Positions 1 through 64,000 of a DNA stretch of 64,000 nucleotides are shown one piece after another. Under the pieces are notes generated by a model. That model did not search any database. It saw only the letters and a list, made by a program, of their open reading frames with translations, and was not told the origin of the DNA. The DNA is taken from NCBI GenBank assembly GCA_965228895.1, contig OZ245842.1:3712001-3776000 (forward strand), in the 5' to 3' direction. Within the stretch, counting starts at the first letter, position 1. Each line of letters begins with the position of its first letter. Position numbers and translations under genes: made by a program. Source of the DNA: Alphaproteobacteria bacterium. GTDB taxonomy: Bacteria > Pseudomonadota > Alphaproteobacteria > SP197.

Positions 1-495
1 GCGCATCAACTGAAGAAGCTTGGCATCGAAGTGCTTGGCGTCAGCCGCCATGGCAGGCCCAACCCCGATATCGACGAGATGGGCACGACCGACGACCTCG
101 ACGCCATGCTGGCGCGCGCCGACTATGTTTTTGTCGCGACACCGGCAACGTTGGAGACGGAGAACCTGTTCGACCGCGATCGCCTTGGCCGCATGAAACC
201 CGGCGCCGGTATCATCAATGTCGGACGTTCGGCGGTGATGGACTACGACGCCCTGGTTGACCTGCTCGACAGCGGGCATCTGTCCGGCGCGATCCTCGAT
301 GTCTTCGATCCCGAGCCCCTGCCCGCTGACTCGCCGTTGTGGTCGGCGCGTAACGTGATCGTCACGCCGCATATCTCCGCCGACGACGGCGACAACTACG
401 TGCCGATCACCCTCGATCTGTTCTTCGCCAACATGCGCCGCTACCTTGCCGGCGAGCCCTTAGAGAACGTCGTCAATCCGACGCTGGGTTATTAG
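1..495 (+). CDS. D-isomer-specific 2-hydroxyacid dehydrogenase, NAD-binding (5'-truncated by window edge)
   Basis: Frame is open from base 1; motifs INVGRSAVMD, GAILDVFDPEPLP and VTPHIS. Confidence 0.9.
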   Translation, partial: AHQLKKLGIEVLGVSRHGRPNPDIDEMGTTDDLDAMLARADYVFVATPATLETENLFDRDRLGRMKPGAGIINVGRSAVMDYDALVDLLDSGHLSGAILDVFDPEPLPADSPLWSARNVIVTPHISADDGDNYVPITLDLFFANMRRYLAGEPLENVVNPTLGY

Positions 496-522
496 ATGTT
501 GTCCGCTTTCGCTACCACCAAG

Positions 523-591
523 CCGGCCCACTCCCCCGCCCGGCCACCCCGAGGATGCTGCCATGGGTGGCCGGGCGGGGGAGTGGGCCGG
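523..591. repeat. Perfect 27-bp GC-rich inverted repeat with a 15-nt loop (REP-like palindromic element)
   Basis: CCGGCCCACTCCCCCGCCCGGCCACCC (523-549) is the exact reverse complement of 565-591; intergenic; no U-tract. Confidence 0.9.
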
Positions 592-632
592 AGATGCCCG
601 ACCAACGGTCACAACAACCAGGAGGCTTTTCC

Positions 633-2057
633 ATGAATCTCTCGGACCCCCAAACCATGGCCGAAGCGCTCGCGCCTGCGGAGCGTATCGCCGAGGCGGG
701 CGCGATGCTGGAGGAAGCCGGCGTCAAGTACATCCTGTGCTGCTGGATCGATCTTCTGGGCGTGCCGAAGACGAAGCCCGTGCCGCTGTCGGACTGGGAG
801 CGGTTGTGCCAGGGCAAGGGGCCGCAGTTCGCGGTGCACTCCGTCTCCTTCGTACCGGAGCTCGGCCCGGCCGATCCCGATCAGATCATGGTGCCCGACC
901 TCGACAGCCTGGTGATCTGCCCGTGGGACAAGACACTTGCCTGGGTCTTCGCCGATCTGTGGTGGAGTGACAAACCCTACAACGTCTGCCCGCGCAGCGC
1001 GTTGAAACGCATCGTGCGCGACTGCGCATCGAAGGGTTACGCGGTCTTCGCTGGCATCGAGCCTGAGTTCATCGTCATGCGCTGGCAGGACGGCAAACCG
1101 GTCAAGGCGATCGACACCGACCCCCTGCCGGGCGAAGGCGTGCGCCCGCGCCGCCAGGCGTTCGGCTATGACGTCGAACACTCGCTCGACTCCATGGGTT
1201 ATCTGGGCGAGCTGATCGACATCATTGACGGCGAACTGGGCTGGGACCTACACGATGTCGTCGCCGAGGGGGCCTATAGCCAGTTCGAGCTCGACTTCGG
1301 CTACACCGACGTGCTCGCCATGGCCGACCGGCTGGTGTTCCTGCGCATCCTGGTCAAGGAGATCGCCAAGAAACACGGCATGTTCGCGACCTTCATGCCA
1401 AAGCCGACCATCGGCGACTGGCGATCGGGCGCGCATCTGAACACGTCCATGCAGGCGATCGACAATCTGGGCACGAACATCTTCGAGACGGCGGATGGCG
1501 AGTGGGACGAACGCGCGCTTCTGGCGGTGGCCGGCCTGCTGCGCCATGGCGGCGCGTTGACCGCGATCGCGTGCTCGACGGTGAACTCCTATAACGGCCT
1601 GGTGCCGCGCGTCGGCGGGTTCGAGGGCGGCACGGTGACCTGGGCGCCGACCCACATGACCTATGGCTACAACAACCGCTCGTCGATGCTGCGCCTGCCC
1701 CAGGCCCGGTTCTGTATCGAGAACCGGGCGTCCGACATGTGCCTCAATCCCTATCTGGCGCTGGGCCTGACGGCGGCCGCGATGACGGATGGCGTGGTCG
1801 AGAAGTACAATCCCGGCCCGCCCTTGAACGAAGACCTTTATTCGATGTCGGAGGATGCAATTGCGAAGTCCGGCGCCCAGCGTCTGCCGCGCAACCTTCT
1901 GGAGGCGGTCGAGATCCTGCGCGACGACGACTTCGCCAAACAGACCATTGGCGAACAGATGCACAGCTCGTTCATCGCCTACAAGGTCGATGAATGGGAG
2001 CGTTACCACCAGGCGGTCACCGACTGGGAAGTCGAGGAGTATCTGAGACTTTACTGA
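633..2057 (+). CDS. Glutamine synthetase-family gamma-glutamyl ligase (GlnT/GmaS-like)
   Basis: GGAGG RBS before ATG 633; motifs GIEPEF, SQFELDF, ATFMPKP, SGAHLNTS, YGYNNRS, IENRASD and EWERYH. Confidence 0.85.
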   Translation: MNLSDPQTMAEALAPAERIAEAGAMLEEAGVKYILCCWIDLLGVPKTKPVPLSDWERLCQGKGPQFAVHSVSFVPELGPADPDQIMVPDLDSLVICPWDKTLAWVFADLWWSDKPYNVCPRSALKRIVRDCASKGYAVFAGIEPEFIVMRWQDGKPVKAIDTDPLPGEGVRPRRQAFGYDVEHSLDSMGYLGELIDIIDGELGWDLHDVVAEGAYSQFELDFGYTDVLAMADRLVFLRILVKEIAKKHGMFATFMPKPTIGDWRSGAHLNTSMQAIDNLGTNIFETADGEWDERALLAVAGLLRHGGALTAIACSTVNSYNGLVPRVGGFEGGTVTWAPTHMTYGYNNRSSMLRLPQARFCIENRASDMCLNPYLALGLTAAAMTDGVVEKYNPGPPLNEDLYSMSEDAIAKSGAQRLPRNLLEAVEILRDDDFAKQTIGEQMHSSFIAYKVDEWERYHQAVTDWEVEEYLRLY

Positions 2058-2074
2058 GCGGGATAGCCGGGACC

Positions 2075-3085
2075 ATGAGCGACCACGAGAACTTTCATCT
2101 GGGCGATGTCGACCTGCAGTCGGGCGAGGTGTTGCGAGATGCCCGCCTCGCCTACAAGACCTATGGCGAACTCACGCCGGCGCGCGACAACGTCGTTGTC
2201 ATACCGACCTTCTATACGGGCACCCACGCGCGCAACGAAGGGTTCTTCGGCACCGGCCGCGCGATTGATCCGGCGCGCCATTTCATCGTCTCGATCAACA
2301 TGTTCGGCAACGGTCTCTCGTCCTCGCCCAGCAACACGGCGGCACCCCAGGACGGTCCGCGCTTTCCCAAGACCACCCTCTGGGACAACGTCTTCTGTCA
2401 GCACCGCCTGGTCACCGAACAGTTCGGCATCGAACGCATCGAGCTCGTCTACGGCTGGTCGATGGCAGGCTGCCAGTCCTATCAGTGGGGCGCGCAGTTT
2501 CCGGACATGGTCGAGGCGATCCTGCCGTTCTGCGCCTCGGCCAAGACCTCACCCCATAACATCGTCTTCCTGGATGGGGTGAAAGCGGCTCTTTGCGCCG
2601 ATAGCGCCTGGAATGGCGGCGACTATGTCGCTCAGCCCAAACGCGGCCTCGCCGCCTTCGGCCGCGTCTATGCGGGATGGGCGTTCTCGCAGACCTTCTA
2701 CCGCGAGCACCTCTATCGCGAGCAGGGTTTCGACACCCTGGAGGACCTCTTGGTCGACTGGGAGAACGACCACATCGACAACTGGGACGCCAACAACCTG
2801 CTCGCCAAACTGTGGAGCTGGCAGCACGGCGACATCAGCGCCAACCCGCTCTACCACGATGACGTTGAGAAGGCGCTCGGCGCGATCACCGCGCGCGCGA
2901 TCCTGATGCCCTGCACCACCGATCTCTATTTTCCGCCCGAAGACAACGCCATCGAAGCCCGCTACATGCCGAACGCGGAACTGCGCCCCTTCGACTCCCC
3001 GTGGGGCCACTGCGCCGCCAGCCCGGGCAACGTCCCGGCGTTCGACGGGTTCCTGGATGAGGCGCTGCGGGAACTGGTGGGTTAG
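2075..3085 (+). CDS. Alpha/beta hydrolase, homoserine O-acetyltransferase (MetX)-like family
   Basis: LAYKTYG, NMFGNGLSSSP, nucleophile GWSMAG, DLYFPPE and SPWGH; true start is probably ATG 2075. Confidence 0.85.
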   Translation: MSDHENFHLGDVDLQSGEVLRDARLAYKTYGELTPARDNVVVIPTFYTGTHARNEGFFGTGRAIDPARHFIVSINMFGNGLSSSPSNTAAPQDGPRFPKTTLWDNVFCQHRLVTEQFGIERIELVYGWSMAGCQSYQWGAQFPDMVEAILPFCASAKTSPHNIVFLDGVKAALCADSAWNGGDYVAQPKRGLAAFGRVYAGWAFSQTFYREHLYREQGFDTLEDLLVDWENDHIDNWDANNLLAKLWSWQHGDISANPLYHDDVEKALGAITARAILMPCTTDLYFPPEDNAIEARYMPNAELRPFDSPWGHCAASPGNVPAFDGFLDEALRELVG

Positions 3086-3098
3086 GTCGTCGGTGTGG

Positions 3099-3515
3099 TT
3101 ACGCGACTTGGACGTCGTCCGGCTCGAACCATGCGCCGCGATCGATGACCTTCAACATGTGGTCGATGGTGAGTTCCTTCCACTTTCCGCGAAGACCGAT
3201 CTTGGCCAGCCAGAACTCAACGAAAGCATCGGTGTCGTTTGGGAAGTAGCTGTCGAACCGGAAGCCGGCGAAACGAACACCGAAGCGTTGATGGATTTCA
3301 TCAAGCAACCGGGTGGCGTCATCGCCGGCGATGTTGAGGTCGTGATAGAGGCGGTCTGAGGTGTCGAGCGCCGTCGGCTTGGCGACGATATCGGAAACGA
3401 TGCTCTCCAGTTCGTCCTTAGCCGACGCGCTGCTATGGCCGCCCGACCGCACGGCCTCGCCATACATCGCGTCATCGAAAGACAACATGGGCATCGTTGC
3501 ATCAACTGTCGCCAT
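3099..3515 (-). CDS. DUF1493-like small protein (acyl-carrier-like fold)
   Basis: Pattern LYHDLNIAGDDA...F.V.F..F.FDSYFP...LTIDHMLKVIDRGAW. Confidence 0.6.
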   Translation of the reverse strand: MATVDATMPMLSFDDAMYGEAVRSGGHSSASAKDELESIVSDIVAKPTALDTSDRLYHDLNIAGDDATRLLDEIHQRFGVRFAGFRFDSYFPNDTDAFVEFWLAKIGLRGKWKELTIDHMLKVIDRGAWFEPDDVQVA

Positions 3516-3703
3516 CGCCTGGGCCTACCCTCTACCAATTCCGTTCGCGTGTGTTTCCCGATCACTTGGACGACCCAACCTTGCAGCAGACGCGGATCCT
3601 GGCAGTGACAGTCGACACGACCGGTGCAGGCCGGGCCCGCCATTTCAGTCACTTTTCCGTCTCCGCGCCCAACCAGAAGGGGCCTACCGACCGATTCACT
3701 CAC

Positions 3704-3739
3704 TTGACGATCTCATTATATTATCGATAATCGATTATC
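3704..3739 (+). promoter_or_regulatory. Sigma70-like promoter overlapped by palindromic GntR-type operator
   Basis: TTGACG (3704) N16 GATAAT (3726); overlapping perfect palindromes TTATCGATAA (3721-3730) and GATAATCGATTATC (3726-3739) just upstream of the GntR gene. Confidence 0.6.
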
Positions 3740-3755
3740 AGTTAGGGGGCTGACC

Positions 3756-4436
3756 ATGGCTGAACACGCGCCGTTTGTCGCCGGTGAGGTGAAGTCGACT
3801 GCCGGGGTGGTCCTGGATTCCTTGCGCCAGGCCATAATGGTCGGCGACCTCGCCGGCGGCACGCAGTTGAAGCAGAACGAGATCGCCGCGGCGTTCAAGG
3901 TCAGCGCCGCGCCGGTGCGCGAAGCGCTGCATCGCCTGGTCGCCTCAGGCCTGGCGACCCAGGCGCCCAACCGCGGCGTCACGGTCGCGGTCATGTCCGA
4001 GCGCGACTTCATCGACATCATGGAGCTTCGTGCCCTGCTGGAGCCACGCGCGCTCAAGCTTTCGGCGCCGCGCCTGATCGCTGACGACCTGACCGCTGCC
4101 GAGACGATACTCGACGCCGCGGCGGCGGCAAGCGACGCTGCCGACCGCGCGGCGCTGCACTGGCAGTTTCATCTCGCACTCTACGCCAGGGCCGAACGGC
4201 CCCGGCTGCTGGCCCAGATCGAAGCGCTTTACGTCGCGATGTCGCGCTACTGGTGCCCGGTTTGGAACAAGGTCGGGTTGAGTGAGAACTGGCTTGCCCT
4301 TCACCGCGCCATTGTCGACGCATTGCGCCAAGGCGCCTTCGACGATGCGGTGCGTTTGACCGAGGACCAGATCAATGCCGGGCGGGCCCGCTGGCAAAGC
4401 GAGTTCAAACGTACGCTGGGTGACCTCGCCCAATGA
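3756..4436 (+). CDS. GntR-family transcriptional regulator (FCD domain)
   Basis: HTH LKQNEIAAAFKVSAAPVREAL; FCD motif HWQFHLALY. Confidence 0.9.
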   Translation: MAEHAPFVAGEVKSTAGVVLDSLRQAIMVGDLAGGTQLKQNEIAAAFKVSAAPVREALHRLVASGLATQAPNRGVTVAVMSERDFIDIMELRALLEPRALKLSAPRLIADDLTAAETILDAAAAASDAADRAALHWQFHLALYARAERPRLLAQIEALYVAMSRYWCPVWNKVGLSENWLALHRAIVDALRQGAFDDAVRLTEDQINAGRARWQSEFKRTLGDLAQ

Positions 4437-4458
4437 CCATCGAACCTCAAACGTCATC

Positions 4459-5394
4459 ATGAAGACGGCGCTGTTCGGCCTTTTGTGGGCGCTCGCCTTC
4501 GTCGTGCTCGAGTCCACGCAGTTCGTCTTCTTTGGCGGCCTGTTTCAGCGCATGAGTTCGTTCCTGTTCGGCTTTCTGGTGTTCGGTATCATCGCAGTCG
4601 CGTTCATCGGGTGGGCGGCGATCAGCGCGCCCGCCCAGCTCAAGGCGGCTCTCGCCAATCCGCGCCCTCTCATCGCCGCCAATGTCTCCGTGGTCTTTGC
4701 GGTCGGCGCCTATCTGCTTTCCGTGCAGCTGATCGAACCGGCAATCACCTACACGATCTCCGGCGGCGTCATGCCGATCACGGCCTACCTGGCCTACCGG
4801 TTCGGCGTGCGCGAGGGAGAGCCCATGCGCAACGCGACCGAAGCCTTGGGCAACATCCTGCTGTTTGCTGGTGTCGTCTACCTCGCGGTCGTCACGATCG
4901 GCGGCTGGTCGGGTTTTGTACGCGGTGATGTCGAGGTCGCGGCCCTGGGCGTGATTTTGGCGATTGTCGACGGCGTGATGTTCACCTGGGTCCTGATCTT
5001 CTGCCAGCGGCTCGATCGCGCCGGCGTCGGGCCGGGTGCGGTGTTCGGTCTCAGGTTCCCGCTCTATGTCATGTTCGCCGGCGGTTTCGCCGTGCTCGGC
5101 CTGGACGACAAAGGCCCCCTGCCGTTCTCCGACATGGTGGCCATGGTGGCGCTCGGTCTGGCACTCACCGTGCCGCCGCTCTATGCGTTGCAGCGTGCGA
5201 TCGCGTCGGTCTCGACATTGACCATCGGCACGCTGACCGCGCTCGGTCCCTTCGTCATCTTCGCGCTTCAGATGATCGAGGGCCGCGTCGATTATTCGAC
5301 CGCTACGCTGGCCGGCCTTTTGCTGTTCTTTGTCGGCGCCCTGCTCGCCGCATTCGGCGCCGTCAACGCGACGGTCAGCGAACAGCGCCAATAG
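4459..5394 (+). CDS. EamA/DMT-superfamily membrane transporter
   Basis: About 10 hydrophobic helices in two repeats; follows the GntR gene. Confidence 0.65.
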   Translation: MKTALFGLLWALAFVVLESTQFVFFGGLFQRMSSFLFGFLVFGIIAVAFIGWAAISAPAQLKAALANPRPLIAANVSVVFAVGAYLLSVQLIEPAITYTISGGVMPITAYLAYRFGVREGEPMRNATEALGNILLFAGVVYLAVVTIGGWSGFVRGDVEVAALGVILAIVDGVMFTWVLIFCQRLDRAGVGPGAVFGLRFPLYVMFAGGFAVLGLDDKGPLPFSDMVAMVALGLALTVPPLYALQRAIASVSTLTIGTLTALGPFVIFALQMIEGRVDYSTATLAGLLLFFVGALLAAFGAVNATVSEQRQ

Positions 5395-5399
5395 AAATC

Positions 5400-6224
5400 T
5401 TAGCTGCTCATGAGCTTGCCGAGCTCAGCACCGCCGATCAGGGTTTCGACATAGCCAAACGTGCCGTCGTCCTTGGCTTTGCGCGCGGCGGCGATGAAGC
5501 CCGTCAACGCCGCCTTGTAAAGCGACGTCGCCAGGCTGATGCGTTTGACGCCGGCGGCTTCCAGATCGACCTTGGCAAACGACCTGCCGGGCACGCCGAC
5601 CATGAAGTTGAGCGGTTTGGAAAGCGCGTCGCACACCGCCTTCACCGCGTCCAGATCCGGCAGGCCTGGCGCCATCAACACATCGGCGCCGGCATCCTGG
5701 TAGGCCACGAGACGTGCAATCGTGTCGTCGAGATCGGGATTGCCGCGCAGGAAGTTCTCCGCGCGTCCGGTCAAGGTAAACGAGAAGCCGACGTCCGCCG
5801 CCGCTTCGGCTGCCGCCGCGATGCGCTCGGTGGCTTCCGCCTTGTCGTAGAGCCGCGCCTGCTCGTTGCCGGCAAAATCCTCGATTGAACAGCCAACCAG
5901 GCCGCTCTCCGCCGCCAGCTTGATGGTCTCCGCGACATAGTCGGGCGCGTGACCGAAGCCGTTTTCGAAATCGCCGGAGACCGGCACATCGACCGCGCCG
6001 GCCACGTCGCGCGCATGGGCCAGCGCCTCGTCGCGGCTAATCTCACCATCGGTGCGTCCCAGTGTGTTGGCAAAGGCGCCGTTTGACGTCGCGGCTGCCG
6101 CGAAGCCGAGCCCGGCGACGATCTTGGCCGAACCGGCATCCCACACATTGCCGATCACGAACGCGCCCGGTCCTTCGTGTAACGCCCGGAATCGTTCGGC
6201 CTTATCATGTTGCGTCGTCGTCAT
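5400..6224 (-). CDS. Isocitrate lyase/PEP mutase-family protein
   Basis: NVWDAGSA, ATSNG, DFENGFG, GCSIED and AGADVLMAPG; GGGAG RBS before ATG 6224. Confidence 0.9.
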   Translation of the reverse strand: MTTTQHDKAERFRALHEGPGAFVIGNVWDAGSAKIVAGLGFAAAATSNGAFANTLGRTDGEISRDEALAHARDVAGAVDVPVSGDFENGFGHAPDYVAETIKLAAESGLVGCSIEDFAGNEQARLYDKAEATERIAAAAEAAADVGFSFTLTGRAENFLRGNPDLDDTIARLVAYQDAGADVLMAPGLPDLDAVKAVCDALSKPLNFMVGVPGRSFAKVDLEAAGVKRISLATSLYKAALTGFIAAARKAKDDGTFGYVETLIGGAELGKLMSS

Positions 6225-6377
6225 GGCATCACTCCCTGGCATCGGTTTGGTCCATGGTAAGCATCGGCACAGGCCGAAGGTCGAGGGCCAATATGGCAGC
6301 AGGCAAAGGACCATTGCCAGCACGCACCAGCGGTCCTATCACGGAGCCGAACGATCGACGAGGCATCGCCACCGACA

Positions 6378-6926
6378 ATGAGCACGCTTGAACAGGATGC
6401 TCGGCTGAACCGCCGGTTGGCGCATGATCGGCCAGGCCGGCGATTTTCGGCGATCGACGACGCGGCCTGGGGCGAGCTGATCGATCGGCCACCCTATGGC
6501 AGCTACAACTTCCACCCGGCTGATCTGGCCCACCATCACGGCGCCGGCGCCGCGCCCTTCGGCGACATCGCCAAACGCGACGCCAAAACAACCGTGTGGT
6601 CCGTGCATCAGGTAACGGAAGTGGTCGATGCCGGACCCGTGATTGGCCAGTCACCGCCGGTCTACATCCGCGACCGAGAGCGTGACGTTCCTGAACCCAT
6701 GCTGATGTTCAACAAGATGCTCTATCCACTCGGCACCATGGTCCAGATCATGATCGAAGCACTGCTCGAACGCTTCGCTGAGGGAAAGGAAGGCCATCTT
6801 GAGCACGTTGACTTCGCCGGCCGATTTCCCGCCGATGTCAAAGTACGGATGCAGGAACCGGTAGCAGATAGCGATGCGCTGACATCTCTCACCGAATCAC
6901 CGCCGGTTGTCGTCAACCTCGACTGA
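6378..6926 (+). CDS. Formyltransferase-domain protein, apparently N-terminally truncated (possible pseudogene)
   Basis: YNFHP...TTVWSVHQVTEVVDAGPVIGQ matches the N-x-H...D catalytic motif of 10-formyl-THF transferases, but it starts only ~44 aa from the N-terminus. Confidence 0.55.
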   Translation: MSTLEQDARLNRRLAHDRPGRRFSAIDDAAWGELIDRPPYGSYNFHPADLAHHHGAGAAPFGDIAKRDAKTTVWSVHQVTEVVDAGPVIGQSPPVYIRDRERDVPEPMLMFNKMLYPLGTMVQIMIEALLERFAEGKEGHLEHVDFAGRFPADVKVRMQEPVADSDALTSLTESPPVVVNLD

Positions 6927-6948
6927 GGTTCCAGTTTCGCTGTTGCGG

Positions 6949-7602
6949 TCAGGCGGCAGCCTCAATCATCTGAAAGACGGCATCTTCGATTCGCTTGTCG
7001 AGACCGTTGCTCATTGACGGGATCGCTCTGTCGGGTCCGAAATAGGGCGAAGATCCCACCATCATCGCGTAAATCATGATGCCGAGTTGGCGGCAGGCGC
7101 GTTTGTCGAGCTCTGGCCGGATCGTGCCAATCACGTTGGCATACCGGCCGGTCACCCAGCGGTGCCAGTTGTTGCTGAGACGCCGTAGCGCGCGGTCACG
7201 TTCGGCGAGCGACCAGCGCTCGCGGACCTGGGCGACGAACCTGGGGTCTCGGTTTGCCGCCAGTTCGAACGCGACAAGCCGGCGCAGCCGCTCTCGGGCG
7301 TTGGGCGCCGGTGCATCGTGGACCTCCAGCCAGATCCGTTTATGTGCCTCCACATGCTCGGCAAATGCAGCCAGCAAAAGGTCGGACCGGGTCGGGAAGT
7401 AGTACTGCAGGTTGCCCTTGCTGATGCCGACGCGCCGGGCGACCGCTTCCAAAGTCAGATCGTTGTAACCCGCCTCCACGACCACATCGAGCGCGGCCTG
7501 AAGGATTTGCGCGGCACGGCGGCTGCCCTTTCTGGTCGCCGCGGCATCGTCACGCATGCCCTCTCTTTTCGTCATCGGCAAGCTGTCACCGGCAGCATCC
7601 AT
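6949..7602 (-). CDS. TetR-family transcriptional regulator
   Basis: ILQAALDVVVEAGYNDLTLEAVARRVGISKGNLQYYFPT; start uncertain (7602, 7575 or 7557). Confidence 0.9.
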   Translation of the reverse strand: MDAAGDSLPMTKREGMRDDAAATRKGSRRAAQILQAALDVVVEAGYNDLTLEAVARRVGISKGNLQYYFPTRSDLLLAAFAEHVEAHKRIWLEVHDAPAPNARERLRRLVAFELAANRDPRFVAQVRERWSLAERDRALRRLSNNWHRWVTGRYANVIGTIRPELDKRACRQLGIMIYAMMVGSSPYFGPDRAIPSMSNGLDKRIEDAVFQMIEAAA

Positions 7603-7613
7603 TATTCTTTCCG

Positions 7614-7665
7614 TTGACAATAGGCCACTGGCCTATAATTTTAGGCCTACGGCCTATTCTGTCAA
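7614..7665. promoter_or_regulatory. Overlapping divergent sigma70 promoters with tandem TetR operators TAGGCC-N3-GGCCTA
   Basis: TTGACA at 7614-7619 (+) and TTGACA on the - strand (7660-7665) N16 TAAAAT; two palindromes at 7621-7635 and 7642-7656. Confidence 0.75.
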
Positions 7666-7685
7666 TGCATGCGGTGGAGTTTTGC

Positions 7686-8399
7686 GTGTTGCCGAGCGAC
7701 AATGTGGATACCGTCGTCTTTCTGCCGGGCCTGCTGGACGATGTTCAGATGTGGAACCACCAGCTTGAGCACCTGGGCGATGTTGCGCAGCCCGTGGCCG
7801 TTGACCTGCTGGAACAGGAAACCGTCGGCGACGGCGCTGCCCGCGTGCTCGATACCGTCCGCGGTACGTTCGCCTTGGTCGGCTTTTCCATGGGCGGTTA
7901 TGTCGCCTTGGAGATCATGCGCCGCGCGCCCGAGCGCGTGACCAAGCTAGCGATGATCGACACCTCGGCGCGAGGCGATACGGACGACCGCACGGTCGAA
8001 CGCAAGCGCCAGATAGCGCTCGCCGAAGCCGGCAAGTACCCCGCCCTCGTCGATCAGGCTCTGCCCAATGTCGTGCACCCCAGCCGTCATGACGACATGG
8101 TGTTGATGTCGACACTGCGCACCATGGCGTTGCGCGTCGGGGCAGAGGCCTTCGTCCGCCAGATGAAAACCATCATGAGCCGGCCCGACAGCCGCCCGGA
8201 CCTCGCCGCCATCCAACGCCCGACCCTGGTAATCTGTGGACGTCAGGACACGCTGACGCCGCCTGAGCTATCGGAGGAGATGGGTGCCGGCATCCCCGGC
8301 GCGCGCGTCGCGCTCATTGAAGACTGCAACCACTACGCACCGATGGAGCGCCCTTATGCGGTTACCGCCCTGCTGCAGCAATGGCTGCGTTATGGCTGA
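7686..8399 (+). CDS. Alpha/beta-fold hydrolase
   Basis: FLPGLL, GFSMGG, ICGRQD and CNHYAPME; GGAG RBS before GTG 7686. Confidence 0.9.
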   Translation: MLPSDNVDTVVFLPGLLDDVQMWNHQLEHLGDVAQPVAVDLLEQETVGDGAARVLDTVRGTFALVGFSMGGYVALEIMRRAPERVTKLAMIDTSARGDTDDRTVERKRQIALAEAGKYPALVDQALPNVVHPSRHDDMVLMSTLRTMALRVGAEAFVRQMKTIMSRPDSRPDLAAIQRPTLVICGRQDTLTPPELSEEMGAGIPGARVALIEDCNHYAPMERPYAVTALLQQWLRYG

Positions 8400-8402
8400 A
8401 CC

Positions 8403-9689
8403 ATGAAAGCAATCGATACGGACGTGGTGATCATCGGCGCCGGCATTGCCGGTCTGACGGCGGCATGGCGGCTTCTCGAGGCCGGACGCTCGGTTGCCGT
8501 CCTGGAAGCCAACAGCCGTGTCGGCGGTCGCATCTATGGCTTTTCGATTGGCGACAGAGTGGTGCAGCTCGGTGGCCGATGGATCGGTCCTGGCCAGGAC
8601 GCCATCAAGCGCTTGGCCGGCGAACTCGATGTCGCCGTGAAACCTCTCCAGATCTTTGACGCCGCCGCCGAGGCGCGTGGCGTGAACAAGCCCGATGTGA
8701 TCGAGGCTGTGCGGGAGATCGACAACGCCGCCGCCATGGTGCCCCTGGACCAACCGTGGACCGTGCCCGACGCTGATATCCTTGACGGCCAGACGCTCGC
8801 TACCTGGCTGTCGACAACCTTCGGTCCTCAGCATGCCGCAACGCTCGGCGACATCCTGACCGGGTTCCTGCCGGAACCTCAGGATGTCTCGCTGCTCCAC
8901 GCGCTCTTCTACCTCAAATCCAACGGCGGGTTCGCCAGCATCCTGGGGCTGGACGGGCCGGCCCATGACAGCGAGATCTTTGTCGGCGGCGCGCACGCCA
9001 TGACCGACACACTGGCGGAACGCCTGAGTGACGCGATTTATCTGGAGACCTCGGCGATGTCGGTGCGTCATGACGGCAGTGGCGTCGCGGTTATTGCCGA
9101 CGGACTCACGGTTGACGCAAGCCATGCCATCGTCACCCTGCCGCCGGTGCTTGCCGGCCGCTTGCGCTGGGATCCACCTTTGCCGCCCGCCCGCGACTAC
9201 CTGACACAGCGCATGCCGATACGCGGCAAGGTCACGGCAGTGGCGATCTACGACCAGCCATTCTGGCGCGACGCCGGCATGACCAGTTTCGCATCCGACG
9301 CCATGATTGCCTGGGACGAAGGCGGCGACGAGCTTCCCGCCGCCTTCACCATGCTGGTCTCGATCCGCCGCTCGCGGGAGATCTGGGCGATGCCGGAGTC
9401 CGAGCGCCAAGCGGCGCTGCTCGATGACCTCGCCGCCGGATTGGGGCCGGATGCGCGCAATGCCCACGCCGTGCACATGGTCAACTGGGCGGCGGAACCT
9501 TGGAGTCGGGGCTGCAACTCCTTCATGACCACCGGCGCTTGGACCAACTGGGGTCATGCGTTGCGTGAACCGGTCGGGCGCATCCGCTGGGCCTGCGCCG
9601 AAGTCAGCGAACAGTTCGCCGGCCAGATGGAGGGCGCGGTCCGTACCGCCGAGTCGGCGGCGAGCGCCGTCGACGAAGCGCTGGCCTGA
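8403..9689 (+). CDS. Flavin monoamine oxidase-family protein
   Basis: GAGIAGL, LEANSRVGGR, WAAEPWSRGC and GQMEGAV. Confidence 0.9.
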   Translation: MKAIDTDVVIIGAGIAGLTAAWRLLEAGRSVAVLEANSRVGGRIYGFSIGDRVVQLGGRWIGPGQDAIKRLAGELDVAVKPLQIFDAAAEARGVNKPDVIEAVREIDNAAAMVPLDQPWTVPDADILDGQTLATWLSTTFGPQHAATLGDILTGFLPEPQDVSLLHALFYLKSNGGFASILGLDGPAHDSEIFVGGAHAMTDTLAERLSDAIYLETSAMSVRHDGSGVAVIADGLTVDASHAIVTLPPVLAGRLRWDPPLPPARDYLTQRMPIRGKVTAVAIYDQPFWRDAGMTSFASDAMIAWDEGGDELPAAFTMLVSIRRSREIWAMPESERQAALLDDLAAGLGPDARNAHAVHMVNWAAEPWSRGCNSFMTTGAWTNWGHALREPVGRIRWACAEVSEQFAGQMEGAVRTAESAASAVDEALA

Positions 9690-9707
9690 GACAAAAAGAG
9701 GAACACG

Positions 9708-10916
9708 ATGGACAACCAACTTGCCAGTTTGATCACGCAAGCCGAGTGCGACGCGGTGATGGCGCCGATCGGCGAGGCCCTGACACCGCCACCGCCTGCC
9801 TTTACCGACGACGACTGGTTTGCGCTGGAGGCCGAACGGATCTTCCGGCGCAACTGGACAGCCGTGATGTTCGATTGCGCCCTGCCCGACCCCGGCGACG
9901 CCCACCCGTTCGACGTCTTCGGCATGCCGCTCGTGGCCCTGCGTGGCGATGACGGCATCCTGCGTGTCTTCCACAACATCTGCCCGTATGACGGTTGTCC
10001 GGCCGTACGCGGCGATCGCAAAGGGCTAACGGATATCGAAGTCCTCTACCACGGTTGGCGTTACGATCTGCGCGGCCGGCTGAGCGACGCACCCTATTGG
10101 TCCGGCAGGCCGCAGACGGGTCCGGGCGACCTTAACGGCCATGACGGCAACCTGGTTGAGATACGCGCGGCGGTGCGCATTGGTACCGTCTTCATCGACC
10201 TCGACGGTAAGGCGCCGAATATCGACGACTGGCTCGGACCGTGGATGCGCGCGGTCGGCGGCGACTACGCGGTCGAACGTCTGGTTCCCGCCCGCGACAG
10301 CGACGGCAAGCCGCTGATCGAAACCCGCACGGTCAAGGCCAACTGGAAGACCTACCAGGAAAACGCCTCGATCAACCTATTGCACGAGGGTTTCACCCAC
10401 GACCTCTACCGCAAGTCACCGGAGGTGCCGCGCGTCGATGCCGACGGCAAACCGGCTTTCGAACTCTTTATGGAGGACGCGCTCGTCGCGTTCGGGCATA
10501 GCCGTCAGAAAAGCGGCAACACCTATGATCCCATCCGCCTGCCGACCGCCGGCCACGATATCCAGCGCCAGCCGGATTGGGGGTACTTCACAACGCTCTA
10601 CCCAAACGTCAACGTGCCGCTGCTCGACGCGTTCATGAAGGTGAACATAGCGATCCCCACCGGACCGGGCGAAACACACCTGCAGCACCTGCGCTTCTAT
10701 AGTCCCGAGGCGCTGGCCGACGACAACTTCCAGGCCGAGGAAGCCGCGGTCCAGGCGCTCTTCGATGTCGTGCACTACGAAGACAAACTCGCGATTGAAG
10801 CGGTTCAGGAGGCGCGCCGCTCACCGGTCTGGCGCCAGCATTTCTACGCGCCATTCTGGGATGACCTGCACCACTATTTCAACCAACGCGTCATGGCCGA
10901 CATGATGCGCGCGTAA
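9708..10916 (+). CDS. Rieske oxygenase alpha-subunit homologue (choline monooxygenase-like) with non-canonical Rieske motif
   Basis: E..RIFRRNW, FHNICPYDGC...VLYHGWRYDLRGRL, ANWKTYQEN...H.GFTH and EDKLAIEAVQ. Confidence 0.85.
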   Translation: MDNQLASLITQAECDAVMAPIGEALTPPPPAFTDDDWFALEAERIFRRNWTAVMFDCALPDPGDAHPFDVFGMPLVALRGDDGILRVFHNICPYDGCPAVRGDRKGLTDIEVLYHGWRYDLRGRLSDAPYWSGRPQTGPGDLNGHDGNLVEIRAAVRIGTVFIDLDGKAPNIDDWLGPWMRAVGGDYAVERLVPARDSDGKPLIETRTVKANWKTYQENASINLLHEGFTHDLYRKSPEVPRVDADGKPAFELFMEDALVAFGHSRQKSGNTYDPIRLPTAGHDIQRQPDWGYFTTLYPNVNVPLLDAFMKVNIAIPTGPGETHLQHLRFYSPEALADDNFQAEEAAVQALFDVVHYEDKLAIEAVQEARRSPVWRQHFYAPFWDDLHHYFNQRVMADMMRA

Positions 10917-10976
10917 GGTTCCAACGGTCGACATCGCCGACCGCAGCCTCTATTCAAGCGACGGCATGGAGGTGCC

Positions 10977-11603
10977 ATGAACTCAGCGCTTTGGGCGAGC
11001 TTTGCGACCATCATGGGTGTTTGGCTGATCACCGTGATCAGCCCCGGCCCGAACTTTTTGGCCACCGTCTACACCACGGCGAGCCAGTCGCGCCGGCTTG
11101 GCCTGCTGGTTTCCCTGGGTATTGCCGTGGGCACCACGGTCTGGGCGACAGCCAGCTTGCTGGGACTGAGCCTGTTGTTCGAAACAGCCACGTGGCTTTA
11201 TCAGTCGGTCAAACTGGCAGGTGCCCTCTTCCTCATCTACCTCGGCCTTCGTACGATCGTCTTGGCGCGCCGTTTGCCGGCATCGGGACCCGCACCCGCT
11301 GTTCCCGTCTCCGCCGGACAGGCATTTCGTCGCGGTCTCATTGTCGACCTCAGCAATCCCAAGGCCGCCGTCTTCTTCGCCAGCCTGTTCGCGGTGACCG
11401 TCCCGCCCGATGCACCCCTGTGGTTCCAAACCGCCATCGTCGCCGCCGTCGTCGTGCTGGCCGGCGGCTGGTATGCCCTGGCGGCGTGTGTCGTTGACCT
11501 GAAACCGATCGCGCAGCTGTTGCGCCGGGCTCAGCGTGCCTTCTCGTATGCTTCCGGCGGCATCTTTGTCGCACTTGGCCTACGCCTCGCCACCGACCGG
11601 TGA
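10977..11603 (+). CDS. LysE/RhtB-family amino acid efflux translocator
   Basis: ISPGPNF and LSNPKAAVFF motifs; hydrophobic. Confidence 0.9.
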   Translation: MNSALWASFATIMGVWLITVISPGPNFLATVYTTASQSRRLGLLVSLGIAVGTTVWATASLLGLSLLFETATWLYQSVKLAGALFLIYLGLRTIVLARRLPASGPAPAVPVSAGQAFRRGLIVDLSNPKAAVFFASLFAVTVPPDAPLWFQTAIVAAVVVLAGGWYALAACVVDLKPIAQLLRRAQRAFSYASGGIFVALGLRLATDR

Positions 11604-11661
11604 TCGGGACACATCCGTCGATAACAACCTCTCACCGGGGCCGTCGTCGGGACACCCTCAG

Positions 11662-13572
11662 CTACTGCAGTGGAATGCCCGCGCTGACCAGGGCCGCCGT
11701 CAACCGATCCCAGTCTTCCTGGTGACTGTAAGGCTGCGCGTCTTTGATGCCGTTTACGGTGAGTTCCGGCATGAGGGCGAGCGCCTCGCGTGCCGCTGCT
11801 TGCGCGTCCGCGGTACGGCCTGCCTGATCGTAGACAAAGGCCAGATTGACCAGCGTCCAGGCGCGGCGGTTGTCGTTTTCAGCCCGGCTCACCGCATCGA
11901 GCGCCCACTCGACGGCCTGATCTGTTTCGTCCTTGAATATGTAGTCGCGCGACAGATAAAGCGAATACCAGCTTGGATAGACGGGGTTGATGCGCATCGC
12001 CCGGTCGATCAGCTCGATCGATTTGTCGTATTGCCGGTTGAACGAGGCGACGAACCCCGCGAGTGCCAGGACGAACGAGTTGTTGGGATCAAGTTCGGTC
12101 GCGCTCGATGTGTTCGCCATGGCGGAATCGTAACGGCCCGCGATCTGATCGATATAGGCGTTCAGAATGTCGAGCTCGGCCTGTTCGGCGTCGGTCGTTT
12201 GTTCGTCAAGTGCCGCGGCCCTCTGCAAAAGATCCGCGGCATTCTGAAGCGATTCCTTCGCATCGTCGCTATAGCCCCATTGGGCGTCGCGGATGTAGGT
12301 GCGTGCCTCAAGCAGATAGGCCTCGCGATACTTGGGATCGAGCGCCAGAACCTGCTTGATCAAGCGCCGCGTCTCGATCGACGCCTGACGGTCGTACTTG
12401 CGGAACTCGGTCTCTGCCTTCATGAGCGCGAGGTAAGCATCGACATTGTCCGTGCTGGCGCCGCGGACGGCTGCCTGGTAGCCCTCGGTCAACTGGACCT
12501 GCAGCGAGACGAGCACCCTCAGCGCGATCTCGTCTTGAAGACTGAAGAGATCGTCGACATTCCGATCATATCGGCCGGTCCACAGGTTTTCGCCACGCTC
12601 GGTATCGGCCAGCTCAACCAGAATGCGCGCACTGTCGCCGGAAAGCTGCACGGTCCCGTCAACGACGTAGGCCACGTTCAGATCTTGCCCAACCTGACGA
12701 ACATCGACGGGCTGATCTTTGTAGCTGTTAATGGAGTTGCGCGAGATGACAAAGATCTCCGGCACATCCGCCAGCGCGCTGATGATCGATGCCGTCATGC
12801 CGTCGGCGATCATGTTGCCTTCATCGCTCATCGACAGGCTCTCGAACGGCAGAACGGCAATCGACGGCCGGTTCGGGAAACGTTCGGACGATGTCTCCGG
12901 TATCGCCGACACAGGATCTCGGGAGAGATAGAGCCAGGCAACACCGGTGCCGGCGAACACGACGACGAGCGCGGCAAGCGCGGCGGCAAACAACGTCGTG
13001 CGCTTGACCTGCCGCTTGGACCGCACTTTCGGCGGCGCGTCGACGAATGCTGCGGCCTTTTCGTCCAACACGACATCATAGACCGCATCAGGCTCAGGAT
13101 GAATCTTGACCCTACGCTCGACGATCTTGTCGAAGTTGAGATCGGCCGCGGGCGTGATGTCGTCATGCACCAGGCCGGAGACACACACACCGCCCAGAAA
13201 GGCGAGTTCGGACAGCCCGCCGGCCACACTTTCCGGCCCGCCGGCAGCCGACGGGTCTGCACTGGGGTCGGAGACGACCTCGATGCCCGTTCGATAGTGT
13301 ATCTGGCGGTCCTCACGCCGCTTCTTGTTGCGCTCCCGCATGGCGATCTGCATATCGATCGCGAAGGCGACCGCCTGCATGCAGCTCTCGAACGCGATCA
13401 CAAGACGATCATCGACCGCCTTCGTGATCGTGCCGCCATGACGGGCAAGCCTGATGTCGACGATTTCGGCGCGAATTCGCTTCAGCGATGCGGCAGCGCG
13501 CGTCGAATCCATGCGCATGAGACGCGAGTACCCGACGATCGCGGTCGACAAAATGGCAGAATGCTGGTTCAT
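11662..13572 (-). CDS. Degenerate class III cyclase domain + TM helix + TolB-like domain + TPR repeats
   Basis: SAILSTAIVGYSRLM (cyclase-like), TM LFAAALAALVVVFAGTGVAWLYL, PSIAVLPF, LALDP/ELDPN/RINP TPRs; GGAG RBS before ATG 13572. Confidence 0.85.
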   Translation of the reverse strand: MNQHSAILSTAIVGYSRLMRMDSTRAAASLKRIRAEIVDIRLARHGGTITKAVDDRLVIAFESCMQAVAFAIDMQIAMRERNKKRREDRQIHYRTGIEVVSDPSADPSAAGGPESVAGGLSELAFLGGVCVSGLVHDDITPAADLNFDKIVERRVKIHPEPDAVYDVVLDEKAAAFVDAPPKVRSKRQVKRTTLFAAALAALVVVFAGTGVAWLYLSRDPVSAIPETSSERFPNRPSIAVLPFESLSMSDEGNMIADGMTASIISALADVPEIFVISRNSINSYKDQPVDVRQVGQDLNVAYVVDGTVQLSGDSARILVELADTERGENLWTGRYDRNVDDLFSLQDEIALRVLVSLQVQLTEGYQAAVRGASTDNVDAYLALMKAETEFRKYDRQASIETRRLIKQVLALDPKYREAYLLEARTYIRDAQWGYSDDAKESLQNAADLLQRAAALDEQTTDAEQAELDILNAYIDQIAGRYDSAMANTSSATELDPNNSFVLALAGFVASFNRQYDKSIELIDRAMRINPVYPSWYSLYLSRDYIFKDETDQAVEWALDAVSRAENDNRRAWTLVNLAFVYDQAGRTADAQAAAREALALMPELTVNGIKDAQPYSHQEDWDRLTAALVSAGIPLQ

Positions 13573-13759
13573 AGACGCTCCGTAGGGCGCGAGATTATCG
13601 GAGCCATGCCGAAGAATCCACGTGGGCACGGCGGCTTTACCGGACCCGGCCCGATGGTACAAAGATCTGCGGCATCGCCTTCATCATCGCAGGCGCGACT
13701 TGTACCCGGCAACGACACCTGAAAAACTGGCCTCGGCTGCGAATTGACTGGGTTGGCGC

Positions 13760-16288
13760 GTGACCGACGTCTCGATAGATCAACAGGTACGACGATCCCC
13801 TCTGCCTTGGCCCGATGACTATCGGGACTTGGAGCCGGTCCTGCGTCAGGAGTGGGGCGTTGACGGCGAAATCTACCTGAACCGCCAACTCAGCGGCAAA
13901 TCAGGCGCCCTGGTGTTCGCCGCGGATCTGACCGGCAAGGACTTTGCCGGACAGGCTATTCTGAAGCTCGATCGCACCTCCCGGACGGACTGGTCCGAGG
14001 ACCAGGAGTTCGAGCGCCACAGACGCGCCTTCGAGGTGAACCCGGACTACGCTGCCGCACACTTGCCGCGCATCGTTCACGCCGCGCAGCATGGTGATTA
14101 CATCGCCATTCTCTCAACGATTGCCGGGCGTGGACTTGAGTACGCTCTGCCCTGGGCGGAATGTGCCTGGATGCCGCAACTGAACGTCGCCGGGCGCCTG
14201 GCCGACGATTTGCTGGAGTGCTGGAACGAGAATGCCTTTCTTGATCCGGCCATGCTCGAACCTCGCGATCTCTTGCAATCATGGCTGGGCTATCGGCTCG
14301 ACCCGAACGACGGTGGACGCATTCACGACTTTCTGGGTTCGACATGCGGCGTACCGGCACTGACGCCGGCGCTTTCGTTCGAAGGCGAGTGGCGCCCCAA
14401 TCCGCTGGCGTTCGCGGAACAGGTGGTCACCGCCGGATCGTCGATACGCCTGCGCGCAATCCGCGGCAACGTCCATGGCGACCTGCACGGTTTCAACGTG
14501 CTGGTGCGTCGCCAGGCAGAGGTCAAACCGGACTACTACCTCATCGACCTGGATCTTTATCGCGATGACGGCTTCCTCTTTTTTGACCACGCCTATTTTG
14601 AGCTGACCTACCTGATTACTGAACGCCAGTCGATCGAACCCAGCCGGTGGAAGTCGATCCTGAACACGCTCAGCCCGCGCGCCTACATTCAAGAAGAAGA
14701 TGTCGTCACCGGTGACGACGTCGGCATGCTGCAACTCGTCAACGACATGCGCGACGAGGTGAAAACCTGGATCGATCGGCACGAACCCAACCGCCTGTCC
14801 TACATGGAAAGCCAGTCCCTTATGGGCCGCATCGCGGCCGGGCTTGCCCTGACGCACCAGACACGGTCAAGCGCGGTACGCGCGATGGCGTTTCTGTACG
14901 CAGCAACCAGCTTACAGGACTTCCTGACACTGCACGATGTCGAGTGGCCTAAGAACGGGCCGGCCTTCACCTACGATCCGACCGGCGACGCCACGAATCA
15001 GGCGGCCACGCCGGTCGTATCCAACACCCCGACACAAATGGCGCCACTTGAGGCTTCCACCGACAATACAGCCGACAGCGCCCATCCGACCAAACCGTCA
15101 ATCGCCGTCTTGGCGTTCGCAAACCACAGTGACGATCCCGATCAGACGTACTTTGCCGAAGGCATCGCCGGCGAAATCATCGCCGACCTGTCGCGCATTG
15201 ACTGGCTGATGGTGATCGCCCGGTCAACCAGCTTCGTCTATCGCGGCCAGGATCCCGATCCCCGCACGGTTGGCCGGGAACTGGGCGTTCAGTATGTCGT
15301 GGAAGGCAGCGTCCGCAAGGAGGGTCAGAAGCTGGACATCACGGTCCACCTGATCGAGGCCGCTACGGCCACCGAGCTGTGGGCCAACCGCTACACCATG
15401 GACATGGGTGTCGAGGACGTCATCGCCGCCGAAGAGGACATCGCGGCAGCCATTGTCACCACGATTGGCATGGAGGTTAACGAGAGCGAGAGCAAGCGTG
15501 CGCTGCGCAAACCACCTGAAAACCTCGATGCTTGGGATCTTTACCTTCGCGCCAGTTGGTACTTCTACCAGTTGAACGAAGAAGGTTCGAAAGCGGCCTA
15601 CAAGTTGGCCTTGATGGCGACAAAAATGGCGCCCAACTACGCGCCGCCCTATGCGCAGATCGCCCTTATCGAATCGCGCAGAGTCTTTTGGATGTTGACC
15701 GACGATGCCGCGACGTCCCTGAAGCGCGCAAACGAGTTTGCCGCCAAAGCCGTCTCGTTGGACCCCGGCAGCAGCGCGGCACGCTACGCACTGTCTCGGG
15801 CTTACATGCTAAGCGGAAAGCGTGACCTGGCGATCTCCGAAGCGGAGGCCTCCATCGCGCTCAACCCCAACTCTCAAAGAGCGCATTACTTCTTGGCGCT
15901 CGCTCTAATGTGGGATGCCCAGATTACGGAAGCCATTCCGCATATCGATATCTCCATCGATCTGAGCCCGAAAGGTCCTCTGTTGCCGATCAAGCTGGCC
16001 ACGAAGGCGGGCGCATTGGGTTTTCTGGGCAGGTTCAGCGAAGCGGAAACAGTGGCGCGTGAAGCACTGAGCTACAGAGAGAATCTTCCAGGACTGCACA
16101 TCGTTTTGGCCATTATCCTGGGTCTACAAGACCGGACTGACGAGGCCGCAGCCGCCGTAAAGCTCGTAACCGACATACGGCCGGAACTCACCATCGAGAG
16201 ACTGGCGACACTTGGACACGCCATGGACTCCGATCTGTGGGCACTCGTCCGCGAAACGCTGCGCAAGGCTGGTTTTCCCGAGAGCTAG
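13760..16288 (+). CDS. Kinase/phosphotransferase-like domain + TolB-like domain + TPR repeats
   Basis: GKSGALVF, AILKLD, HGDLHGFNVLV and YYLIDL; then PSIAVLAFAN...YFAEGI and TPRs. Confidence 0.8.
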   Translation: MTDVSIDQQVRRSPLPWPDDYRDLEPVLRQEWGVDGEIYLNRQLSGKSGALVFAADLTGKDFAGQAILKLDRTSRTDWSEDQEFERHRRAFEVNPDYAAAHLPRIVHAAQHGDYIAILSTIAGRGLEYALPWAECAWMPQLNVAGRLADDLLECWNENAFLDPAMLEPRDLLQSWLGYRLDPNDGGRIHDFLGSTCGVPALTPALSFEGEWRPNPLAFAEQVVTAGSSIRLRAIRGNVHGDLHGFNVLVRRQAEVKPDYYLIDLDLYRDDGFLFFDHAYFELTYLITERQSIEPSRWKSILNTLSPRAYIQEEDVVTGDDVGMLQLVNDMRDEVKTWIDRHEPNRLSYMESQSLMGRIAAGLALTHQTRSSAVRAMAFLYAATSLQDFLTLHDVEWPKNGPAFTYDPTGDATNQAATPVVSNTPTQMAPLEASTDNTADSAHPTKPSIAVLAFANHSDDPDQTYFAEGIAGEIIADLSRIDWLMVIARSTSFVYRGQDPDPRTVGRELGVQYVVEGSVRKEGQKLDITVHLIEAATATELWANRYTMDMGVEDVIAAEEDIAAAIVTTIGMEVNESESKRALRKPPENLDAWDLYLRASWYFYQLNEEGSKAAYKLALMATKMAPNYAPPYAQIALIESRRVFWMLTDDAATSLKRANEFAAKAVSLDPGSSAARYALSRAYMLSGKRDLAISEAEASIALNPNSQRAHYFLALALMWDAQITEAIPHIDISIDLSPKGPLLPIKLATKAGALGFLGRFSEAETVAREALSYRENLPGLHIVLAIILGLQDRTDEAAAAVKLVTDIRPELTIERLATLGHAMDSDLWALVRETLRKAGFPES

Positions 16289-16314
16289 CACAACGACCTG
16301 GTCTTGAATGTCAC

Positions 16315-16755
16315 TTAGTTTCGTGCATCCGGTCCGTGTCGAAAACTCACGGCCATACGATTCCATGCGTTCATCGTTGCGATGATAAGCGTCAGGTCGA
16401 CAATCTGATGCTCGGAAAAGTGCTCTTGCAGATGAGCGTAGAGTTCATCAGGCGCATGGGTTTCGGAAAGTAGCGTCACCGCTTCGGCCCATGCGAAGGC
16501 GGCTTTCTCGCCGTCGCTGAAGAACGGGCTTTCGCGCCACACGGTGACACAATCCAGTCGCTGTTGGGTTTCTCCCTCAGCCCTCGCCTGTGTCGCATGA
16601 AGGTCGACGCAATAGGCACAACCGTTGATCTGGGAGACCCGCAGCTCAACGAGCGCCCGCAGTTTGCCGTCGATCGACGTCATATGTTTGTTGATGGCCA
16701 TAAGTCCGGCGATGGCCTTCGGGTTAACCGCCGCGTAGTCGATCCGATCGATCAT
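16315..16755 (-). CDS. Carboxymuconolactone decarboxylase/AhpD-family protein
   Basis: LRVSQINGCAYCVDLH and NAWNRM; GGAGG RBS. Confidence 0.9.
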   Translation of the reverse strand: MIDRIDYAAVNPKAIAGLMAINKHMTSIDGKLRALVELRVSQINGCAYCVDLHATQARAEGETQQRLDCVTVWRESPFFSDGEKAAFAWAEAVTLLSETHAPDELYAHLQEHFSEHQIVDLTLIIATMNAWNRMAVSFRHGPDARN

Positions 16756-16804
16756 TGTTCGTGATCCTCCGACAATCGTCATTTAGTATCAAAGCACGAA
16801 CAAC

Positions 16805-16822
16805 ATATAAGAGCTCTGATAT
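16805..16822. promoter_or_regulatory. Candidate MarR operator (near-perfect palindrome ATATAAGAGCTCTGATAT)
   Basis: Self-complementary at 16 of 18 positions; lies between the divergent AhpD-like and MarR genes. Confidence 0.55.
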
Positions 16823-16823
16823 T

Positions 16824-17297
16824 ATGGTCAAGAGACGGAACACGAAGGGGCCGCCGGATATCGGCCGGGGCAAACGCGGCGAGGAAGGTTATCTGGGCTA
16901 CCTGCTGCATCAGGCCGCCCACATTTACCGCAACCGTGCTGATAAGGTGTTGACCGACCTGGGGATCACGACGCCGCAGTACACGGTGTTGACCATGCTG
17001 GCTGCTTATCCCGAACTATCCGGGGCCGGTATCGCTCGCTTGGCGTTCGTCACGCCCCAGACTGTCAGCGTTGTTGTCGCCAACCTTGAAAAGCGCGGCG
17101 CGATTTCGCGCCGGCCACACCCGGTCCACGGACGGATTCAAAACCTTGACCTGACCGATGACGGCCGCGCTCTGCTCAAGGCAGCGCGGACACGGATGCA
17201 CGCCCTTGAACGCGATTTGACCGCCGGCATGTCCGCTGACGAGGAGCAGGTTGTCAGGCGTTGGCTGGTGCACACAGCCGTCGCGGACGCCGGCTAG
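16824..17297 (+). CDS. MarR-family transcriptional regulator
   Basis: LGITTPQYTVL, VTPQTVSVVVANLEKRG and LTDDGR. Confidence 0.9.
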   Translation: MVKRRNTKGPPDIGRGKRGEEGYLGYLLHQAAHIYRNRADKVLTDLGITTPQYTVLTMLAAYPELSGAGIARLAFVTPQTVSVVVANLEKRGAISRRPHPVHGRIQNLDLTDDGRALLKAARTRMHALERDLTAGMSADEEQVVRRWLVHTAVADAG

Positions 17298-18166
17298 CCG
17301 CCGCGGCGCGAGGTCTCGTAGGCCGCGGACGCCTCATAGTACGCGTCGAAACCAATCCGTCGGCGCAGTTCACCAAAGCCCATCAGCCGTCTGTGGCGCG
17401 GCTGTCCTTCGGCCATGTCGGCCAGGGTTTCGACCATCGCCTGCATGGCGGCGGCCATCAGACTCAGCGGATAGACCGCCAGGCGGAACCCGATGTCGTG
17501 CAGCTCGTCGGGCGGCAAGTCCGGCGTATGGCCACCTTCGATGATGTTGGCCATCTTCGGTCCAGGCAGATTGTCGCAGATGGCGCGCATCTCCGTCTCG
17601 TCCTTCGGCGCTTCGACGAACAGGATGTCCGCTCCCAATTCGGCGAAGACCTCGGCGCGGTGCAGCGCTTCACTCAGCCCCAGCGTCTCGCGCGCGTCGG
17701 TTCGCGCCAGGATCAAGGTGTCGGCGCCGGCATCCCGCGCGTCGATCGCAGCGCGGACGCGGTCAAACGCCTCCTGGCGCCCGACCACCTCTTTACCGGG
17801 CGTATGGCCGCACCGTTTGGGGGCAAGCTGGTCCTCGATCATCACCGCGGCGCCACCCGCGTGCGCTGCGCCCGTCACGGTGCGCCGCACGTTCATCGCG
17901 TTGCCGTAGCCGGTATCGCCGTCCACGATCAACGGGATCGTAATGGCTTCACGGATGTTGCGCGCCTGATCGATAACCTCGCCATAACTCATCAGGCCCA
18001 GATCCGGCTCGCCGATACGGCTGGCCGAGGCGGCGAAACCGGACATGAAGGTCATCTCAAAACCCGCCTGCTCGATAAGCTTGGCCGACAGCGCATCGTA
18101 GCAGCAGGGCGTCGTGAAAAGACGGTCCTGCTCGAGCAGGGAACGCAGGCGATTGGCAGGTGTCAT
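17294..18166 (-). CDS. Isocitrate lyase/PEP mutase-family enzyme (PrpB/carboxy-PEP mutase-like)
   Basis: DGDTGYG, IEDQLAPKRCGH and ARTDA. Confidence 0.9.
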   Translation of the reverse strand: MTPANRLRSLLEQDRLFTTPCCYDALSAKLIEQAGFEMTFMSGFAASASRIGEPDLGLMSYGEVIDQARNIREAITIPLIVDGDTGYGNAMNVRRTVTGAAHAGGAAVMIEDQLAPKRCGHTPGKEVVGRQEAFDRVRAAIDARDAGADTLILARTDARETLGLSEALHRAEVFAELGADILFVEAPKDETEMRAICDNLPGPKMANIIEGGHTPDLPPDELHDIGFRLAVYPLSLMAAAMQAMVETLADMAEGQPRHRRLMGFGELRRRIGFDAYYEASAAYETSRRGG

Positions 18167-18253
18167 GATGTTCTCGTCCTCTTGTCGACGCTACAGGTTA
18201 CGGTGACCCTGGATCGGCCGCCCGGCGTAAGAGCACGTGCAGCGGAGTTCAAG

Positions 18254-19183
18254 TCAGGATTTTCCGAGCACGATCAGGTTGTTGGCTTCGGGCAAGGCGA
18301 AATGGGCGCGGCAGGCGTCGGCAAACGCCTGGACCAGACGGCGCGGCTTGCCGCTCTGAAGGCCCAGAACAAGCCTGAGCGGCGGCGCCGGAGAGCGAAG
18401 TGGCACGGCGACCACGGCCTCGCCAGCATAGCTCACATCGGTCGCCGGCCGCATGTTCAAGAGTGCACCCCCAACGCCGGCGCCGACCAGGCTTCTCACC
18501 ATCTCCGTCGTCGAGGCCGTGGCGACAAAGGCAGCCTCGACCCCGTTGTTTTCGAGCAGCGCGCGGTAGTACTCGCTGGCAAACGGCAGGTCGAGCAGCA
18601 CCAAGGGCAGCTTGGCCAAGTCACGGAAGGTCACGGCGCGTTTCGATGCGAGCCGATGGTCACGGGATATCAGCAGATAAGGCGGTGCCTCGATCAACGT
18701 CTCCCATTCGATGCCCGGCCGCACGTTCTCAGCGACAAAGACAATGACCTCGAATATCCCGTCCAGCAAACCGCCCTGCGCGGCTTCGTTGTCGCACGCG
18801 ACGAAACTTATCCGGACTTCCGGATTGTCGCGGACCAACGGCCCAACAATGGCCGGCATGAACGCCGGCGCGACTGGCGCGTAGTAACCGACCGACAGTT
18901 TGCCCGATAACGCCGCCCGCAGTTCGGCGCCTTCCAGCATCAGGTTTTGGTACTCGTCCAGCAGGTGGCGGATCTTGCGCATCAACTCGATGCCGGCAGC
19001 GGTCGGTCTAACCCCCTTGGCCGGATAGCGCTGCAGGAGCTTCAGGTCGAACGCCTGCTCGACCTGCTCAACGGCACTTGCGACAGCCGAGGGAACGACA
19101 TGGAGTTGATCGGCAGCCCGCGCAATCGAGCGATGCTCGGCGGCAGCGAGAAAATAGGAAAGAGCCTTGATCGAGAGGCGCAT
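18254..19183 (-). CDS. LysR-family transcriptional regulator
   Basis: YFLAAAEHRSIARAADQLHVVPSAV HTH plus substrate-binding domain. Confidence 0.9.
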   Translation of the reverse strand: MRLSIKALSYFLAAAEHRSIARAADQLHVVPSAVASAVEQVEQAFDLKLLQRYPAKGVRPTAAGIELMRKIRHLLDEYQNLMLEGAELRAALSGKLSVGYYAPVAPAFMPAIVGPLVRDNPEVRISFVACDNEAAQGGLLDGIFEVIVFVAENVRPGIEWETLIEAPPYLLISRDHRLASKRAVTFRDLAKLPLVLLDLPFASEYYRALLENNGVEAAFVATASTTEMVRSLVGAGVGGALLNMRPATDVSYAGEAVVAVPLRSPAPPLRLVLGLQSGKPRRLVQAFADACRAHFALPEANNLIVLGKS

Positions 19184-19302
19184 CAGGGGCTGTTTGCGTT
19201 CCCATAGATCTATTTTCTTGATGTTATTATACGTAAAGACCAGTTTTTCAAGACTTAGACAATGCGCCTAGGCTTGTCCGGTTGAACAGCCACGGCACCA
19301 CG

Positions 19303-20325
19303 ATGAGCATCCAAGACACCGCCACACCCGCCCGCCGACACCGCGGCAACGGTTTCGCCAGTCAGTGGCACTATCGCCCGGACGTGCCGATCCAGGTCTC
19401 GCCCCTGTTCGCCTGGCCGCCGGAACCGTTGAAGATGGCGCGCTGGATTTGGGGCTCATGGTTCGTCGTCACCGAACGATCGATCCTGGTCATCGTGGCG
19501 CTGTTGTCCTGGTTCTATGTTCAGCCACCGCTTGAGGTAACCCAGGATCTGGCCTTCGGATGGATTGCCGAGATCTATCTGCGCAACCTCGCCCTCATGA
19601 CCGTTGTGGCCGGCGGCCTGCATCTCTACTTCCACACCTTCCGCCGCCAGGGCGACCGGCGGCGGTTTGACGCCCGGGAACTCGCCGGCAACCAACGCGG
19701 ATTCACGCTGGGCAGCCAATTGCGTGACAACATGGTCTGGACGCTGACCAGCGGCGTTGCGATCTGGACGGCCTATGAGGTCCTGATGTTCTGGGCGATG
19801 GCGAACGGCTTTGCGCCGGTTCTGCTGTGGGACGACAGTCCGGTCTGGTTCGCCGCCCTGTTTTTCCTGACGCCGATCTGGATATCGTTTCATTTCTACT
19901 GGGTGCATCGCTGGCTACATTGGCCGCCGCTCTACAAACGCGCCCATGCCCTGCACCACCGCAATATCAACGTCGGTCCGTGGTCGGGGCTATCCATGCA
20001 CCCGATCGAACACGTGATCTTCTTCTCGTCGATCCTGATCCACTTCATTATCGCCGCCCATCCGATCCACATCCTCTTCCACATGCAGCACCAGGCGCTG
20101 ACCGCGGCGACTTCTCATACCGGTTTCGAAGGGTTGACGGTGAAGGACAAGAACCGCTTGGCACTCGGCACGTTCCATCACCAGATGCACCACCGCTACT
20201 TCCGCTGCAATTACGGCAATCTGGAAATGCCGTGGGACAAGTGGTTCGGTTCGTTCCACGACGGTACCGAAGCCGCCCATGAGCGAATGAAAACCAGCTG
20301 GCGTAAGACAGCCACCAAACACTGA
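19303..20325 (+). CDS. Sterol desaturase/fatty acid hydroxylase-family membrane di-iron enzyme
   Basis: His boxes HRWLH, HALHH and HQMHH; NYG....WDKWFG. Confidence 0.88.
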   Translation: MSIQDTATPARRHRGNGFASQWHYRPDVPIQVSPLFAWPPEPLKMARWIWGSWFVVTERSILVIVALLSWFYVQPPLEVTQDLAFGWIAEIYLRNLALMTVVAGGLHLYFHTFRRQGDRRRFDARELAGNQRGFTLGSQLRDNMVWTLTSGVAIWTAYEVLMFWAMANGFAPVLLWDDSPVWFAALFFLTPIWISFHFYWVHRWLHWPPLYKRAHALHHRNINVGPWSGLSMHPIEHVIFFSSILIHFIIAAHPIHILFHMQHQALTAATSHTGFEGLTVKDKNRLALGTFHHQMHHRYFRCNYGNLEMPWDKWFGSFHDGTEAAHERMKTSWRKTATKH

Positions 20326-20456
20326 AGGCAATCGGCGCTAGGCCCCGACTTGATGCTGATGGCTGCAGTCACATATCACTTGCGCCACCGCACCTTTCTG
20401 CAATTACATTGCTGCGCAGGCCAGGTCTTGGGCTGCAACAGCAGTGAGCAAAGACT

Positions 20457-21992
20457 ATGTCCCTGCCTGCAGGCCCGCATGTCGACACACGCCGCCCATT
20501 GAGCCGCACACTTCCCGACACCATCGGTGTGTTCGCGCTAGTTGTTGTGTTTTTCTGGTTGATGCAGGGCTTGATGCTCAACCACGACACAAGCTGGTAT
20601 TTGATCTCGACCGGTTGGTGGCTGGATGGCGCACGCATCGGCGAAGAAATCGTAGAGTTGAACCCACCGCTTGCCCAGTACTTGACCGTACCGCCAGTCC
20701 TCATCGCGCGTCTCGCCGATATGGATTCCACCCAGGTGATGGTCATTTACATCGCCGCCATCTGGTTTGTATCTGCCGTCTGGTTCAACACCATCATCGC
20801 GCGATGCCATTGGGTTTCTAGTGTTGAGCGGCGCATCTTTCTCGTTGTCGCTTGCGTATCTCTGTTTCTTCTGGGCCTCAAAGACTTTGCTGAACGCGAC
20901 TACCTTATGATTGTGCTGGCGTTGCCGTACTTTTCCCTTGTGTCGTTTCAACCAGACAAGACCCAACTGGCCCCAATGGAGCGGACATTGATCGGCCTCT
21001 TCGCTGTCCTCGGTTTGGCCCTGAAACCCTACTTTCTTATCTTCCCCGCAACGCTCACGCTTGTTGAAGTCGTGCGCCGGCGATCGCTGGCTCCGGTGAT
21101 TGAGGCACAGAATCTGGCGATCCTGTTTGGATGTGCCGCCTACCTCGCTACCGTCGTCGCGCTTCATCCCGCTTACTTTGAGATCATTGTACCGAAAGCT
21201 TGGGTTACATACGACGCGTTCGGCAGCCACGCCGTCGTTATCGTACACAGGGCACTTCCTGTGTATCTCGCCTGGATCCTCGCACTCTACGGTTTGACCA
21301 AGCTGACGGAGGAAAGATTTGATGTCGCCCTGCGTCTTCTGGTCGCCGCGCTTGCCGGCCTGGTGACATTCTTCGTTCAATTCAAGGGGTGGACATACCA
21401 GCTCGTACCCGCCGCTTTTCTTACTTTTCTGGCGTGTGCATGGGTAGTGATGGGGCTTCTGAAGGATCGTCGCAACCGAGTAAGTGCAGGCGCGCTTGCC
21501 ATTGCAATAGCCGTTTTGCTGGTCACACCTCCCGTCTCACGAGGCGCTTACAAGAACGTCTATCCCGATGCTCTCATCCCGTTCTTCAAAAATGAGCCTG
21601 GCGCGCGAAGCTTCCTTGCTTTGACGACAAACGTATCGGTGAGTTTTCCCATGGCCAACATGGCGGGGGCCGAACCGGTTAGCCGGTTTCCTGCGTTGTG
21701 GGTAATTCCAGGCGCCGTCGCGCGGCTCGCGCAAGAAGATCTGTCCGCGCAAGAAAAGTTTCAACTAAGTGGCTTGCTCGCTTACGCCCGCCAAGCAACA
21801 GTTGAGGACTTCGTTCGTGGTGTACCGGAACTCGTTCTTGTCGATGAAAGGGACGAGAAACCCTATTTCCAAGGCAACGCCTTTGACTACTTGGCCTTTT
21901 TTCGGGCTGATCCTCAGTTCGAAACGCTATGGCAGCGCTATCGATACATCGGTTCGACCTGGAATTTCGACGTTTACCGTTTAGAAGACTAG
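20457..21992 (+). CDS. Polytopic membrane protein, putative GT-C-type (lipid-linked sugar) glycosyltransferase
   Basis: About 11 TMs; acidic first loop NHDTSWY...EIVELNPP, LKPYF motif; adjacent to GtrB and GtrA homologues. Confidence 0.55.
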   Translation: MSLPAGPHVDTRRPLSRTLPDTIGVFALVVVFFWLMQGLMLNHDTSWYLISTGWWLDGARIGEEIVELNPPLAQYLTVPPVLIARLADMDSTQVMVIYIAAIWFVSAVWFNTIIARCHWVSSVERRIFLVVACVSLFLLGLKDFAERDYLMIVLALPYFSLVSFQPDKTQLAPMERTLIGLFAVLGLALKPYFLIFPATLTLVEVVRRRSLAPVIEAQNLAILFGCAAYLATVVALHPAYFEIIVPKAWVTYDAFGSHAVVIVHRALPVYLAWILALYGLTKLTEERFDVALRLLVAALAGLVTFFVQFKGWTYQLVPAAFLTFLACAWVVMGLLKDRRNRVSAGALAIAIAVLLVTPPVSRGAYKNVYPDALIPFFKNEPGARSFLALTTNVSVSFPMANMAGAEPVSRFPALWVIPGAVARLAQEDLSAQEKFQLSGLLAYARQATVEDFVRGVPELVLVDERDEKPYFQGNAFDYLAFFRADPQFETLWQRYRYIGSTWNFDVYRLED

Positions 21993-22135
21993 CTTCTGCG
22001 GGCCTGGTCCTCGAGACGGAGGTCGCGGGTAAGGTTGAACGTGGAGCACATCAAAGCGAGTATTCGCGCTGGGACGATAGGTGTGCGCTGTTCCAAGAGA
22101 CGTCGCGGGGATCACGAGCGTGGGGGCGTAGACTG

Positions 22136-23152
22136 TTGACAACGGAGACTTCTTCCCGGACCGGCCTGGTCGGGCTATCGGTCGTCGTACCGTGTTACAA
22201 TGAAGAGAAGGTGCTGCGCGAACTCCACAATCGCCTTACGTCAGTTTGCCGATCGTGCATGGGTGAGGACTACGAGTTGGTTTTCGTCAGCGATGGGTCG
22301 CGCGACCAGACATGGTCCATGATCAAGACCATGTCGCGCGACGATCCGCGCATTGTCGGCGTCAACCTGTCGCGGAACTTCGGTCATCAGTTGGCTTTAA
22401 CCGCCGGGCTCTCGGTCTGCCAAGGCAAACGCATCCTGATCATCGACGCTGACCTCCAAGACCCCCCGGAACTTCTGGCCGACATGCTGGCGCTCGCCGA
22501 TCAGGGCGCCGACGTCGTTTATGGCCAGCGTCGGACACGAGACGGCGAAACCTGGTTTAAGCGGTCTTCAGCGTCGGTGTTCTATCGCGTGCTCAGGCGT
22601 ATGACCGACATCGACATCCCCGTCGACACTGGCGACTTTCGCCTGATGAGCCGGCGTGCAATGGAATCGTTGCAGGCTATGCCCGAGCAGTTTCGCTTTA
22701 TCCGCGGCATGGTTGCTTGGATCGGGTACAAGCAGGTCGCCTTGCCTTACGACCGCGCGGAACGTTTCGCCGACGAGACGAAGTATTCCTTGAAGAAGAT
22801 GATCTTCTTCTCGCTTGATGCCATTACCGGTTTCTCTACTCGGCCGCTCAGAATGGCGATCTACGTCGGCATTACCCTCGGGCTTCTTTCGCTTACGATG
22901 GTTCTGTTCACGCTCTACAGCTGGATGGTCGGCGACGTGATCCCCGGTTGGACGAGCGTGATGACCGTGATGCTGATCCTTGGCAGCGCCAACATGCTGT
23001 TCCTTGGTGTGATCGGCGAGTATCTGGGACGGCTGTTCCTGGAAGCCAAGCGGCGCCCTCTCTTCATCATCGACGAGCTTGCGCAAGGCGGCGAAACAGC
23101 GCACGCGCCAATGTCGGATGAGAAAACGCCGACGGCGCAAATGGGGCCGTGA
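22136..23152 (+). CDS. GT2 polyprenol-phosphate glycosyltransferase (GtrB/ArnC-like)
   Basis: SVVVPCYNEE, SDGSRD, SRNFGHQ, IDADLQDPP, TGDFRL, two C-terminal TMs and IGEYLGR; start approximate. Confidence 0.9.
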   Translation: MTTETSSRTGLVGLSVVVPCYNEEKVLRELHNRLTSVCRSCMGEDYELVFVSDGSRDQTWSMIKTMSRDDPRIVGVNLSRNFGHQLALTAGLSVCQGKRILIIDADLQDPPELLADMLALADQGADVVYGQRRTRDGETWFKRSSASVFYRVLRRMTDIDIPVDTGDFRLMSRRAMESLQAMPEQFRFIRGMVAWIGYKQVALPYDRAERFADETKYSLKKMIFFSLDAITGFSTRPLRMAIYVGITLGLLSLTMVLFTLYSWMVGDVIPGWTSVMTVMLILGSANMLFLGVIGEYLGRLFLEAKRRPLFIIDELAQGGETAHAPMSDEKTPTAQMGP

Positions 23153-23153
23153 T

Positions 23154-23855
23154 GTGAGGAAGGCCGAATTCGACAAGTTTGCGGACGAATACCTTGCCAC
23201 GCATACGGCGAACATCCGGGCCTCGGGCGAAAGCCCAGCCTATTTTGCTGAGTACAAGATCAAAGACATCGCAGCAGCACTTCGCGGCCGCGGGCCTATC
23301 AAGGACATCCTCGATTTCGGCGGCGGTATCGGTGCATCGGTGCCCTATGTGCGACAGCACTTTCCCGACGCCGTTCTGACCTGCCTTGACGTTTCCAATC
23401 GAAGTCTTGACCTGGCACGTGACAGGCATGGTGAAAGCGCGCGGTTCGTTCACTTCGACGGCCACGAAATTCCATTTTCCAGCAACACCTTCGATGTTGC
23501 CTTTGCTGCGTGTGTGTTTCACCACATCGACGCGGCGGAACATAACGCGCTGCTTCGAGAGCTCTGGCGCGTCCTGCGACCAGGCGGTCATGCGTTCGTG
23601 TTTGAGCACAACCCATACAACCCACTAACGCGGCACGCGGTAAACACTTGCGAGTTTGACAAGAACGCTCTGTTGATAACAGGGCAGTCCATGCGGCGTG
23701 CCTTCAAGACGGCCGGTTTTCGCGGCGCACGCTTGCGTTATCGAATCTTCTTTCCCAGACGGTTGTCGGCCTTGCGCGGGGTCGAACCCTATCTCACTTG
23801 GTTGCCGCTAGGCGCCCAGTACTTTGTTGTCGGAACCAGAGCAATCCTCCGATGA
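23154..23855 (+). CDS. Class I SAM-dependent methyltransferase
   Basis: ILDFGGGIG, FDVAFAACVFHHI and RVLRPGG. Confidence 0.88.
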   Translation: MRKAEFDKFADEYLATHTANIRASGESPAYFAEYKIKDIAAALRGRGPIKDILDFGGGIGASVPYVRQHFPDAVLTCLDVSNRSLDLARDRHGESARFVHFDGHEIPFSSNTFDVAFAACVFHHIDAAEHNALLRELWRVLRPGGHAFVFEHNPYNPLTRHAVNTCEFDKNALLITGQSMRRAFKTAGFRGARLRYRIFFPRRLSALRGVEPYLTWLPLGAQYFVVGTRAILR

Positions 23856-24247
23856 AACGGGAGTTCGTGCGCTTTCTTGTTGTCGGCACCGGCAATACAC
23901 TGGCCGGGCTGTTGGTCATCTTTGCCATGAAGGCATTGCTTGGCGCGAACGATATTGTGGCAAACGCCACTGGCTATCTGGTCGGCCTGTCACTGGGCTT
24001 CACGTTGAACCGCCTATGGACCTTTCGGCATCGAGGCGTTATCGCACCTGCCGCTGTGAAGTTTGCCGTCGCGTTCTTGCTCGCTTACGGCATCAACTTG
24101 GCTGTCGTGATGACTCTCATTCACAACTTCGGCGTAAACAGTTTTGTCGCCCAGGCGCTGGGCGTGCCGCCCTATACAATCGTATTTTTCCTGCTGAGTA
24201 AGCTTGTCGTCTTTCGACCGTCGAAGTCCGCGCCGCCATCAGTCTAA
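23852..24247 (+). CDS. GtrA-family lipid-linked sugar translocase
   Basis: FVRFLVVG..NT and F.LNRLWTF, four TMs; ATGA overlap with the methyltransferase. Confidence 0.88.
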   Translation: MKREFVRFLVVGTGNTLAGLLVIFAMKALLGANDIVANATGYLVGLSLGFTLNRLWTFRHRGVIAPAAVKFAVAFLLAYGINLAVVMTLIHNFGVNSFVAQALGVPPYTIVFFLLSKLVVFRPSKSAPPSV

Positions 24248-24423
24248 ACCACCCTTATCCCGCTTTGACGAGTAGAACAGGGCTAATCGTCAAGTACTGT
24301 TGGTATCGGTTCAGGAAAGTTTGATCGAGAACACGGCTAGGCCCTATTTCAAACATCCGGAACAAAAACCACAGTATGTACAATGCAAACCGGGTCGTAT
24401 TTGTTAGTCCAAGGGAGTCCCCA

Positions 24424-25038
24424 ATGCTTGCCCGCCTTTCACTCGCCGTCTGCCTGTCCGCTGGCTTTTCCACGGCCGCCTTCAGTCAGGATGCCGCCAT
24501 GAGTTTCTTCATCACCAGCGAGAATCCCGGCCAGGGCGCCAATCTGGGCGGCCTCGCCGGCGCCGACGCCAATTGCACGACCCTTGCAGAGGCGGCAGGC
24601 GTCTCCGGCAAGACGTGGCGCGCCTATCTCTCGTCGAGCGCCGAAGACGCGAGGGACCGGATCGGCAGCGGCCCCTGGTACAACGCCGAAGGCGTCAAGA
24701 TTGCCGACGATATCGACGGCCTGCACAGCCAGGAAGACGGGCTGACCAAAACAACGGCGCTCAACGAGCGCGGCGAGATTGTCACCGGACGTGGCGACGA
24801 CCCCAACCGGCACGACATCCTGACCGGGTCCAATCTGGATGGACGCCTGGAGGGTAATGCCTGTGCCGACTGGACAAGCGACGGTGACGGCTCGGCCATG
24901 GTCGGCCATCATGATCGCACCGGCGGTGGTGCCAACCCGACGTCGTGGAATGCCGCCCACGCGTCGCGCGGCTGCAGTCTGGAAGACCTGCGCGGCACCG
25001 GTGGTGACGGCCTCTTCTATTGCTTTGCCATCGACTAA
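24424..25038 (+). CDS. Secreted endostatin/collagen NC10-like (C-type lectin fold) protein
   Basis: Signal peptide; GANLGGLAGADANC..LA.AAG...TWRAYLSS, CADWTS and LFYCFA. Confidence 0.7.
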   Translation: MLARLSLAVCLSAGFSTAAFSQDAAMSFFITSENPGQGANLGGLAGADANCTTLAEAAGVSGKTWRAYLSSSAEDARDRIGSGPWYNAEGVKIADDIDGLHSQEDGLTKTTALNERGEIVTGRGDDPNRHDILTGSNLDGRLEGNACADWTSDGDGSAMVGHHDRTGGGANPTSWNAAHASRGCSLEDLRGTGGDGLFYCFAID

Positions 25039-25047
25039 GCGGCGCAA

Positions 25048-25938
25048 CTAACCAGCCGTCAGTTCCTCCGCCAGCCAGTCGAACACCAGGCGGACCCGTC
25101 GGCTGGTGTTGAGTTCGCGGTGGGCGACCAGCCAGACATCAATGACAAACGGATCGAACCAAGGTGTGGCGCGCCGTACCAGGGGCTCCACATCACCGAC
25201 CTGTTCGATCATGACCCCGATACCCATGCCTTGCTTGACCAGTTCCCAATGCACGAGATGGCTGGCTGTTGAGACAACGAAGTTCTTCGCGGACAGCGCC
25301 ATACCCCGTTCCATCAGGGTTTCCATGTAACGGTCGTTGTCTTGAAAGCCGATAAAGGACGCCTTCGCCATGTCCGTCGGACCGTCAAGGGCACCGACTT
25401 GTTCCAGATAGCCGACACTCGCGTAAAAGCGCACGACGACATCGTCGAGCCGTATGGCGATCAGATCGGGGTCCGTCGGCCGGGCACTGCGGATGGCGAT
25501 ATCGGCTTCGCGCCGGCGCAGGTCGCGAATGCTGTTCGACGCGACGACCTCGACCGTGATGCCGGGCTCGTGCGTGCGAAGTTTCGTCAGGATCGGGGGC
25601 AAGAGGAACGCCGACGTGACCTCGGTTGCCGTGATGGAGACGGTGCCTTCAATCGACTGCGATTGCCCCGACGCCGTCAGCGACACGCGGTTGGCCGCCT
25701 CGCCCATGGCGCGCGCATGCTCGACCAGCTCAAGGCCGCTCGGCGTCAGGGTCAGGCCCCGTCCGACCCGTTCGAACAGCACGACGCCCAGCTCCTCCTC
25801 CAGCGCGCTGACCTGACGCCCAACCGTTGGCTGCGCCATGCCCAGCGCGCGGGCGGCGGCCGACAGCGAGCCCTCCTCCGCGGTCACGAGAAAGGCCCGC
25901 GCGCGGTTCCAGTCGAATTTGATGGAGCGCCAATCCAT
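25048..25938 (-). CDS. LysR-family transcriptional regulator
   Basis: FDWNRARAFLVTAEEGSLSAAARALGMAQPTVGRQ. Confidence 0.92.
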   Translation of the reverse strand: MDWRSIKFDWNRARAFLVTAEEGSLSAAARALGMAQPTVGRQVSALEEELGVVLFERVGRGLTLTPSGLELVEHARAMGEAANRVSLTASGQSQSIEGTVSITATEVTSAFLLPPILTKLRTHEPGITVEVVASNSIRDLRRREADIAIRSARPTDPDLIAIRLDDVVVRFYASVGYLEQVGALDGPTDMAKASFIGFQDNDRYMETLMERGMALSAKNFVVSTASHLVHWELVKQGMGIGVMIEQVGDVEPLVRRATPWFDPFVIDVWLVAHRELNTSRRVRLVFDWLAEELTAG

Positions 25939-26041
25939 GCATTTCTGCATACTAACTAGGCAGAGATTGTCAATTCCCGTCTTATCTTCGTAGAGATAAA
26001 AGCGCGCCCGAGTGGTTATTCTCAGCACGAAAGACATCGCC

Positions 26042-26695
26042 ATGACCGCCATCGACAATCAGGCAGCGCCCATGAAACCGTCAGCCAAGTTCTGGGACCG
26101 GCACGCCAAGGGCTATGCCAAACGTCCCGTCGCCAACCAGGCGGCCTACGAAGAGAAACTCCGTGTGACCCGGGGGTTCTTCCATCCCGACATGGAGGTC
26201 CTGGAGTTCGGCTGCGGCACCGGGTCCACGGCGCTTGCCCACGCACCCTTCGTGAAGCACATCCTGGCCACCGACATCTCCGCCAAGATGCTCGACATCG
26301 CCGAGGCTAAAGCCGAAGCAGGCGGCATCGAGAACGTGACATTCAAGCGCATAGCGTTCGATGACATCGCCGCGCCGGCCGACGGCTTCGACGCCATCCT
26401 AGGCTTGAGCATTCTGCATCTACTCGACGACCGCGATCCGGCGATCGCGAAGGTCTTTCAGATGCTTAAACCTGGCGGCATCTTCGTCTCCAGCACAGCG
26501 TGCCTGGGCGATACCATGAAGTGGTTCAAGCTCATCGCGCCGATCGGCCGGTTCTTCGGCCTGATCCCGCTCGTCAGGGTGTTCACCGAACAGGAGCTCG
26601 TCGCCAGCATCACCAACGGCGGCTTTCAGATCGCACACCAATGGCGACCGGATAAGAGCGTCGGTGTCTTTATCGTGGCGAAAAAGCCGGGCTGA
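26042..26695 (+). CDS. Class I SAM-dependent methyltransferase
   Basis: VLEFGCGTGST, DISAKML and LKPGG; divergent from the LysR gene. Confidence 0.88.
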   Translation: MTAIDNQAAPMKPSAKFWDRHAKGYAKRPVANQAAYEEKLRVTRGFFHPDMEVLEFGCGTGSTALAHAPFVKHILATDISAKMLDIAEAKAEAGGIENVTFKRIAFDDIAAPADGFDAILGLSILHLLDDRDPAIAKVFQMLKPGGIFVSSTACLGDTMKWFKLIAPIGRFFGLIPLVRVFTEQELVASITNGGFQIAHQWRPDKSVGVFIVAKKPG

Positions 26696-26709
26696 CCACG
26701 CGCGATGTC

Positions 26710-27552
26710 CTAATCCAGATCGCTCGCCGCGTGGCGTTCGGGCACCTGGTCTTCTTCCGGGCCCCACGTCCGGTTGACCTTGCGGCCCCGTTTCACTGCC
26801 GGGCGGGCCTCAATCTCCTTGGCCCATCGGATGACGTTCTTGTAGGACGCGGCGTCCAGGAACTCCGAGGCGTCATAGGAGTCGTTCAGCACCAGGCCGC
26901 CATACCATGGGTAGTTCGCCATGTCGGCGATGGTGTAGTCGTCGCCGCAGACGAAGCGCCGCTCCGCCAGGTTCCTGTCGAGCACGTCGAGCAGGCGTTT
27001 GGTCTCCATGGTGAAGCGGTCGATGGCGTATTCGATCTTCACCGGCGCATAGGCATAGAAGTGGCCGAAACCGCCGCCCAGATAGGGCGCGCTGCCCATC
27101 TGCCAGAACAGCCACGAAAAACACTCGGCCCGTTCGGCGGGATCGTAGGGCAGGAACGCATCGAACTTTTCGGCGAGATAGAGCAGGATCGCGCCGGATT
27201 CGAAGACGCGTGTCGGCGGCGTCGTGCTGCGGTCGAGCAAGGCCGGGATCTTCGAGTTCGGGTTGATCTCGACAAAGCCGCTGCCGAATTGGTGGCTCTC
27301 GCCGATCTCGATCAGGAAGGCGTCGTATTCGGCGCCGGTTTTGCCAAGCGCCAGGAGTTCCTCCAGCATGATCGTGACCTTGACACCGTTGGGCGTCGCC
27401 AACGAATAGAGCTGGAGCGGATGCTCGCCGACCGGCAACTCTTTTTCGTGCGTCGCACCGGCGATCGGCCGGTTGATGCTGGCCCAGGTGCCGCCGCTTT
27501 CATGTTCCCACTTCCAGACCTTGGGGGGCGTGTAAGATGTTGTTTCGGACAT
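26710..27552 (-). CDS. yghU: Glutathione-dependent disulfide-bond oxidoreductase (Nu-class GST)
   Basis: YTPPKVWKW, INRPIAGA, LYSLATPNGVKV, NPNSKIPAL and WQMGSAPYLGGGFGHFY. Confidence 0.88.
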   Translation of the reverse strand: MSETTSYTPPKVWKWEHESGGTWASINRPIAGATHEKELPVGEHPLQLYSLATPNGVKVTIMLEELLALGKTGAEYDAFLIEIGESHQFGSGFVEINPNSKIPALLDRSTTPPTRVFESGAILLYLAEKFDAFLPYDPAERAECFSWLFWQMGSAPYLGGGFGHFYAYAPVKIEYAIDRFTMETKRLLDVLDRNLAERRFVCGDDYTIADMANYPWYGGLVLNDSYDASEFLDAASYKNVIRWAKEIEARPAVKRGRKVNRTWGPEEDQVPERHAASDLD

Positions 27553-27779
27553 GCTTATGGCTTTCCACGTTGTGAAGTCGGGTGCGGCAGCGACGGAGGT
27601 CACGCGGTCGTGAGCGAGATGATGACCCGCGCGGATGGAGATATGGGGAGAGTTTAGGCGTGTGCCAGTGCCGGGCCAACCAGCGAGAAGGACAGGGCGT
27701 TTGAGAGCGGCATACGTGTGCTTGCCCGACGGTGCGAACTTGACCAAATATGCATGACGACGAACTTGACTGGTGAACC

Positions 27780-28811
27780 ATGACAACGAAGACAGCGGCT
27801 TCTGTGAATCCCGACACCCCCGCAACGCCGGACGTTCCCGGCACGCGCGGCCGCCTCACCTATGTGGCCCCGGGCGTCAAATCCTCGCTCTTCCGAACCG
27901 GTGACGTGCTGACGCGTCGCGACAAGGACGGCAGCGATGCCGGCACCGAAGGGTTGCTGACCGAAGAGCTGGAGGTTGTCATCCACGATGCGCGGCAACT
28001 GGATGATAGCAAACGCCGCACCATCGAGACCCATGGCTTCGAGATCCTGACCCGGCCCCTTACCGACCCCGACCTCGACTTCTACGATCACCGGCAGATC
28101 GTGACGGCCTATTACCCGGCGTGCGAGGCGATCATACGTAGTGAGACCGGTGCCCAACGCGTGTTTGCCTTTGACCACAACGTCCGTTCGGCCAGCGGCA
28201 AGGAAAGCAACAAACGCACCGCCGGCGGACAGCCGGTGCAGAACCCCATCCACATGGTGCATGGCGACTACACCCTGACCAGCGCACCGCAGCGGCTGCA
28301 TGATCTGGCAAAACCGCCAAGCGCCAACGACACCTTGCGAACGGTCCTGACCGAAGGCGAGACACTGCTCGATCCTCGTTGGGTGCAACATGCCGTGGAG
28401 GACAGCGGACGTTACGCGATCATCAATCTGTGGCGCAGCATCGCGCCCGAACCCGTCGCAACCCACCCGCTGGCATTATGCGACGGCCAAACGGTTCTAC
28501 CCGATGATCTCGTCGTTTTTGAGATTCACTATCACGACCGCATTGGCGAGAACTACTTCGCCAAGCACGCTCCACAGCATGGTTGGTGGTACTATCCGGC
28601 GGCCACCCGCGACGAGGCCGTGCTGATCAAACAATGGGACTCAGCCGGCGCGCTCGCCCGCTCTGGCGGTTCACACTCCGATGCCAGCGCCGGGGACGGC
28701 GATGCACCCTGCACGTTCAGCTTTCACACGGCGTTCAAGGACCCCAACACCCCGCCCGATGCACCAGACCGGCAAAGCATCGAAGTGCGTTGTGTCGTGC
28801 TCTATGACTAA
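27780..28811 (+). CDS. CmcJ/NvfI (AsaB-like) Fe(II)/2-oxoglutarate oxygenase-family protein
   Basis: FDHNVR, VHGDYT, IINLWR, PLALCDG, FHTAF and RQSIEVRC. Confidence 0.8.
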   Translation: MTTKTAASVNPDTPATPDVPGTRGRLTYVAPGVKSSLFRTGDVLTRRDKDGSDAGTEGLLTEELEVVIHDARQLDDSKRRTIETHGFEILTRPLTDPDLDFYDHRQIVTAYYPACEAIIRSETGAQRVFAFDHNVRSASGKESNKRTAGGQPVQNPIHMVHGDYTLTSAPQRLHDLAKPPSANDTLRTVLTEGETLLDPRWVQHAVEDSGRYAIINLWRSIAPEPVATHPLALCDGQTVLPDDLVVFEIHYHDRIGENYFAKHAPQHGWWYYPAATRDEAVLIKQWDSAGALARSGGSHSDASAGDGDAPCTFSFHTAFKDPNTPPDAPDRQSIEVRCVVLYD

Positions 28812-29092
28812 GCAGCAGCCTGCGCCCCATGACGCCCATGCCGCCGCGCTTGCGCGTGCCTCACAGCCTCTTGCAGGTTGAACAGGTATACCAAGCAAAT
28901 CCCAAAGCTACGTGACACATTCGTGTGCCTGGGCAACACCGGCATGACCGAAAGTCCGGCACGGCGCGTCACGCGACACCCAACACCCTGATCTAAAAGG
29001 ACCTTTAGGCGCAGAACACGGGGGTCTTGCTCGACTCCATGGAAATCCATCGAGGTTGGACGGGCAGCGACACGAAACAATCTTCTCGCTGT

Positions 29093-29473
29093 TCAGTCAC
29101 GGGCGATGATCGTCTTCTCGTAATCGATCTCGCCATCGGGCCCGATCAAAGTAATGTCGTCACCATCTAATGCGACGCTCCAGCAACCGTCATTTGACGG
29201 GAACGTCAGCTCGATACAAATCGTATCGTCGACGACGATCCACGTGCCGTCGTAAACGCCGTCGTCCCCTTTCATCGTGATGCTGCCGTCGGGTGCGAAG
29301 TACTCGGTGTACTCATCGCCACCCAGGACCGTGACAAGCAGCGTGCTACCTGCCACAGCCTGCTGGATCTCATCCCCGGAGAGTGTCTTTGCCTGTTCGG
29401 CCTGGGCGGCCGACAGTGCACCGAATGCGCAAAACATCGCCGACGCCAGCGCCATCCGTCTGTGTCTCATCAT
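29093..29473 (-). CDS. Hypothetical exported acidic protein
   Basis: Signal peptide ending AAQA; LSGDEI...EYFAPDG...GTW...D.IC beta-rich pattern. Confidence 0.55.
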   Translation of the reverse strand: MMRHRRMALASAMFCAFGALSAAQAEQAKTLSGDEIQQAVAGSTLLVTVLGGDEYTEYFAPDGSITMKGDDGVYDGTWIVVDDTICIELTFPSNDGCWSVALDGDDITLIGPDGEIDYEKTIIARD

Positions 29474-29631
29474 ACTCTTCGCGTCATCGCTTCTATGTCC
29501 GTCGAACCCGTCGTGCGTCTGACCCATGCTATGGGATCGGCACAAACGCGGTCAAACATCCGCACCACAAGGTTCTTACGGAAGAGGGCATCAGCGGGCG
29601 TCGTCGGATCGCGCTTTCCTGCTGGTGTATC

Positions 29632-29916
29632 TTACCCAGAGTCAGCACGCCAGAACTCCACATAAAACCGAACCGGCCCCACAGACGCAATGTGATGAGC
29701 CGTGTCAGGCATGACAACACCGTTCAGACCGGGTTCAAGTACCAGATCCTCTTGCGTCGAGGGAATAACGTAACGAAGGCGTCCAGACACAACATGAATG
29801 ACGCCCCAGACATCCGGCGACAGCTTGTGGTCTCTTAACAGGCCGGCCGGTACGGTGCTCTCGGTAAACTCCGGTGTCTGCTTATAGGGAGTCAGGCCAT
29901 CAGGCAGCGGTTGCAT
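29632..29916 (-). CDS. DUF1971 (YeaR/TehB N-terminal) cupin protein
   Basis: YKQTPEFTESTVPAGLLRDH, VWG.I.V.SG.L.Y and FYVEF. Confidence 0.8.
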   Translation of the reverse strand: MQPLPDGLTPYKQTPEFTESTVPAGLLRDHKLSPDVWGVIHVVSGRLRYVIPSTQEDLVLEPGLNGVVMPDTAHHIASVGPVRFYVEFWRADSG

Positions 29917-30388
29917 GCGTTTTGCTCCCTCTCAACAAACGAATGAAAATCATCACGTGGGTCACCAGCAGCAGCGGAACCAGAAAGGTCGGAATGAACC
30001 AAGTGGCGCCAAAATAGCCAACCGCCTCGGCTTGACGTAAGGCATTCAGCAAATCAACGAAACCGACGATGTTGAAGACCCAGATGAGTGGTGTCGCCAG
30101 ACGACTGCCCCAGTGCAAGAGGCCGAGTGCGATGATGGCAAGCACGGCAGAGAGCAGGTCACCGTAACCAGCGGTTTCCGCAAAGAACGCCGGCACGGCG
30201 CCGACGTTGAGGTTCGGCACGAGGAAGCTCAGCCCGATGTGGCGGAATGCGTGAGGCAAGATCAGGATCGTCAACGCCGTAGATGCTGACTTCGTCGACA
30301 GCCATGGCGCGGTGTACCAGACGGCGATCAGCGTGAACACCAGTAGGCTGAACAAGAACTGAAGTCCAAAGATGGCAACGGGATCCAT
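29900..30388 (-). CDS. Conserved membrane protein
   Basis: About five TMs; PHAFRHIG, GYGDL and WFIPTF.VP.L.VTH. Confidence 0.7.
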   Translation of the reverse strand: MDPVAIFGLQFLFSLLVFTLIAVWYTAPWLSTKSASTALTILILPHAFRHIGLSFLVPNLNVGAVPAFFAETAGYGDLLSAVLAIIALGLLHWGSRLATPLIWVFNIVGFVDLLNALRQAEAVGYFGATWFIPTFLVPLLLVTHVMIFIRLLRGSKTHATAA

Positions 30389-30412
30389 GGTTCATCTCCT
30401 TTTCGATCGTAG

Positions 30413-31090
30413 CTAGCTGACGATCTGAGCCGGGTCGCTCGCAGCCGGGCTAATGCCGCGTTTCAACGCATCGGCGAACGCGTGATTGCGGCTCCGGTGA
30501 CCGGCTTCGTCTTCGCGCACGACGAGCACAACATCGCGCAGGGTCGCATCGGGAGCCAGGCCCCAGTAATCAACGGCAATTGACGGCGCTGGCACATTGG
30601 CCTGAACGCCCGCGTCAATCTGCTCGAGGAAGTGAGTGTAGCTGGCGACGGCTTCTTCCTCAAAGTAGCCGACGATCCGGTGCGCGGTCTTGGGCGCCGT
30701 CAGATAGAGGAAGAAGTAGACATTATAGAACATCGCCTGGGTGGTCATGATGACCATCCTTTCGACGAGTGTTGGTTGCGCAATCTGAACGAAGGTCATC
30801 AGGTGCATTCGTTCGTTTTCTGCTTCGGCCAGAAGCTCACGGACCCAACCTTCATCATCACGGATGTTCCGCAGCGCCTTCAGGTGCTGCAACAGCCCGC
30901 CGACCATGCCGGGAACGGCGGCGACCGTCTCCAGCACAACGGCGCGGTGACCGTATCGATCGGCAAAAAATCGGTCGGCGACGAAGCGCAGCACCTTCAC
31001 AAATCCAAGCGCGATCCTGTCGCTGGCGTCTTCCGGCGCTCTGTGGGCCTCGCCGGTGTCGATTGAATCCTGCATGTTGATGTCGGACAT
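30413..31090 (-). CDS. aox: Alternative oxidase (di-iron ubiquinol oxidase)
   Basis: LETVAAVPGM, EAENERMHL, YFEEEA and REDEAGH; GGGAGA RBS. Confidence 0.93.
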   Translation of the reverse strand: MSDINMQDSIDTGEAHRAPEDASDRIALGFVKVLRFVADRFFADRYGHRAVVLETVAAVPGMVGGLLQHLKALRNIRDDEGWVRELLAEAENERMHLMTFVQIAQPTLVERMVIMTTQAMFYNVYFFLYLTAPKTAHRIVGYFEEEAVASYTHFLEQIDAGVQANVPAPSIAVDYWGLAPDATLRDVVLVVREDEAGHRSRNHAFADALKRGISPAASDPAQIVS

Positions 31091-31119
31091 GATGCTCTCC
31101 CTTGTGTGCGAAAGACGTG

Positions 31120-31761
31120 TCAGTGAGCAACGGTGAAACGCGCGTTTTTGTGACGGGGCGATTCGGCCTCGTCGATGATCGCGGCGGCAAAATCCTCCAT
31201 GGAGATGGCTGAGTTTCCGTCGGCATCGACCAGCAGAGTGTCGGCGCCGACGCGGTATTGACCGGTGCGATCGCCAGGCATCAACAGTGCGGGCGGACAG
31301 ACATAGGACCAATCCGCGCAGTTTCCTGCCGAAATGAGGTCATACTGCGACTGACAGGCCGTTGCGATCGGCACGACGGCTTCGGGGAGAAAACCGGGTG
31401 CGGTCAGAACGGTATCGCCGCTTTGATCCGGCATCTTCAGGCTCGCCGCGCCGCCGACCACGAGGATGCGCACCGAGGCCCGCGCCGCGGCGTCCAACAG
31501 AGACTGTGTCAGCGGTACGAGCGCATGTTCCCGACCGTCGGGCGGCCTGACGGCGCTTATCGCCAGGTCGTGACCCGCCATCAAGCGGGCGGCCGCGTCG
31601 GTATCCAAGGCATCCGCTACACGCGTGGTCACTGGTGCCGGCAAGAGGTTCGCCTGCGCCGCGTCTCTCACGACGCCTGTAACGCTGTGGTCGCGCGCAA
31701 GCGCCTCCGCGATGACGCGGCTGCCGACGTCGCCTCTTGCGCCAAAAACGATGATCTTCAT
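31120..31761 (-). CDS. NAD(P)H-binding oxidoreductase (flavin reductase-like)
   Basis: IVFGARGDVG, VVGGAASL and ISMEDFAAA. Confidence 0.88.
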   Translation of the reverse strand: MKIIVFGARGDVGSRVIAEALARDHSVTGVVRDAAQANLLPAPVTTRVADALDTDAAARLMAGHDLAISAVRPPDGREHALVPLTQSLLDAAARASVRILVVGGAASLKMPDQSGDTVLTAPGFLPEAVVPIATACQSQYDLISAGNCADWSYVCPPALLMPGDRTGQYRVGADTLLVDADGNSAISMEDFAAAIIDEAESPRHKNARFTVAH

Positions 31762-31836
31762 GACTGCAAACTCCAACCTAATCAGTTCAGGTTTGCCGGC
31801 GCGACAGGCACGCCGCGCCGGCGCTATGCGGGCGGC

Positions 31837-32643
31837 CTAACCCGTGACCGCCGCGAGATAACGATCGAACGAGGCGTCGACCGCCGCGCGTCCGTCGCCG
31901 ATGATGTTGAGACCCCATGTGTAGCCAAACACATCCTCGAAGGCGTATTCGGCTAGGCGCGAGCGCATCGCGATCACGTCGCTTGTGCGCATCGGGATGA
32001 TGTTGGGGTAGCTGTACATGAATGAGACGTGACGGCGGTCGCGCACCACCTGCAGCGCATCGCCGGAGAAAAGCGCACCGCCTGCCCTCGGCCCATCCGC
32101 CCAGTGAAGCACCGTGCTTCCAGCGAAGTGCCCGCCGGCGCGAACCAATGTCACGCTGTCAGAAATCTTGTGGTCGTCGCCGCTCCAATACGTGATGGAC
32201 GGATGGGGCCGCTGGACCCATTGCCGGTCGGCTTCGTGAAGGACGATAGGAACCCCACCGAACGCATCGCTCCATTCACCCATCGACGAATAGAAATGCG
32301 GGTGTGAGATGATGATCCGATCAAGGCCTCCTTGCGCCTCGATGACGCCGACCGCCTCATCGGTGACGAGCGGGACACATTCCCAAAGGATGTTGCCGGC
32401 GTCCGTCTTGAGCAAGACCGCCCGCTGGTCGATGGCGAAGCCGGGCGTCAGGCCGAATGCCGTCAGGCTCTCTTCGGCCTCGATGCGTTGCACGTGCGTG
32501 TCGGCAAGATCGTCATGGCTTGTCCAACGCTGGCCGGTCCAGCCGACGTACTGACGTTCGTCGTCGCAAACCGCGCAGTGACCGGGTGGATGGTCGGTGT
32601 CGGCGTGCTGGGTGCCGCAGGTCTCGCAAATGAAATTTGTCAT
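31837..32643 (-). CDS. Metallo-beta-lactamase-fold hydrolase
   Basis: CETCG/CAVC N-terminus, ISHPHFY, GGHFAGS and SGD. Confidence 0.85.
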   Translation of the reverse strand: MTNFICETCGTQHADTDHPPGHCAVCDDERQYVGWTGQRWTSHDDLADTHVQRIEAEESLTAFGLTPGFAIDQRAVLLKTDAGNILWECVPLVTDEAVGVIEAQGGLDRIIISHPHFYSSMGEWSDAFGGVPIVLHEADRQWVQRPHPSITYWSGDDHKISDSVTLVRAGGHFAGSTVLHWADGPRAGGALFSGDALQVVRDRRHVSFMYSYPNIIPMRTSDVIAMRSRLAEYAFEDVFGYTWGLNIIGDGRAAVDASFDRYLAAVTG

Positions 32644-32803
32644 GATCGTCACCTTCCTCGTTGCGCTCTCGATTGCTCCGGTCGGCGTCTGAAAGAAGGA
32701 CCTGTGTCGTCAGCGCCGATGTTCGACGCCAGATGTAATTGCTTGCCTTGAAGTTGGGAATGAGCGAAAAAGTAGATAGATCATTCACCAACAGTGAATA
32801 ATT

Positions 32804-33718
32804 ATGGATCGCTTGACCGCTCTGAACGTCTTTCGCAACGTGGTGGACGCGGGAAGTTTCGCGGCAGCATCGCGCCGACTCGGCCTCTCTCCCGCCGCTG
32901 TCAGCAAGAACATCGGTGAGTTGGAGACGTTTCTCGCCGTCCGCCTGCTGAACCGTACGACCCGGCGGATGAGCCTGACCGAGGCCGGTTCGCTCTATTA
33001 CGATCGCATTGTGCGCGTGCTCAACGACCTGAACGATGCCGATGGCGCCCTGGGTGCCATGCAGCAGGCGCCGAAGGGGACCTTGCGCGTGAGCGCGCCG
33101 ATGACGGTCACCCTGACATGCTTATCCGCCCGCATTCCCGCGTTTCTGGACCGATATGCCGAGCTCGTCCTTGATCTCAGGCTGGACGACCGGCGGGTCG
33201 ACATTGTCCAGGAAGGTTTCGACATGGCGATCCGCGGCAGCGATAACCTCGAGGACTCAAGCCTCATTGCCAGGAAACTGATGACGATGACGCACGTCCT
33301 TTGTGGCGCACCATCTTATCTCGAACGTTTCGGCCAACCGGCATCGCCAGAGGCCGTCGCCGACCACACCTGCATTCAGTTCCCGTTCTCCGATCACGCC
33401 GATGTCTGGACGTTTCGCAACGCCACCCGTTCGGTAAGCGTGCCGATCGACGGCCAATACAAGGTGACGTCGAGCCTTGCCGTGCGAGACGCACTGAGGG
33501 CAGGTTTCGGCCTCAGTCTGATTCCTTGGATCTATGTCAGGCACGACCTGGAAGCCGGCCGCCTGCACACCGTCTTAGACGCGTGGTCCGTGGACGAGAC
33601 AACCCTTTATGCCGTTTATCCATCAAAGAGCTACCTGGTCCCGAAAGTGCGCCTGTTTCTTGATTTCGTGGCCGAGCAGTTCGCCGATGAAATGACCGCG
33701 AGCGCCCTTCCCCAATAG
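32804..33718 (+). CDS. LysR-family regulator (CrgA-like)
   Basis: MDRLTALNVF...GSFAAAS...LLNRTTRRMSLTEAG. Confidence 0.92.
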   Translation: MDRLTALNVFRNVVDAGSFAAASRRLGLSPAAVSKNIGELETFLAVRLLNRTTRRMSLTEAGSLYYDRIVRVLNDLNDADGALGAMQQAPKGTLRVSAPMTVTLTCLSARIPAFLDRYAELVLDLRLDDRRVDIVQEGFDMAIRGSDNLEDSSLIARKLMTMTHVLCGAPSYLERFGQPASPEAVADHTCIQFPFSDHADVWTFRNATRSVSVPIDGQYKVTSSLAVRDALRAGFGLSLIPWIYVRHDLEAGRLHTVLDAWSVDETTLYAVYPSKSYLVPKVRLFLDFVAEQFADEMTASALPQ

Positions 33719-33748
33719 GCGGCCGTGTTCGCGCCGTCGCGACCGTGC

Positions 33749-35005
33749 TCAAAAAAAGATGAACGCGCGCACCACGACATTCTTGCGGCAGCGCGCGTCG
33801 GCGGGCGCGGTCGGGTCGATGCAGGCGGAATGAAACGACCAGCGTGAGACCGAACCGTCAGTGACGGAATCGTAACACTTCAACATCGACACTTCGGTCG
33901 GCGTCTGCTGGGGAATCCAATACCACTCGTGGTCGGGCCGATAGGTGAAGCGCGTCGTCTCACCGACCCTGTCGTCATAGATCCGGTAGTTGTTGATATA
34001 GGACTGGTCGGCAAAGGACGGCCAGGCGGCCAGCACAAACGGGTACTGTTCCACCGTCTCCATGGGTTTGGCGAGATTGATCGACATGAAGCGGCGCGCC
34101 ATCTTTGCGTCGGCCTCGGCCTCCGTGTAGTGCTGCTCGCGCCCGAAGTTCCTCAAGTTCTGCGTCAAAAGCTCGCGGCAGCGCACACGCCCGCTGTTGT
34201 CATTCAGATCGTTGTGCACCAGGTTGACATAGCTCGCATTGACGCCCGGGTTCTTGGCAGCCTGGTCTTCCGTTCGGTCGCCTGCATAATCCTTGTCGAA
34301 GACGTCGTGGTTATAGACCAGCGCATCGGTCGCGCCGGGGAAGAAGCCGAGCATCAGCTTTTCCATCTCCGGATAGAAAACGCGCTCGACCTCGGCGGCG
34401 TCATAGAAGTTCGCGCACGCGGACTCATGATGCGCCAAGGCGACGCCGAGCCTGTCCATGCATTCGGGGCTTTCGGGCGAAAGCCCGGGGTAGTAGTCGC
34501 CGATGCGCCGGGCATCGCGCAGGACTTGCGGGAAATAGAGACTGCGCCGCGCAAGGTCATCCTCGGCCTGGCGCAACAAAGCCTGCTCGGCCGCGCGCGT
34601 GGGGTCCTGCCACAGCGCATTGGACGAGACGACAACATAGGACGGCTCTTCGAGCACCGTATAACGCAGCGGCAGCACCACGCCGCCCTCCGGCGCTTCG
34701 ATCCCCTTCTCGCGGATGTAGGCAACGCACGCGTCGTAATCGCGGAACCCGAGTCCCCATTCGGTCTTGATTGGGCCGGGCGGCGCGTTGTCGACCATGT
34801 CGACAAACGCCCGGACCTTGCCCTCGGCGATCTGGGCCAGCGCCGCATCGAGCGCCGCGCCGGTTCCCGCATCGCCGTTCCGCTCAAAGGACATGAACGA
34901 CCAGCCGTCGTTCGCCGCGATGGGCGGCGCCTGCCCTGCCGTCAGTTCCAGCGACGGCACAAAGCCCGCTGATCCGTTACCCGTGCTGTGTTCTTGCCTT
35001 TCCAT
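33749..35005 (-). CDS. CmcJ/NvfI-like oxygenase with extended N-terminal region
   Basis: YNHDV, VHNDL, HEWYWIPQQTPTEV..LKCYDS, FHSAC and RKNVVVRA. Confidence 0.7.
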   Translation of the reverse strand: MERQEHSTGNGSAGFVPSLELTAGQAPPIAANDGWSFMSFERNGDAGTGAALDAALAQIAEGKVRAFVDMVDNAPPGPIKTEWGLGFRDYDACVAYIREKGIEAPEGGVVLPLRYTVLEEPSYVVVSSNALWQDPTRAAEQALLRQAEDDLARRSLYFPQVLRDARRIGDYYPGLSPESPECMDRLGVALAHHESACANFYDAAEVERVFYPEMEKLMLGFFPGATDALVYNHDVFDKDYAGDRTEDQAAKNPGVNASYVNLVHNDLNDNSGRVRCRELLTQNLRNFGREQHYTEAEADAKMARRFMSINLAKPMETVEQYPFVLAAWPSFADQSYINNYRIYDDRVGETTRFTYRPDHEWYWIPQQTPTEVSMLKCYDSVTDGSVSRWSFHSACIDPTAPADARCRKNVVVRAFIFF

Positions 35006-35240
35006 AGCGTGCCTCCGATGAAACACGGGCGATTCTGGTATCAATCACCCGTACTTTCTGGGGGTGGTCTCGGCTGGTCACGCGGCTCGGCGGAAGCCCG
35101 TCCATTGTTCAAATCGTTGCAACAGAGCGTTTCTGCGTCAATAGCTACCGGCGAGGGAGGCAGTCACTTATCGTTTGGCGGCATGTTCGACCACGTTTCG
35201 CCGTCGCCGGGCGTCACATGAGCAGGGACGAGGCCAGGAA

Positions 35241-35696
35241 ATGACCGACCACAAACCCACGGGCGGATGCATGTGTGGGGCCGTGCGCTACGAGCTCGAC
35301 GGCACGCCGACATGGAACGTCTACTGCCACTGCCGCAGCTGCCGCAAACACACTGGCGCACCGGTCAGCGTTCTCGTGACCTGCGTGCCCGAGCAGGTCC
35401 GCTGGACCGAGGGAAACCGCGTCTTTTACGAATCCTCACCCGGCCGCTACCGCGCGTTCTGCCGCGATTGTGGGACGTCGCTGACCTGGGAGGCAGAGGT
35501 GAAGGGCAACGCTTGGCTGGGCATCCACGTCAGCACGCTCGATCACCCGGAAGACTTCCAGCCGGTCGAGCACGTCTTCCACAGTCACGCGATTGCCTGG
35601 TTCGACACGAACGACGATCTGCCGCGCCACAAGGATACAAAGTTCGCCGAGTTTGGCGTGCGCGAGCCGGGCTGGCGCGAACAAACACCCGCTTAA
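35241..35696 (+). CDS. GFA/CENP-V family Zn-binding protein
   Basis: GGCMCGAVRY, CHCRSCRK and FCRDCGT. Confidence 0.9.
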   Translation: MTDHKPTGGCMCGAVRYELDGTPTWNVYCHCRSCRKHTGAPVSVLVTCVPEQVRWTEGNRVFYESSPGRYRAFCRDCGTSLTWEAEVKGNAWLGIHVSTLDHPEDFQPVEHVFHSHAIAWFDTNDDLPRHKDTKFAEFGVREPGWREQTPA

Positions 35697-35731
35697 GACC
35701 GGCGAAAGAACGGCATCGCATTTATGCGACG

Positions 35732-36403
35732 TCAGGTATCCGGGAAATCGGATGCACGCTTCATGATGTCCTTGGATCGTGAGGGAAAGATCAACGACAA
35801 CACGGTCCCCACCGCCAGTCGTGCATCCTTGGGCGTCAGATAGTCCGGAGAATAGTAGAGCCGGCTCCACATGCCGTCGGTCATGGTCTCCAGCGTATGG
35901 GCGACAGTCTTGGGCGTCCAAACCGTGCCTGAAAGCAGGTCCTTCGCATCCTTGCAAAGCGACATCTGAACTTCCTGCCGCTCGGCGTCGAATCGTTCCG
36001 ACATTTCAGCCAGGCTGACGTTCCTCGAAGCCTCGCTCCAGAGCGAATTCCAGAACGTCAAGTTCTGACGCTCCATGTATTCGGGCGCCAATGCCGCGAA
36101 GACCAACGCCATGATCCGATCGACCGGATCCGGACCGGCCGACGACAAGGCATCCATCCAAAACGTCCTGTATTCTTCCAAACGATGGCGAAACGCTTCT
36201 ACCAGCAAGGTGTCCTTGCTCTTGAAGTAGAAGACGGCGGTGCCTTGGGACAGGCCCGAAGCCTTGGCAACCGTCGCCAGTGTCGTCGCCGAAAGTCCGT
36301 GTTCGACAATGGACTCAATGGCAGCGTCCATCAGCTGCTTGCGCCGTCGATTGGCGTTTTCGGTGTTCTCGCCTTTCGGCCTGCCCACGCGCGTTTTTGT
36401 CAT
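35732..36403 (-). CDS. TetR-family regulator (BetI-like)
   Basis: RRKQLMDAAIESIVEHGLSATTLATVAKASGLSQG...YFKSK; start 36403 or 36421. Confidence 0.9.
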   Translation of the reverse strand: MTKTRVGRPKGENTENANRRRKQLMDAAIESIVEHGLSATTLATVAKASGLSQGTAVFYFKSKDTLLVEAFRHRLEEYRTFWMDALSSAGPDPVDRIMALVFAALAPEYMERQNLTFWNSLWSEASRNVSLAEMSERFDAERQEVQMSLCKDAKDLLSGTVWTPKTVAHTLETMTDGMWSRLYYSPDYLTPKDARLAVGTVLSLIFPSRSKDIMKRASDFPDT

Positions 36404-36514
36404 GGCAGCATTCAGTTCCAATCACGACGGGGCGGTTACGGGGGGACGATCACCCAGAACCGCTATCGTCTCCAAAGACACTACCAGACATGGCCAATGT
36501 CCCGGAGATAATAT

Positions 36515-36536
36515 TTTTGATTGAGCGCTCAAATAA
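36515..36536. promoter_or_regulatory. Candidate BetI-like TetR operator (TTGAGCGCTCAA palindrome)
   Basis: Perfect 12-bp palindrome at 36521-36532 in the AT-rich spacer between the TetR and binding-protein genes. Confidence 0.6.
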
Positions 36537-36621
36537 ATTATGTGACCTTTGTTTTTGAGTGATCCTGGGCTTGGGATCCGTTCTCGATTTCAGAATTTGC
36601 CAAGAAAGGGAGGCACAATCG

Positions 36622-37752
36622 ATGTCAAGTGAGAGAGCATCTATTGATGACATGATCGAAAAAGCGCGGGCAGGCAAACTTTCTCGCCGCCAATTCAGTC
36701 AGTTGCTCAGCGCCACGGGCGTTTCAATTCTTACGGTGCCCGCTTTCGCGCGGCCGGCGGCAGCCGATGGTGAAGAGGCGTTCTACTTTACCTGGGGTGG
36801 CTACGACATTCCTGAGCTCTTGGGCGAGTACTACGAAAAACATGGCGCCTACCCCGACATGGCGCCTTATGCCAGCAGCAACGATGGCCTCGCCAAGGTC
36901 CGCTCCGGCTTTGTGGTCGATGTTCTGCATCCCTGCAATGCGAATGCCCCGAACTGGGTCAATGCCGGCGTCGTCCAGCCGATCGACACGTCGAAACTGT
37001 CGCACTGGGACGATGTGATCCCGTCCATGAAGACCATCGCGGTTGCCGATGGGGAGACGTACTTTGCCCCCATGGACTGGGGCCAGACCTCGGTCACCTA
37101 TCGCACCGACCTTGTGGATTTCCCGGACGGCGAGGAATCCTGGAGCGTCCTGTGGGACGAGCGCTACAAGCAGAAGATATCCATGATCGGCAACGAGGGT
37201 GACACCTGGTGGTGCGCGGCGATCTATGCCGGCGTGCCGTTCGACCAGATCGAGACCGAGGAGAGCATCGAGAAGGTCGCGACCCTGTTGCGTGAGCAGC
37301 TGCCGCTGGTGCGCATGTACACCGATGACATGACCAGCGTGGAACAGGCCCTGGCGGCCGGCGAACTGGTTGCCGCCATGACCTGGAACAGTTCGGCCGT
37401 CGCGCTGAAGGCCGAAGGTGTGCCTGTGGCTTTTGCGGCGCCGAAAGAAGGTGCCCTGACATGGGTCTGCGGTGCCATGATCTCCGTTGGTGCGCCCCAT
37501 GTGGACAAGGCCCACGATGTGATCAATTCCCTGCTCAGTCCGGAATCCGGCCGCTTCCTCATCAACGACTACGGTTATGGCCATTCCAACCGAAAGTCCT
37601 TTGATCTGGTCAGTGAGGAACGGCTCGAGGAACTGGGCTTGAGCCGCAATCCCGATGAGATACTCGGCGCGGGCAAGTACCAGATCCCGACATCGGATGA
37701 GTTCACCAGCCGAATTGCCACGCTCTATGCGGAGATCCTGGCGGGCTACTAA
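36622..37752 (+). CDS. PotD/PotF-like ABC substrate-binding protein (Tat-exported)
   Basis: SRRQF Tat motif, FTWGGYD, PMDWGQT, SWSVLWD and PKEGALTW. Confidence 0.88.
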   Translation: MSSERASIDDMIEKARAGKLSRRQFSQLLSATGVSILTVPAFARPAAADGEEAFYFTWGGYDIPELLGEYYEKHGAYPDMAPYASSNDGLAKVRSGFVVDVLHPCNANAPNWVNAGVVQPIDTSKLSHWDDVIPSMKTIAVADGETYFAPMDWGQTSVTYRTDLVDFPDGEESWSVLWDERYKQKISMIGNEGDTWWCAAIYAGVPFDQIETEESIEKVATLLREQLPLVRMYTDDMTSVEQALAAGELVAAMTWNSSAVALKAEGVPVAFAAPKEGALTWVCGAMISVGAPHVDKAHDVINSLLSPESGRFLINDYGYGHSNRKSFDLVSEERLEELGLSRNPDEILGAGKYQIPTSDEFTSRIATLYAEILAGY

Positions 37753-37864
37753 ACACATCTGCCACGAGGTTTCGGCCAAACCTGCCAACGAGTATGCGTT
37801 AACCCGTTGGCAGGTGAGCCGTTCTTGTCATTGTATTGTTCTGCTGACTCGGTAGGAGGGCAGC

Positions 37865-39121
37865 ATGTCATCGGAATCCGACGTCGTTATCATCGGTGCA
37901 GGGTCGGCGGGCCTGTCGGCGGCCAAGGAACTGGCGCACCTTGGCCTTTCCACGACGGTCGTCGAGGGATCGCACCGCATCGGCGGACGCGCCTACTCCG
38001 AAGAGATCGCACCCGGCGTTTGGTTCGACCTGGGTTGCGCCTGGTTGACCGGAGCCGTCGCCAATCCTTTTATCCCCATTGCCGACGCGCTGGGCATCAC
38101 GCTGGCCAAAGACAAGAGCCATCTGTTCGATATCGACAAACACCATTTCCATAGAAACGGCGCACCGCTCAACGACGACCAACGCGCTGCTTGCCTGCGC
38201 TATTACGACGAGAGTCACGAAGCGATATCCGACGCCGCCAAGCAGGATCGCGATGTCGCCATCGGCGATGTGGTCGATATGGAGCACGAGTTTGCGCCAC
38301 CCCTTCTGGGCGGCATTGCGACTTCGTGGGGCATGGATGTTGACCTCGTTTCGACCACCGACTCGGCCAGTTCGGCCGGCGAGTTGGGCTTTCCCGCCCT
38401 CAATGGCTACGGCAATCTGGTGGCGGCATGGGGCGCCGATGTGCCGGTGTCGCTCAACACGCGCGTTGACCGGATTGATTGGACGGGTCCCGGCGTGACA
38501 GTCGAGACGCCCAAGGGCGCCATCAAAGGGCGGACCGCCCTCTGCACGGTGTCAACGGGCGTCCTGGCATCCGGCGAGATCGCGTTTACGCCCGGCCTGC
38601 CGGACTGGAAAACGGAAGCAATCCACAATCTACCCATGGGCACGGAAAACAAAATGGGCGTCCACTTCGACACCGACGTGTTCGGACCGGATGGCCGCGG
38701 TCACCACACCACGTGGAATGACGACGGCACCATGGGTAAGATTCACGCCTGCGTCATGGGCAACAACATTGCCTCTGTGTTCACCGGCGGGCGCCACGCT
38801 GTCTGGCTCGAGAAGCAGGGCCAGCAGGCCGGTCACGACTTCGCCGTCGACCGGTGTGCCGATATCTTCGGCAACGACATCCGCAAATACGTTACCCGCA
38901 CCATCGTCACCGCCTGGGAAACGGAGCCTTGGACCCGGGGCTCGTGGGCCTGCGCGCGTCCCGGCCACGCACACCAGCGCACCAATCTAGGTCGCGGCGT
39001 CGATGAACGTCTGTTCTTTGCCGGTGAGGCCACGGTCTATGGCGGGCAAGGCACCTGCGACGGGGCGTACCACTCAGGCATCCGCGCGGCGCGGGAGATT
39101 GCCGCAACGTTGAACGTCTGA
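37865..39121 (+). CDS. Flavin-containing amine oxidase-family protein
   Basis: GAGSAGL, RIGGRA, WETEPWTRGSW, FFAGEAT and GAYHSGIRAA. Confidence 0.9.
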   Translation: MSSESDVVIIGAGSAGLSAAKELAHLGLSTTVVEGSHRIGGRAYSEEIAPGVWFDLGCAWLTGAVANPFIPIADALGITLAKDKSHLFDIDKHHFHRNGAPLNDDQRAACLRYYDESHEAISDAAKQDRDVAIGDVVDMEHEFAPPLLGGIATSWGMDVDLVSTTDSASSAGELGFPALNGYGNLVAAWGADVPVSLNTRVDRIDWTGPGVTVETPKGAIKGRTALCTVSTGVLASGEIAFTPGLPDWKTEAIHNLPMGTENKMGVHFDTDVFGPDGRGHHTTWNDDGTMGKIHACVMGNNIASVFTGGRHAVWLEKQGQQAGHDFAVDRCADIFGNDIRKYVTRTIVTAWETEPWTRGSWACARPGHAHQRTNLGRGVDERLFFAGEATVYGGQGTCDGAYHSGIRAAREIAATLNV

Positions 39122-39242
39122 TGGAGTGTTACCGATAATCTCCGCAACGTGATGCGGCTATGCTGAATTGGCGGAAGTGCCTGTTTGATCGCGAAATCGA
39201 GGCCACGAGACGTGGTCTGGCGGTCATGTGGATGACCGTGGC

Positions 39243-40139
39243 CTACGGGCCGATCAGCTGCTTCATGCGCTCCTTGTGGGCTTGGCAGGCGGCAAGGATC
39301 CAATCGACAAAGATGTCGAGCGCGCGTCGCTGTGGTGATTGTCGAAGCGCGAAGATGAACTGATTGCCCTCTATAGTCTCGGCAAAGAGACGCACAAACC
39401 GCCCATGGACAAGGTCGTCGCCATAGACCATGGCATCACCCATCAACACGCCACGGCCTGCGACAGCCGCCTCGTACAGGCGATCGTGCGAGAAGTAGAT
39501 CTCCGTATTCGGAGCTTTGACATGGCGTACCCCTGCGGCATCGAACCATCGTTGCCACCAATCGTCGCTGTCATCATGCAACAGGCAATGGCGGGCCAAG
39601 TCGCTCGGCTGGGTAAGAGGCGTCGGGCCTTCAAGAAGCATGGGTACACACATGGGAAAGACCGTCTCGCTGAACAGGAGGTGGCGATCGCGCCCAAATC
39701 TCTGTCTGAAACCATAGAAGATCAGGCCGTCGACATCGTCGCTTTCGTCTTGCAGTACGAGATCTATATGGACATGCGGATGAAGGCGGTGGAACTCACC
39801 GAGCCGTGGCGCCAGCCAACGTTTGGCAAACGCGGTCTCACTGGCGATGCGGAGCGTGTGGCGCCCTGCTCGTCGGCGGGCACGTTCAACACCCCGATCC
39901 ATGGCGGCGAACGCCGTCACCACCTCGTCGCGCAGCTCACGCCCGGCGTCGGTAAGCCTCACTCTGCGATGCAGGCGTTCGAACAGTTCGACGCCGAGCT
40001 CGCCTTCCAACCGCTTGATATGACGCGTGACAGCGACAGGCGTCACGGCAAGTTCGGCTGCGGCGTCCTTGAAGCTTTCGAGGCGCGCGGCAGCTTCGAA
40101 CGCGCGGAGGGCATGGAGATTCAGTGTTTTGCTGGTCAT
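39243..40139 (-). CDS. LysR-family regulator (GcvA-like)
   Basis: LHALRAFEAAARLESFKDAAAELAVTP. Confidence 0.9.
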   Translation of the reverse strand: MTSKTLNLHALRAFEAAARLESFKDAAAELAVTPVAVTRHIKRLEGELGVELFERLHRRVRLTDAGRELRDEVVTAFAAMDRGVERARRRAGRHTLRIASETAFAKRWLAPRLGEFHRLHPHVHIDLVLQDESDDVDGLIFYGFRQRFGRDRHLLFSETVFPMCVPMLLEGPTPLTQPSDLARHCLLHDDSDDWWQRWFDAAGVRHVKAPNTEIYFSHDRLYEAAVAGRGVLMGDAMVYGDDLVHGRFVRLFAETIEGNQFIFALRQSPQRRALDIFVDWILAACQAHKERMKQLIGP

Positions 40140-40375
40140 GCCCTAAGCGCCATTCAACCGTTCCGTTGACCCCATCGCCTTACTCTCGGAAGCCGTTGTC
40201 TCCGATACGGATCACCAAGGATACGGTTAATCCAGGGTTAACTGAAGTGTCGAATAGTCATTTGTCATGAACAGCGCGTACATCCGAACATTGTTTTAGG
40301 CCGCTGACCGGGGGCGAAGACCGTGGCATCGCGGGAATTCGAGCTGGCCTAATCAACAAAGGGAGGACAGAAAGC

Positions 40376-41533
40376 ATGAAACCGTTGATGGAGACGACCC
40401 GCTTCCACGACCTGTTGTGTGAGGGTCGACTGAGCCGGCGTCAGGCGCATCGGATCATGGCGTCCTTTGGCGTTGGCACCGTCGCCGTACAGGCGCTGGG
40501 CGGGGGCGCCCTGGCCGAGACGCAGGACGACCAACCGGTGTTCTTTACCTGGGTTGGCTATGACGAGCCCGAGTTCATGGTTCACTACACCGCGAAGTAT
40601 GGGACCGAGCCGAACTACGCGTTCTTCGCTGACGAGGACGAGGCATTCGCCAAAATGAGGGCCGGTTACAACCCCCACGTGACCTATCCGTGCGGACCTT
40701 CCCTCAAGCTGTGGTACGACGCCGGATTGCTTGCACCGATTGAAACGGATCGCCTGTCGAACTGGCCGGACGTTATGGAGATCTTCAAGAATGCTCCCAA
40801 TTCGGTGGTCGACGGTGAGCGCGTCTACGTGCCGGAGGATTGGGGCCAGACCTCGATGATCGTCCGCACCGACCTTGCACCGGAATACGCGGATCCGGAG
40901 AACCAGACCTGGAAGGCGCTGTGGGACGAGAACTACGCCGGCCGCGTTTCGATTTCCGACTATTCATACGAGGCCTTCGCGATCGCAGCGCTCGTCTTGG
41001 GTCTGGACCCCTGGAACATGAGCGAGGCCGATCGGATACAATGCGAGGACGCGCTTCGCGAGCAGGTGCCGCTCAACCGCATGTTCACGACGTCGCACAC
41101 GCAGCAGGCGCAGGCGCTGGCATCCGGTGAACTCGTGATTGCGACCGGGACCAACGGGCTCCTGTCGGAGCTGACGGAGCAAGGCGAAGAGTTTGGCATT
41201 GAGTTCTCGTTTGCCACACCGAAAGAGGGCGCCATTACGTGGCATTGCGGGTTGTGCATTCACCCGGCCGCGATCACGGATGGCATGTACGAGAAGTGCC
41301 ACGACATCATCGATTCTTTCATTTCACCGGAGGCTGGCGCCTACGAGATTGGCAACTGGTACTACGGCCACTCCAACATCAAGTCGTACGAGGGATTTGA
41401 CGAGGAGTTCCTGCTTTCAATTGGTCAGTCCAAGGACGTCGAAACCTTCCTCGAGGGCACCGCGTTCCAGCAAACCATGAACGAGCCGGAAGTCCTCGCC
41501 CTGCGGTGGGAAGAGCTGAAGGCAGGATTCTGA
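40376..41533 (+). CDS. PotD/PotF-like ABC substrate-binding protein (Tat)
   Basis: SRRQ leader, FTWVGYDE, PEDWGQT and PKEGAITW; GGGAGG RBS. Confidence 0.88.
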   Translation: MKPLMETTRFHDLLCEGRLSRRQAHRIMASFGVGTVAVQALGGGALAETQDDQPVFFTWVGYDEPEFMVHYTAKYGTEPNYAFFADEDEAFAKMRAGYNPHVTYPCGPSLKLWYDAGLLAPIETDRLSNWPDVMEIFKNAPNSVVDGERVYVPEDWGQTSMIVRTDLAPEYADPENQTWKALWDENYAGRVSISDYSYEAFAIAALVLGLDPWNMSEADRIQCEDALREQVPLNRMFTTSHTQQAQALASGELVIATGTNGLLSELTEQGEEFGIEFSFATPKEGAITWHCGLCIHPAAITDGMYEKCHDIIDSFISPEAGAYEIGNWYYGHSNIKSYEGFDEEFLLSIGQSKDVETFLEGTAFQQTMNEPEVLALRWEELKAGF

Positions 41534-41559
41534 TTAGGCGAGGCATGATCGGAGCGGAG

Positions 41560-41586
41560 AGCGGTGCGACAAAAGGCACCGCTTTT
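41560..41586 (+). terminator. Hairpin with short T tract after the binding-protein gene
   Basis: AGCGGTGC-N8-GCACCGCT followed by TTT. Confidence 0.5.
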
Positions 41587-41682
41587 CCTGCTTCCGCTTG
41601 TTGTCGTTGCCTCACCCGAGAACGCATTGCGACAAACGCTCGGGTGCCTTTGGGCAGCGGACCCTACGGGAGTGCAGCGAGC

Positions 41683-42555
41683 GTGAAGTTCGTCAGCTAC
41701 AACATTCAATACGGTTTTGGGTCCGACGCACAGTACGACCTCGAGCGCACGGTCGAGGCCGTTGCCGAGGCTGATGTGATTGCCCTCCAGGAGGTTGAGC
41801 GGCATTGGGCAAGGACCGCAGAGGCGGACCAGCCTGCAGAGATCGCGGCGATGCTGCCCGATCACCATTGGGTCTATGGCCCAGCCTTCGACATGGATGC
41901 GAGCTATCGCGATGACGAAGGCCGGCTCGTCAACCGGCGGCGTCAGTTCGGCACCATGGTACTTTCGCGGCTGCCCATCGTGTGGTCACGGCTGCACTGC
42001 CTTCCGATGTGGCGGGTGACGAACCCGCTCAACACCCAGAACCCCGCTCTGGAAACCATGATTCGCACGCCGTGCGGACCCGTTCGCGTCTTCTCGCTTC
42101 ACCTGTCTCACATTTCTGTCGAGGAACGGATCGCCCAGATTGACTGGCTCATGGCAAGAGAGGCCCGTGTTCCCTTCGAAGGCGCCTCGTGGTGCGGGAC
42201 CGACGACGAGCCCGAGCGGAACTGGACCTATTCGGAGCCCGAGAATCCGATTGCCGCCATTTTTATGGGCGACTTTAACAGCGTTGCCGAGGGCCCGGAG
42301 TACCAGCGGATCGTCGGTGCGCCGCACACGGAGTATGACGCGGGAACGATCCACCATATCGGCCGATTTGTCGACGCGTGGGTTGCCGCCGGGCATGCCG
42401 CGGGCGACGGAGCCACACGCGATCACAGGATCGACTATTGCTTTGTCGAAGGAACGATTGCCCATCGAGTCCGAGACGCCTGGATCGATTCTGTTACCGA
42501 GGCCTCAGACCACCAGCCAGTATGGACAGAGATTGAATTGGAAACCTTGGAGTGA
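41683..42555 (+). CDS. Endonuclease/exonuclease/phosphatase-family protein
   Basis: VSYNIQY, DVIALQEV, MGDFNS, IDYCF and ASDHQPV. Confidence 0.9.
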   Translation: MKFVSYNIQYGFGSDAQYDLERTVEAVAEADVIALQEVERHWARTAEADQPAEIAAMLPDHHWVYGPAFDMDASYRDDEGRLVNRRRQFGTMVLSRLPIVWSRLHCLPMWRVTNPLNTQNPALETMIRTPCGPVRVFSLHLSHISVEERIAQIDWLMAREARVPFEGASWCGTDDEPERNWTYSEPENPIAAIFMGDFNSVAEGPEYQRIVGAPHTEYDAGTIHHIGRFVDAWVAAGHAAGDGATRDHRIDYCFVEGTIAHRVRDAWIDSVTEASDHQPVWTEIELETLE

Positions 42556-42635
42556 GACGTGAAACCGTACACTGACAGCCCGGCGCCTGGGGTCCAGGTT
42601 GCGGGTTTGTTGCCGTCATGCGGAAGGAGACGTTA

Positions 42636-43514
42636 ATGCCGCTCACCTATCTTGACCGGACGGTTGACGCCGAGACCGTTGCGGCTGTGCTGCGCCGCGA
42701 CGGCGCGGTCGCGGTCAACAGTCTTGCCGAACCCGACCTTGCCGACACGATCGTCTCTGAGTTGCGCCCGCAGCTCGATGCATTCGGGCTTGAGCATCCA
42801 AGTGATTTTGGCGGTGACCGGACACGGCGTATCAAGAGCGTTCTCTCAGCAGCGCCCAGCGCGGCCTGTCTCATGGAGCATGATCTGGTCGTTGGTGTTG
42901 CGGACGACGTCCTTTTGCCCAATTGCGCCACCTATCAAATTGGCAGTACGGACGCGATCGAGGTTCTACCCGGCCAACCGCCCCAGGCGCTGCACCGGGA
43001 CGATACGACCTACCCGATCGAGATGGCCGGGATGGAATTGCAGATCGGGGTCATGTGGGCGCTCGATGACTTTTCGATGGAGAACGGCGGAACACGCGTC
43101 GTCCTGGGCAGCCACCGTTTCATTCGCTCCTGGCATCTGCCGGACCTGTCTCATTGGGAAGCCGCCGTCATGCCGAAAGGTTCGGCACTCTTCTACCTGG
43201 GTTCGATCTGGCATGGCGCGGGCGAAAACCAGAGCGCTGCGCCGCGCGCAGGGCTCGTTACCACTTACTCGTTGGGTTGGCTGCGACAAGAATACAATCA
43301 GTACCTGTACAATCCTCCAGAAACCGCTGCCCAGTTCGGGCCGCGCCTGAAGGCGCTGCTCGGCTACACACCGCACGGGTCGGGCGACGACCGCCTCGGC
43401 ACATTTGGTGGCGACTGTCCTGCCTGGGTCGAAACGCCGCCGGATCCCGCGTGGCAAGACAATCGGGGTCGAGGCGCAACAGCGGCGGACGTCGAAGCGC
43501 AAGCTGGCGTCTGA
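42636..43514 (+). CDS. Phytanoyl-CoA dioxygenase (PhyH)-family Fe/2OG enzyme, copy 1
   Basis: QALHRDD, ENGGTRVV.GSH, WHGAGEN and LGWLRQE. Confidence 0.9.
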   Translation: MPLTYLDRTVDAETVAAVLRRDGAVAVNSLAEPDLADTIVSELRPQLDAFGLEHPSDFGGDRTRRIKSVLSAAPSAACLMEHDLVVGVADDVLLPNCATYQIGSTDAIEVLPGQPPQALHRDDTTYPIEMAGMELQIGVMWALDDFSMENGGTRVVLGSHRFIRSWHLPDLSHWEAAVMPKGSALFYLGSIWHGAGENQSAAPRAGLVTTYSLGWLRQEYNQYLYNPPETAAQFGPRLKALLGYTPHGSGDDRLGTFGGDCPAWVETPPDPAWQDNRGRGATAADVEAQAGV

Positions 43515-43578
43515 TCTTGATGTTAATCACGAAAGGCGAACCCTACGTCTCAGAACATTGTAATAGGAGAACCGTTAC

Positions 43579-44457
43579 ATGCCGTTGACCTATCTTGACC
43601 GCAACGCTGACGCCGCGACCGTCGCCGATGCCCTGCGCCGCGATGGGGCGGTTGCGGTCACCGAACTTGTCGAGCCGGAGCTGGTTGACGCCGTGGCCGC
43701 GGAACTGAGGCCACGGCTCGATGCCGTCGGGCTCAAGTCAAGCGGCATCTTCAACAACATGCTCACGAACCGGTGCGGCAAGGTGCTGCTGACGGCGCCG
43801 AGCGCGGCGGAGCTGGTCGAGCACGAGCAGGTGCTCGACGTGCTGGACGAGACGCTGCTTCCCTTCGCTTCGACTTACCGGATCAGCAGCCTCTCGGCGA
43901 TCGAGATTCTGCCGGGTGAGAAACACCAAGCTTTGCATCGCGACGACACGGTCTATCCGATCGACATCGCCGGCATGGAGCTGACTGTGGGCGTGATGTG
44001 GGCGCTGAGCGACTTCACGGAGGAGAACGGCGGAACCCGGGTGATCCCGGACAGTCACCGTTATCTCCGTTCATGGCACCTTCCCGACATGGGTGCCTGG
44101 GAGAACGCCGTGATGCCGAAAGGTTCGGTGGTGTTCTATCTGGGTTCGACCTGGCACGGCGGTGGCGCCAACCGGAGCAACGCGCCGCGCCTGGGACTCG
44201 TCAACACCTACTGCCTGGGCTGGCTGCGGCCAGAATCCAACCAATACCTCGCCATGCCTCCCGAGGAGGCGGCACGTTTCAGCCCGACCATCCGCGCCTT
44301 GCTGGGCTACATGCCGCACGGGGCGAGCGACGACCTGTGCGGCCACTATAGCGGTGAATGCGAGGCTTGGGTGGATGCGCCGCCGCGGCCCGCCTGGCGC
44401 GCCGTGCGCGGCCATGTCTCCCGCCCGGAACATGCCAAAGCGCAAGGCGGCGGCTGA
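43579..44457 (+). CDS. PhyH-family Fe/2OG dioxygenase, copy 2 (tandem paralog)
   Basis: Same N-terminus MPLTYLDR; QALHRDD and WHGGGAN. Confidence 0.9.
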   Translation: MPLTYLDRNADAATVADALRRDGAVAVTELVEPELVDAVAAELRPRLDAVGLKSSGIFNNMLTNRCGKVLLTAPSAAELVEHEQVLDVLDETLLPFASTYRISSLSAIEILPGEKHQALHRDDTVYPIDIAGMELTVGVMWALSDFTEENGGTRVIPDSHRYLRSWHLPDMGAWENAVMPKGSVVFYLGSTWHGGGANRSNAPRLGLVNTYCLGWLRPESNQYLAMPPEEAARFSPTIRALLGYMPHGASDDLCGHYSGECEAWVDAPPRPAWRAVRGHVSRPEHAKAQGGG

Positions 44458-44520
44458 CCCGATCGACGACACTAACTTCGAAGAGCCAATCTAGGCCAAC
44501 AACAAACCGAGGAGGTTGAA

Positions 44521-45693
44521 ATGTCACATAAACCATTGATGGAGACGGCCCGTTTTCATGACCTGTTGTGCGAGGGCAAACTGACCAGGCGCGACGCCAA
44601 ACGCGTCATGGCCTCGTTCGGCGTCGCCTCGTTGACCATGCACAGCATGGGAGGCAGCGCGCTCGCCCAGGATGCCGACGAGGACCACCCGGTGTTCTTC
44701 ACCTGGGGCGGTTATGATGAACCGGAGTTCATGGTCCATTACACCGCGAAGTACGGCCGCGAACCGAACTACACCTTTTTCGACGACGAAGATAACGCCT
44801 TCGCCAAGATGAGGAGCGGTTTCAACCCGCACGTGACCTACCCCTGCGGCCCCTCGCTCACACGCTGGTACGACGCGGGCTTTCTGGCGCCGATCGAGAC
44901 CGAACGGCTATCGAACTGGCCCAACGTCATGCAGGTTTTCAAGGATGTGCCAGGTTCGACCGTGGACGGCGTGCGGGTCTATGTGCCCGAAGACTGGGGC
45001 CAGACCTCGATGGCCATCCGCACCGACCTCGCGCCGGAGTACGCCGACCCTGAGAACCAGACTTGGAAAGCGTTGTGGGACGAGAAGTATTCGGGCCGCC
45101 TCGCGATGTCCAACGTCTCCTACGAAGCCTTCGCGATCGCGGCCCTCGTGCTGGGGATCGTCCCTTGGAACATGAACGAGGCCGAACGCATCCAATGTGA
45201 GGATCTCCTGCGCGAACAGATCCCGCTCAACCGCTTGCTCCAGGCCTCGTTCACGGAGACTGTGCAAGCGATGGCCTCGGGCGAGCTCGTCATCACAGCG
45301 TCCGACAACGGCATCGTTGCGGGACTCGCGGAGCATGCCGAATCAGAGGGCACCGATATGGAGATCACGTGGACCCGGCCCAAGGAAGGCGCGATCACGT
45401 GGCACTGTGGCCTCTCCATCCATCCCGCTGCGATTGAGGACGGCTTTTACGAGATGGCGCACGACATCATCGACTCCTTCATCTCTCCAGAGGCGGGTCA
45501 TTACGAGATCACCAACTGGTACTACGGACACTCCAACATCAAGTCCTATGATGGGCTCTCTGAGGAGTTCCTCGAGTCGATCGGTCAGACCAAGAAGGTC
45601 GAGGAGTTCCTCGCCAACGCCCAGTTCCAGCAGACGATGAACGAGCCGGACGTGCTCGCGCTTCGTTGGGAGGAATTGAAGGCAGGGTTCTGA
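44521..45693 (+). CDS. PotD/PotF-like substrate-binding protein (close paralog of 40376-41533)
   Basis: Shares KPLMET.RFHDLLCEG, NPHVTYPCGPSL and LALRWEELKAGF. Confidence 0.88.
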   Translation: MSHKPLMETARFHDLLCEGKLTRRDAKRVMASFGVASLTMHSMGGSALAQDADEDHPVFFTWGGYDEPEFMVHYTAKYGREPNYTFFDDEDNAFAKMRSGFNPHVTYPCGPSLTRWYDAGFLAPIETERLSNWPNVMQVFKDVPGSTVDGVRVYVPEDWGQTSMAIRTDLAPEYADPENQTWKALWDEKYSGRLAMSNVSYEAFAIAALVLGIVPWNMNEAERIQCEDLLREQIPLNRLLQASFTETVQAMASGELVITASDNGIVAGLAEHAESEGTDMEITWTRPKEGAITWHCGLSIHPAAIEDGFYEMAHDIIDSFISPEAGHYEITNWYYGHSNIKSYDGLSEEFLESIGQTKKVEEFLANAQFQQTMNEPDVLALRWEELKAGF

Positions 45694-45732
45694 GCCTCGG
45701 CATCAGCCGACTCGGTAACCACAAGACTCGCA

Positions 45733-45777
45733 CCGGTGGTTTCGCGGTGGACGCTTTGGACCACCGCGGGCCACCGG
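45733..45777. other. GC-rich intergenic stem-loop after the binding-protein gene (terminator or mRNA stabiliser)
   Basis: CCGGTGGTTTCGCGGTGG ... CCACCGCGGGCCACCGG pairs with G-U wobbles and a bulge. Confidence 0.5.
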
Positions 45778-45805
45778 CCGCGATCAACGCCTCGGCTTTG
45801 GGTTG

Positions 45806-46594
45806 ATGGAAAACAACGTAGACGAAGACCTTTACAACGACGGCTACACCGCCTTTCTCTGGGATGTGTGGGGCGAAGGCTACCTGTCGCCCGGTGGTCC
45901 TGAAGAGGTTGGCCGCATTGTGGAAGGCCTGAACCTGGACGGCGCCCGCGTTCTCGATATCGGCTGCGGGTCAGGCGCCATCACGCTCTCGCTTGCGCTC
46001 GATCACGGCGCGGCGCATGTCACCGGCATCGACGTCGAGACGCCGGTCTGCAAGGCGGCGCGCCGGCGAGCCAGCGCCGCAGGTGCCGCCGATCGCATCA
46101 CGATCCGGCAAGTCGAACCCGGTCCGCTGGACTTCGACGACGGGAGTTTCGATATCGTCTTTTCGAAGGACGCGATGATCCACATCGCCGACAAGACCTC
46201 CCTCTTTGCCGAGGTGTTCCGCGTCCTGAAGCCGGGCGGCTGGTTTGCCGCCTCCGACTGGCTGATCGCCCACGACGGTACACCCAGTCCAGAGATGGCG
46301 CGCTACATCGAACTCGAAGGGCTCGACTTCGCCATGGCGTCTCCGGACCGCTACGACGCGGCTCTCCGGGATGCAGGCTTCGTGAACGTCGGCCTGGTGA
46401 ACCGCAATCGTTGGTATGCGGGTGAGGCCCGACGAGAGCTCGACTTCTTAAACGGCGGATCTCGGGCCGATCTCGAGCGCAAGCACGGCGCAGAGATCGT
46501 CTTTCATATGGCCGAGATCTGGGAAGCGTTGGTTCAAGTCCTCGAGTCCGGCGAGCATTGCCCCCATCACCTGCGCGCTCAGCGCCCTGGCTAG
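45806..46594 (+). CDS. SAM-dependent N-methyltransferase (phosphoethanolamine/sarcosine NMT-like)
   Basis: [31 protein letters not shown] and LKPGG. Confidence 0.8.
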
Positions 46595-46666
46595 ACCGTC
46601 AGGTGCGTTCGCGCTTGCCACGCCACCGCCGTTTTGACCACAGAGCAACAGTCTGAAGGAAGTCCT

Positions 46667-48748
46667 GTGACCCGCGATCCTCGTTACGACATTTTGTTTG
46701 AGCCACTCAAGATCGGTCCCGTCACCGCGCCCAACCGGTTCTACCAGGTGCCCCATTGCAACGGCATGGGCAGGGTCTATCCCAACGCCATGATCGGTAT
46801 GCGCGGCACGAAGGCGGAGGGAGGCTGGGGGATCGTCTGTACCGAGCAGTGCGACTTCCTCGCCAGTGGCGACGCCTCCCCTTACGCCGAAACCAACATG
46901 TGGGACTCAGGCGACGAGCTCTACCTCGGCCGCATGGTCGAGGAGGTGCACCGATACGGCAGCCTCGCCGGTATCGAGCTTGTCCACAATGGCCACGACA
47001 CGCCCAACCTCTACAGCCGCGAGATCCCGATCGGCCCGATGCATCGCCCCGCGAACTGGAGCCTCGCGCCGATCCAGGCGCGTGCGATGGACAAAGCCGA
47101 CATCCGAGAGTACCGCCGCGCCCACAAAGCAGCGGCGATCAGGGCGCGCGACATCGGCTTCGACATTGTCATCGTCTATGCCGGTCACGACGGCACGGTT
47201 CCCAGCCACTTCCTCGCCAAGCGCCACAACCAGCGAACCGACGAATACGGCGGCAGTCTCGAGAACCGCTTGCGCCTTTATCGCGAGCTGCTCGAGGAAA
47301 CCAAGGACGCGGTCGGCGGCGATACCGCCGTCGTGGTGCGCTTCGCCGTCGACGAGATGATGGGACCGGATGGGCTGGAGTGGCATGGCGAGGGCCGTGA
47401 AGCCGTTGAGATGCTGGCCGAGCTCCCGGACCTGTGGGACGTCAATGTCAGCGATTGGGACAACGATTCGAAGACGTCGCGGTTCGCGCCGGAAGGCTAC
47501 CAGGAGGAGTACGTCGCCTTCGTGAAACAGGTGACGAGCAAACCGGTCTCTACCGTCGGGCGCTATACATCGCCCGACGCCATGGTCTCGGCGATCCGCC
47601 GCGGCATCGTCGATCTGATCGGGGCGGCCCGGCCGTCGATCGCCGATCCGTTCCTGCCCAGGAAGGTCGAGGAAGGCCGGCTCGACGACATCCGCGAATG
47701 CATCGGCTGCAACGTCTGCATCGGCTGGACCCAGATGACCGCGCCGGCGCGCTGCACCCAGAACCCGACCTTCAGCGAGGAGTGGCGCAAGGGCTGGCAT
47801 CCCGAGACGTTGCCGCCCGCCGAAACGGAGGATCGTGTTCTCATCGTCGGCGCCGGGCCCGCGGGTCTCGAGGCGGCGCGTGCCGCCGGGCTGCGTGGAT
47901 TCCACGTGACGCTCGCCGAGGCTGACGAGGACCTGGGCGGCCGCGTCACCCGCGAGAGCAAGCTGCCGGGCCTGGCGGCCTGGGCCCGCGTGCGCGACTA
48001 CCGCGTCGGCCAAATCCAACGCATGGCCAATGTCGAGGTCTATCGCGAAAGCCGTCTCACGGCGGAACAGGTTCTCGAGCTTGGGGCCGACCATGTAGCG
48101 ATCGCGACCGGCGCCAGTTGGCGCCGTGATGGCTATGGCCGGCATCTGACGTCACCGGTGCCAGGGACCGACGCGGCGCATGTCCTGACACCCGACGACA
48201 TCCTGGCCGGACGCCGCCCGCCGGGACAGAAGGTGCTGCTGTTCGACGACGACCACTACTACATGGCCAGCGTGATTGCCGAGCTGCTAAGCACGGAAGG
48301 CTACGAGGTAAGCTTGGCGACGCCGGTCGCAACGATCGCCGCATGGATGATCCACACGCTGGAACAGGGTGCCAACCAAGAGCGGCTCAGCGACGCAGGA
48401 GTCGACCTGTTGCCGAACACGACCCTGCTGGCCGTCGAGACCGAAAGGGTACTGCTCGCGGACTCGTTGCGGCGGCGCGAGGTCGAGCTGCCGGCCGATG
48501 GCGTCGTCATGGTCACATCGCGCCAGCCAGAAGACAGTCTCTATCACGAGCTCGTTGAGGCGCTCGACGGCGCGACCGACGCTGGCATTCGCACGTTGCG
48601 CCGGATCGGCGATTGCCAAGCGCCTGGTATCATTGCGACGGCGAATTACGAGGGCCATCGCTACGCTCGTGAACTCGGCGCCGAGGTCGACCCCGGCACC
48701 GTCCCGTTCCACCGCGAGCGGCATGTCATCGAACCGGCGACGGCGTGA
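46667..48748 (+). CDS. Trimethylamine/histamine dehydrogenase-family Fe-S flavoprotein
   Basis: RDPRYDILFEP, FYQVPHCNGMG (cysteinyl-FMN Cys), ECIGCNVC...CTQNP [4Fe-4S] and GAGPAGL. Confidence 0.88.
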   Translation: MTRDPRYDILFEPLKIGPVTAPNRFYQVPHCNGMGRVYPNAMIGMRGTKAEGGWGIVCTEQCDFLASGDASPYAETNMWDSGDELYLGRMVEEVHRYGSLAGIELVHNGHDTPNLYSREIPIGPMHRPANWSLAPIQARAMDKADIREYRRAHKAAAIRARDIGFDIVIVYAGHDGTVPSHFLAKRHNQRTDEYGGSLENRLRLYRELLEETKDAVGGDTAVVVRFAVDEMMGPDGLEWHGEGREAVEMLAELPDLWDVNVSDWDNDSKTSRFAPEGYQEEYVAFVKQVTSKPVSTVGRYTSPDAMVSAIRRGIVDLIGAARPSIADPFLPRKVEEGRLDDIRECIGCNVCIGWTQMTAPARCTQNPTFSEEWRKGWHPETLPPAETEDRVLIVGAGPAGLEAARAAGLRGFHVTLAEADEDLGGRVTRESKLPGLAAWARVRDYRVGQIQRMANVEVYRESRLTAEQVLELGADHVAIATGASWRRDGYGRHLTSPVPGTDAAHVLTPDDILAGRRPPGQKVLLFDDDHYYMASVIAELLSTEGYEVSLATPVATIAAWMIHTLEQGANQERLSDAGVDLLPNTTLLAVETERVLLADSLRRREVELPADGVVMVTSRQPEDSLYHELVEALDGATDAGIRTLRRIGDCQAPGIIATANYEGHRYARELGAEVDPGTVPFHRERHVIEPATA

Positions 48749-48865
48749 TCACGGCCAAGGACGTTGACGAATGAGGCGCGCCACAATCAGCGCCTCTCAT
48801 AAGACAACCGGCGCCGGACGATTGTCCGGCACCGGCGCTTCAAAACGATTCTGATTGGCCTTGGA

Positions 48866-49273
48866 TTAGGAGACCGCGCCCTCACCTGCCTCGGGCCTCA
48901 TGTTTTCCCGGCGACCGCGATCGGCCATGAACTGGTCAAACTCGGCCTTGTCCTTGGCCTGGCGCAGTTGGTCCAGGAAGGCTTTGAACGCCTCTTGCTC
49001 CTCTTCCAACCGCTTGAGGGTCTCTTCGCGGTACTCGTCGAACGCGTGGTTGCCGCTCGACGGTCCGGCGTGCCGCTTGTCGCTGCCGTTCTTCGGCTCC
49101 GAATAGTACCAACGGCCGCGGCGGCCACAGTCACGCCAAAATCCCATGCGTCCACTCCATATCAGATAGGCCAGAATCGCCAGACCAATGGGCCAGAACA
49201 CGATGAAGCCAAGCACCATCAAAACGATCCAGGCTGGCTTTCCGTAGTGGTCCACCTTCGCTGCGAGTTCCAT
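48866..49273 (-). CDS. DUF2852-family membrane protein
   Basis: WIVLMVLGFIVFWPIGLAILAY, SSGNHAFDEYREETLKRLEEEQ and AKDKAEFDQFM. Confidence 0.88.
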   Translation of the reverse strand: MELAAKVDHYGKPAWIVLMVLGFIVFWPIGLAILAYLIWSGRMGFWRDCGRRGRWYYSEPKNGSDKRHAGPSSGNHAFDEYREETLKRLEEEQEAFKAFLDQLRQAKDKAEFDQFMADRGRRENMRPEAGEGAVS

Positions 49274-49282
49274 CTTCGCCTC

Positions 49283-49309
49283 TATGTTAATGTTTAATAC
49301 ATTAACATA
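49283..49309. promoter_or_regulatory. Perfect 11-bp-arm palindrome TATGTTAATGT-N5-ACATTAACATA (candidate TetR operator)
   Basis: Immediately upstream of the DUF2852 start. Confidence 0.7.
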
Positions 49310-49389
49310 CGTAAGGTCGGCCATGTCCGGAGTCAAGGCCGGCAGCGCCTGAAATCGGTGAAAAATCGATGACGCGCCGGGCTTGACGG

Positions 49390-50028
49390 TCAGGACGACG
49401 GGTCGCGGCCCAAGCCGTCCAGATAAATAAGAAATCCCGCCTCCAGCAGCTCTTCCGGCGTCATCGGAAGTTTGCGCCGGGCCGCGTCGCCGCGGGCGAA
49501 CAGCGAGGCGATGCCGTGGGCGAACGACCACATATGAAGGCTCACCATGCGCGCCGGCGGCCGACGCTCCTTGGGCAGGCGCGCGACCATCGCCTCGGCG
49601 GCTCGCTGCAGCACGCTGAACGCTTCTTCGGCAGCCTCGGCCAGTTCCGGTGTCGCATCGGGCGGCACCTGAGCCTCGAACATCGCGGCGTAGTACGCGG
49701 GCTCGGTGCGCGCGAAGGCTAGATAGGCACGTCCCACGTTGTCGAACGCGGTCACGGGATCCGGCGCGCCGTCGCTCCAGGCATTCGCCAGGAAGGCGCT
49801 GAAGCGCTCGAAGCCCTGGCGCGCTACCTCGGCGACCAGCGCATCGCGATCGCGGAAATGGCGGTAGGGTGCCGCCGCGCTAACGCCCGCGCTACGCGCC
49901 GCCTCGGCAAAGCTGAACCCGGCCGGCCCCTTCTCGCCGATCAGGTCCAACGCCGCCTTGATCAGCGCCTCGCGCAGATGGCCATGATGGTAGCCGCGCC
50001 GCCCCTCGTCCTTCTTGTGCCAACTCAT
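49390..50028 (-). CDS. TetR-family regulator (WHG-type C-terminus)
   Basis: GYHHGHLREAL, GVSAAAPYRHF and WSFAHG. Confidence 0.9.
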   Translation of the reverse strand: MSWHKKDEGRRGYHHGHLREALIKAALDLIGEKGPAGFSFAEAARSAGVSAAAPYRHFRDRDALVAEVARQGFERFSAFLANAWSDGAPDPVTAFDNVGRAYLAFARTEPAYYAAMFEAQVPPDATPELAEAAEEAFSVLQRAAEAMVARLPKERRPPARMVSLHMWSFAHGIASLFARGDAARRKLPMTPEELLEAGFLIYLDGLGRDPSS

Positions 50029-50046
50029 GTTAAGGGACTTAACATG
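50026..50046. promoter_or_regulatory. Palindrome CATGTTAAG-GGA-CTTAACATG overlapping the TetR start codon
   Basis: Shares the ATGTTAA/TTAACAT half-site with the palindrome at 49283-49309. Confidence 0.65.
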
Positions 50047-50119
50047 GTGGGGACGCCGGGCGTAAGCAAATCTTCCAGGACCGGTCTCAGCATCGGCCAT
50101 TGGGCGGAACCGCCCGTAT

Positions 50120-51046
50120 CTACGCCGTCTCGCCGGCCGCCAAGCGCGCGGCTTGCGCCTCTTCCAACAGCCAGTTGCGGAAGGCCGCGATCCTCGGGTG
50201 TTCGTCGCTGTCTTCCGCGCTCAAGAGATAGAAGGAGAAGCTGAGCGGCGTGCTCAAGCCCGGGTCGAACGGACGCACCAGGCGGCCGGCGGCAAGGTCG
50301 TCGGCCACCAGCACGTCGCCGACCAGCGCGACGCCATGACCGTCGAGCGCGGCCTGCACCGCCATGGTCTCCTGGGTGAAGCGCGGCCCGCGGGTCGGGT
50401 CGATGGCGTCGAGGCCGGCCGCCAGGAGCCACATACGCCAGCTCGCCTCGGCGTCCTTCCATTCGACGTGCAACAGCGTGTGGTGACGCAGATCCTCGGG
50501 CCGGTACAAAGGATGCTCGCCCCGCAGCAGGGCGGGACTGCAGACCGGCGTGTTGCGCTGGCCGAACAACCGGTCGACCCGCACGCCGTCATAGCCACCG
50601 GGCCCATAGCGCAGCGCGACATCGGCGTCGCCACGCGCCACGTCGACGCGGCGGTCGGTGCCGTCGATGCGGATCTCAATGTCCGGATGTCGGACGCGGA
50701 AGTGCTCAAGCCGGGGCATCAGCCACATGGCGCCGAAGGACGGGCTGACGCTGATGGTCAAGACACCGCTCTCGCTGACCGCGCGTATCTGCTCGACCGC
50801 TTGGGTCAACTTGTCGAAACCCTGACCCAGTATCGGCAGGGCTGCCTGACCTGCGTCGGTCAAACGCAATGCCCGGGTCAGCCGGTGGAACAGCGGCACC
50901 CCGAGCAACTCCTCGAGCGCCCGCACCTGATGGCTGACCGCAGCCGGCGTGACGTTCAACTCGGCCGCCGCCTTGGTAAAGCTGAGATGCCGGCCGGCCG
51001 ATTCAAAGGCCCTGAGAGCGTTCAAAGGCGGGAGGGGTCCGGGCAT
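50120..51046 (-). CDS. GcvA-like LysR regulator
   Basis: LPPLNALRAFESAGRHLSFTKAAAELNVTPAAVSHQ. Confidence 0.92.
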   Translation of the reverse strand: MPGPLPPLNALRAFESAGRHLSFTKAAAELNVTPAAVSHQVRALEELLGVPLFHRLTRALRLTDAGQAALPILGQGFDKLTQAVEQIRAVSESGVLTISVSPSFGAMWLMPRLEHFRVRHPDIEIRIDGTDRRVDVARGDADVALRYGPGGYDGVRVDRLFGQRNTPVCSPALLRGEHPLYRPEDLRHHTLLHVEWKDAEASWRMWLLAAGLDAIDPTRGPRFTQETMAVQAALDGHGVALVGDVLVADDLAAGRLVRPFDPGLSTPLSFSFYLLSAEDSDEHPRIAAFRNWLLEEAQAARLAAGETA

Positions 51047-51248
51047 GATCTATAGACAAATTTTCCTAGCAGATAGAGCGAGATGATCTCGTTTGTTGGG
51101 AGTCATAGATTTGCATAGCTTGCCTTTTGTGCAAGGGCACGACACACCAAAGGCCGTGTCGGCCAGAAAGTCTGGTCTATCAAATAAACCTTGATCATAG
51201 ACGTGGCTGTTGCCGGCCCAACCAAAACCCGATGCGGGAGAAACGACC

Positions 51249-51887
51249 ATGAGCTCCAATGACCTACCCATCCTCTACGCTAACGACAGCTGCCCCTATG
51301 TGTTCCGGGCCCGCCTGGCCCTGGCCTATGCCGGCATCGACGTCGAGCACAGGGAAGTCGACTTGGACAACAAACCGCCATCCATGCTGCAGGTGTCGCC
51401 GAAGGGAACCGTACCCGTCCTCATCCTGTCTGACGGAACGGTCATCGACGAGAGTTGGGAGATCATCCATTGGGCGATGCGGCAACACGATCCCGAAAAC
51501 TGGTGCGGCGACAACGATGCCGCGCTCGACCTGGCCGACGCGCTCGTGCGGAGGAACGACGGCGAGTTCGGCGAACCCTCCATGTACTACAAGTTCTCCA
51601 GCGACTACCCCGACCGGGATTGGCTGCAGGATAGAGACGCCTGTGAACCGTTCCTGGATGGCTTGGAGACCCGGCTTGCGACGCAGTCGTTTATGCACGG
51701 CGCGGCACCGTCAGTCGCCGACATCCCCGTCTACCCCGCCGTTGCTGGTTTCGCCAAGATCGAACCCGCGTGGTTCGCCGGACGGTTCCCGAACCTCGAT
51801 GCATGGTTGGAACGCATGGCTGCCTCGCCGCATGTTCAGCGGGTCGACTTCGATCATGAGCCCTGGCGGTTCGAACAAACCGGCTAG
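51249..51887 (+). CDS. Glutathione S-transferase family protein
   Basis: SCPYVFRAR, SPKGTVPVL, IDESWEI and SVADI. Confidence 0.88.
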   Translation: MSSNDLPILYANDSCPYVFRARLALAYAGIDVEHREVDLDNKPPSMLQVSPKGTVPVLILSDGTVIDESWEIIHWAMRQHDPENWCGDNDAALDLADALVRRNDGEFGEPSMYYKFSSDYPDRDWLQDRDACEPFLDGLETRLATQSFMHGAAPSVADIPVYPAVAGFAKIEPAWFAGRFPNLDAWLERMAASPHVQRVDFDHEPWRFEQTG

Positions 51888-51940
51888 CGGTTGTGACCGC
51901 AAATCGAGGAGACTGTCGGCGACAAAAGGAATCAGCCGCC

Positions 51941-52837
51941 ATGACTCAATCCCTGTTCGCCGCACCCTCGACGATGTTTTCGCTGCCGTTCAGTCAGGAC
52001 TTCCGGAGAACACGCGCCGCCGTGCTCGGCATCCCGTTCGACTGCGGCCTCTCGTCCACCCGCTTCGGTTCCCGCCTGGGTCCCAACGCCATCCGTCACG
52101 CGTCCGTCCTGACCGGCGAGCTCGCGCAGGATGCCGATAGCGATCCGCTCGACCGCGTTGTCGACGCCGGCAATGTGGTGATCGCGGCCGGCGACATTCA
52201 CGCGGCATTCGAGGCGATCGAACGGGCGATGGATGCGGTTCTTGAAGCCGGCTGCGTTCCCCTCACCCTGGGCGGTGACGGTTCGGTCAGCCTGCCCCAG
52301 ATGCGCGCCATCCATCGGGCCCACGGACCCGTAGCGGTCCTGCATTTCGACGCGCATACGGATACCGCGAAGTTGGCATCGAACGACCATTACGACAACG
52401 CGACCCAGTTCACCCACGCGGCCAACGAAGGCTTGATCGACGGCGCGCATGCCCTTCACATCGGCACCCGCGCCCCGGTCAACGCCGCCGAGGACATCGC
52501 GTACACGCGCTCTCTCGGCTACGAGGTCATCCCCTATGACACCGTCAGAGACTGGGGCGAAGCCAAACTGATCGCCCACATGCACGAACGCATGCGCGGC
52601 AAGAAGGTCTATCTGTGTTTCGACATGGATTTCTTCGATCCGTCGGTGGCGCCGGGTGTCCAGACGCCGACGCCCGGTGGCGCGCTTGCCGCCGAAGGCC
52701 TGACGCTGATCCGTGGCTTGAAGGGGCTCGACATCGTCGCACTGGATATCAACACCGTAACGCCCCTGCATGATCCGGCCGGCGTCACCGCGACGCTCGC
52801 CGCGTCGGTCGCCGCCGACATGCTGGCGCTGCTCTAG
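51941..52837 (+). CDS. Agmatinase/ureohydrolase-family protein with atypical motifs
   Basis: GSRLGPNAIR, GGDGS, FDAHTD and FDMDFFDPSVAPG. Confidence 0.85.
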   Translation: MTQSLFAAPSTMFSLPFSQDFRRTRAAVLGIPFDCGLSSTRFGSRLGPNAIRHASVLTGELAQDADSDPLDRVVDAGNVVIAAGDIHAAFEAIERAMDAVLEAGCVPLTLGGDGSVSLPQMRAIHRAHGPVAVLHFDAHTDTAKLASNDHYDNATQFTHAANEGLIDGAHALHIGTRAPVNAAEDIAYTRSLGYEVIPYDTVRDWGEAKLIAHMHERMRGKKVYLCFDMDFFDPSVAPGVQTPTPGGALAAEGLTLIRGLKGLDIVALDINTVTPLHDPAGVTATLAASVAADMLALL

Positions 52838-52909
52838 ACGGGCCTTGGATTAGGCTGGGCAAAGATTGTCTTCGAACAACGCACACGAATTGGCAAAAGG
52901 AAGGATGTC

Positions 52910-53254
52910 ATGAAACGCATTCCAGGAGGGGCTCAGGGTCGCTGTGCGGCCGTCGTCTCGGACGGGCTTGTCTATGCCGTCGCGACCGATCCGCACTGTG
53001 CCGACGGCATTGCGGCGCAAACCCGAAACACCCTTGAAAAGCTCGACGAGGTGCTCGCCGAAGCAGGCAGCGGCAAGACGGCGCTGGTCCAGGCAACCGT
53101 CTATCTCAATGACATCTCGGAAAAGCCGGCGATGGACGAGGTCTGGTGCGAATGGATCGGCCCTGAAGACAATTGGCCACAGCGCGCCTGTATCGGTGTC
53201 GACCTGGAGGCCGGTTGGCTAATCGAGGTCGTCGTCACGGCGAAACTGCTCTGA
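52910..53254 (+). CDS. RidA/YjgF-family protein
   Basis: QATVYL.D, MDEVW..W, PQRACI and IEVVVTA. Confidence 0.88.
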   Translation: MKRIPGGAQGRCAAVVSDGLVYAVATDPHCADGIAAQTRNTLEKLDEVLAEAGSGKTALVQATVYLNDISEKPAMDEVWCEWIGPEDNWPQRACIGVDLEAGWLIEVVVTAKLL

Positions 53255-53324
53255 CACCCCCTTGACCAGCATGGATTCCCCCTTCGATGGCCGATAACCT
53301 AGGCCACCCTAAGGGAGAGACCAT

Positions 53325-55046
53325 TTGGAACGCAGGCTTGCCGCCATTCTCGCCGCCGATGTGGTCGGCTATTCGCGGCTCATGGGCGAGGACGAGGCCG
53401 GCACGCTGGCGTGTCTGAAGGCGTGTGAGACCGGCGTGATCGAGCCGGCGGTCGCGGGTCACGGCGGACGCATCGTCAAGCGCATGGGCGACGGTTATCT
53501 GGTCGAGTTCGCCAGTGTCGTCGCCGCGGTCGAGTGCGCGATGGCCTGGCAGAAGGACGCATCGCCTCCCCTCGCCTTTCGCATCGGCATTCACGTCGGC
53601 GACGTGATGGTGCAGGACGGCGACATCTTTGGCGACGGCGTCAATGTCGCGGCACGGCTCGAGGCGCTCGCGACGCCCGGCGGCCTGTGCCTGTCTGAAG
53701 ATGCCCAGCGTCAGGTGCGCGGCAAGATCGACATGCCGATCGAGGACATGGGGCCGCAGCAGCTCAAGAATATCGCCGAGCCGATGCGCGTGTTCCACGC
53801 CGTCATTGATGGCGCGGCAGGCGATGACGGCGCGCCGATTGCGGAGGCCGAGATGGATAACGCCGCCGGAGCGTTGCGCATGCCGCGGATCCTGCTCGCC
53901 CCCTTCCGCCATCTGGGCAGCAGCACCGATGCCGAGGCCCTGGCATCGGGCCTGACGGAAACCCTGGCGGCCGCCCTCGCGCACTTCGAGGAGTTCGAGC
54001 TGATCGACCCGGGCAGCGCGGTCCGGGCGATCGCGGACAAGGGCGCGCTTGCCGCCGGCAGCGAGCTCGGCGCGGCCTGTATCCTGGAAGGCACCGTGCA
54101 GCTTGCCCTTGGCAAGGCGCGCATCGGCGTGCAGCTGATCGACGCGGCGACGGGCGAGCGGGTGTGGTCGGAGACGCTTGACCGCAGCCTCGACGACGTC
54201 TTTGCGCTACAGGACGAGATGACAGCCTTCGTCGCCTCGACCATGGGCGAGGCGGTGAGCGAGGAGCAGGCCAGCGCCATATCCCACAAGGCGGACGGCG
54301 ACCTCGACGCCTATGAGATCATGGTGCGCGGCATGCAGCATCTGCACAGGGTCAACGACGACGATAATCGCCTGGCGCGCGGCTACTTCGAACGCCTCAT
54401 GGCACTCGATCCCGACCACTACTTTCCGGCCGTCTGCCTCGCCTGGACCTATGCCATCGAACTGCTCAGCGCCTGGCCGCCCACCAGGCCCGATGCGCTC
54501 GATTACGCGATGGACCTGGTGCGCGACAGGCTGCGGCGCCACGACCGCTCGGCGCACCTGCATCGCATCATGGGCCGTCTCTATCTGATCGCCGGCGACC
54601 ATGATCAGGGCCTGGCCCATTCAGAGCGCGCCTATCGGCTGAACCCCTATCACAGCGACATGGTGACCAGCTACGGCGGTGCGCTGCTGTGGGCCGGGCG
54701 CACGGACGAAGGCGTAGAGAAACTGGAGCGCGGCCTCGCGATCAACCCTTATGCGCCCGTCTATTACAAGGCCTATCTCGCGCTCGCCTACTATCTGGTC
54801 GGCCGTCACGAGGACGGCCTGGAGATCCTGAGCAGCGTCGACGGACCGGTGCTCAATTCGCGCGGGTACCGCATCGCCAATCTGGTCGCGCTCGACCGAC
54901 TCGACGAAGCCCGCGCCGAAGCAAAAGTCATGATGCAGGAGACTCCGGCGTTCGAAGTCGACCGTTTGCTCGCCAGCCTGCCCTTCCAGCGACCGGAGGA
55001 CCGGCAACACCTGGGCAGTGCGCTGCGCCAGGCCGGGTTGACGTAG
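53325..55046 (+). CDS. Class III adenylate/guanylate cyclase + TolB-like domain + TPR
   Basis: AILAADVVGYSRLM, KRMGDG, DIFGDGVNVAARLE and TPRs; TTG start after GGGAGA. Confidence 0.9.
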   Translation: MERRLAAILAADVVGYSRLMGEDEAGTLACLKACETGVIEPAVAGHGGRIVKRMGDGYLVEFASVVAAVECAMAWQKDASPPLAFRIGIHVGDVMVQDGDIFGDGVNVAARLEALATPGGLCLSEDAQRQVRGKIDMPIEDMGPQQLKNIAEPMRVFHAVIDGAAGDDGAPIAEAEMDNAAGALRMPRILLAPFRHLGSSTDAEALASGLTETLAAALAHFEEFELIDPGSAVRAIADKGALAAGSELGAACILEGTVQLALGKARIGVQLIDAATGERVWSETLDRSLDDVFALQDEMTAFVASTMGEAVSEEQASAISHKADGDLDAYEIMVRGMQHLHRVNDDDNRLARGYFERLMALDPDHYFPAVCLAWTYAIELLSAWPPTRPDALDYAMDLVRDRLRRHDRSAHLHRIMGRLYLIAGDHDQGLAHSERAYRLNPYHSDMVTSYGGALLWAGRTDEGVEKLERGLAINPYAPVYYKAYLALAYYLVGRHEDGLEILSSVDGPVLNSRGYRIANLVALDRLDEARAEAKVMMQETPAFEVDRLLASLPFQRPEDRQHLGSALRQAGLT

Positions 55047-55077
55047 GTGGTTGCAACCGCCTTGGGCGAAGGGGGCC

Positions 55078-55917
55078 TCAGACCTCGTAGCGGTCGAAGA
55101 CCCGCTTGGCTCGGTTGAGCTGGCGCGCCACGTCCTCGGGGTGGTGAAGGATCGCCGAGGCGGTGCACTTCAGCACTAGAAGCGCGACATACGCGCGCAA
55201 TACCCGTGGCTCGAAGCCGGCGGAATCGACGAGGCCCCAGGTCGGCTGGTTATGACCGTCGAGGTCGAAGGCGAATGCGACGAGGTCGTACCGATGATCA
55301 CCGGCGCACGCCTCCTCCCAGTCGATGATGCCGGAGAGTGTGCCGCCATCGATCAGGATGTTGTCGGTGTGTGGGTCGTGGTGCACAAGCCCGTCGTTGG
55401 GGAACCAGCTGGGGTCGGCATCGGCGCCAACGGCTTCCACGCGGTCGCTTATCGCTGCGGTGCGCCGTCCCCCGGTGCGCAGCGCCTCATGCATCGCCCA
55501 CCCGTCCTGGCCGATCGTCAACGTTCGGACGACAAACGCGCCCCATGTGCGCTGGTCGACGGCCGGTTGCGGCCCTTTGATGCCGGCCTTGGCGGCAATG
55601 CATTCGACCATCGATTCAATGACCGCCGGCGACGGATTGTCCTGCGGCCGGCCGGGCAAGAACCGCTGCGCGGAGAGCGTCCCGCCGTCGAAGATGCTCA
55701 CATGGAGGTACTCGGGAACCGGTACGCCGCGCGCTCGCAGGTCATCAAGCCCGGGAAGCAGTGCCGCATACCGCTCGGCCATCGTCTCGTCGGGAAACCA
55801 CTTGAGGACGACGGGCAGACCGTTCGCCGCGGTCGCGAACCACGCACCCTGAGACCTGCCTCCGGGAGCGCGAGCGCCGAGTTCGAAACCCAGCTCACGC
55901 AACTGTGCGCGGTTCAT
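55078..55917 (-). CDS. Aminoglycoside phosphotransferase/choline kinase-like (APH) protein
   Basis: VVLKW, LVHHDPHTDNIL and GIIDWE. Confidence 0.8.
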   Translation of the reverse strand: MNRAQLRELGFELGARAPGGRSQGAWFATAANGLPVVLKWFPDETMAERYAALLPGLDDLRARGVPVPEYLHVSIFDGGTLSAQRFLPGRPQDNPSPAVIESMVECIAAKAGIKGPQPAVDQRTWGAFVVRTLTIGQDGWAMHEALRTGGRRTAAISDRVEAVGADADPSWFPNDGLVHHDPHTDNILIDGGTLSGIIDWEEACAGDHRYDLVAFAFDLDGHNQPTWGLVDSAGFEPRVLRAYVALLVLKCTASAILHHPEDVARQLNRAKRVFDRYEV

Positions 55918-56421
55918 CGTACCGGTCGATTGAGACCCGGCCAGACCCTCAATGTCCTATCTCGTATGGTCACGATCTGCAGATTGCCGGTGCCGCCGCT
56001 TGGTGTAAACGGGCCTTGTCGGTTTTGAATGACCACTGAAGGCCTCTGAGCGATCGCCGTATTGATGTTTGCGCAAGTGGTGGTCCAAGCTCTGAAGGCT
56101 GCGAGGAACGAGCATCGGCGACAGGCTCTTCAATGACCATGTCGAGCCCGGCGCACTACCCCGTCGCCGCACAAGAACTGAACCCGCAGAAGTCCCGGAT
56201 TCTGCTCCAACTCGCCCTGACGACAAACGACGTTGAGACAAATTAATGGATGTTCAACGAGTATTGACGTGCTCCAAGTTCCCCAATCGAGGAGGCCGCG
56301 ACGGCACGCCTGAGAGCGACACATTGCTATCGATCGACCCGAGGTCGATGGAATGTTTCCCATGCGCGGACGTCCGCCTATGACCGCCGTTGTCTTCTGG
56401 CTATGCGCCCTCGGCACCGCC

Positions 56422-57675
56422 TCAACCGGCAGCGCGATAGGCGAGGTACTTGCGTTGCGTCGAAATATGGTCCGCCAGGTGTTTGGCGTCGTGCCAGACA
56501 CCCCAGATGAACGAGGATCCTCGCCGCGACAGCCACGGCAATCCCAGGAAATAGATCCCGGGCTCCGACGAAACACCGCGTTGATGCTGCGGTCGGCCTT
56601 TGTCGTCGAAGGCGTCCACGTTCAACCAGCTGAAATCGACGGCAAAGCCTGTCGCCCAGATGATCGTGCCGATGCCGGCATCTTCCAGGTTCAATTCGAG
56701 AATGGGATCGCTGACGCAGGCCGGGTCCGGATCGATCGTCCGGGCATCGGGCTCCTCGGGAAGGTCAAGACCGTTGCGGGCGATGTAAGCGTCGGCTTGG
56801 TCCAGGAGCGACAGGTAGTTGGCATCGCCTTGCGCAAGGTTGTCCGCAAGATCCGGGGCGAAGGTCAGCACGCCGTCCTCGAACGACTGTGTCACGCCCA
56901 GCAACGTCATGCCCTCTGCGGCAAGACGCCGGAAGTCGACCGTCTGGCCGCCGTGGGCGCCGCTCACCGAGATCGTCACATGCTCCGTGGCCGGATCGGT
57001 GACTTCGGCGTCCCACTTGCCGAGCACGCCCAACCACCAAACGAAGTCGCGTCCGCGATAGCTTCGTGGCGGACGGTCGTGTTTGCCGACCGACAGGTAC
57101 ACGCGCTTACCCGCACGCGAGAGTTCGTCGGCGATCTGCACGCCCGACGATCCCGCGCCGATTACCATAACGGCGCCCTCAGGCAACTGATCGGGATTGC
57201 GGTAGGCGTTGGAGTGGATCTGCAGGACGCCGGCATCGTCGGGAACAATGGCCGGAATGACAGGACGCTGGAACGGTCCGGTGGCGGCGACCACGTAGCT
57301 GGCTTCGATCGCGCCATCCGACGTTTCGACACGGAAGCCGGGCCCGCCGGCATTGCGCCGCACGTCCTTAACCTCAACGCCGCAGCGGATCGGGGCGTCG
57401 ATCATCTCTGCGTACGCCACAAAGTAGTCGGCAACCTCCTCCTTAGGGGCAAAGGCATCGGGTCCGGATTCGGAGAAGACCATGCCCGGAAACCGGTCAT
57501 GCCAGGCCGGACCATTGGCGACCAGGGAGTCCCATCGTTCCGAACGCCAGCGCTCGGCAATGCGATGGCGCTCCAGAACGAGATGCGGCACGCCGCACGC
57601 GCTCAGATGCTCGCTCATGGCCAGGCCCGCCTGGCCGCCGCCGACAACAAGTGCTTCTACGCTTTCAACGGCCAT
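56422..57675 (-). CDS. Flavin-dependent monooxygenase/oxidoreductase (FMO/CzcO-like)
   Basis: GGGQAGL, WRSERWDSL, HSNAYRNP, GAGSSG and IWATGF. Confidence 0.88.
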   Translation of the reverse strand: MAVESVEALVVGGGQAGLAMSEHLSACGVPHLVLERHRIAERWRSERWDSLVANGPAWHDRFPGMVFSESGPDAFAPKEEVADYFVAYAEMIDAPIRCGVEVKDVRRNAGGPGFRVETSDGAIEASYVVAATGPFQRPVIPAIVPDDAGVLQIHSNAYRNPDQLPEGAVMVIGAGSSGVQIADELSRAGKRVYLSVGKHDRPPRSYRGRDFVWWLGVLGKWDAEVTDPATEHVTISVSGAHGGQTVDFRRLAAEGMTLLGVTQSFEDGVLTFAPDLADNLAQGDANYLSLLDQADAYIARNGLDLPEEPDARTIDPDPACVSDPILELNLEDAGIGTIIWATGFAVDFSWLNVDAFDDKGRPQHQRGVSSEPGIYFLGLPWLSRRGSSFIWGVWHDAKHLADHISTQRKYLAYRAAG

Positions 57676-57851
57676 TTCCGAATCCTTTGCTGGCATGACG
57701 GGTGTCTCACCCGTTCAAGCGCAGCCTATGGAATTTACTGGATCAGAAAAATATTTCTTATTGATGATTTGAATCGGTTTTTCCTAATACAAAAAATGGA
57801 CCTCGAAGTGCTGATGCGCGACAGCTTGCGGCGCGATGACCGCCGCATGGC

Positions 57852-59255
57852 TTACGTGACGAAGTCTCGGATGCTCTGAACGAACTTCGGGAAATCCGGC
57901 TCGTTCTCAAAGATCATGTGGTTCTTGCTATGTAGCATGACGAACTGGGCGTCCGGGATGCGCGACGCCAGGAACTTGCCCTCCGACAGCGGCGCCACCG
58001 AATCTTCATGGCAGTGCAGGATCAGCGTCGGGACACGCACCTGGTCCAGAAGCTCGGAGATGTCGAGCGCGTCGAACATCGCGCGAAAGCCCGCCATGTT
58101 TTCACCGGGCCCACAGGTCCTCTGAAACTCATTGAACCACGCGGCCTCTTCACCGCTGGCGTCCGGCATGAAGAGCGATGTCATGTATTGCCGAAACGCC
58201 GGGTTGTCGGCGCCCCACCGCTGCCTGATCAACGTCACCAGGGCCTCGCTTTCGGCGTCGGCGCCGGGCTCGCCGCGATGGCGCCGGCCCCGGGCATAGC
58301 CGCCATGCAGGACAAGATGCGAGACACGGTCGGGGTGGCGCACCGCATACGCGATCGAGACCGAGGCCGCCTGCGAGGTCGCGAATATCGCGACCTTCTC
58401 ATAGTCGAAACGATCGACCACACGTTCGAGGTCGTCGACCATCTTGTCGAACGACATCTCGACATTGTCCCAGTCGGACATGCCGTTACCGCGTTGATCG
58501 AAACGTAAGAGGTGAAAGCTCTTTGAAAGATTGGTCAGAAAGTACCGCATGATCGGACTTTCCCAATCCTTCTCCAGGTGCGTCATCCAACCGCCCATGA
58601 GGACCATAGGATAACCCTCACCGACATCCGCATAGGCAATGCTGACGCCATCGCTCGATTGCAGATAACGAACGGTGCTCTGGTCGGACAGGCCGTAACT
58701 GTCCGATTTGGCTGGCCTATCGCCGTCGACATCGGCGACCAGGTAAGCGTGGACCGACTTCGAGAGGTTCTTCAGCCGCTGCGGACCGAGGTCTTCGAAC
58801 CGAATGTCCGCCTCCTGGCCAAGAGCATCCTTAACGACCTCCGATACACAGATGCGTCCCGGCGGCGCGATGGCTTCCAGGCGCGCGGCGACGTTGACGC
58901 CGGCGCCCAACAGATCGCCGTCCTGTTGGACGACGTCGCCGAGGTTAACCCCGAGGCGGAAGACAACGCGCCGGTCCTCAGGCACCAGTCGGTTGCGTTC
59001 GGCCATGCCGCGCTGGACCTCAACGGCGCAGCGCAGGGCGTCTGAAACACTCGGGAACTCGATCAGGAGGGAATCGCCGGCGGTGTTGGCGATGCGCCCG
59101 CGATACGCGGCGATCTTGGGATCGATAAACTCGCTGCGATGCGCGCGCAACGATGCGAGCGTGCCGGCCTCGTCGGCCGCGGTCAACCGGCTGTAACCGG
59201 CAACATCGGCCGCGACGATCGTCGTCAGTTTCCGACTGTGCTCTTCGCCCACCAT
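57852..59255 (-). CDS. Class III cyclase fused to C-terminal alpha/beta hydrolase domain
   Basis: AADVAGYSRL, NTAGDS and GVNVAARLE; then FDQRGNGMSD, ATSQAA and SKNH. Confidence 0.88.
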   Translation of the reverse strand: MVGEEHSRKLTTIVAADVAGYSRLTAADEAGTLASLRAHRSEFIDPKIAAYRGRIANTAGDSLLIEFPSVSDALRCAVEVQRGMAERNRLVPEDRRVVFRLGVNLGDVVQQDGDLLGAGVNVAARLEAIAPPGRICVSEVVKDALGQEADIRFEDLGPQRLKNLSKSVHAYLVADVDGDRPAKSDSYGLSDQSTVRYLQSSDGVSIAYADVGEGYPMVLMGGWMTHLEKDWESPIMRYFLTNLSKSFHLLRFDQRGNGMSDWDNVEMSFDKMVDDLERVVDRFDYEKVAIFATSQAASVSIAYAVRHPDRVSHLVLHGGYARGRRHRGEPGADAESEALVTLIRQRWGADNPAFRQYMTSLFMPDASGEEAAWFNEFQRTCGPGENMAGFRAMFDALDISELLDQVRVPTLILHCHEDSVAPLSEGKFLASRIPDAQFVMLHSKNHMIFENEPDFPKFVQSIRDFVT

Positions 59256-59471
59256 AAACGCCCCTGACCTCTCACCAGGGGAGCCTAGCAGCCGCGCAAC
59301 TGGGGCACCACTTGCCTCCTGAATGCCGAAGCGATCTGAGCGGCAACGATACTGAGGAAGTCGACCATACGGTCGGCATAGCGATTTTGTGCGCCAAGGC
59401 CCAGCATTTCTGCGGGAGCTTAGGTCACGGAAAGGAACAGCTCTTGTGCATTTGGTGGATGACGACTTTTG

Positions 59472-60179
59472 TCAGTTCGTAGAGTAGACGATCTCTACCC
59501 GTCTGTTCGCCTGCCTTGCGTCGGGTAAGTCACGACCTTCGGCATCCTGTTCTGCCAATAGGGGTTCATCCGCACCCACACCGGCGACCTGGAAGTCGAC
59601 ATCAGCGAGGCCACCTTCATTGACCAACCAATCTCTGACAGCCGTAGCACGGCGCAGAGATAGGTTCTTGTTGTAGTCGGGTGTACCAATTCCATCCGTG
59701 TGTCCGACGATCGTAACCGTCGTCGCACCTGCTTCCTTGATCATCAAAGCGGTTTCCATGAGATACGCCATGGCTGCTCCGCTAATCTCCGCAGAGTCGA
59801 ACGCAAACAGCATCTCCGACGACATGCTGATCATCGTGGAACCGTCAAGACGCATGATGATGCTGCTGCCCGGGACAATGTAGGCATTGCCGATGCGGTC
59901 GTAGCACTGGGTGCTCTCGACCATGACGGGGGTATGGTCGTCCATATCGGTGTAATCAAACACCCGGTGGCAATCGAAACCGGATGCCATCGAACCGTTG
60001 GTGTAACCGCGCCAGTTGGTATGTCCGTACTCGCTACCCAGCCCATAGCCGTAGGAATCGCTGTTGCCGTAGGTGGACCAGGATATGACCTTGGTTTCGT
60101 CCGATGACGCGACCGCTGGCAAGAGAAGCAGCGAAACAAGCCCTGCCGCAAAAGACATGGAAAGACGTTTCATCATCAT
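59472..60179 (-). CDS. Exported protein with C-terminal OmpA-like peptidoglycan-binding domain
   Basis: Signal peptide; LFAFDSA, IVGHTD..G...YN..LS.RRA and NRRVEI. Confidence 0.85.
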   Translation of the reverse strand: MMMKRLSMSFAAGLVSLLLLPAVASSDETKVISWSTYGNSDSYGYGLGSEYGHTNWRGYTNGSMASGFDCHRVFDYTDMDDHTPVMVESTQCYDRIGNAYIVPGSSIIMRLDGSTMISMSSEMLFAFDSAEISGAAMAYLMETALMIKEAGATTVTIVGHTDGIGTPDYNKNLSLRRATAVRDWLVNEGGLADVDFQVAGVGADEPLLAEQDAEGRDLPDARQANRRVEIVYSTN

Positions 60180-60471
60180 GGCATCCTCATGAACGCGAGC
60201 CCGAAGACCGTGACGAGCTATGACGCCCGTATCGGCAGGCACGTTGCAGGTCGACCACCGGCCGGACCAGAGACCGAACATCACACCGTCCGCGCCGACG
60301 CCGATCACACACGCCTGTTGGAAATTTTCAATGAGGCACAGGCCAAAGTCCAGGCGTAGCTTGCCGGAGATGGCCATCTCATAGGAGGTAGGGCCTCTCG
60401 ATAGGGCTAACATTTCGCCGCCTGCGGCAACTCAGAGCGATGATCCTGCCGCACGGAGTTGGTCCACCGTT

Positions 60472-60591
60472 CGCCAGCACTTCGCTTTGGGCGTCCACCC
60501 CGGGCTCGCCAGGATGGCGTCGGTCCTCGGGAACAGGCCGATTACGTTCCGCCATGCCGCGCTGAACATCGACGGCACAGCGCAGCGCTTC
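60472..60591 (-). pseudogene. Internally deleted relic of a cyclase-alpha/beta-hydrolase gene (paralog of 57852-59255)
   Basis: Translates EALRCAVDVQRGMAERNRPVPEDRR|HPGEPGVDAQSEVLA, matching two segments that lie 229 codons apart in the intact gene. Confidence 0.85.
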
Positions 60592-60620
60592 CGGACCGGG
60601 TTTCTCTCCGTCACTGCCGG

Positions 60621-62369
60621 TTACTCCGGCAGTCCTGCCTTCTGCAACCCATTCAGGCAGTGCTCCAGGCGGCTCCGATCACGATAGGGCAAAAGGCGCT
60701 GCGCGGAGTTCAACGTCATGGCCGGATTGAGGCGGATGAGTTCGGCGGCTTCGGCCCGTGCTTCGGAATTGCGTTCCTGATCGGCGTACGTAACCGCCAG
60801 ATAGAAATGATTGGGCATGAACTGGGGCGATCTGGCGACGCCTCGACGAAATGCCGCAAGCGCTTCGTCCAATCGTTGAGCCTCGAAAAACGCCAGGCCG
60901 TGAACGAAATGATACCAGTGGGGATGATGGGGGTTCAGGCGCATTGCCTTTTCCACGGCCGACAGCGCTTCTACTGGACGGCCTGCCCAACTCAGCGTCA
61001 TCGCGTGAATGGCGTGCGTGTCGGAGTCGTTGGGGTCAAGTGCCAGTGCCCGCTCTCCCGACGCAATCGCCTTGTCGTGTTCCTTCTTCCACAGGTAAAG
61101 ATGCTCAAGAATGGCATGCGCGAACGCCAAGCCACTGTTGATCTCGGTGGCTTTGAGGGCCAATGCCTCGGCGCGATCCAGCGTCTCTTCCGGGTGCTGC
61201 TTCCAGCCCTGGTTCCATTCTTGAACGTAGGTATTGGCCAGGCGCGTGTAGGCTTCGGCGTAGTCGGGATCAAGGGCAAGTGCGCGTTCGCACAGTTCGC
61301 GAACCTTGGCGTTCGCTTCCACCGTAACACGCTGGCTATACTCGATCGCTCGCAGTACGCAATCGTAAGCCTCAATCGATTGCGGTGTCTGTCGCTCGGA
61401 CCGGACTTCGGCGGGTCTTTGGAGCCGGCTTTGCAGCGCTTCGGTTATCTGTTCGGTAACATCGTCTTGAACCGCGAAGATGTCATCCAGCTCTCGATCA
61501 TAACGTTCGGCCCAGACATGGTTGCCGGTCGTCGCCTCGACAAGCTGCGCGGTGACACGCACCCGATTGCCCGCCTTGCGGACGCTGCCCTCGACCAAAT
61601 GGGCGACACCGAGATCGCGGCCGATCTCCTGGACCTTCAGCGATTTGCCTTTGTAGGAGAACGATGAGTTGCGCGCGATGACGAAGAGGTCGCCGATGCG
61701 ACTGAGCTCGGTGATGATGTCTTCGGTGATGCCGTCGGAAAAATACTCCTGCTCGGGATCGCCAGACATGTTGGTGAACGGCAAGACGGCGATGGAGGGT
61801 TTGTCCGGCAGCGGCAGAGCCGCCGGTTTCGCCGGGGCAGAAGCTGCTTCCAAGGGGTCTGCAGAAACCCGATAGACCTGGACTGGTTCAGCGACGTTCT
61901 TCAGGTCATGCTCGCCGAGATCGTCGAACCCGAAGTCCAGTTTGCCCTTTGCGTGCCTGTGGGCATCGCCGGAAAGGTAGACACCACCTGGCTCGGCCAA
62001 ACTCTCGATGCGCGCGGCGATGTTGACACCGTCACCGTAGATATCGTCACCCTCGACGATCACATCTCCCAGATTGACGCCGATGCGGAACGTCAGGCGC
62101 CTCCCCTCATCCACAGCCGCCTGATGCGACGCCACGCAGTCCTGCCAAGCCTGCGCACAGGCAAGGGCGTCGACCACACTGGCAAACTCGACCAGCAGGC
62201 CATCACCAATGAGCTTGAAGATGCGGCCATGATGTTCGGCAATGAGCGGCTCCAGGTTCTGTTGCCGCAGCTCGGTCAGGCGTTGGAGCGTACCCGCCTC
62301 ATCAGCCCCCATAAGGCGGGTAAAGCCGACCACGTCGGCAGCAAGTATGGCGGATAGCCGACGTTCCAT
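60621..62369 (-). CDS. Class III adenylate/guanylate cyclase + TolB-like domain + TPR
   Basis: AILAADVVGF, KLIGDG, DIYGDGVNIAAR, PDKPSIAVLPF and TPRs. Confidence 0.92.
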   Translation of the reverse strand: MERRLSAILAADVVGFTRLMGADEAGTLQRLTELRQQNLEPLIAEHHGRIFKLIGDGLLVEFASVVDALACAQAWQDCVASHQAAVDEGRRLTFRIGVNLGDVIVEGDDIYGDGVNIAARIESLAEPGGVYLSGDAHRHAKGKLDFGFDDLGEHDLKNVAEPVQVYRVSADPLEAASAPAKPAALPLPDKPSIAVLPFTNMSGDPEQEYFSDGITEDIITELSRIGDLFVIARNSSFSYKGKSLKVQEIGRDLGVAHLVEGSVRKAGNRVRVTAQLVEATTGNHVWAERYDRELDDIFAVQDDVTEQITEALQSRLQRPAEVRSERQTPQSIEAYDCVLRAIEYSQRVTVEANAKVRELCERALALDPDYAEAYTRLANTYVQEWNQGWKQHPEETLDRAEALALKATEINSGLAFAHAILEHLYLWKKEHDKAIASGERALALDPNDSDTHAIHAMTLSWAGRPVEALSAVEKAMRLNPHHPHWYHFVHGLAFFEAQRLDEALAAFRRGVARSPQFMPNHFYLAVTYADQERNSEARAEAAELIRLNPAMTLNSAQRLLPYRDRSRLEHCLNGLQKAGLPE

Positions 62370-62503
62370 GCCCGATCTCCCTCGGCCAGAAGACTATCGG
62401 AGGCGGATCTGCGAATCCATTGCACGGATCGAGCGCAAGTATGATTGGTCCTGGCGGTCGACCGCGGGGAGGCGTGTCTGCTTTCCAAAAAATCCCCTGT
62501 TTC

Positions 62504-62530
62504 TGTCACATCCGTTGCTCCTGTCTCGTC
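62504..62530 (+). promoter_or_regulatory. ECF41-type promoter TGTCACA-N16-CGTC
   Basis: Exact match to the known ECF41 consensus, upstream of the operon that encodes the ECF41 sigma factor. Confidence 0.85.
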
Positions 62531-62552
62531 TTGGAGGCGAGAGGAGAACGTC

Positions 62553-62942
62553 ATGATGCTCAAACGCGTGATTCTGGGGGCGAACGGCCTGTTCGCCGTT
62601 GTGAACGGCGCCTTCATGATGGCCGCGAGCGAGGCCTGGTTCGCCACGATCGCTGCCTATACGGGCCCGTTCAATCACCATCTGGTTCAGGACGTCGGCG
62701 CCGCCTTTGTCGTCGCCGGCCTTTCGCTGTTGGCCTGTCTGTGGCGGCCTTGGCTGTGGCCCGCGGCGATGGCCGGCGTTGGGTTCCTGTTGAGCCACGG
62801 TCTCATTCATCTGGCGGACATTCTTACCGGGCATGTCCATCACCCGTTGAGCGACATCTTCATTCTCACCATCCCGGCGTTGCTCTCGCTTTGGGCGGCT
62901 TGGCCGGCGAACGCACAGCCAAAGGAAAAACGTTATGTTTAG
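62553..62942 (+). CDS. Membrane protein
   Basis: Four TMs; GPFNHHLVQDVG; GAGGAG RBS. Confidence 0.75.
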   Translation: MMLKRVILGANGLFAVVNGAFMMAASEAWFATIAAYTGPFNHHLVQDVGAAFVVAGLSLLACLWRPWLWPAAMAGVGFLLSHGLIHLADILTGHVHHPLSDIFILTIPALLSLWAAWPANAQPKEKRYV

Positions 62943-63480
62943 GAAACTCGCCAGACATATGGTTCTGAAGTTTGGAGAACGCTACGACTATGATGTCGCT
63001 TACATGCTGCACATGCTGGAGACGACACCGGACGTGATGAACGCGTTCAACGCGCGGTCGAAACTCGACAGCTGCAAGAAGTGGACGACCGCGAACGCGC
63101 GTATGGCGGCAAAACTTGTCGGCGCGCTGAACGAGGATTGCGGCCCGTGCATCCAACTGGCGGTCGACATGGCGCGTGAAACCGGCGTGGCCTCGGGTGA
63201 GATCGAAGCGGTCCTGACCGGCGATCGGTCCGCCATGTCGTCCGATACGGCGCTCGGCTATCGCTTTGCCTCGGCCATCATCGCGCGCTCAAACGAGGAA
63301 GACGCGGCGCGAGAAGCGGTACGCAGCGTCTATGGCGATGCCGGCGTCATCGAGTTGACCCTGGCGACCCAGGTCGCAAGGTTGTTTCCCATGGTCAAGA
63401 CCGGGCTCGGCTACGGCAAAAGCTGCGGCCGGATCGATCTCGGCGAGCGGGCGGTCACGCCCGCCAAAGAGGCGGCATGA
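62935..63480 (+). CDS. AhpD/CMD-like protein
   Basis: EDCGPCIQL CxxC motif; typical ECF41 partner. Confidence 0.75.
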   Translation: MFRKLARHMVLKFGERYDYDVAYMLHMLETTPDVMNAFNARSKLDSCKKWTTANARMAAKLVGALNEDCGPCIQLAVDMARETGVASGEIEAVLTGDRSAMSSDTALGYRFASAIIARSNEEDAAREAVRSVYGDAGVIELTLATQVARLFPMVKTGLGYGKSCGRIDLGERAVTPAKEAA

Positions 63481-64000
63481 GCACCGATCAAACCGCTCTG
63501 GAAGCGGCGTTCGAGGTCCAACGCGGGCGGTTGCTCGGGCTTGCCTACCGCATGCTCGGCAGCCGCGCCGATGCCGAAGACATCGTGCAGGAGACGTGGC
63601 TTCGGGTTTCGTCGTCGACGACACAGGTGAAAAACGCGGAAGCCTTTCTGGTGACGGTGGCGACGCGGCTCTGCCTCGACCAGTTGAAATCCGCGCGGGC
63701 GCGGCGCGAAAACTACGTGGGCCCCTGGCTGCCGGAGCCCGTGTTGTCGACGGAGGAGTTTTCACCGGCGGCCGCGACGGAGCTGGCAGACGATCTGTCG
63801 TTTGCCCTTCTTCTGACGCTCGAAACGCTCACGCCGCCCGAACGCGCGGCGTTCCTGTTGCATGATGTGTTCGATCTGCCGTTCGCCGACATCGCCGAGA
63901 CGCTCGGCAAGAGCGAGGCGGCCTGCCGGCAGCTTGCCACGAGGGCGCGCAAAGCCGTCAAACACCGGCGCCCTTCTCAGCCCGCGCCGCCTGAAGCGCA
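63477..64000 (+). CDS. sigJ: ECF41 (SigJ-like) RNA polymerase sigma factor, 3'-truncated by window edge (absent from ORF track)
   Basis: MSTDQ...LAYRMLGSRADAEDIVQETWLR...YVGPWLPEP...LETLTPPERAAFLLHDVF; ATGA overlap with the upstream gene. Confidence 0.9.
   Translation, partial: MSTDQTALEAAFEVQRGRLLGLAYRMLGSRADAEDIVQETWLRVSSSTTQVKNAEAFLVTVATRLCLDQLKSARARRENYVGPWLPEPVLSTEEFSPAAATELADDLSFALLLTLETLTPPERAAFLLHDVFDLPFADIAETLGKSEAACRQLATRARKAVKHRRPSQPAPPEA

What the first reader, a model, noticed from the sequence alone, without database searches (positions are those of the whole stretch)
9708..10916. Rieske-oxygenase homologue with a rewired cluster site: C-x-Y-D-G-C...V-x-x-H instead of C-x-H...C-x-x-H
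Seen: at canonical spacing the motif reads CPYDGC-(x14)-VLYHGW (9981-10058), so the first His is Tyr, the second Cys is Val, and a new Cys appears nearby. The mononuclear-iron ligands remain (H-EGFT-H and EDKLAIE), but the bridging Asp/Glu before the first His is absent (ENASINLLH). The ORF is full length with no reductase or ferredoxin gene nearby. Established: Rieske oxygenases need the 2Cys/2His cluster, the bridging carboxylate and a reductase. Inference: coordinated loss of the electron-relay parts with the catalytic iron retained suggests either a reductase-independent non-heme iron enzyme or a new cluster ligation, possibly coupled to the adjacent flavoprotein. The TetR-hydrolase-MAO-Rieske-like-LysE locus is the best candidate here for an undescribed pathway.
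Basis: partly seen in the sequence, partly recalled or inferred. Interest (0 to 1): 0.72.

Follow-up and report, generated by a model that had tools for sequence, protein, structure and literature searches.

The report
Rieske oxygenase relatives without the iron-sulfur cluster
This gene belongs to a conserved, previously undescribed branch of Rieske oxygenase relatives that has lost the iron-sulfur cluster and its electron relay but kept the catalytic iron site, so it probably does oxidative chemistry without the usual reductase partner.

Summary
ORF 9708-10916 (402 aa) is a Rieske-oxygenase alpha-subunit homologue, closest to carnitine monooxygenase CntA. Its cluster motifs read CPYDGC...VLYHGW, its bridging carboxylate is Asn, and its 2-His-1-Asp iron ligands are intact.

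It is neither decay nor error:
- All 120 closest database homologues share the variant.
- An independent assembly keeps the frame.
- dN/dS is about 0.1.
- The variant sequences form one clade, 99% support, next to canonical relatives.
- In the same genome, 43 of 44 paralogues are canonical.

Across 188 clade members:
- None has Cys at the second-Cys position.
- The first Cys is Val, Ser or Gly in 63.
- Only the bridge-forming His is kept (187).
- The bridge residue is Asn in 186.
- The iron ligands are essentially invariant.

A new [2Fe-2S] ligation is therefore unlikely. A reductase-independent mononuclear-iron enzyme is the best reading.

A flavin amine oxidase gene lies next to it in 17 of 55 loci, from 39 to 90% identity. 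Hydrolase genes recur nearby and LysE does not. The missing reductase tells us nothing here: only 2 of 43 canonical paralogues have one nearby.

Substrate and chemistry are unknown. I found no published description. I class it as a new variant of a known kind.

The parts
6949..7620 (-). TetR-family regulator, divergent from the operon
   Evidence: Pfam TetR_N, E 1.8e-11. An orthologue lies within 3.5 kb of the gene in 10 of 55 loci.
7619..7658 (.). 40-nt palindrome in the TetR/hydrolase intergenic region; candidate TetR operator overlapping divergent promoters
   Evidence: Two abutting 20-nt arms, 80% complementary. It is the best conserved stretch between the window and L026 in this region. 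A promoter-like site on the minus strand at 7665-7638 matches 11 of 12 positions. Its function is inferred, not shown.
7665..8399 (+). alpha/beta-fold hydrolase (esterase/lactonase-like), first gene of the operon
   Evidence: Pfam Abhydrolase_1, E 8.1e-16. NCBIfam PcaD-like matches fall below their cut-offs. Best PDB match is esterase 4uhc, E 2.6e-24. The listed ORF starts at TTG 7614. ATG 7665, behind the palindrome, is my inferred start. An orthologue lies within 3.5 kb in 11 of 55 loci.
8403..9689 (+). flavin-containing amine oxidase (MAO / putrescine-oxidase type)
   Evidence: Pfam Amino_oxidase, E 7.6e-48. PDB matches: 8p84 monoamine oxidase, 4.4e-72; putrescine oxidase, 1e-54; cyclohexylamine oxidase, 2e-51. 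It starts 3 nt after the hydrolase stop and ends 18 nt before the next gene. An orthologue lies within 3.5 kb in 17 of 55 loci.
9708..10916 (+). cluster-less Rieske-oxygenase alpha-subunit homologue (the finding)
   Evidence: Pfam Rieske plus Ring_hydroxyl_A. AF2 model: pLDDT 94.4, pTM 0.92. Best fold match is CntA 6zgp, E 5e-27. dN/dS against L026 is 0.096.
9981..10058 (+). remodelled cluster-binding loops, CPYDGC-x14-VLYHGW (residues 92-117)
   Evidence: Across 188 members: Cys1 column C125/V51/S9/G3; His1 column Y177/F8/H3; D95 188/188 (Arg in 70 of 71 canonical relatives); Cys97 173/188; Cys2 column has no Cys; His115 187/188.
10359..10400 (+). E218-N219...N223-x-x-H226-E227-x3-H231: the bridge position (Asn, nt 10374-10376) and two Fe ligands (His226 at 10383-10385, His231 at 10398-10400)
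   Evidence: Alignment to CntA's E205/H208/H213. N223 is Asn in 186 of 188. H226 and H231 are kept in 188 of 188. E227 is specific to the clade.
10779..10784 (+). E358-D359; Asp359 is the third Fe ligand
   Evidence: Aligned to CntA's Asp323 motif. D359 is kept in 184 of the 185 sequences that cover it.
10977..11603 (+). LysE-family exporter; adjacent here, not a conserved member of the locus
   Evidence: Pfam LysE, E 1.2e-31. tblastn found it only in L026, about 6 kb downstream of the gene there, out of 56 loci.

Best explanation
The gene encodes a member of a deep, monophyletic clade derived from CntA/GbcA/Stc2-type Rieske oxygenase alpha subunits. The clade no longer binds a Rieske [2Fe-2S] cluster and no longer receives electrons through the inter-subunit carboxylate bridge. 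It keeps a functional 2-His-1-Asp mononuclear iron site in an intact two-domain fold.

Shown:
- The ligand losses.
- Their conservation under purifying selection.
- Their single origin.
- The retention of the iron ligands.
- The gain of clade-specific polar residues beside those ligands (E227, Y234, R242, Y273).
- An equally constrained Rieske-like domain.

Inferred:
- The Rieske-like domain now serves only as the head-to-tail oligomer interface. The one cluster ligand kept, His115, is the histidine that pairs with the bridge residue, and the bridge residue is kept as Asn.
- The iron site works without a reductase. The electrons come either from the substrate itself (an oxidase or dioxygenase type reaction) or as H2O2 (a peroxide-shunt type reaction).
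- In this window the enzyme acts in a TetR-controlled operon, hydrolase - flavin amine oxidase - this enzyme. It acts on the aldehyde or imine product of the amine oxidase, possibly consuming the H2O2 that the oxidase releases. A hydrolase acts before or after it.
For: Homologues:
- All 120 listed best hits (47-90% identity) carry the variant motifs.
- Among 102 full-length representatives at 50% clustering, 31 are variant and 71 canonical. The switch falls at about E 1e-50 to 1e-54.
- The variant rows are one side of a branch with SH-aLRT 99, also after the motif columns are removed.

Selection:
- dN/dS is 0.096 against L026 at dS 0.55. The Rieske-like domain gives 0.069 and the catalytic domain 0.092.
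- In the same genome 43 of 44 paralogues are canonical.

Residue counts in 188 members:
- No Cys at the Cys2 column.
- The Cys1 column is not Cys in 63.
- His115 in 187, N223 in 186, H226 and H231 in 188, D359 in 184 of 185.
- Clade-specific invariant residues are D95, N223, E227, Y234, P241, R242 and Y273.

Structure:
- High-confidence RO fold.

Feasibility, from passages of PMC7948474:
- CntA E205A/D/Q mutants are inactive, so Asn at this position should block relay.
- CntA oxidises carnitine with H2O2 alone.

Context:
- MAO is adjacent in 17 of 55 loci, from 39 to 90% identity.
- None of the 77 neighbour ORFs scanned matched a ferredoxin or ferredoxin-reductase family.
- Hydrolase genes (alpha/beta, MBL, amidase, arginase-family, amidohydrolase, creatinase-like) recur next to the gene.
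Against: - There is no biochemical evidence of any kind. Metal content, substrate and reaction are all unknown.
- The variant set was picked by the absence of the canonical pattern, so the 'no Cys2' count is partly circular. The tree without motif columns and the 120-of-120 result speak against a serious bias.
- D95, C97 (173 of 188), Y94 (177 of 188) and H115 are conserved enough to form some other metal site.
- MAO is missing from 38 of 55 loci. Six of those have under 1.5 kb of sequence upstream. H2O2 coupling therefore cannot be the general mode of the family.
- One locus (L044) has an FMN-binding split-barrel gene downstream. Two loci (L046, L054) carry a canonical RO gene in the same cluster. 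External electron supply or mixed oligomers are therefore not excluded.
- I could not read the model's coordinates, so the His115-Asn223-His226 contact is inferred from homology only.
Confidence: 0.6

Rival explanations
1. The 2-His-1-Asp site is used as a Lewis-acid or otherwise non-redox metal centre. On this reading the clade has become a hydrolase, lyase, isomerase or decarboxylase that needs neither O2 nor electrons.
For: The whole electron path is lost. New acid/base-type residues sit beside the ligands: E227, Y234, R242 and Y273. The neighbours are mostly hydrolases of C-N and C-O bonds.
Against: I know of no non-redox member of the RO catalytic domain (recalled, not searched). The tight and old link to an O2-using, H2O2-producing oxidase in 17 loci fits oxidative chemistry better.
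Confidence: 0.2
2. The remodelled loops bind a different metal centre that still relays electrons or has a redox or structural role. An example would be a mononuclear Fe or Zn held by Asp95, Cys97 and His115, with Cys92 or Tyr94.
For: D95 is kept in 188 of 188, H115 in 187, C97 in 173 and Y94 in 177. D95 replaces an Arg that is present in 70 of 71 canonical relatives. The tip loops are the best conserved part of the protein, with mean conservation 0.71.
Against: A [2Fe-2S] cluster needs four ligands. Cys92 is Val/Ser/Gly in 63 of 188, C97 is lost in 15, and Y94 is Phe in 8. The bridge residue needed for relay is Asn in 186 of 188, and the comparable CntA E205Q mutant is inactive.
Confidence: 0.12
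3. The protein is a non-catalytic or accessory subunit. It would mix with canonical RO alpha subunits, or act as a binding or regulatory protein.
For: The genome holds 43 canonical paralogues. Two loci encode a canonical RO in the same cluster as the variant.
Against: All three iron ligands and the surrounding pocket residues are invariant, which is not the pattern seen in pseudo-enzymes. The gene is single-copy and sits in operons without any canonical RO in most loci. The bridge needed to receive electrons from a partner's cluster is gone.
Confidence: 0.06
4. The gene is a decaying copy or a sequencing or assembly error.
For: None was found.
Against: The frame is intact. dN/dS is 0.096. An independent contig has no indels. 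All 120 closest homologues share the motifs.
Confidence: 0.01

Closest known systems
Carnitine monooxygenase CntA (PDB 6y8j, 6y9c, 6zgp) and the quaternary-amine ('Group V') Rieske monooxygenases: stachydrine demethylase Stc2 (3vca) and glycine betaine monooxygenase GbcA
   Same: - Best full-length sequence match in the PDB (E 1.6e-18, residues 24-375).
- Best fold match (E 5e-27, TM 0.72/0.80).
- NCBIfam GbcA and AndAc models hit, though far below their cut-offs.
- Same two-domain architecture, no beta subunit gene, and the same H-x4-H...D iron ligands.
   Different: - No CxH/CxxH cluster ligands; only the second His is kept.
- The bridging Glu205 equivalent is Asn, with a one-residue insertion next to it.
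- The Tyr203 position that binds the quaternary ammonium group aligns with Ala in the pairwise alignment.
- The Cys pair of ECYHC is absent; this protein reads NLLHE.
- About 20% identity.
Canonical sister sequences of the variant clade (uncharacterised; for example P0152, P0155, P0165, P0170)
   Same: 28-35% identical over the full length. Several share the H-E-x-(F/Y)-V-H version of the iron motif. They sit directly across the branch from the variant clade.
   Different: They keep CxHRG...CPYH and the E/D bridge. They lack D95, Y234, R242 and Y273.
Cluster-less Rieske-fold proteins such as NirD, the small subunit of assimilatory nitrite reductase (recalled from memory, not tested here)
   Same: A precedent that the Rieske fold can persist without its cluster.
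   Different: NirD is a small stand-alone domain with no mononuclear-iron catalytic domain. No sequence comparison was made here.
Peroxide-shunt activity of Rieske oxygenases, and H2O2-using mononuclear iron enzymes such as HppE (HppE is recalled, not searched)
   Same: Mononuclear non-heme iron chemistry driven by H2O2 with no reductase. It is reported for CntA itself in passages of PMC7948474.
   Different: In known ROs this is a laboratory side reaction of enzymes that still hold the cluster. Here it would be the native mode, which is unproven.

Membership tests
Rieske non-heme iron oxygenase, alpha subunit | N-terminal Rieske-fold domain | tested here: met
   Pfam PF00355, E 8.3e-11, above its cut-off. 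The AF2 model matches RO structures over the full length.
Rieske non-heme iron oxygenase, alpha subunit | C-x-H ... C-x-x-H ligands of the [2Fe-2S] cluster | tested here: not met
   The protein reads CPY...VLYH. His1 is Tyr and Cys2 is Val. This is conserved across the clade.
Rieske non-heme iron oxygenase, alpha subunit | Catalytic domain with 2-His-1-carboxylate iron ligands | tested here: met
   PF00848, E 2.9e-17. H226, H231 and D359 align with CntA's H208, H213 and D323. They are invariant or nearly so across the clade. Metal binding itself was not tested.
Rieske non-heme iron oxygenase, alpha subunit | Bridging Asp/Glu three residues before the first Fe-ligand His | tested here: not met
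   Asn223, which is Asn in 186 of 188 members. The 71 canonical relatives have E in 49 and D in 22.
Rieske non-heme iron oxygenase, alpha subunit | Dependence on a reductase, with or without a ferredoxin | not testable with these tools
   None is nearby, but only 2 of 43 canonical paralogues have one within 10 kb. Gene position therefore says nothing here.
Quaternary-amine (Group V) Rieske monooxygenases: CntA, GbcA, Stc2 | Aromatic residue (CntA Tyr203) for the cation-pi contact with the quaternary ammonium group | tested here: inconclusive
   The pairwise HMMER alignment puts Ala220 opposite this Tyr, but a gap lies next to it. The role of the Tyr comes from the abstract of PMC7948474.
Quaternary-amine (Group V) Rieske monooxygenases: CntA, GbcA, Stc2 | Score above the curated equivalog cut-off | tested here: not met
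   The GbcA model NF058607 scores 63.4 bits against a cut-off of 670.

The most novel reading that the evidence does not exclude
The Rieske oxygenase scaffold has been turned into a self-sufficient peroxygenase or oxidase. The co-translated flavin amine oxidase makes both the substrate (an aldehyde or imine) and the oxidant (H2O2). The cluster-less enzyme would use that H2O2 at its mononuclear iron as its native mode: a natural 'peroxide shunt' in an oxidase-peroxygenase couple that needs no NAD(P)H. The former cluster loops (Tyr94, Asp95, His115) would be recruited into the neighbouring subunit's active site.
Probability: 0.15. Interest if true: 0.85.

Novelty: new variant of a known kind. 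Interest (0 to 1): 0.68.

Why it matters
Rieske oxygenases are defined by two metal centres and an obligatory electron supply. The cost and specificity of their redox partners is the main obstacle to using them as biocatalysts.

This is a natural, diversified clade with at least 188 distinct sequences, found mainly in uncultured Alpha- and Gammaproteobacteria. It is under purifying selection, it has discarded the cluster, bridge and partner, and it keeps the catalytic iron. That would show how this scaffold can work without partners.

It would also mark a set of uncharacterised catabolic operons for nitrogen-containing compounds, built from amine oxidases, amidases, arginase-family enzymes and other hydrolases.

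Finally, it warns annotators. These proteins are currently named 'Rieske 2Fe-2S domain-containing protein', 'choline monooxygenase' or 'SRPBCC family protein'.

Tried and rejected
- **Complex prediction.** The job was never accepted because the queue was full. I first asked for two copies of the protein, then for the protein with the amine oxidase. Neither homo-oligomerisation nor an MAO contact was tested.
- **RNA evidence.** No RNA holder was listed, so nothing can be said about expression.
- **Literature.** Six full-text searches for a cluster-less Rieske oxygenase found nothing relevant. Two hits on 'cluster-free' referred to Streptomyces chassis strains, not to proteins. A 2025 RO review was checked only for four terms and does not mention such proteins in the passages shown. 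A search for PDB code 8P84 gave an unrelated paper, so the source of the closest solved amine oxidase stays unidentified.
- **ESM Atlas.** It only returned generic Rieske/Ring_hydroxyl_A clusters.
- **Model coordinates.** They are not available in the script box, so I could measure no distances at the loop tips or at the presumed His115-Asn223 contact.
- **Rejected ideas.** Sequencing error or pseudogene. LysE as part of the system. 'No reductase nearby' as evidence.
- **Pathway guess.** I considered putrescine-type amine, then cyclic imine, then lactam, then hydrolysis. Nothing tests it, so it is not claimed.
Full report
**1. The observation**

ORF 9708-10916 (+ strand, 402 aa) is intact. It starts at an ATG 18 nt after the stop of the upstream gene, behind an AGAGGA stretch. 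Pfam finds a Rieske domain (PF00355, E 8.3e-11, residues 49-130) and the Ring_hydroxyl_A catalytic domain (PF00848, E 2.9e-17, residues 208-397). No NCBIfam model comes near its cut-off; the best are AndAc at 69 bits against 750 and GbcA at 63 against 670.

The only full-length matches among solved structures are two sequence variants of carnitine monooxygenase CntA (6y9c, E 1.6e-18, and 6y8j, 3.6e-18; residues 24-375). That alignment places:
- CPYDGC...VLYH opposite CntA's CPHRGH...CPYH
- INLLH opposite MECYH
- YEDKLAIE opposite PEDLNLVE

Passages of the CntA structure paper (PMC7948474) name the residues. Cys86, His88, Cys106 and His109 hold the cluster. Glu205 is the inter-subunit bridge. 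His208, His213 and Asp323 hold the catalytic iron.

So in the window protein His1 is Tyr94, Cys2 is Val112 and the bridging Glu is Asn223. Cys92, His115, His226, His231 and Asp359 are in place.

**2. Not an error, not decay**

- A contig from another study (run X2) spans the whole 4051-nt operon stretch with 23 substitutions and no indel. X1 is identical and may be the source.
- Of the 16 substitutions inside the ORF, four change an amino acid (N171D, Q267R, G319A, V354T). None is in a motif.
- Against the closest genomic relative (L026, 90% amino-acid identity) dN/dS is 0.096 at dS 0.55.
- Eight further comparisons give 0.08-0.23, but their dS exceeds 1 and is saturated.
- The Rieske-like domain (dN/dS 0.069) is at least as constrained as the catalytic domain (0.092).
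- Mean column conservation over the clade is 0.64 against 0.60. The former cluster loops are the best conserved stretch, at 0.71.

**3. A whole clade shares the variant**

The word-indexed search gave 311 proteins at E <= 1e-10. All 120 listed (47-90% identity) have Tyr or Phe for His1 and no Cys at Cys2; one of them is a fragment that lacks the first loop.

The exhaustive search of 50%-identity representatives gave 7771 hits at E <= 0.001 and 75 at E <= 1e-30. Of the 150 listed I aligned the 102 that are at least 340 aa long. Thirty-one are variant and 71 canonical. The variant ones occupy the top of the list down to about E 1e-50, with one canonical sequence (P0152, 8e-54) interleaved.

I built a maximum-likelihood tree of 32 variant rows (query included) and the first 35 canonical rows of 370-440 aa. 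The variant rows are one side of a branch with SH-aLRT 99. The result is the same after removing the columns of both loops and the bridge region. That fits a single change of state. The root is not established, but loss is the economical direction, because all more distant relatives are canonical.

In the window's own 5.53-Mb genome there are 44 RO alpha-subunit homologues. Forty-three match the canonical C-x-H...C-x-x-H pattern; this gene is the exception.

The gene is single-copy. It was found at E <= 1e-60 in 11 of 18 other genomes of the same family and in 0 of 12 genomes from other families of the class.

**4. What is kept and what is lost**

I pooled the variant sequences, taking those of 340-480 aa without the canonical pattern. 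Removing duplicates reduced 204 sequences to 188. This set was chosen by the absence of the canonical pattern, so the Cys2 count is partly circular. The 120-of-120 result and the tree without motif columns are the independent support.

| Position | Residues in 188 members |
|---|---|
| Cys1 column (C92) | C 125, V 51, S 9, G 3 |
| His1 column (Y94) | Y 177, F 8, H 3 |
| Cys2 column (V112) | T 79, V 68, A 12, S 11, I 10, G 8; no Cys |
| His2 (H115) | H 187 |
| 'New' Cys97 | C 173, S 10, A 3, W 1, V 1 |
| Asp95 | D 188 |
| Bridge (N223) | N 186, E 2 |
| Fe ligands | H226 188, H231 188, D359 184 of 185 covering it |

Compared with the 71 canonical relatives, the residues specific to the clade are D95 (Arg in 70 of 71), N223 (E 49, D 22), E227, Y234, P241, R242 and Y273. 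R242 lies in an insertion.

Val-type members are 63-70% identical to the window protein and occur in the same operon type, for example L004.

A different, simpler metal site at Asp95, Cys97 and His115 cannot be excluded from sequence alone.

The one cluster ligand kept is the second His. In naphthalene dioxygenase and CntA this is the histidine facing the bridging carboxylate of the neighbouring subunit; the ligand numbering comes and passages, and the contact itself is recalled. Its retention together with an Asn at the bridge position suggests that the subunit interface is preserved while electron relay is not. CntA E205A, E205D and E205Q are all inactive.

**5. Fold**

An AlphaFold2 model built on a 47-sequence alignment of the clade has mean pLDDT 94.4 and pTM 0.92. 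Foldseek against the PDB ranks CntA first (6zgp, E 5e-27, TM 0.72/0.80). Stachydrine demethylase 3vca, 3n0q and the aromatic dioxygenases follow. The coordinates could not be read in the script box, so I checked no metal-site geometry.

**6. Surroundings in the window**

- The TetR gene (6949-7620, minus strand) is divergent from the operon.
- The operon is alpha/beta hydrolase (ORF from 7614, probable ATG at 7665, to 8399), then flavin amine oxidase (8403-9689), then this gene, then LysE (10977-11603).
- The gaps between these genes are 3, 18 and 60 nt.
- A 40-nt palindrome (7619-7658) sits between TetR and the hydrolase. It is conserved in L026 and overlaps a strong promoter-like site.
- The amine oxidase is closest to a solved monoamine oxidase (8p84, 4.4e-72), putrescine oxidase (1e-54) and cyclohexylamine oxidase. 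These are primary-amine oxidases that release H2O2.
- The hydrolase is closest to an esterase (4uhc, 2.6e-24) and to enol-lactonases.

**7. Surroundings elsewhere**

A scan of one genome per species gave 56 loci. Nearly all are metagenome-assembled Alpha- and Gammaproteobacteria. One is an isolate, Pseudomaricurvus alkylphenolicus (36% identity).

Counting genes within 3.5 kb of the variant gene in 55 loci (54 of the 56 scanned loci, plus the window) (family names):

| Neighbour | Loci out of 55 |
|---|---|
| Amine oxidase | 17 |
| alpha/beta hydrolase orthologue | 11 |
| TetR | 10 |
| Metallo-beta-lactamase fold | 9 |
| MFS transporter | 9 |
| Amidase | 8 |
| Luciferase-like monooxygenase | 7 |
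| Arginase-family hydrolase | 6 |
| TPR-sulfotransferase | 6 |

L032 (gene split into two ORFs; it has an MAO on the other strand) and L055 are not in this count. Six loci have under 1.5 kb upstream.

The MAO-linked loci are spread through the alphaproteobacterial part of the tree, 44-90% identity to the window protein, with one in the gamma part. The tree needs at least 6-8 changes of this label, so linkage is old and repeatedly lost.

A further Pfam scan of 41 neighbours in loci without MAO found other alpha/beta hydrolases (L020, L056), an amidohydrolase (L051), a creatinase/M24 protein (L035), GSTs (L044, L053) and regulators.

None of the 36 + 41 neighbour ORFs scanned matched a ferredoxin or ferredoxin-reductase family. 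One FMN-binding split-barrel gene lies downstream in L044. Two gamma loci (L046, L054) hold a canonical RO in the same cluster. LysE was found in only one other locus, about 6 kb away.

**8. The missing reductase**

The genome has 12 Fer2 and 3 NAD_binding_1 matches. Only 2 of the 43 canonical paralogues have one within 10 kb. The absence of one near this gene therefore says nothing.

**9. Interpretation**

*Shown:* a monophyletic, selected clade of RO homologues lacks the cluster ligands and the bridging carboxylate. It keeps the iron triad and has gained polar residues beside it.

*Inferred:* no [2Fe-2S] cluster; no Rieske-mediated electron supply; catalysis at a mononuclear iron that takes its electrons from the substrate or uses H2O2.

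CntA, the nearest solved relative, can oxidise carnitine with H2O2 alone, so a peroxide-driven mode is chemically plausible on this scaffold. In the window's operon the upstream oxidase would supply one H2O2 per amine oxidised. That is an attractive but untested coupling, and it cannot hold for the two thirds of loci without MAO.

The recurring hydrolase neighbours and the amine, amide and guanidino flavour of the contexts point to catabolism of small nitrogen compounds. No substrate can be named.

The rivals, with their tests, are set out in the Rival explanations section:
- a non-redox metal enzyme
- a new metal site in the loops
- an accessory subunit

**10. Novelty**

No curated family covers the clade. 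Database names are generic or misleading. Six full-text searches of the open-access library found no description of an RO homologue without its cluster. Subscription-only literature was not searchable.

I class it as a new variant of a known kind. It is surprising to a specialist because two of the family's defining features are gone. It can be tested directly with a metal analysis, a spectrum and a coupled assay.

Noticed in passing
whole genome G000 (window = C1:3712001-3776000): The genome has 44 Rieske-oxygenase alpha-subunit homologues but only 3 NAD_binding_1 and 12 Fer2 matches. Only 2 of the 43 canonical ones have such a gene within 10 kb. A few shared reductases probably serve many oxygenases.
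   Followed up: partly
window 7619-7658: A 40-nt palindrome (two abutting 20-nt arms, 80% complementary) lies between the TetR gene and the hydrolase gene. It is flanked by TTGACA/TGTCAA and conserved in L026. It is a likely operator over divergent promoters.
   Followed up: partly
window 6378-6926: This 182-aa ORF matches only the C-terminal half of the formyltransferase N-domain profile (positions 95-175 of 181, E 3.1e-5, below the cut-off). tblastn with it found no match in the otherwise syntenic L026, where the PEP-mutase-like gene abuts TetR. It may be a gene remnant or an insertion.
   Followed up: no
L046:2958-4097 and L054:4272-5378: A canonical Rieske oxygenase gene (CRHRG...CPYHAW) lies in the same gamma-proteobacterial cluster as the cluster-less homologue. 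In L046 the order is sulfotransferase, MFS, canonical RO, luciferase-like monooxygenase, variant RO.
   Followed up: no
L002:6940-9572; L009:5970-6769; L019:6364-6823: There are tandem extra copies or fragments of the variant gene directly upstream of the full-length copy. In L002 one is a truncated second copy that keeps the variant motifs.
   Followed up: no
L006:7114-8008: The hydrolase and amine-oxidase genes upstream of the variant gene appear only as short pieces, so this operon copy may be degraded while the variant gene stays intact.
   Followed up: no
window 11662-13662 (-) and 13760-16288 (+): Two large neighbouring ORFs (666 and 842 aa) share a 'PSIAVLPF/PSIAVLAF' segment followed by repeat-rich C-terminal halves. 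They were not annotated here.
   Followed up: no
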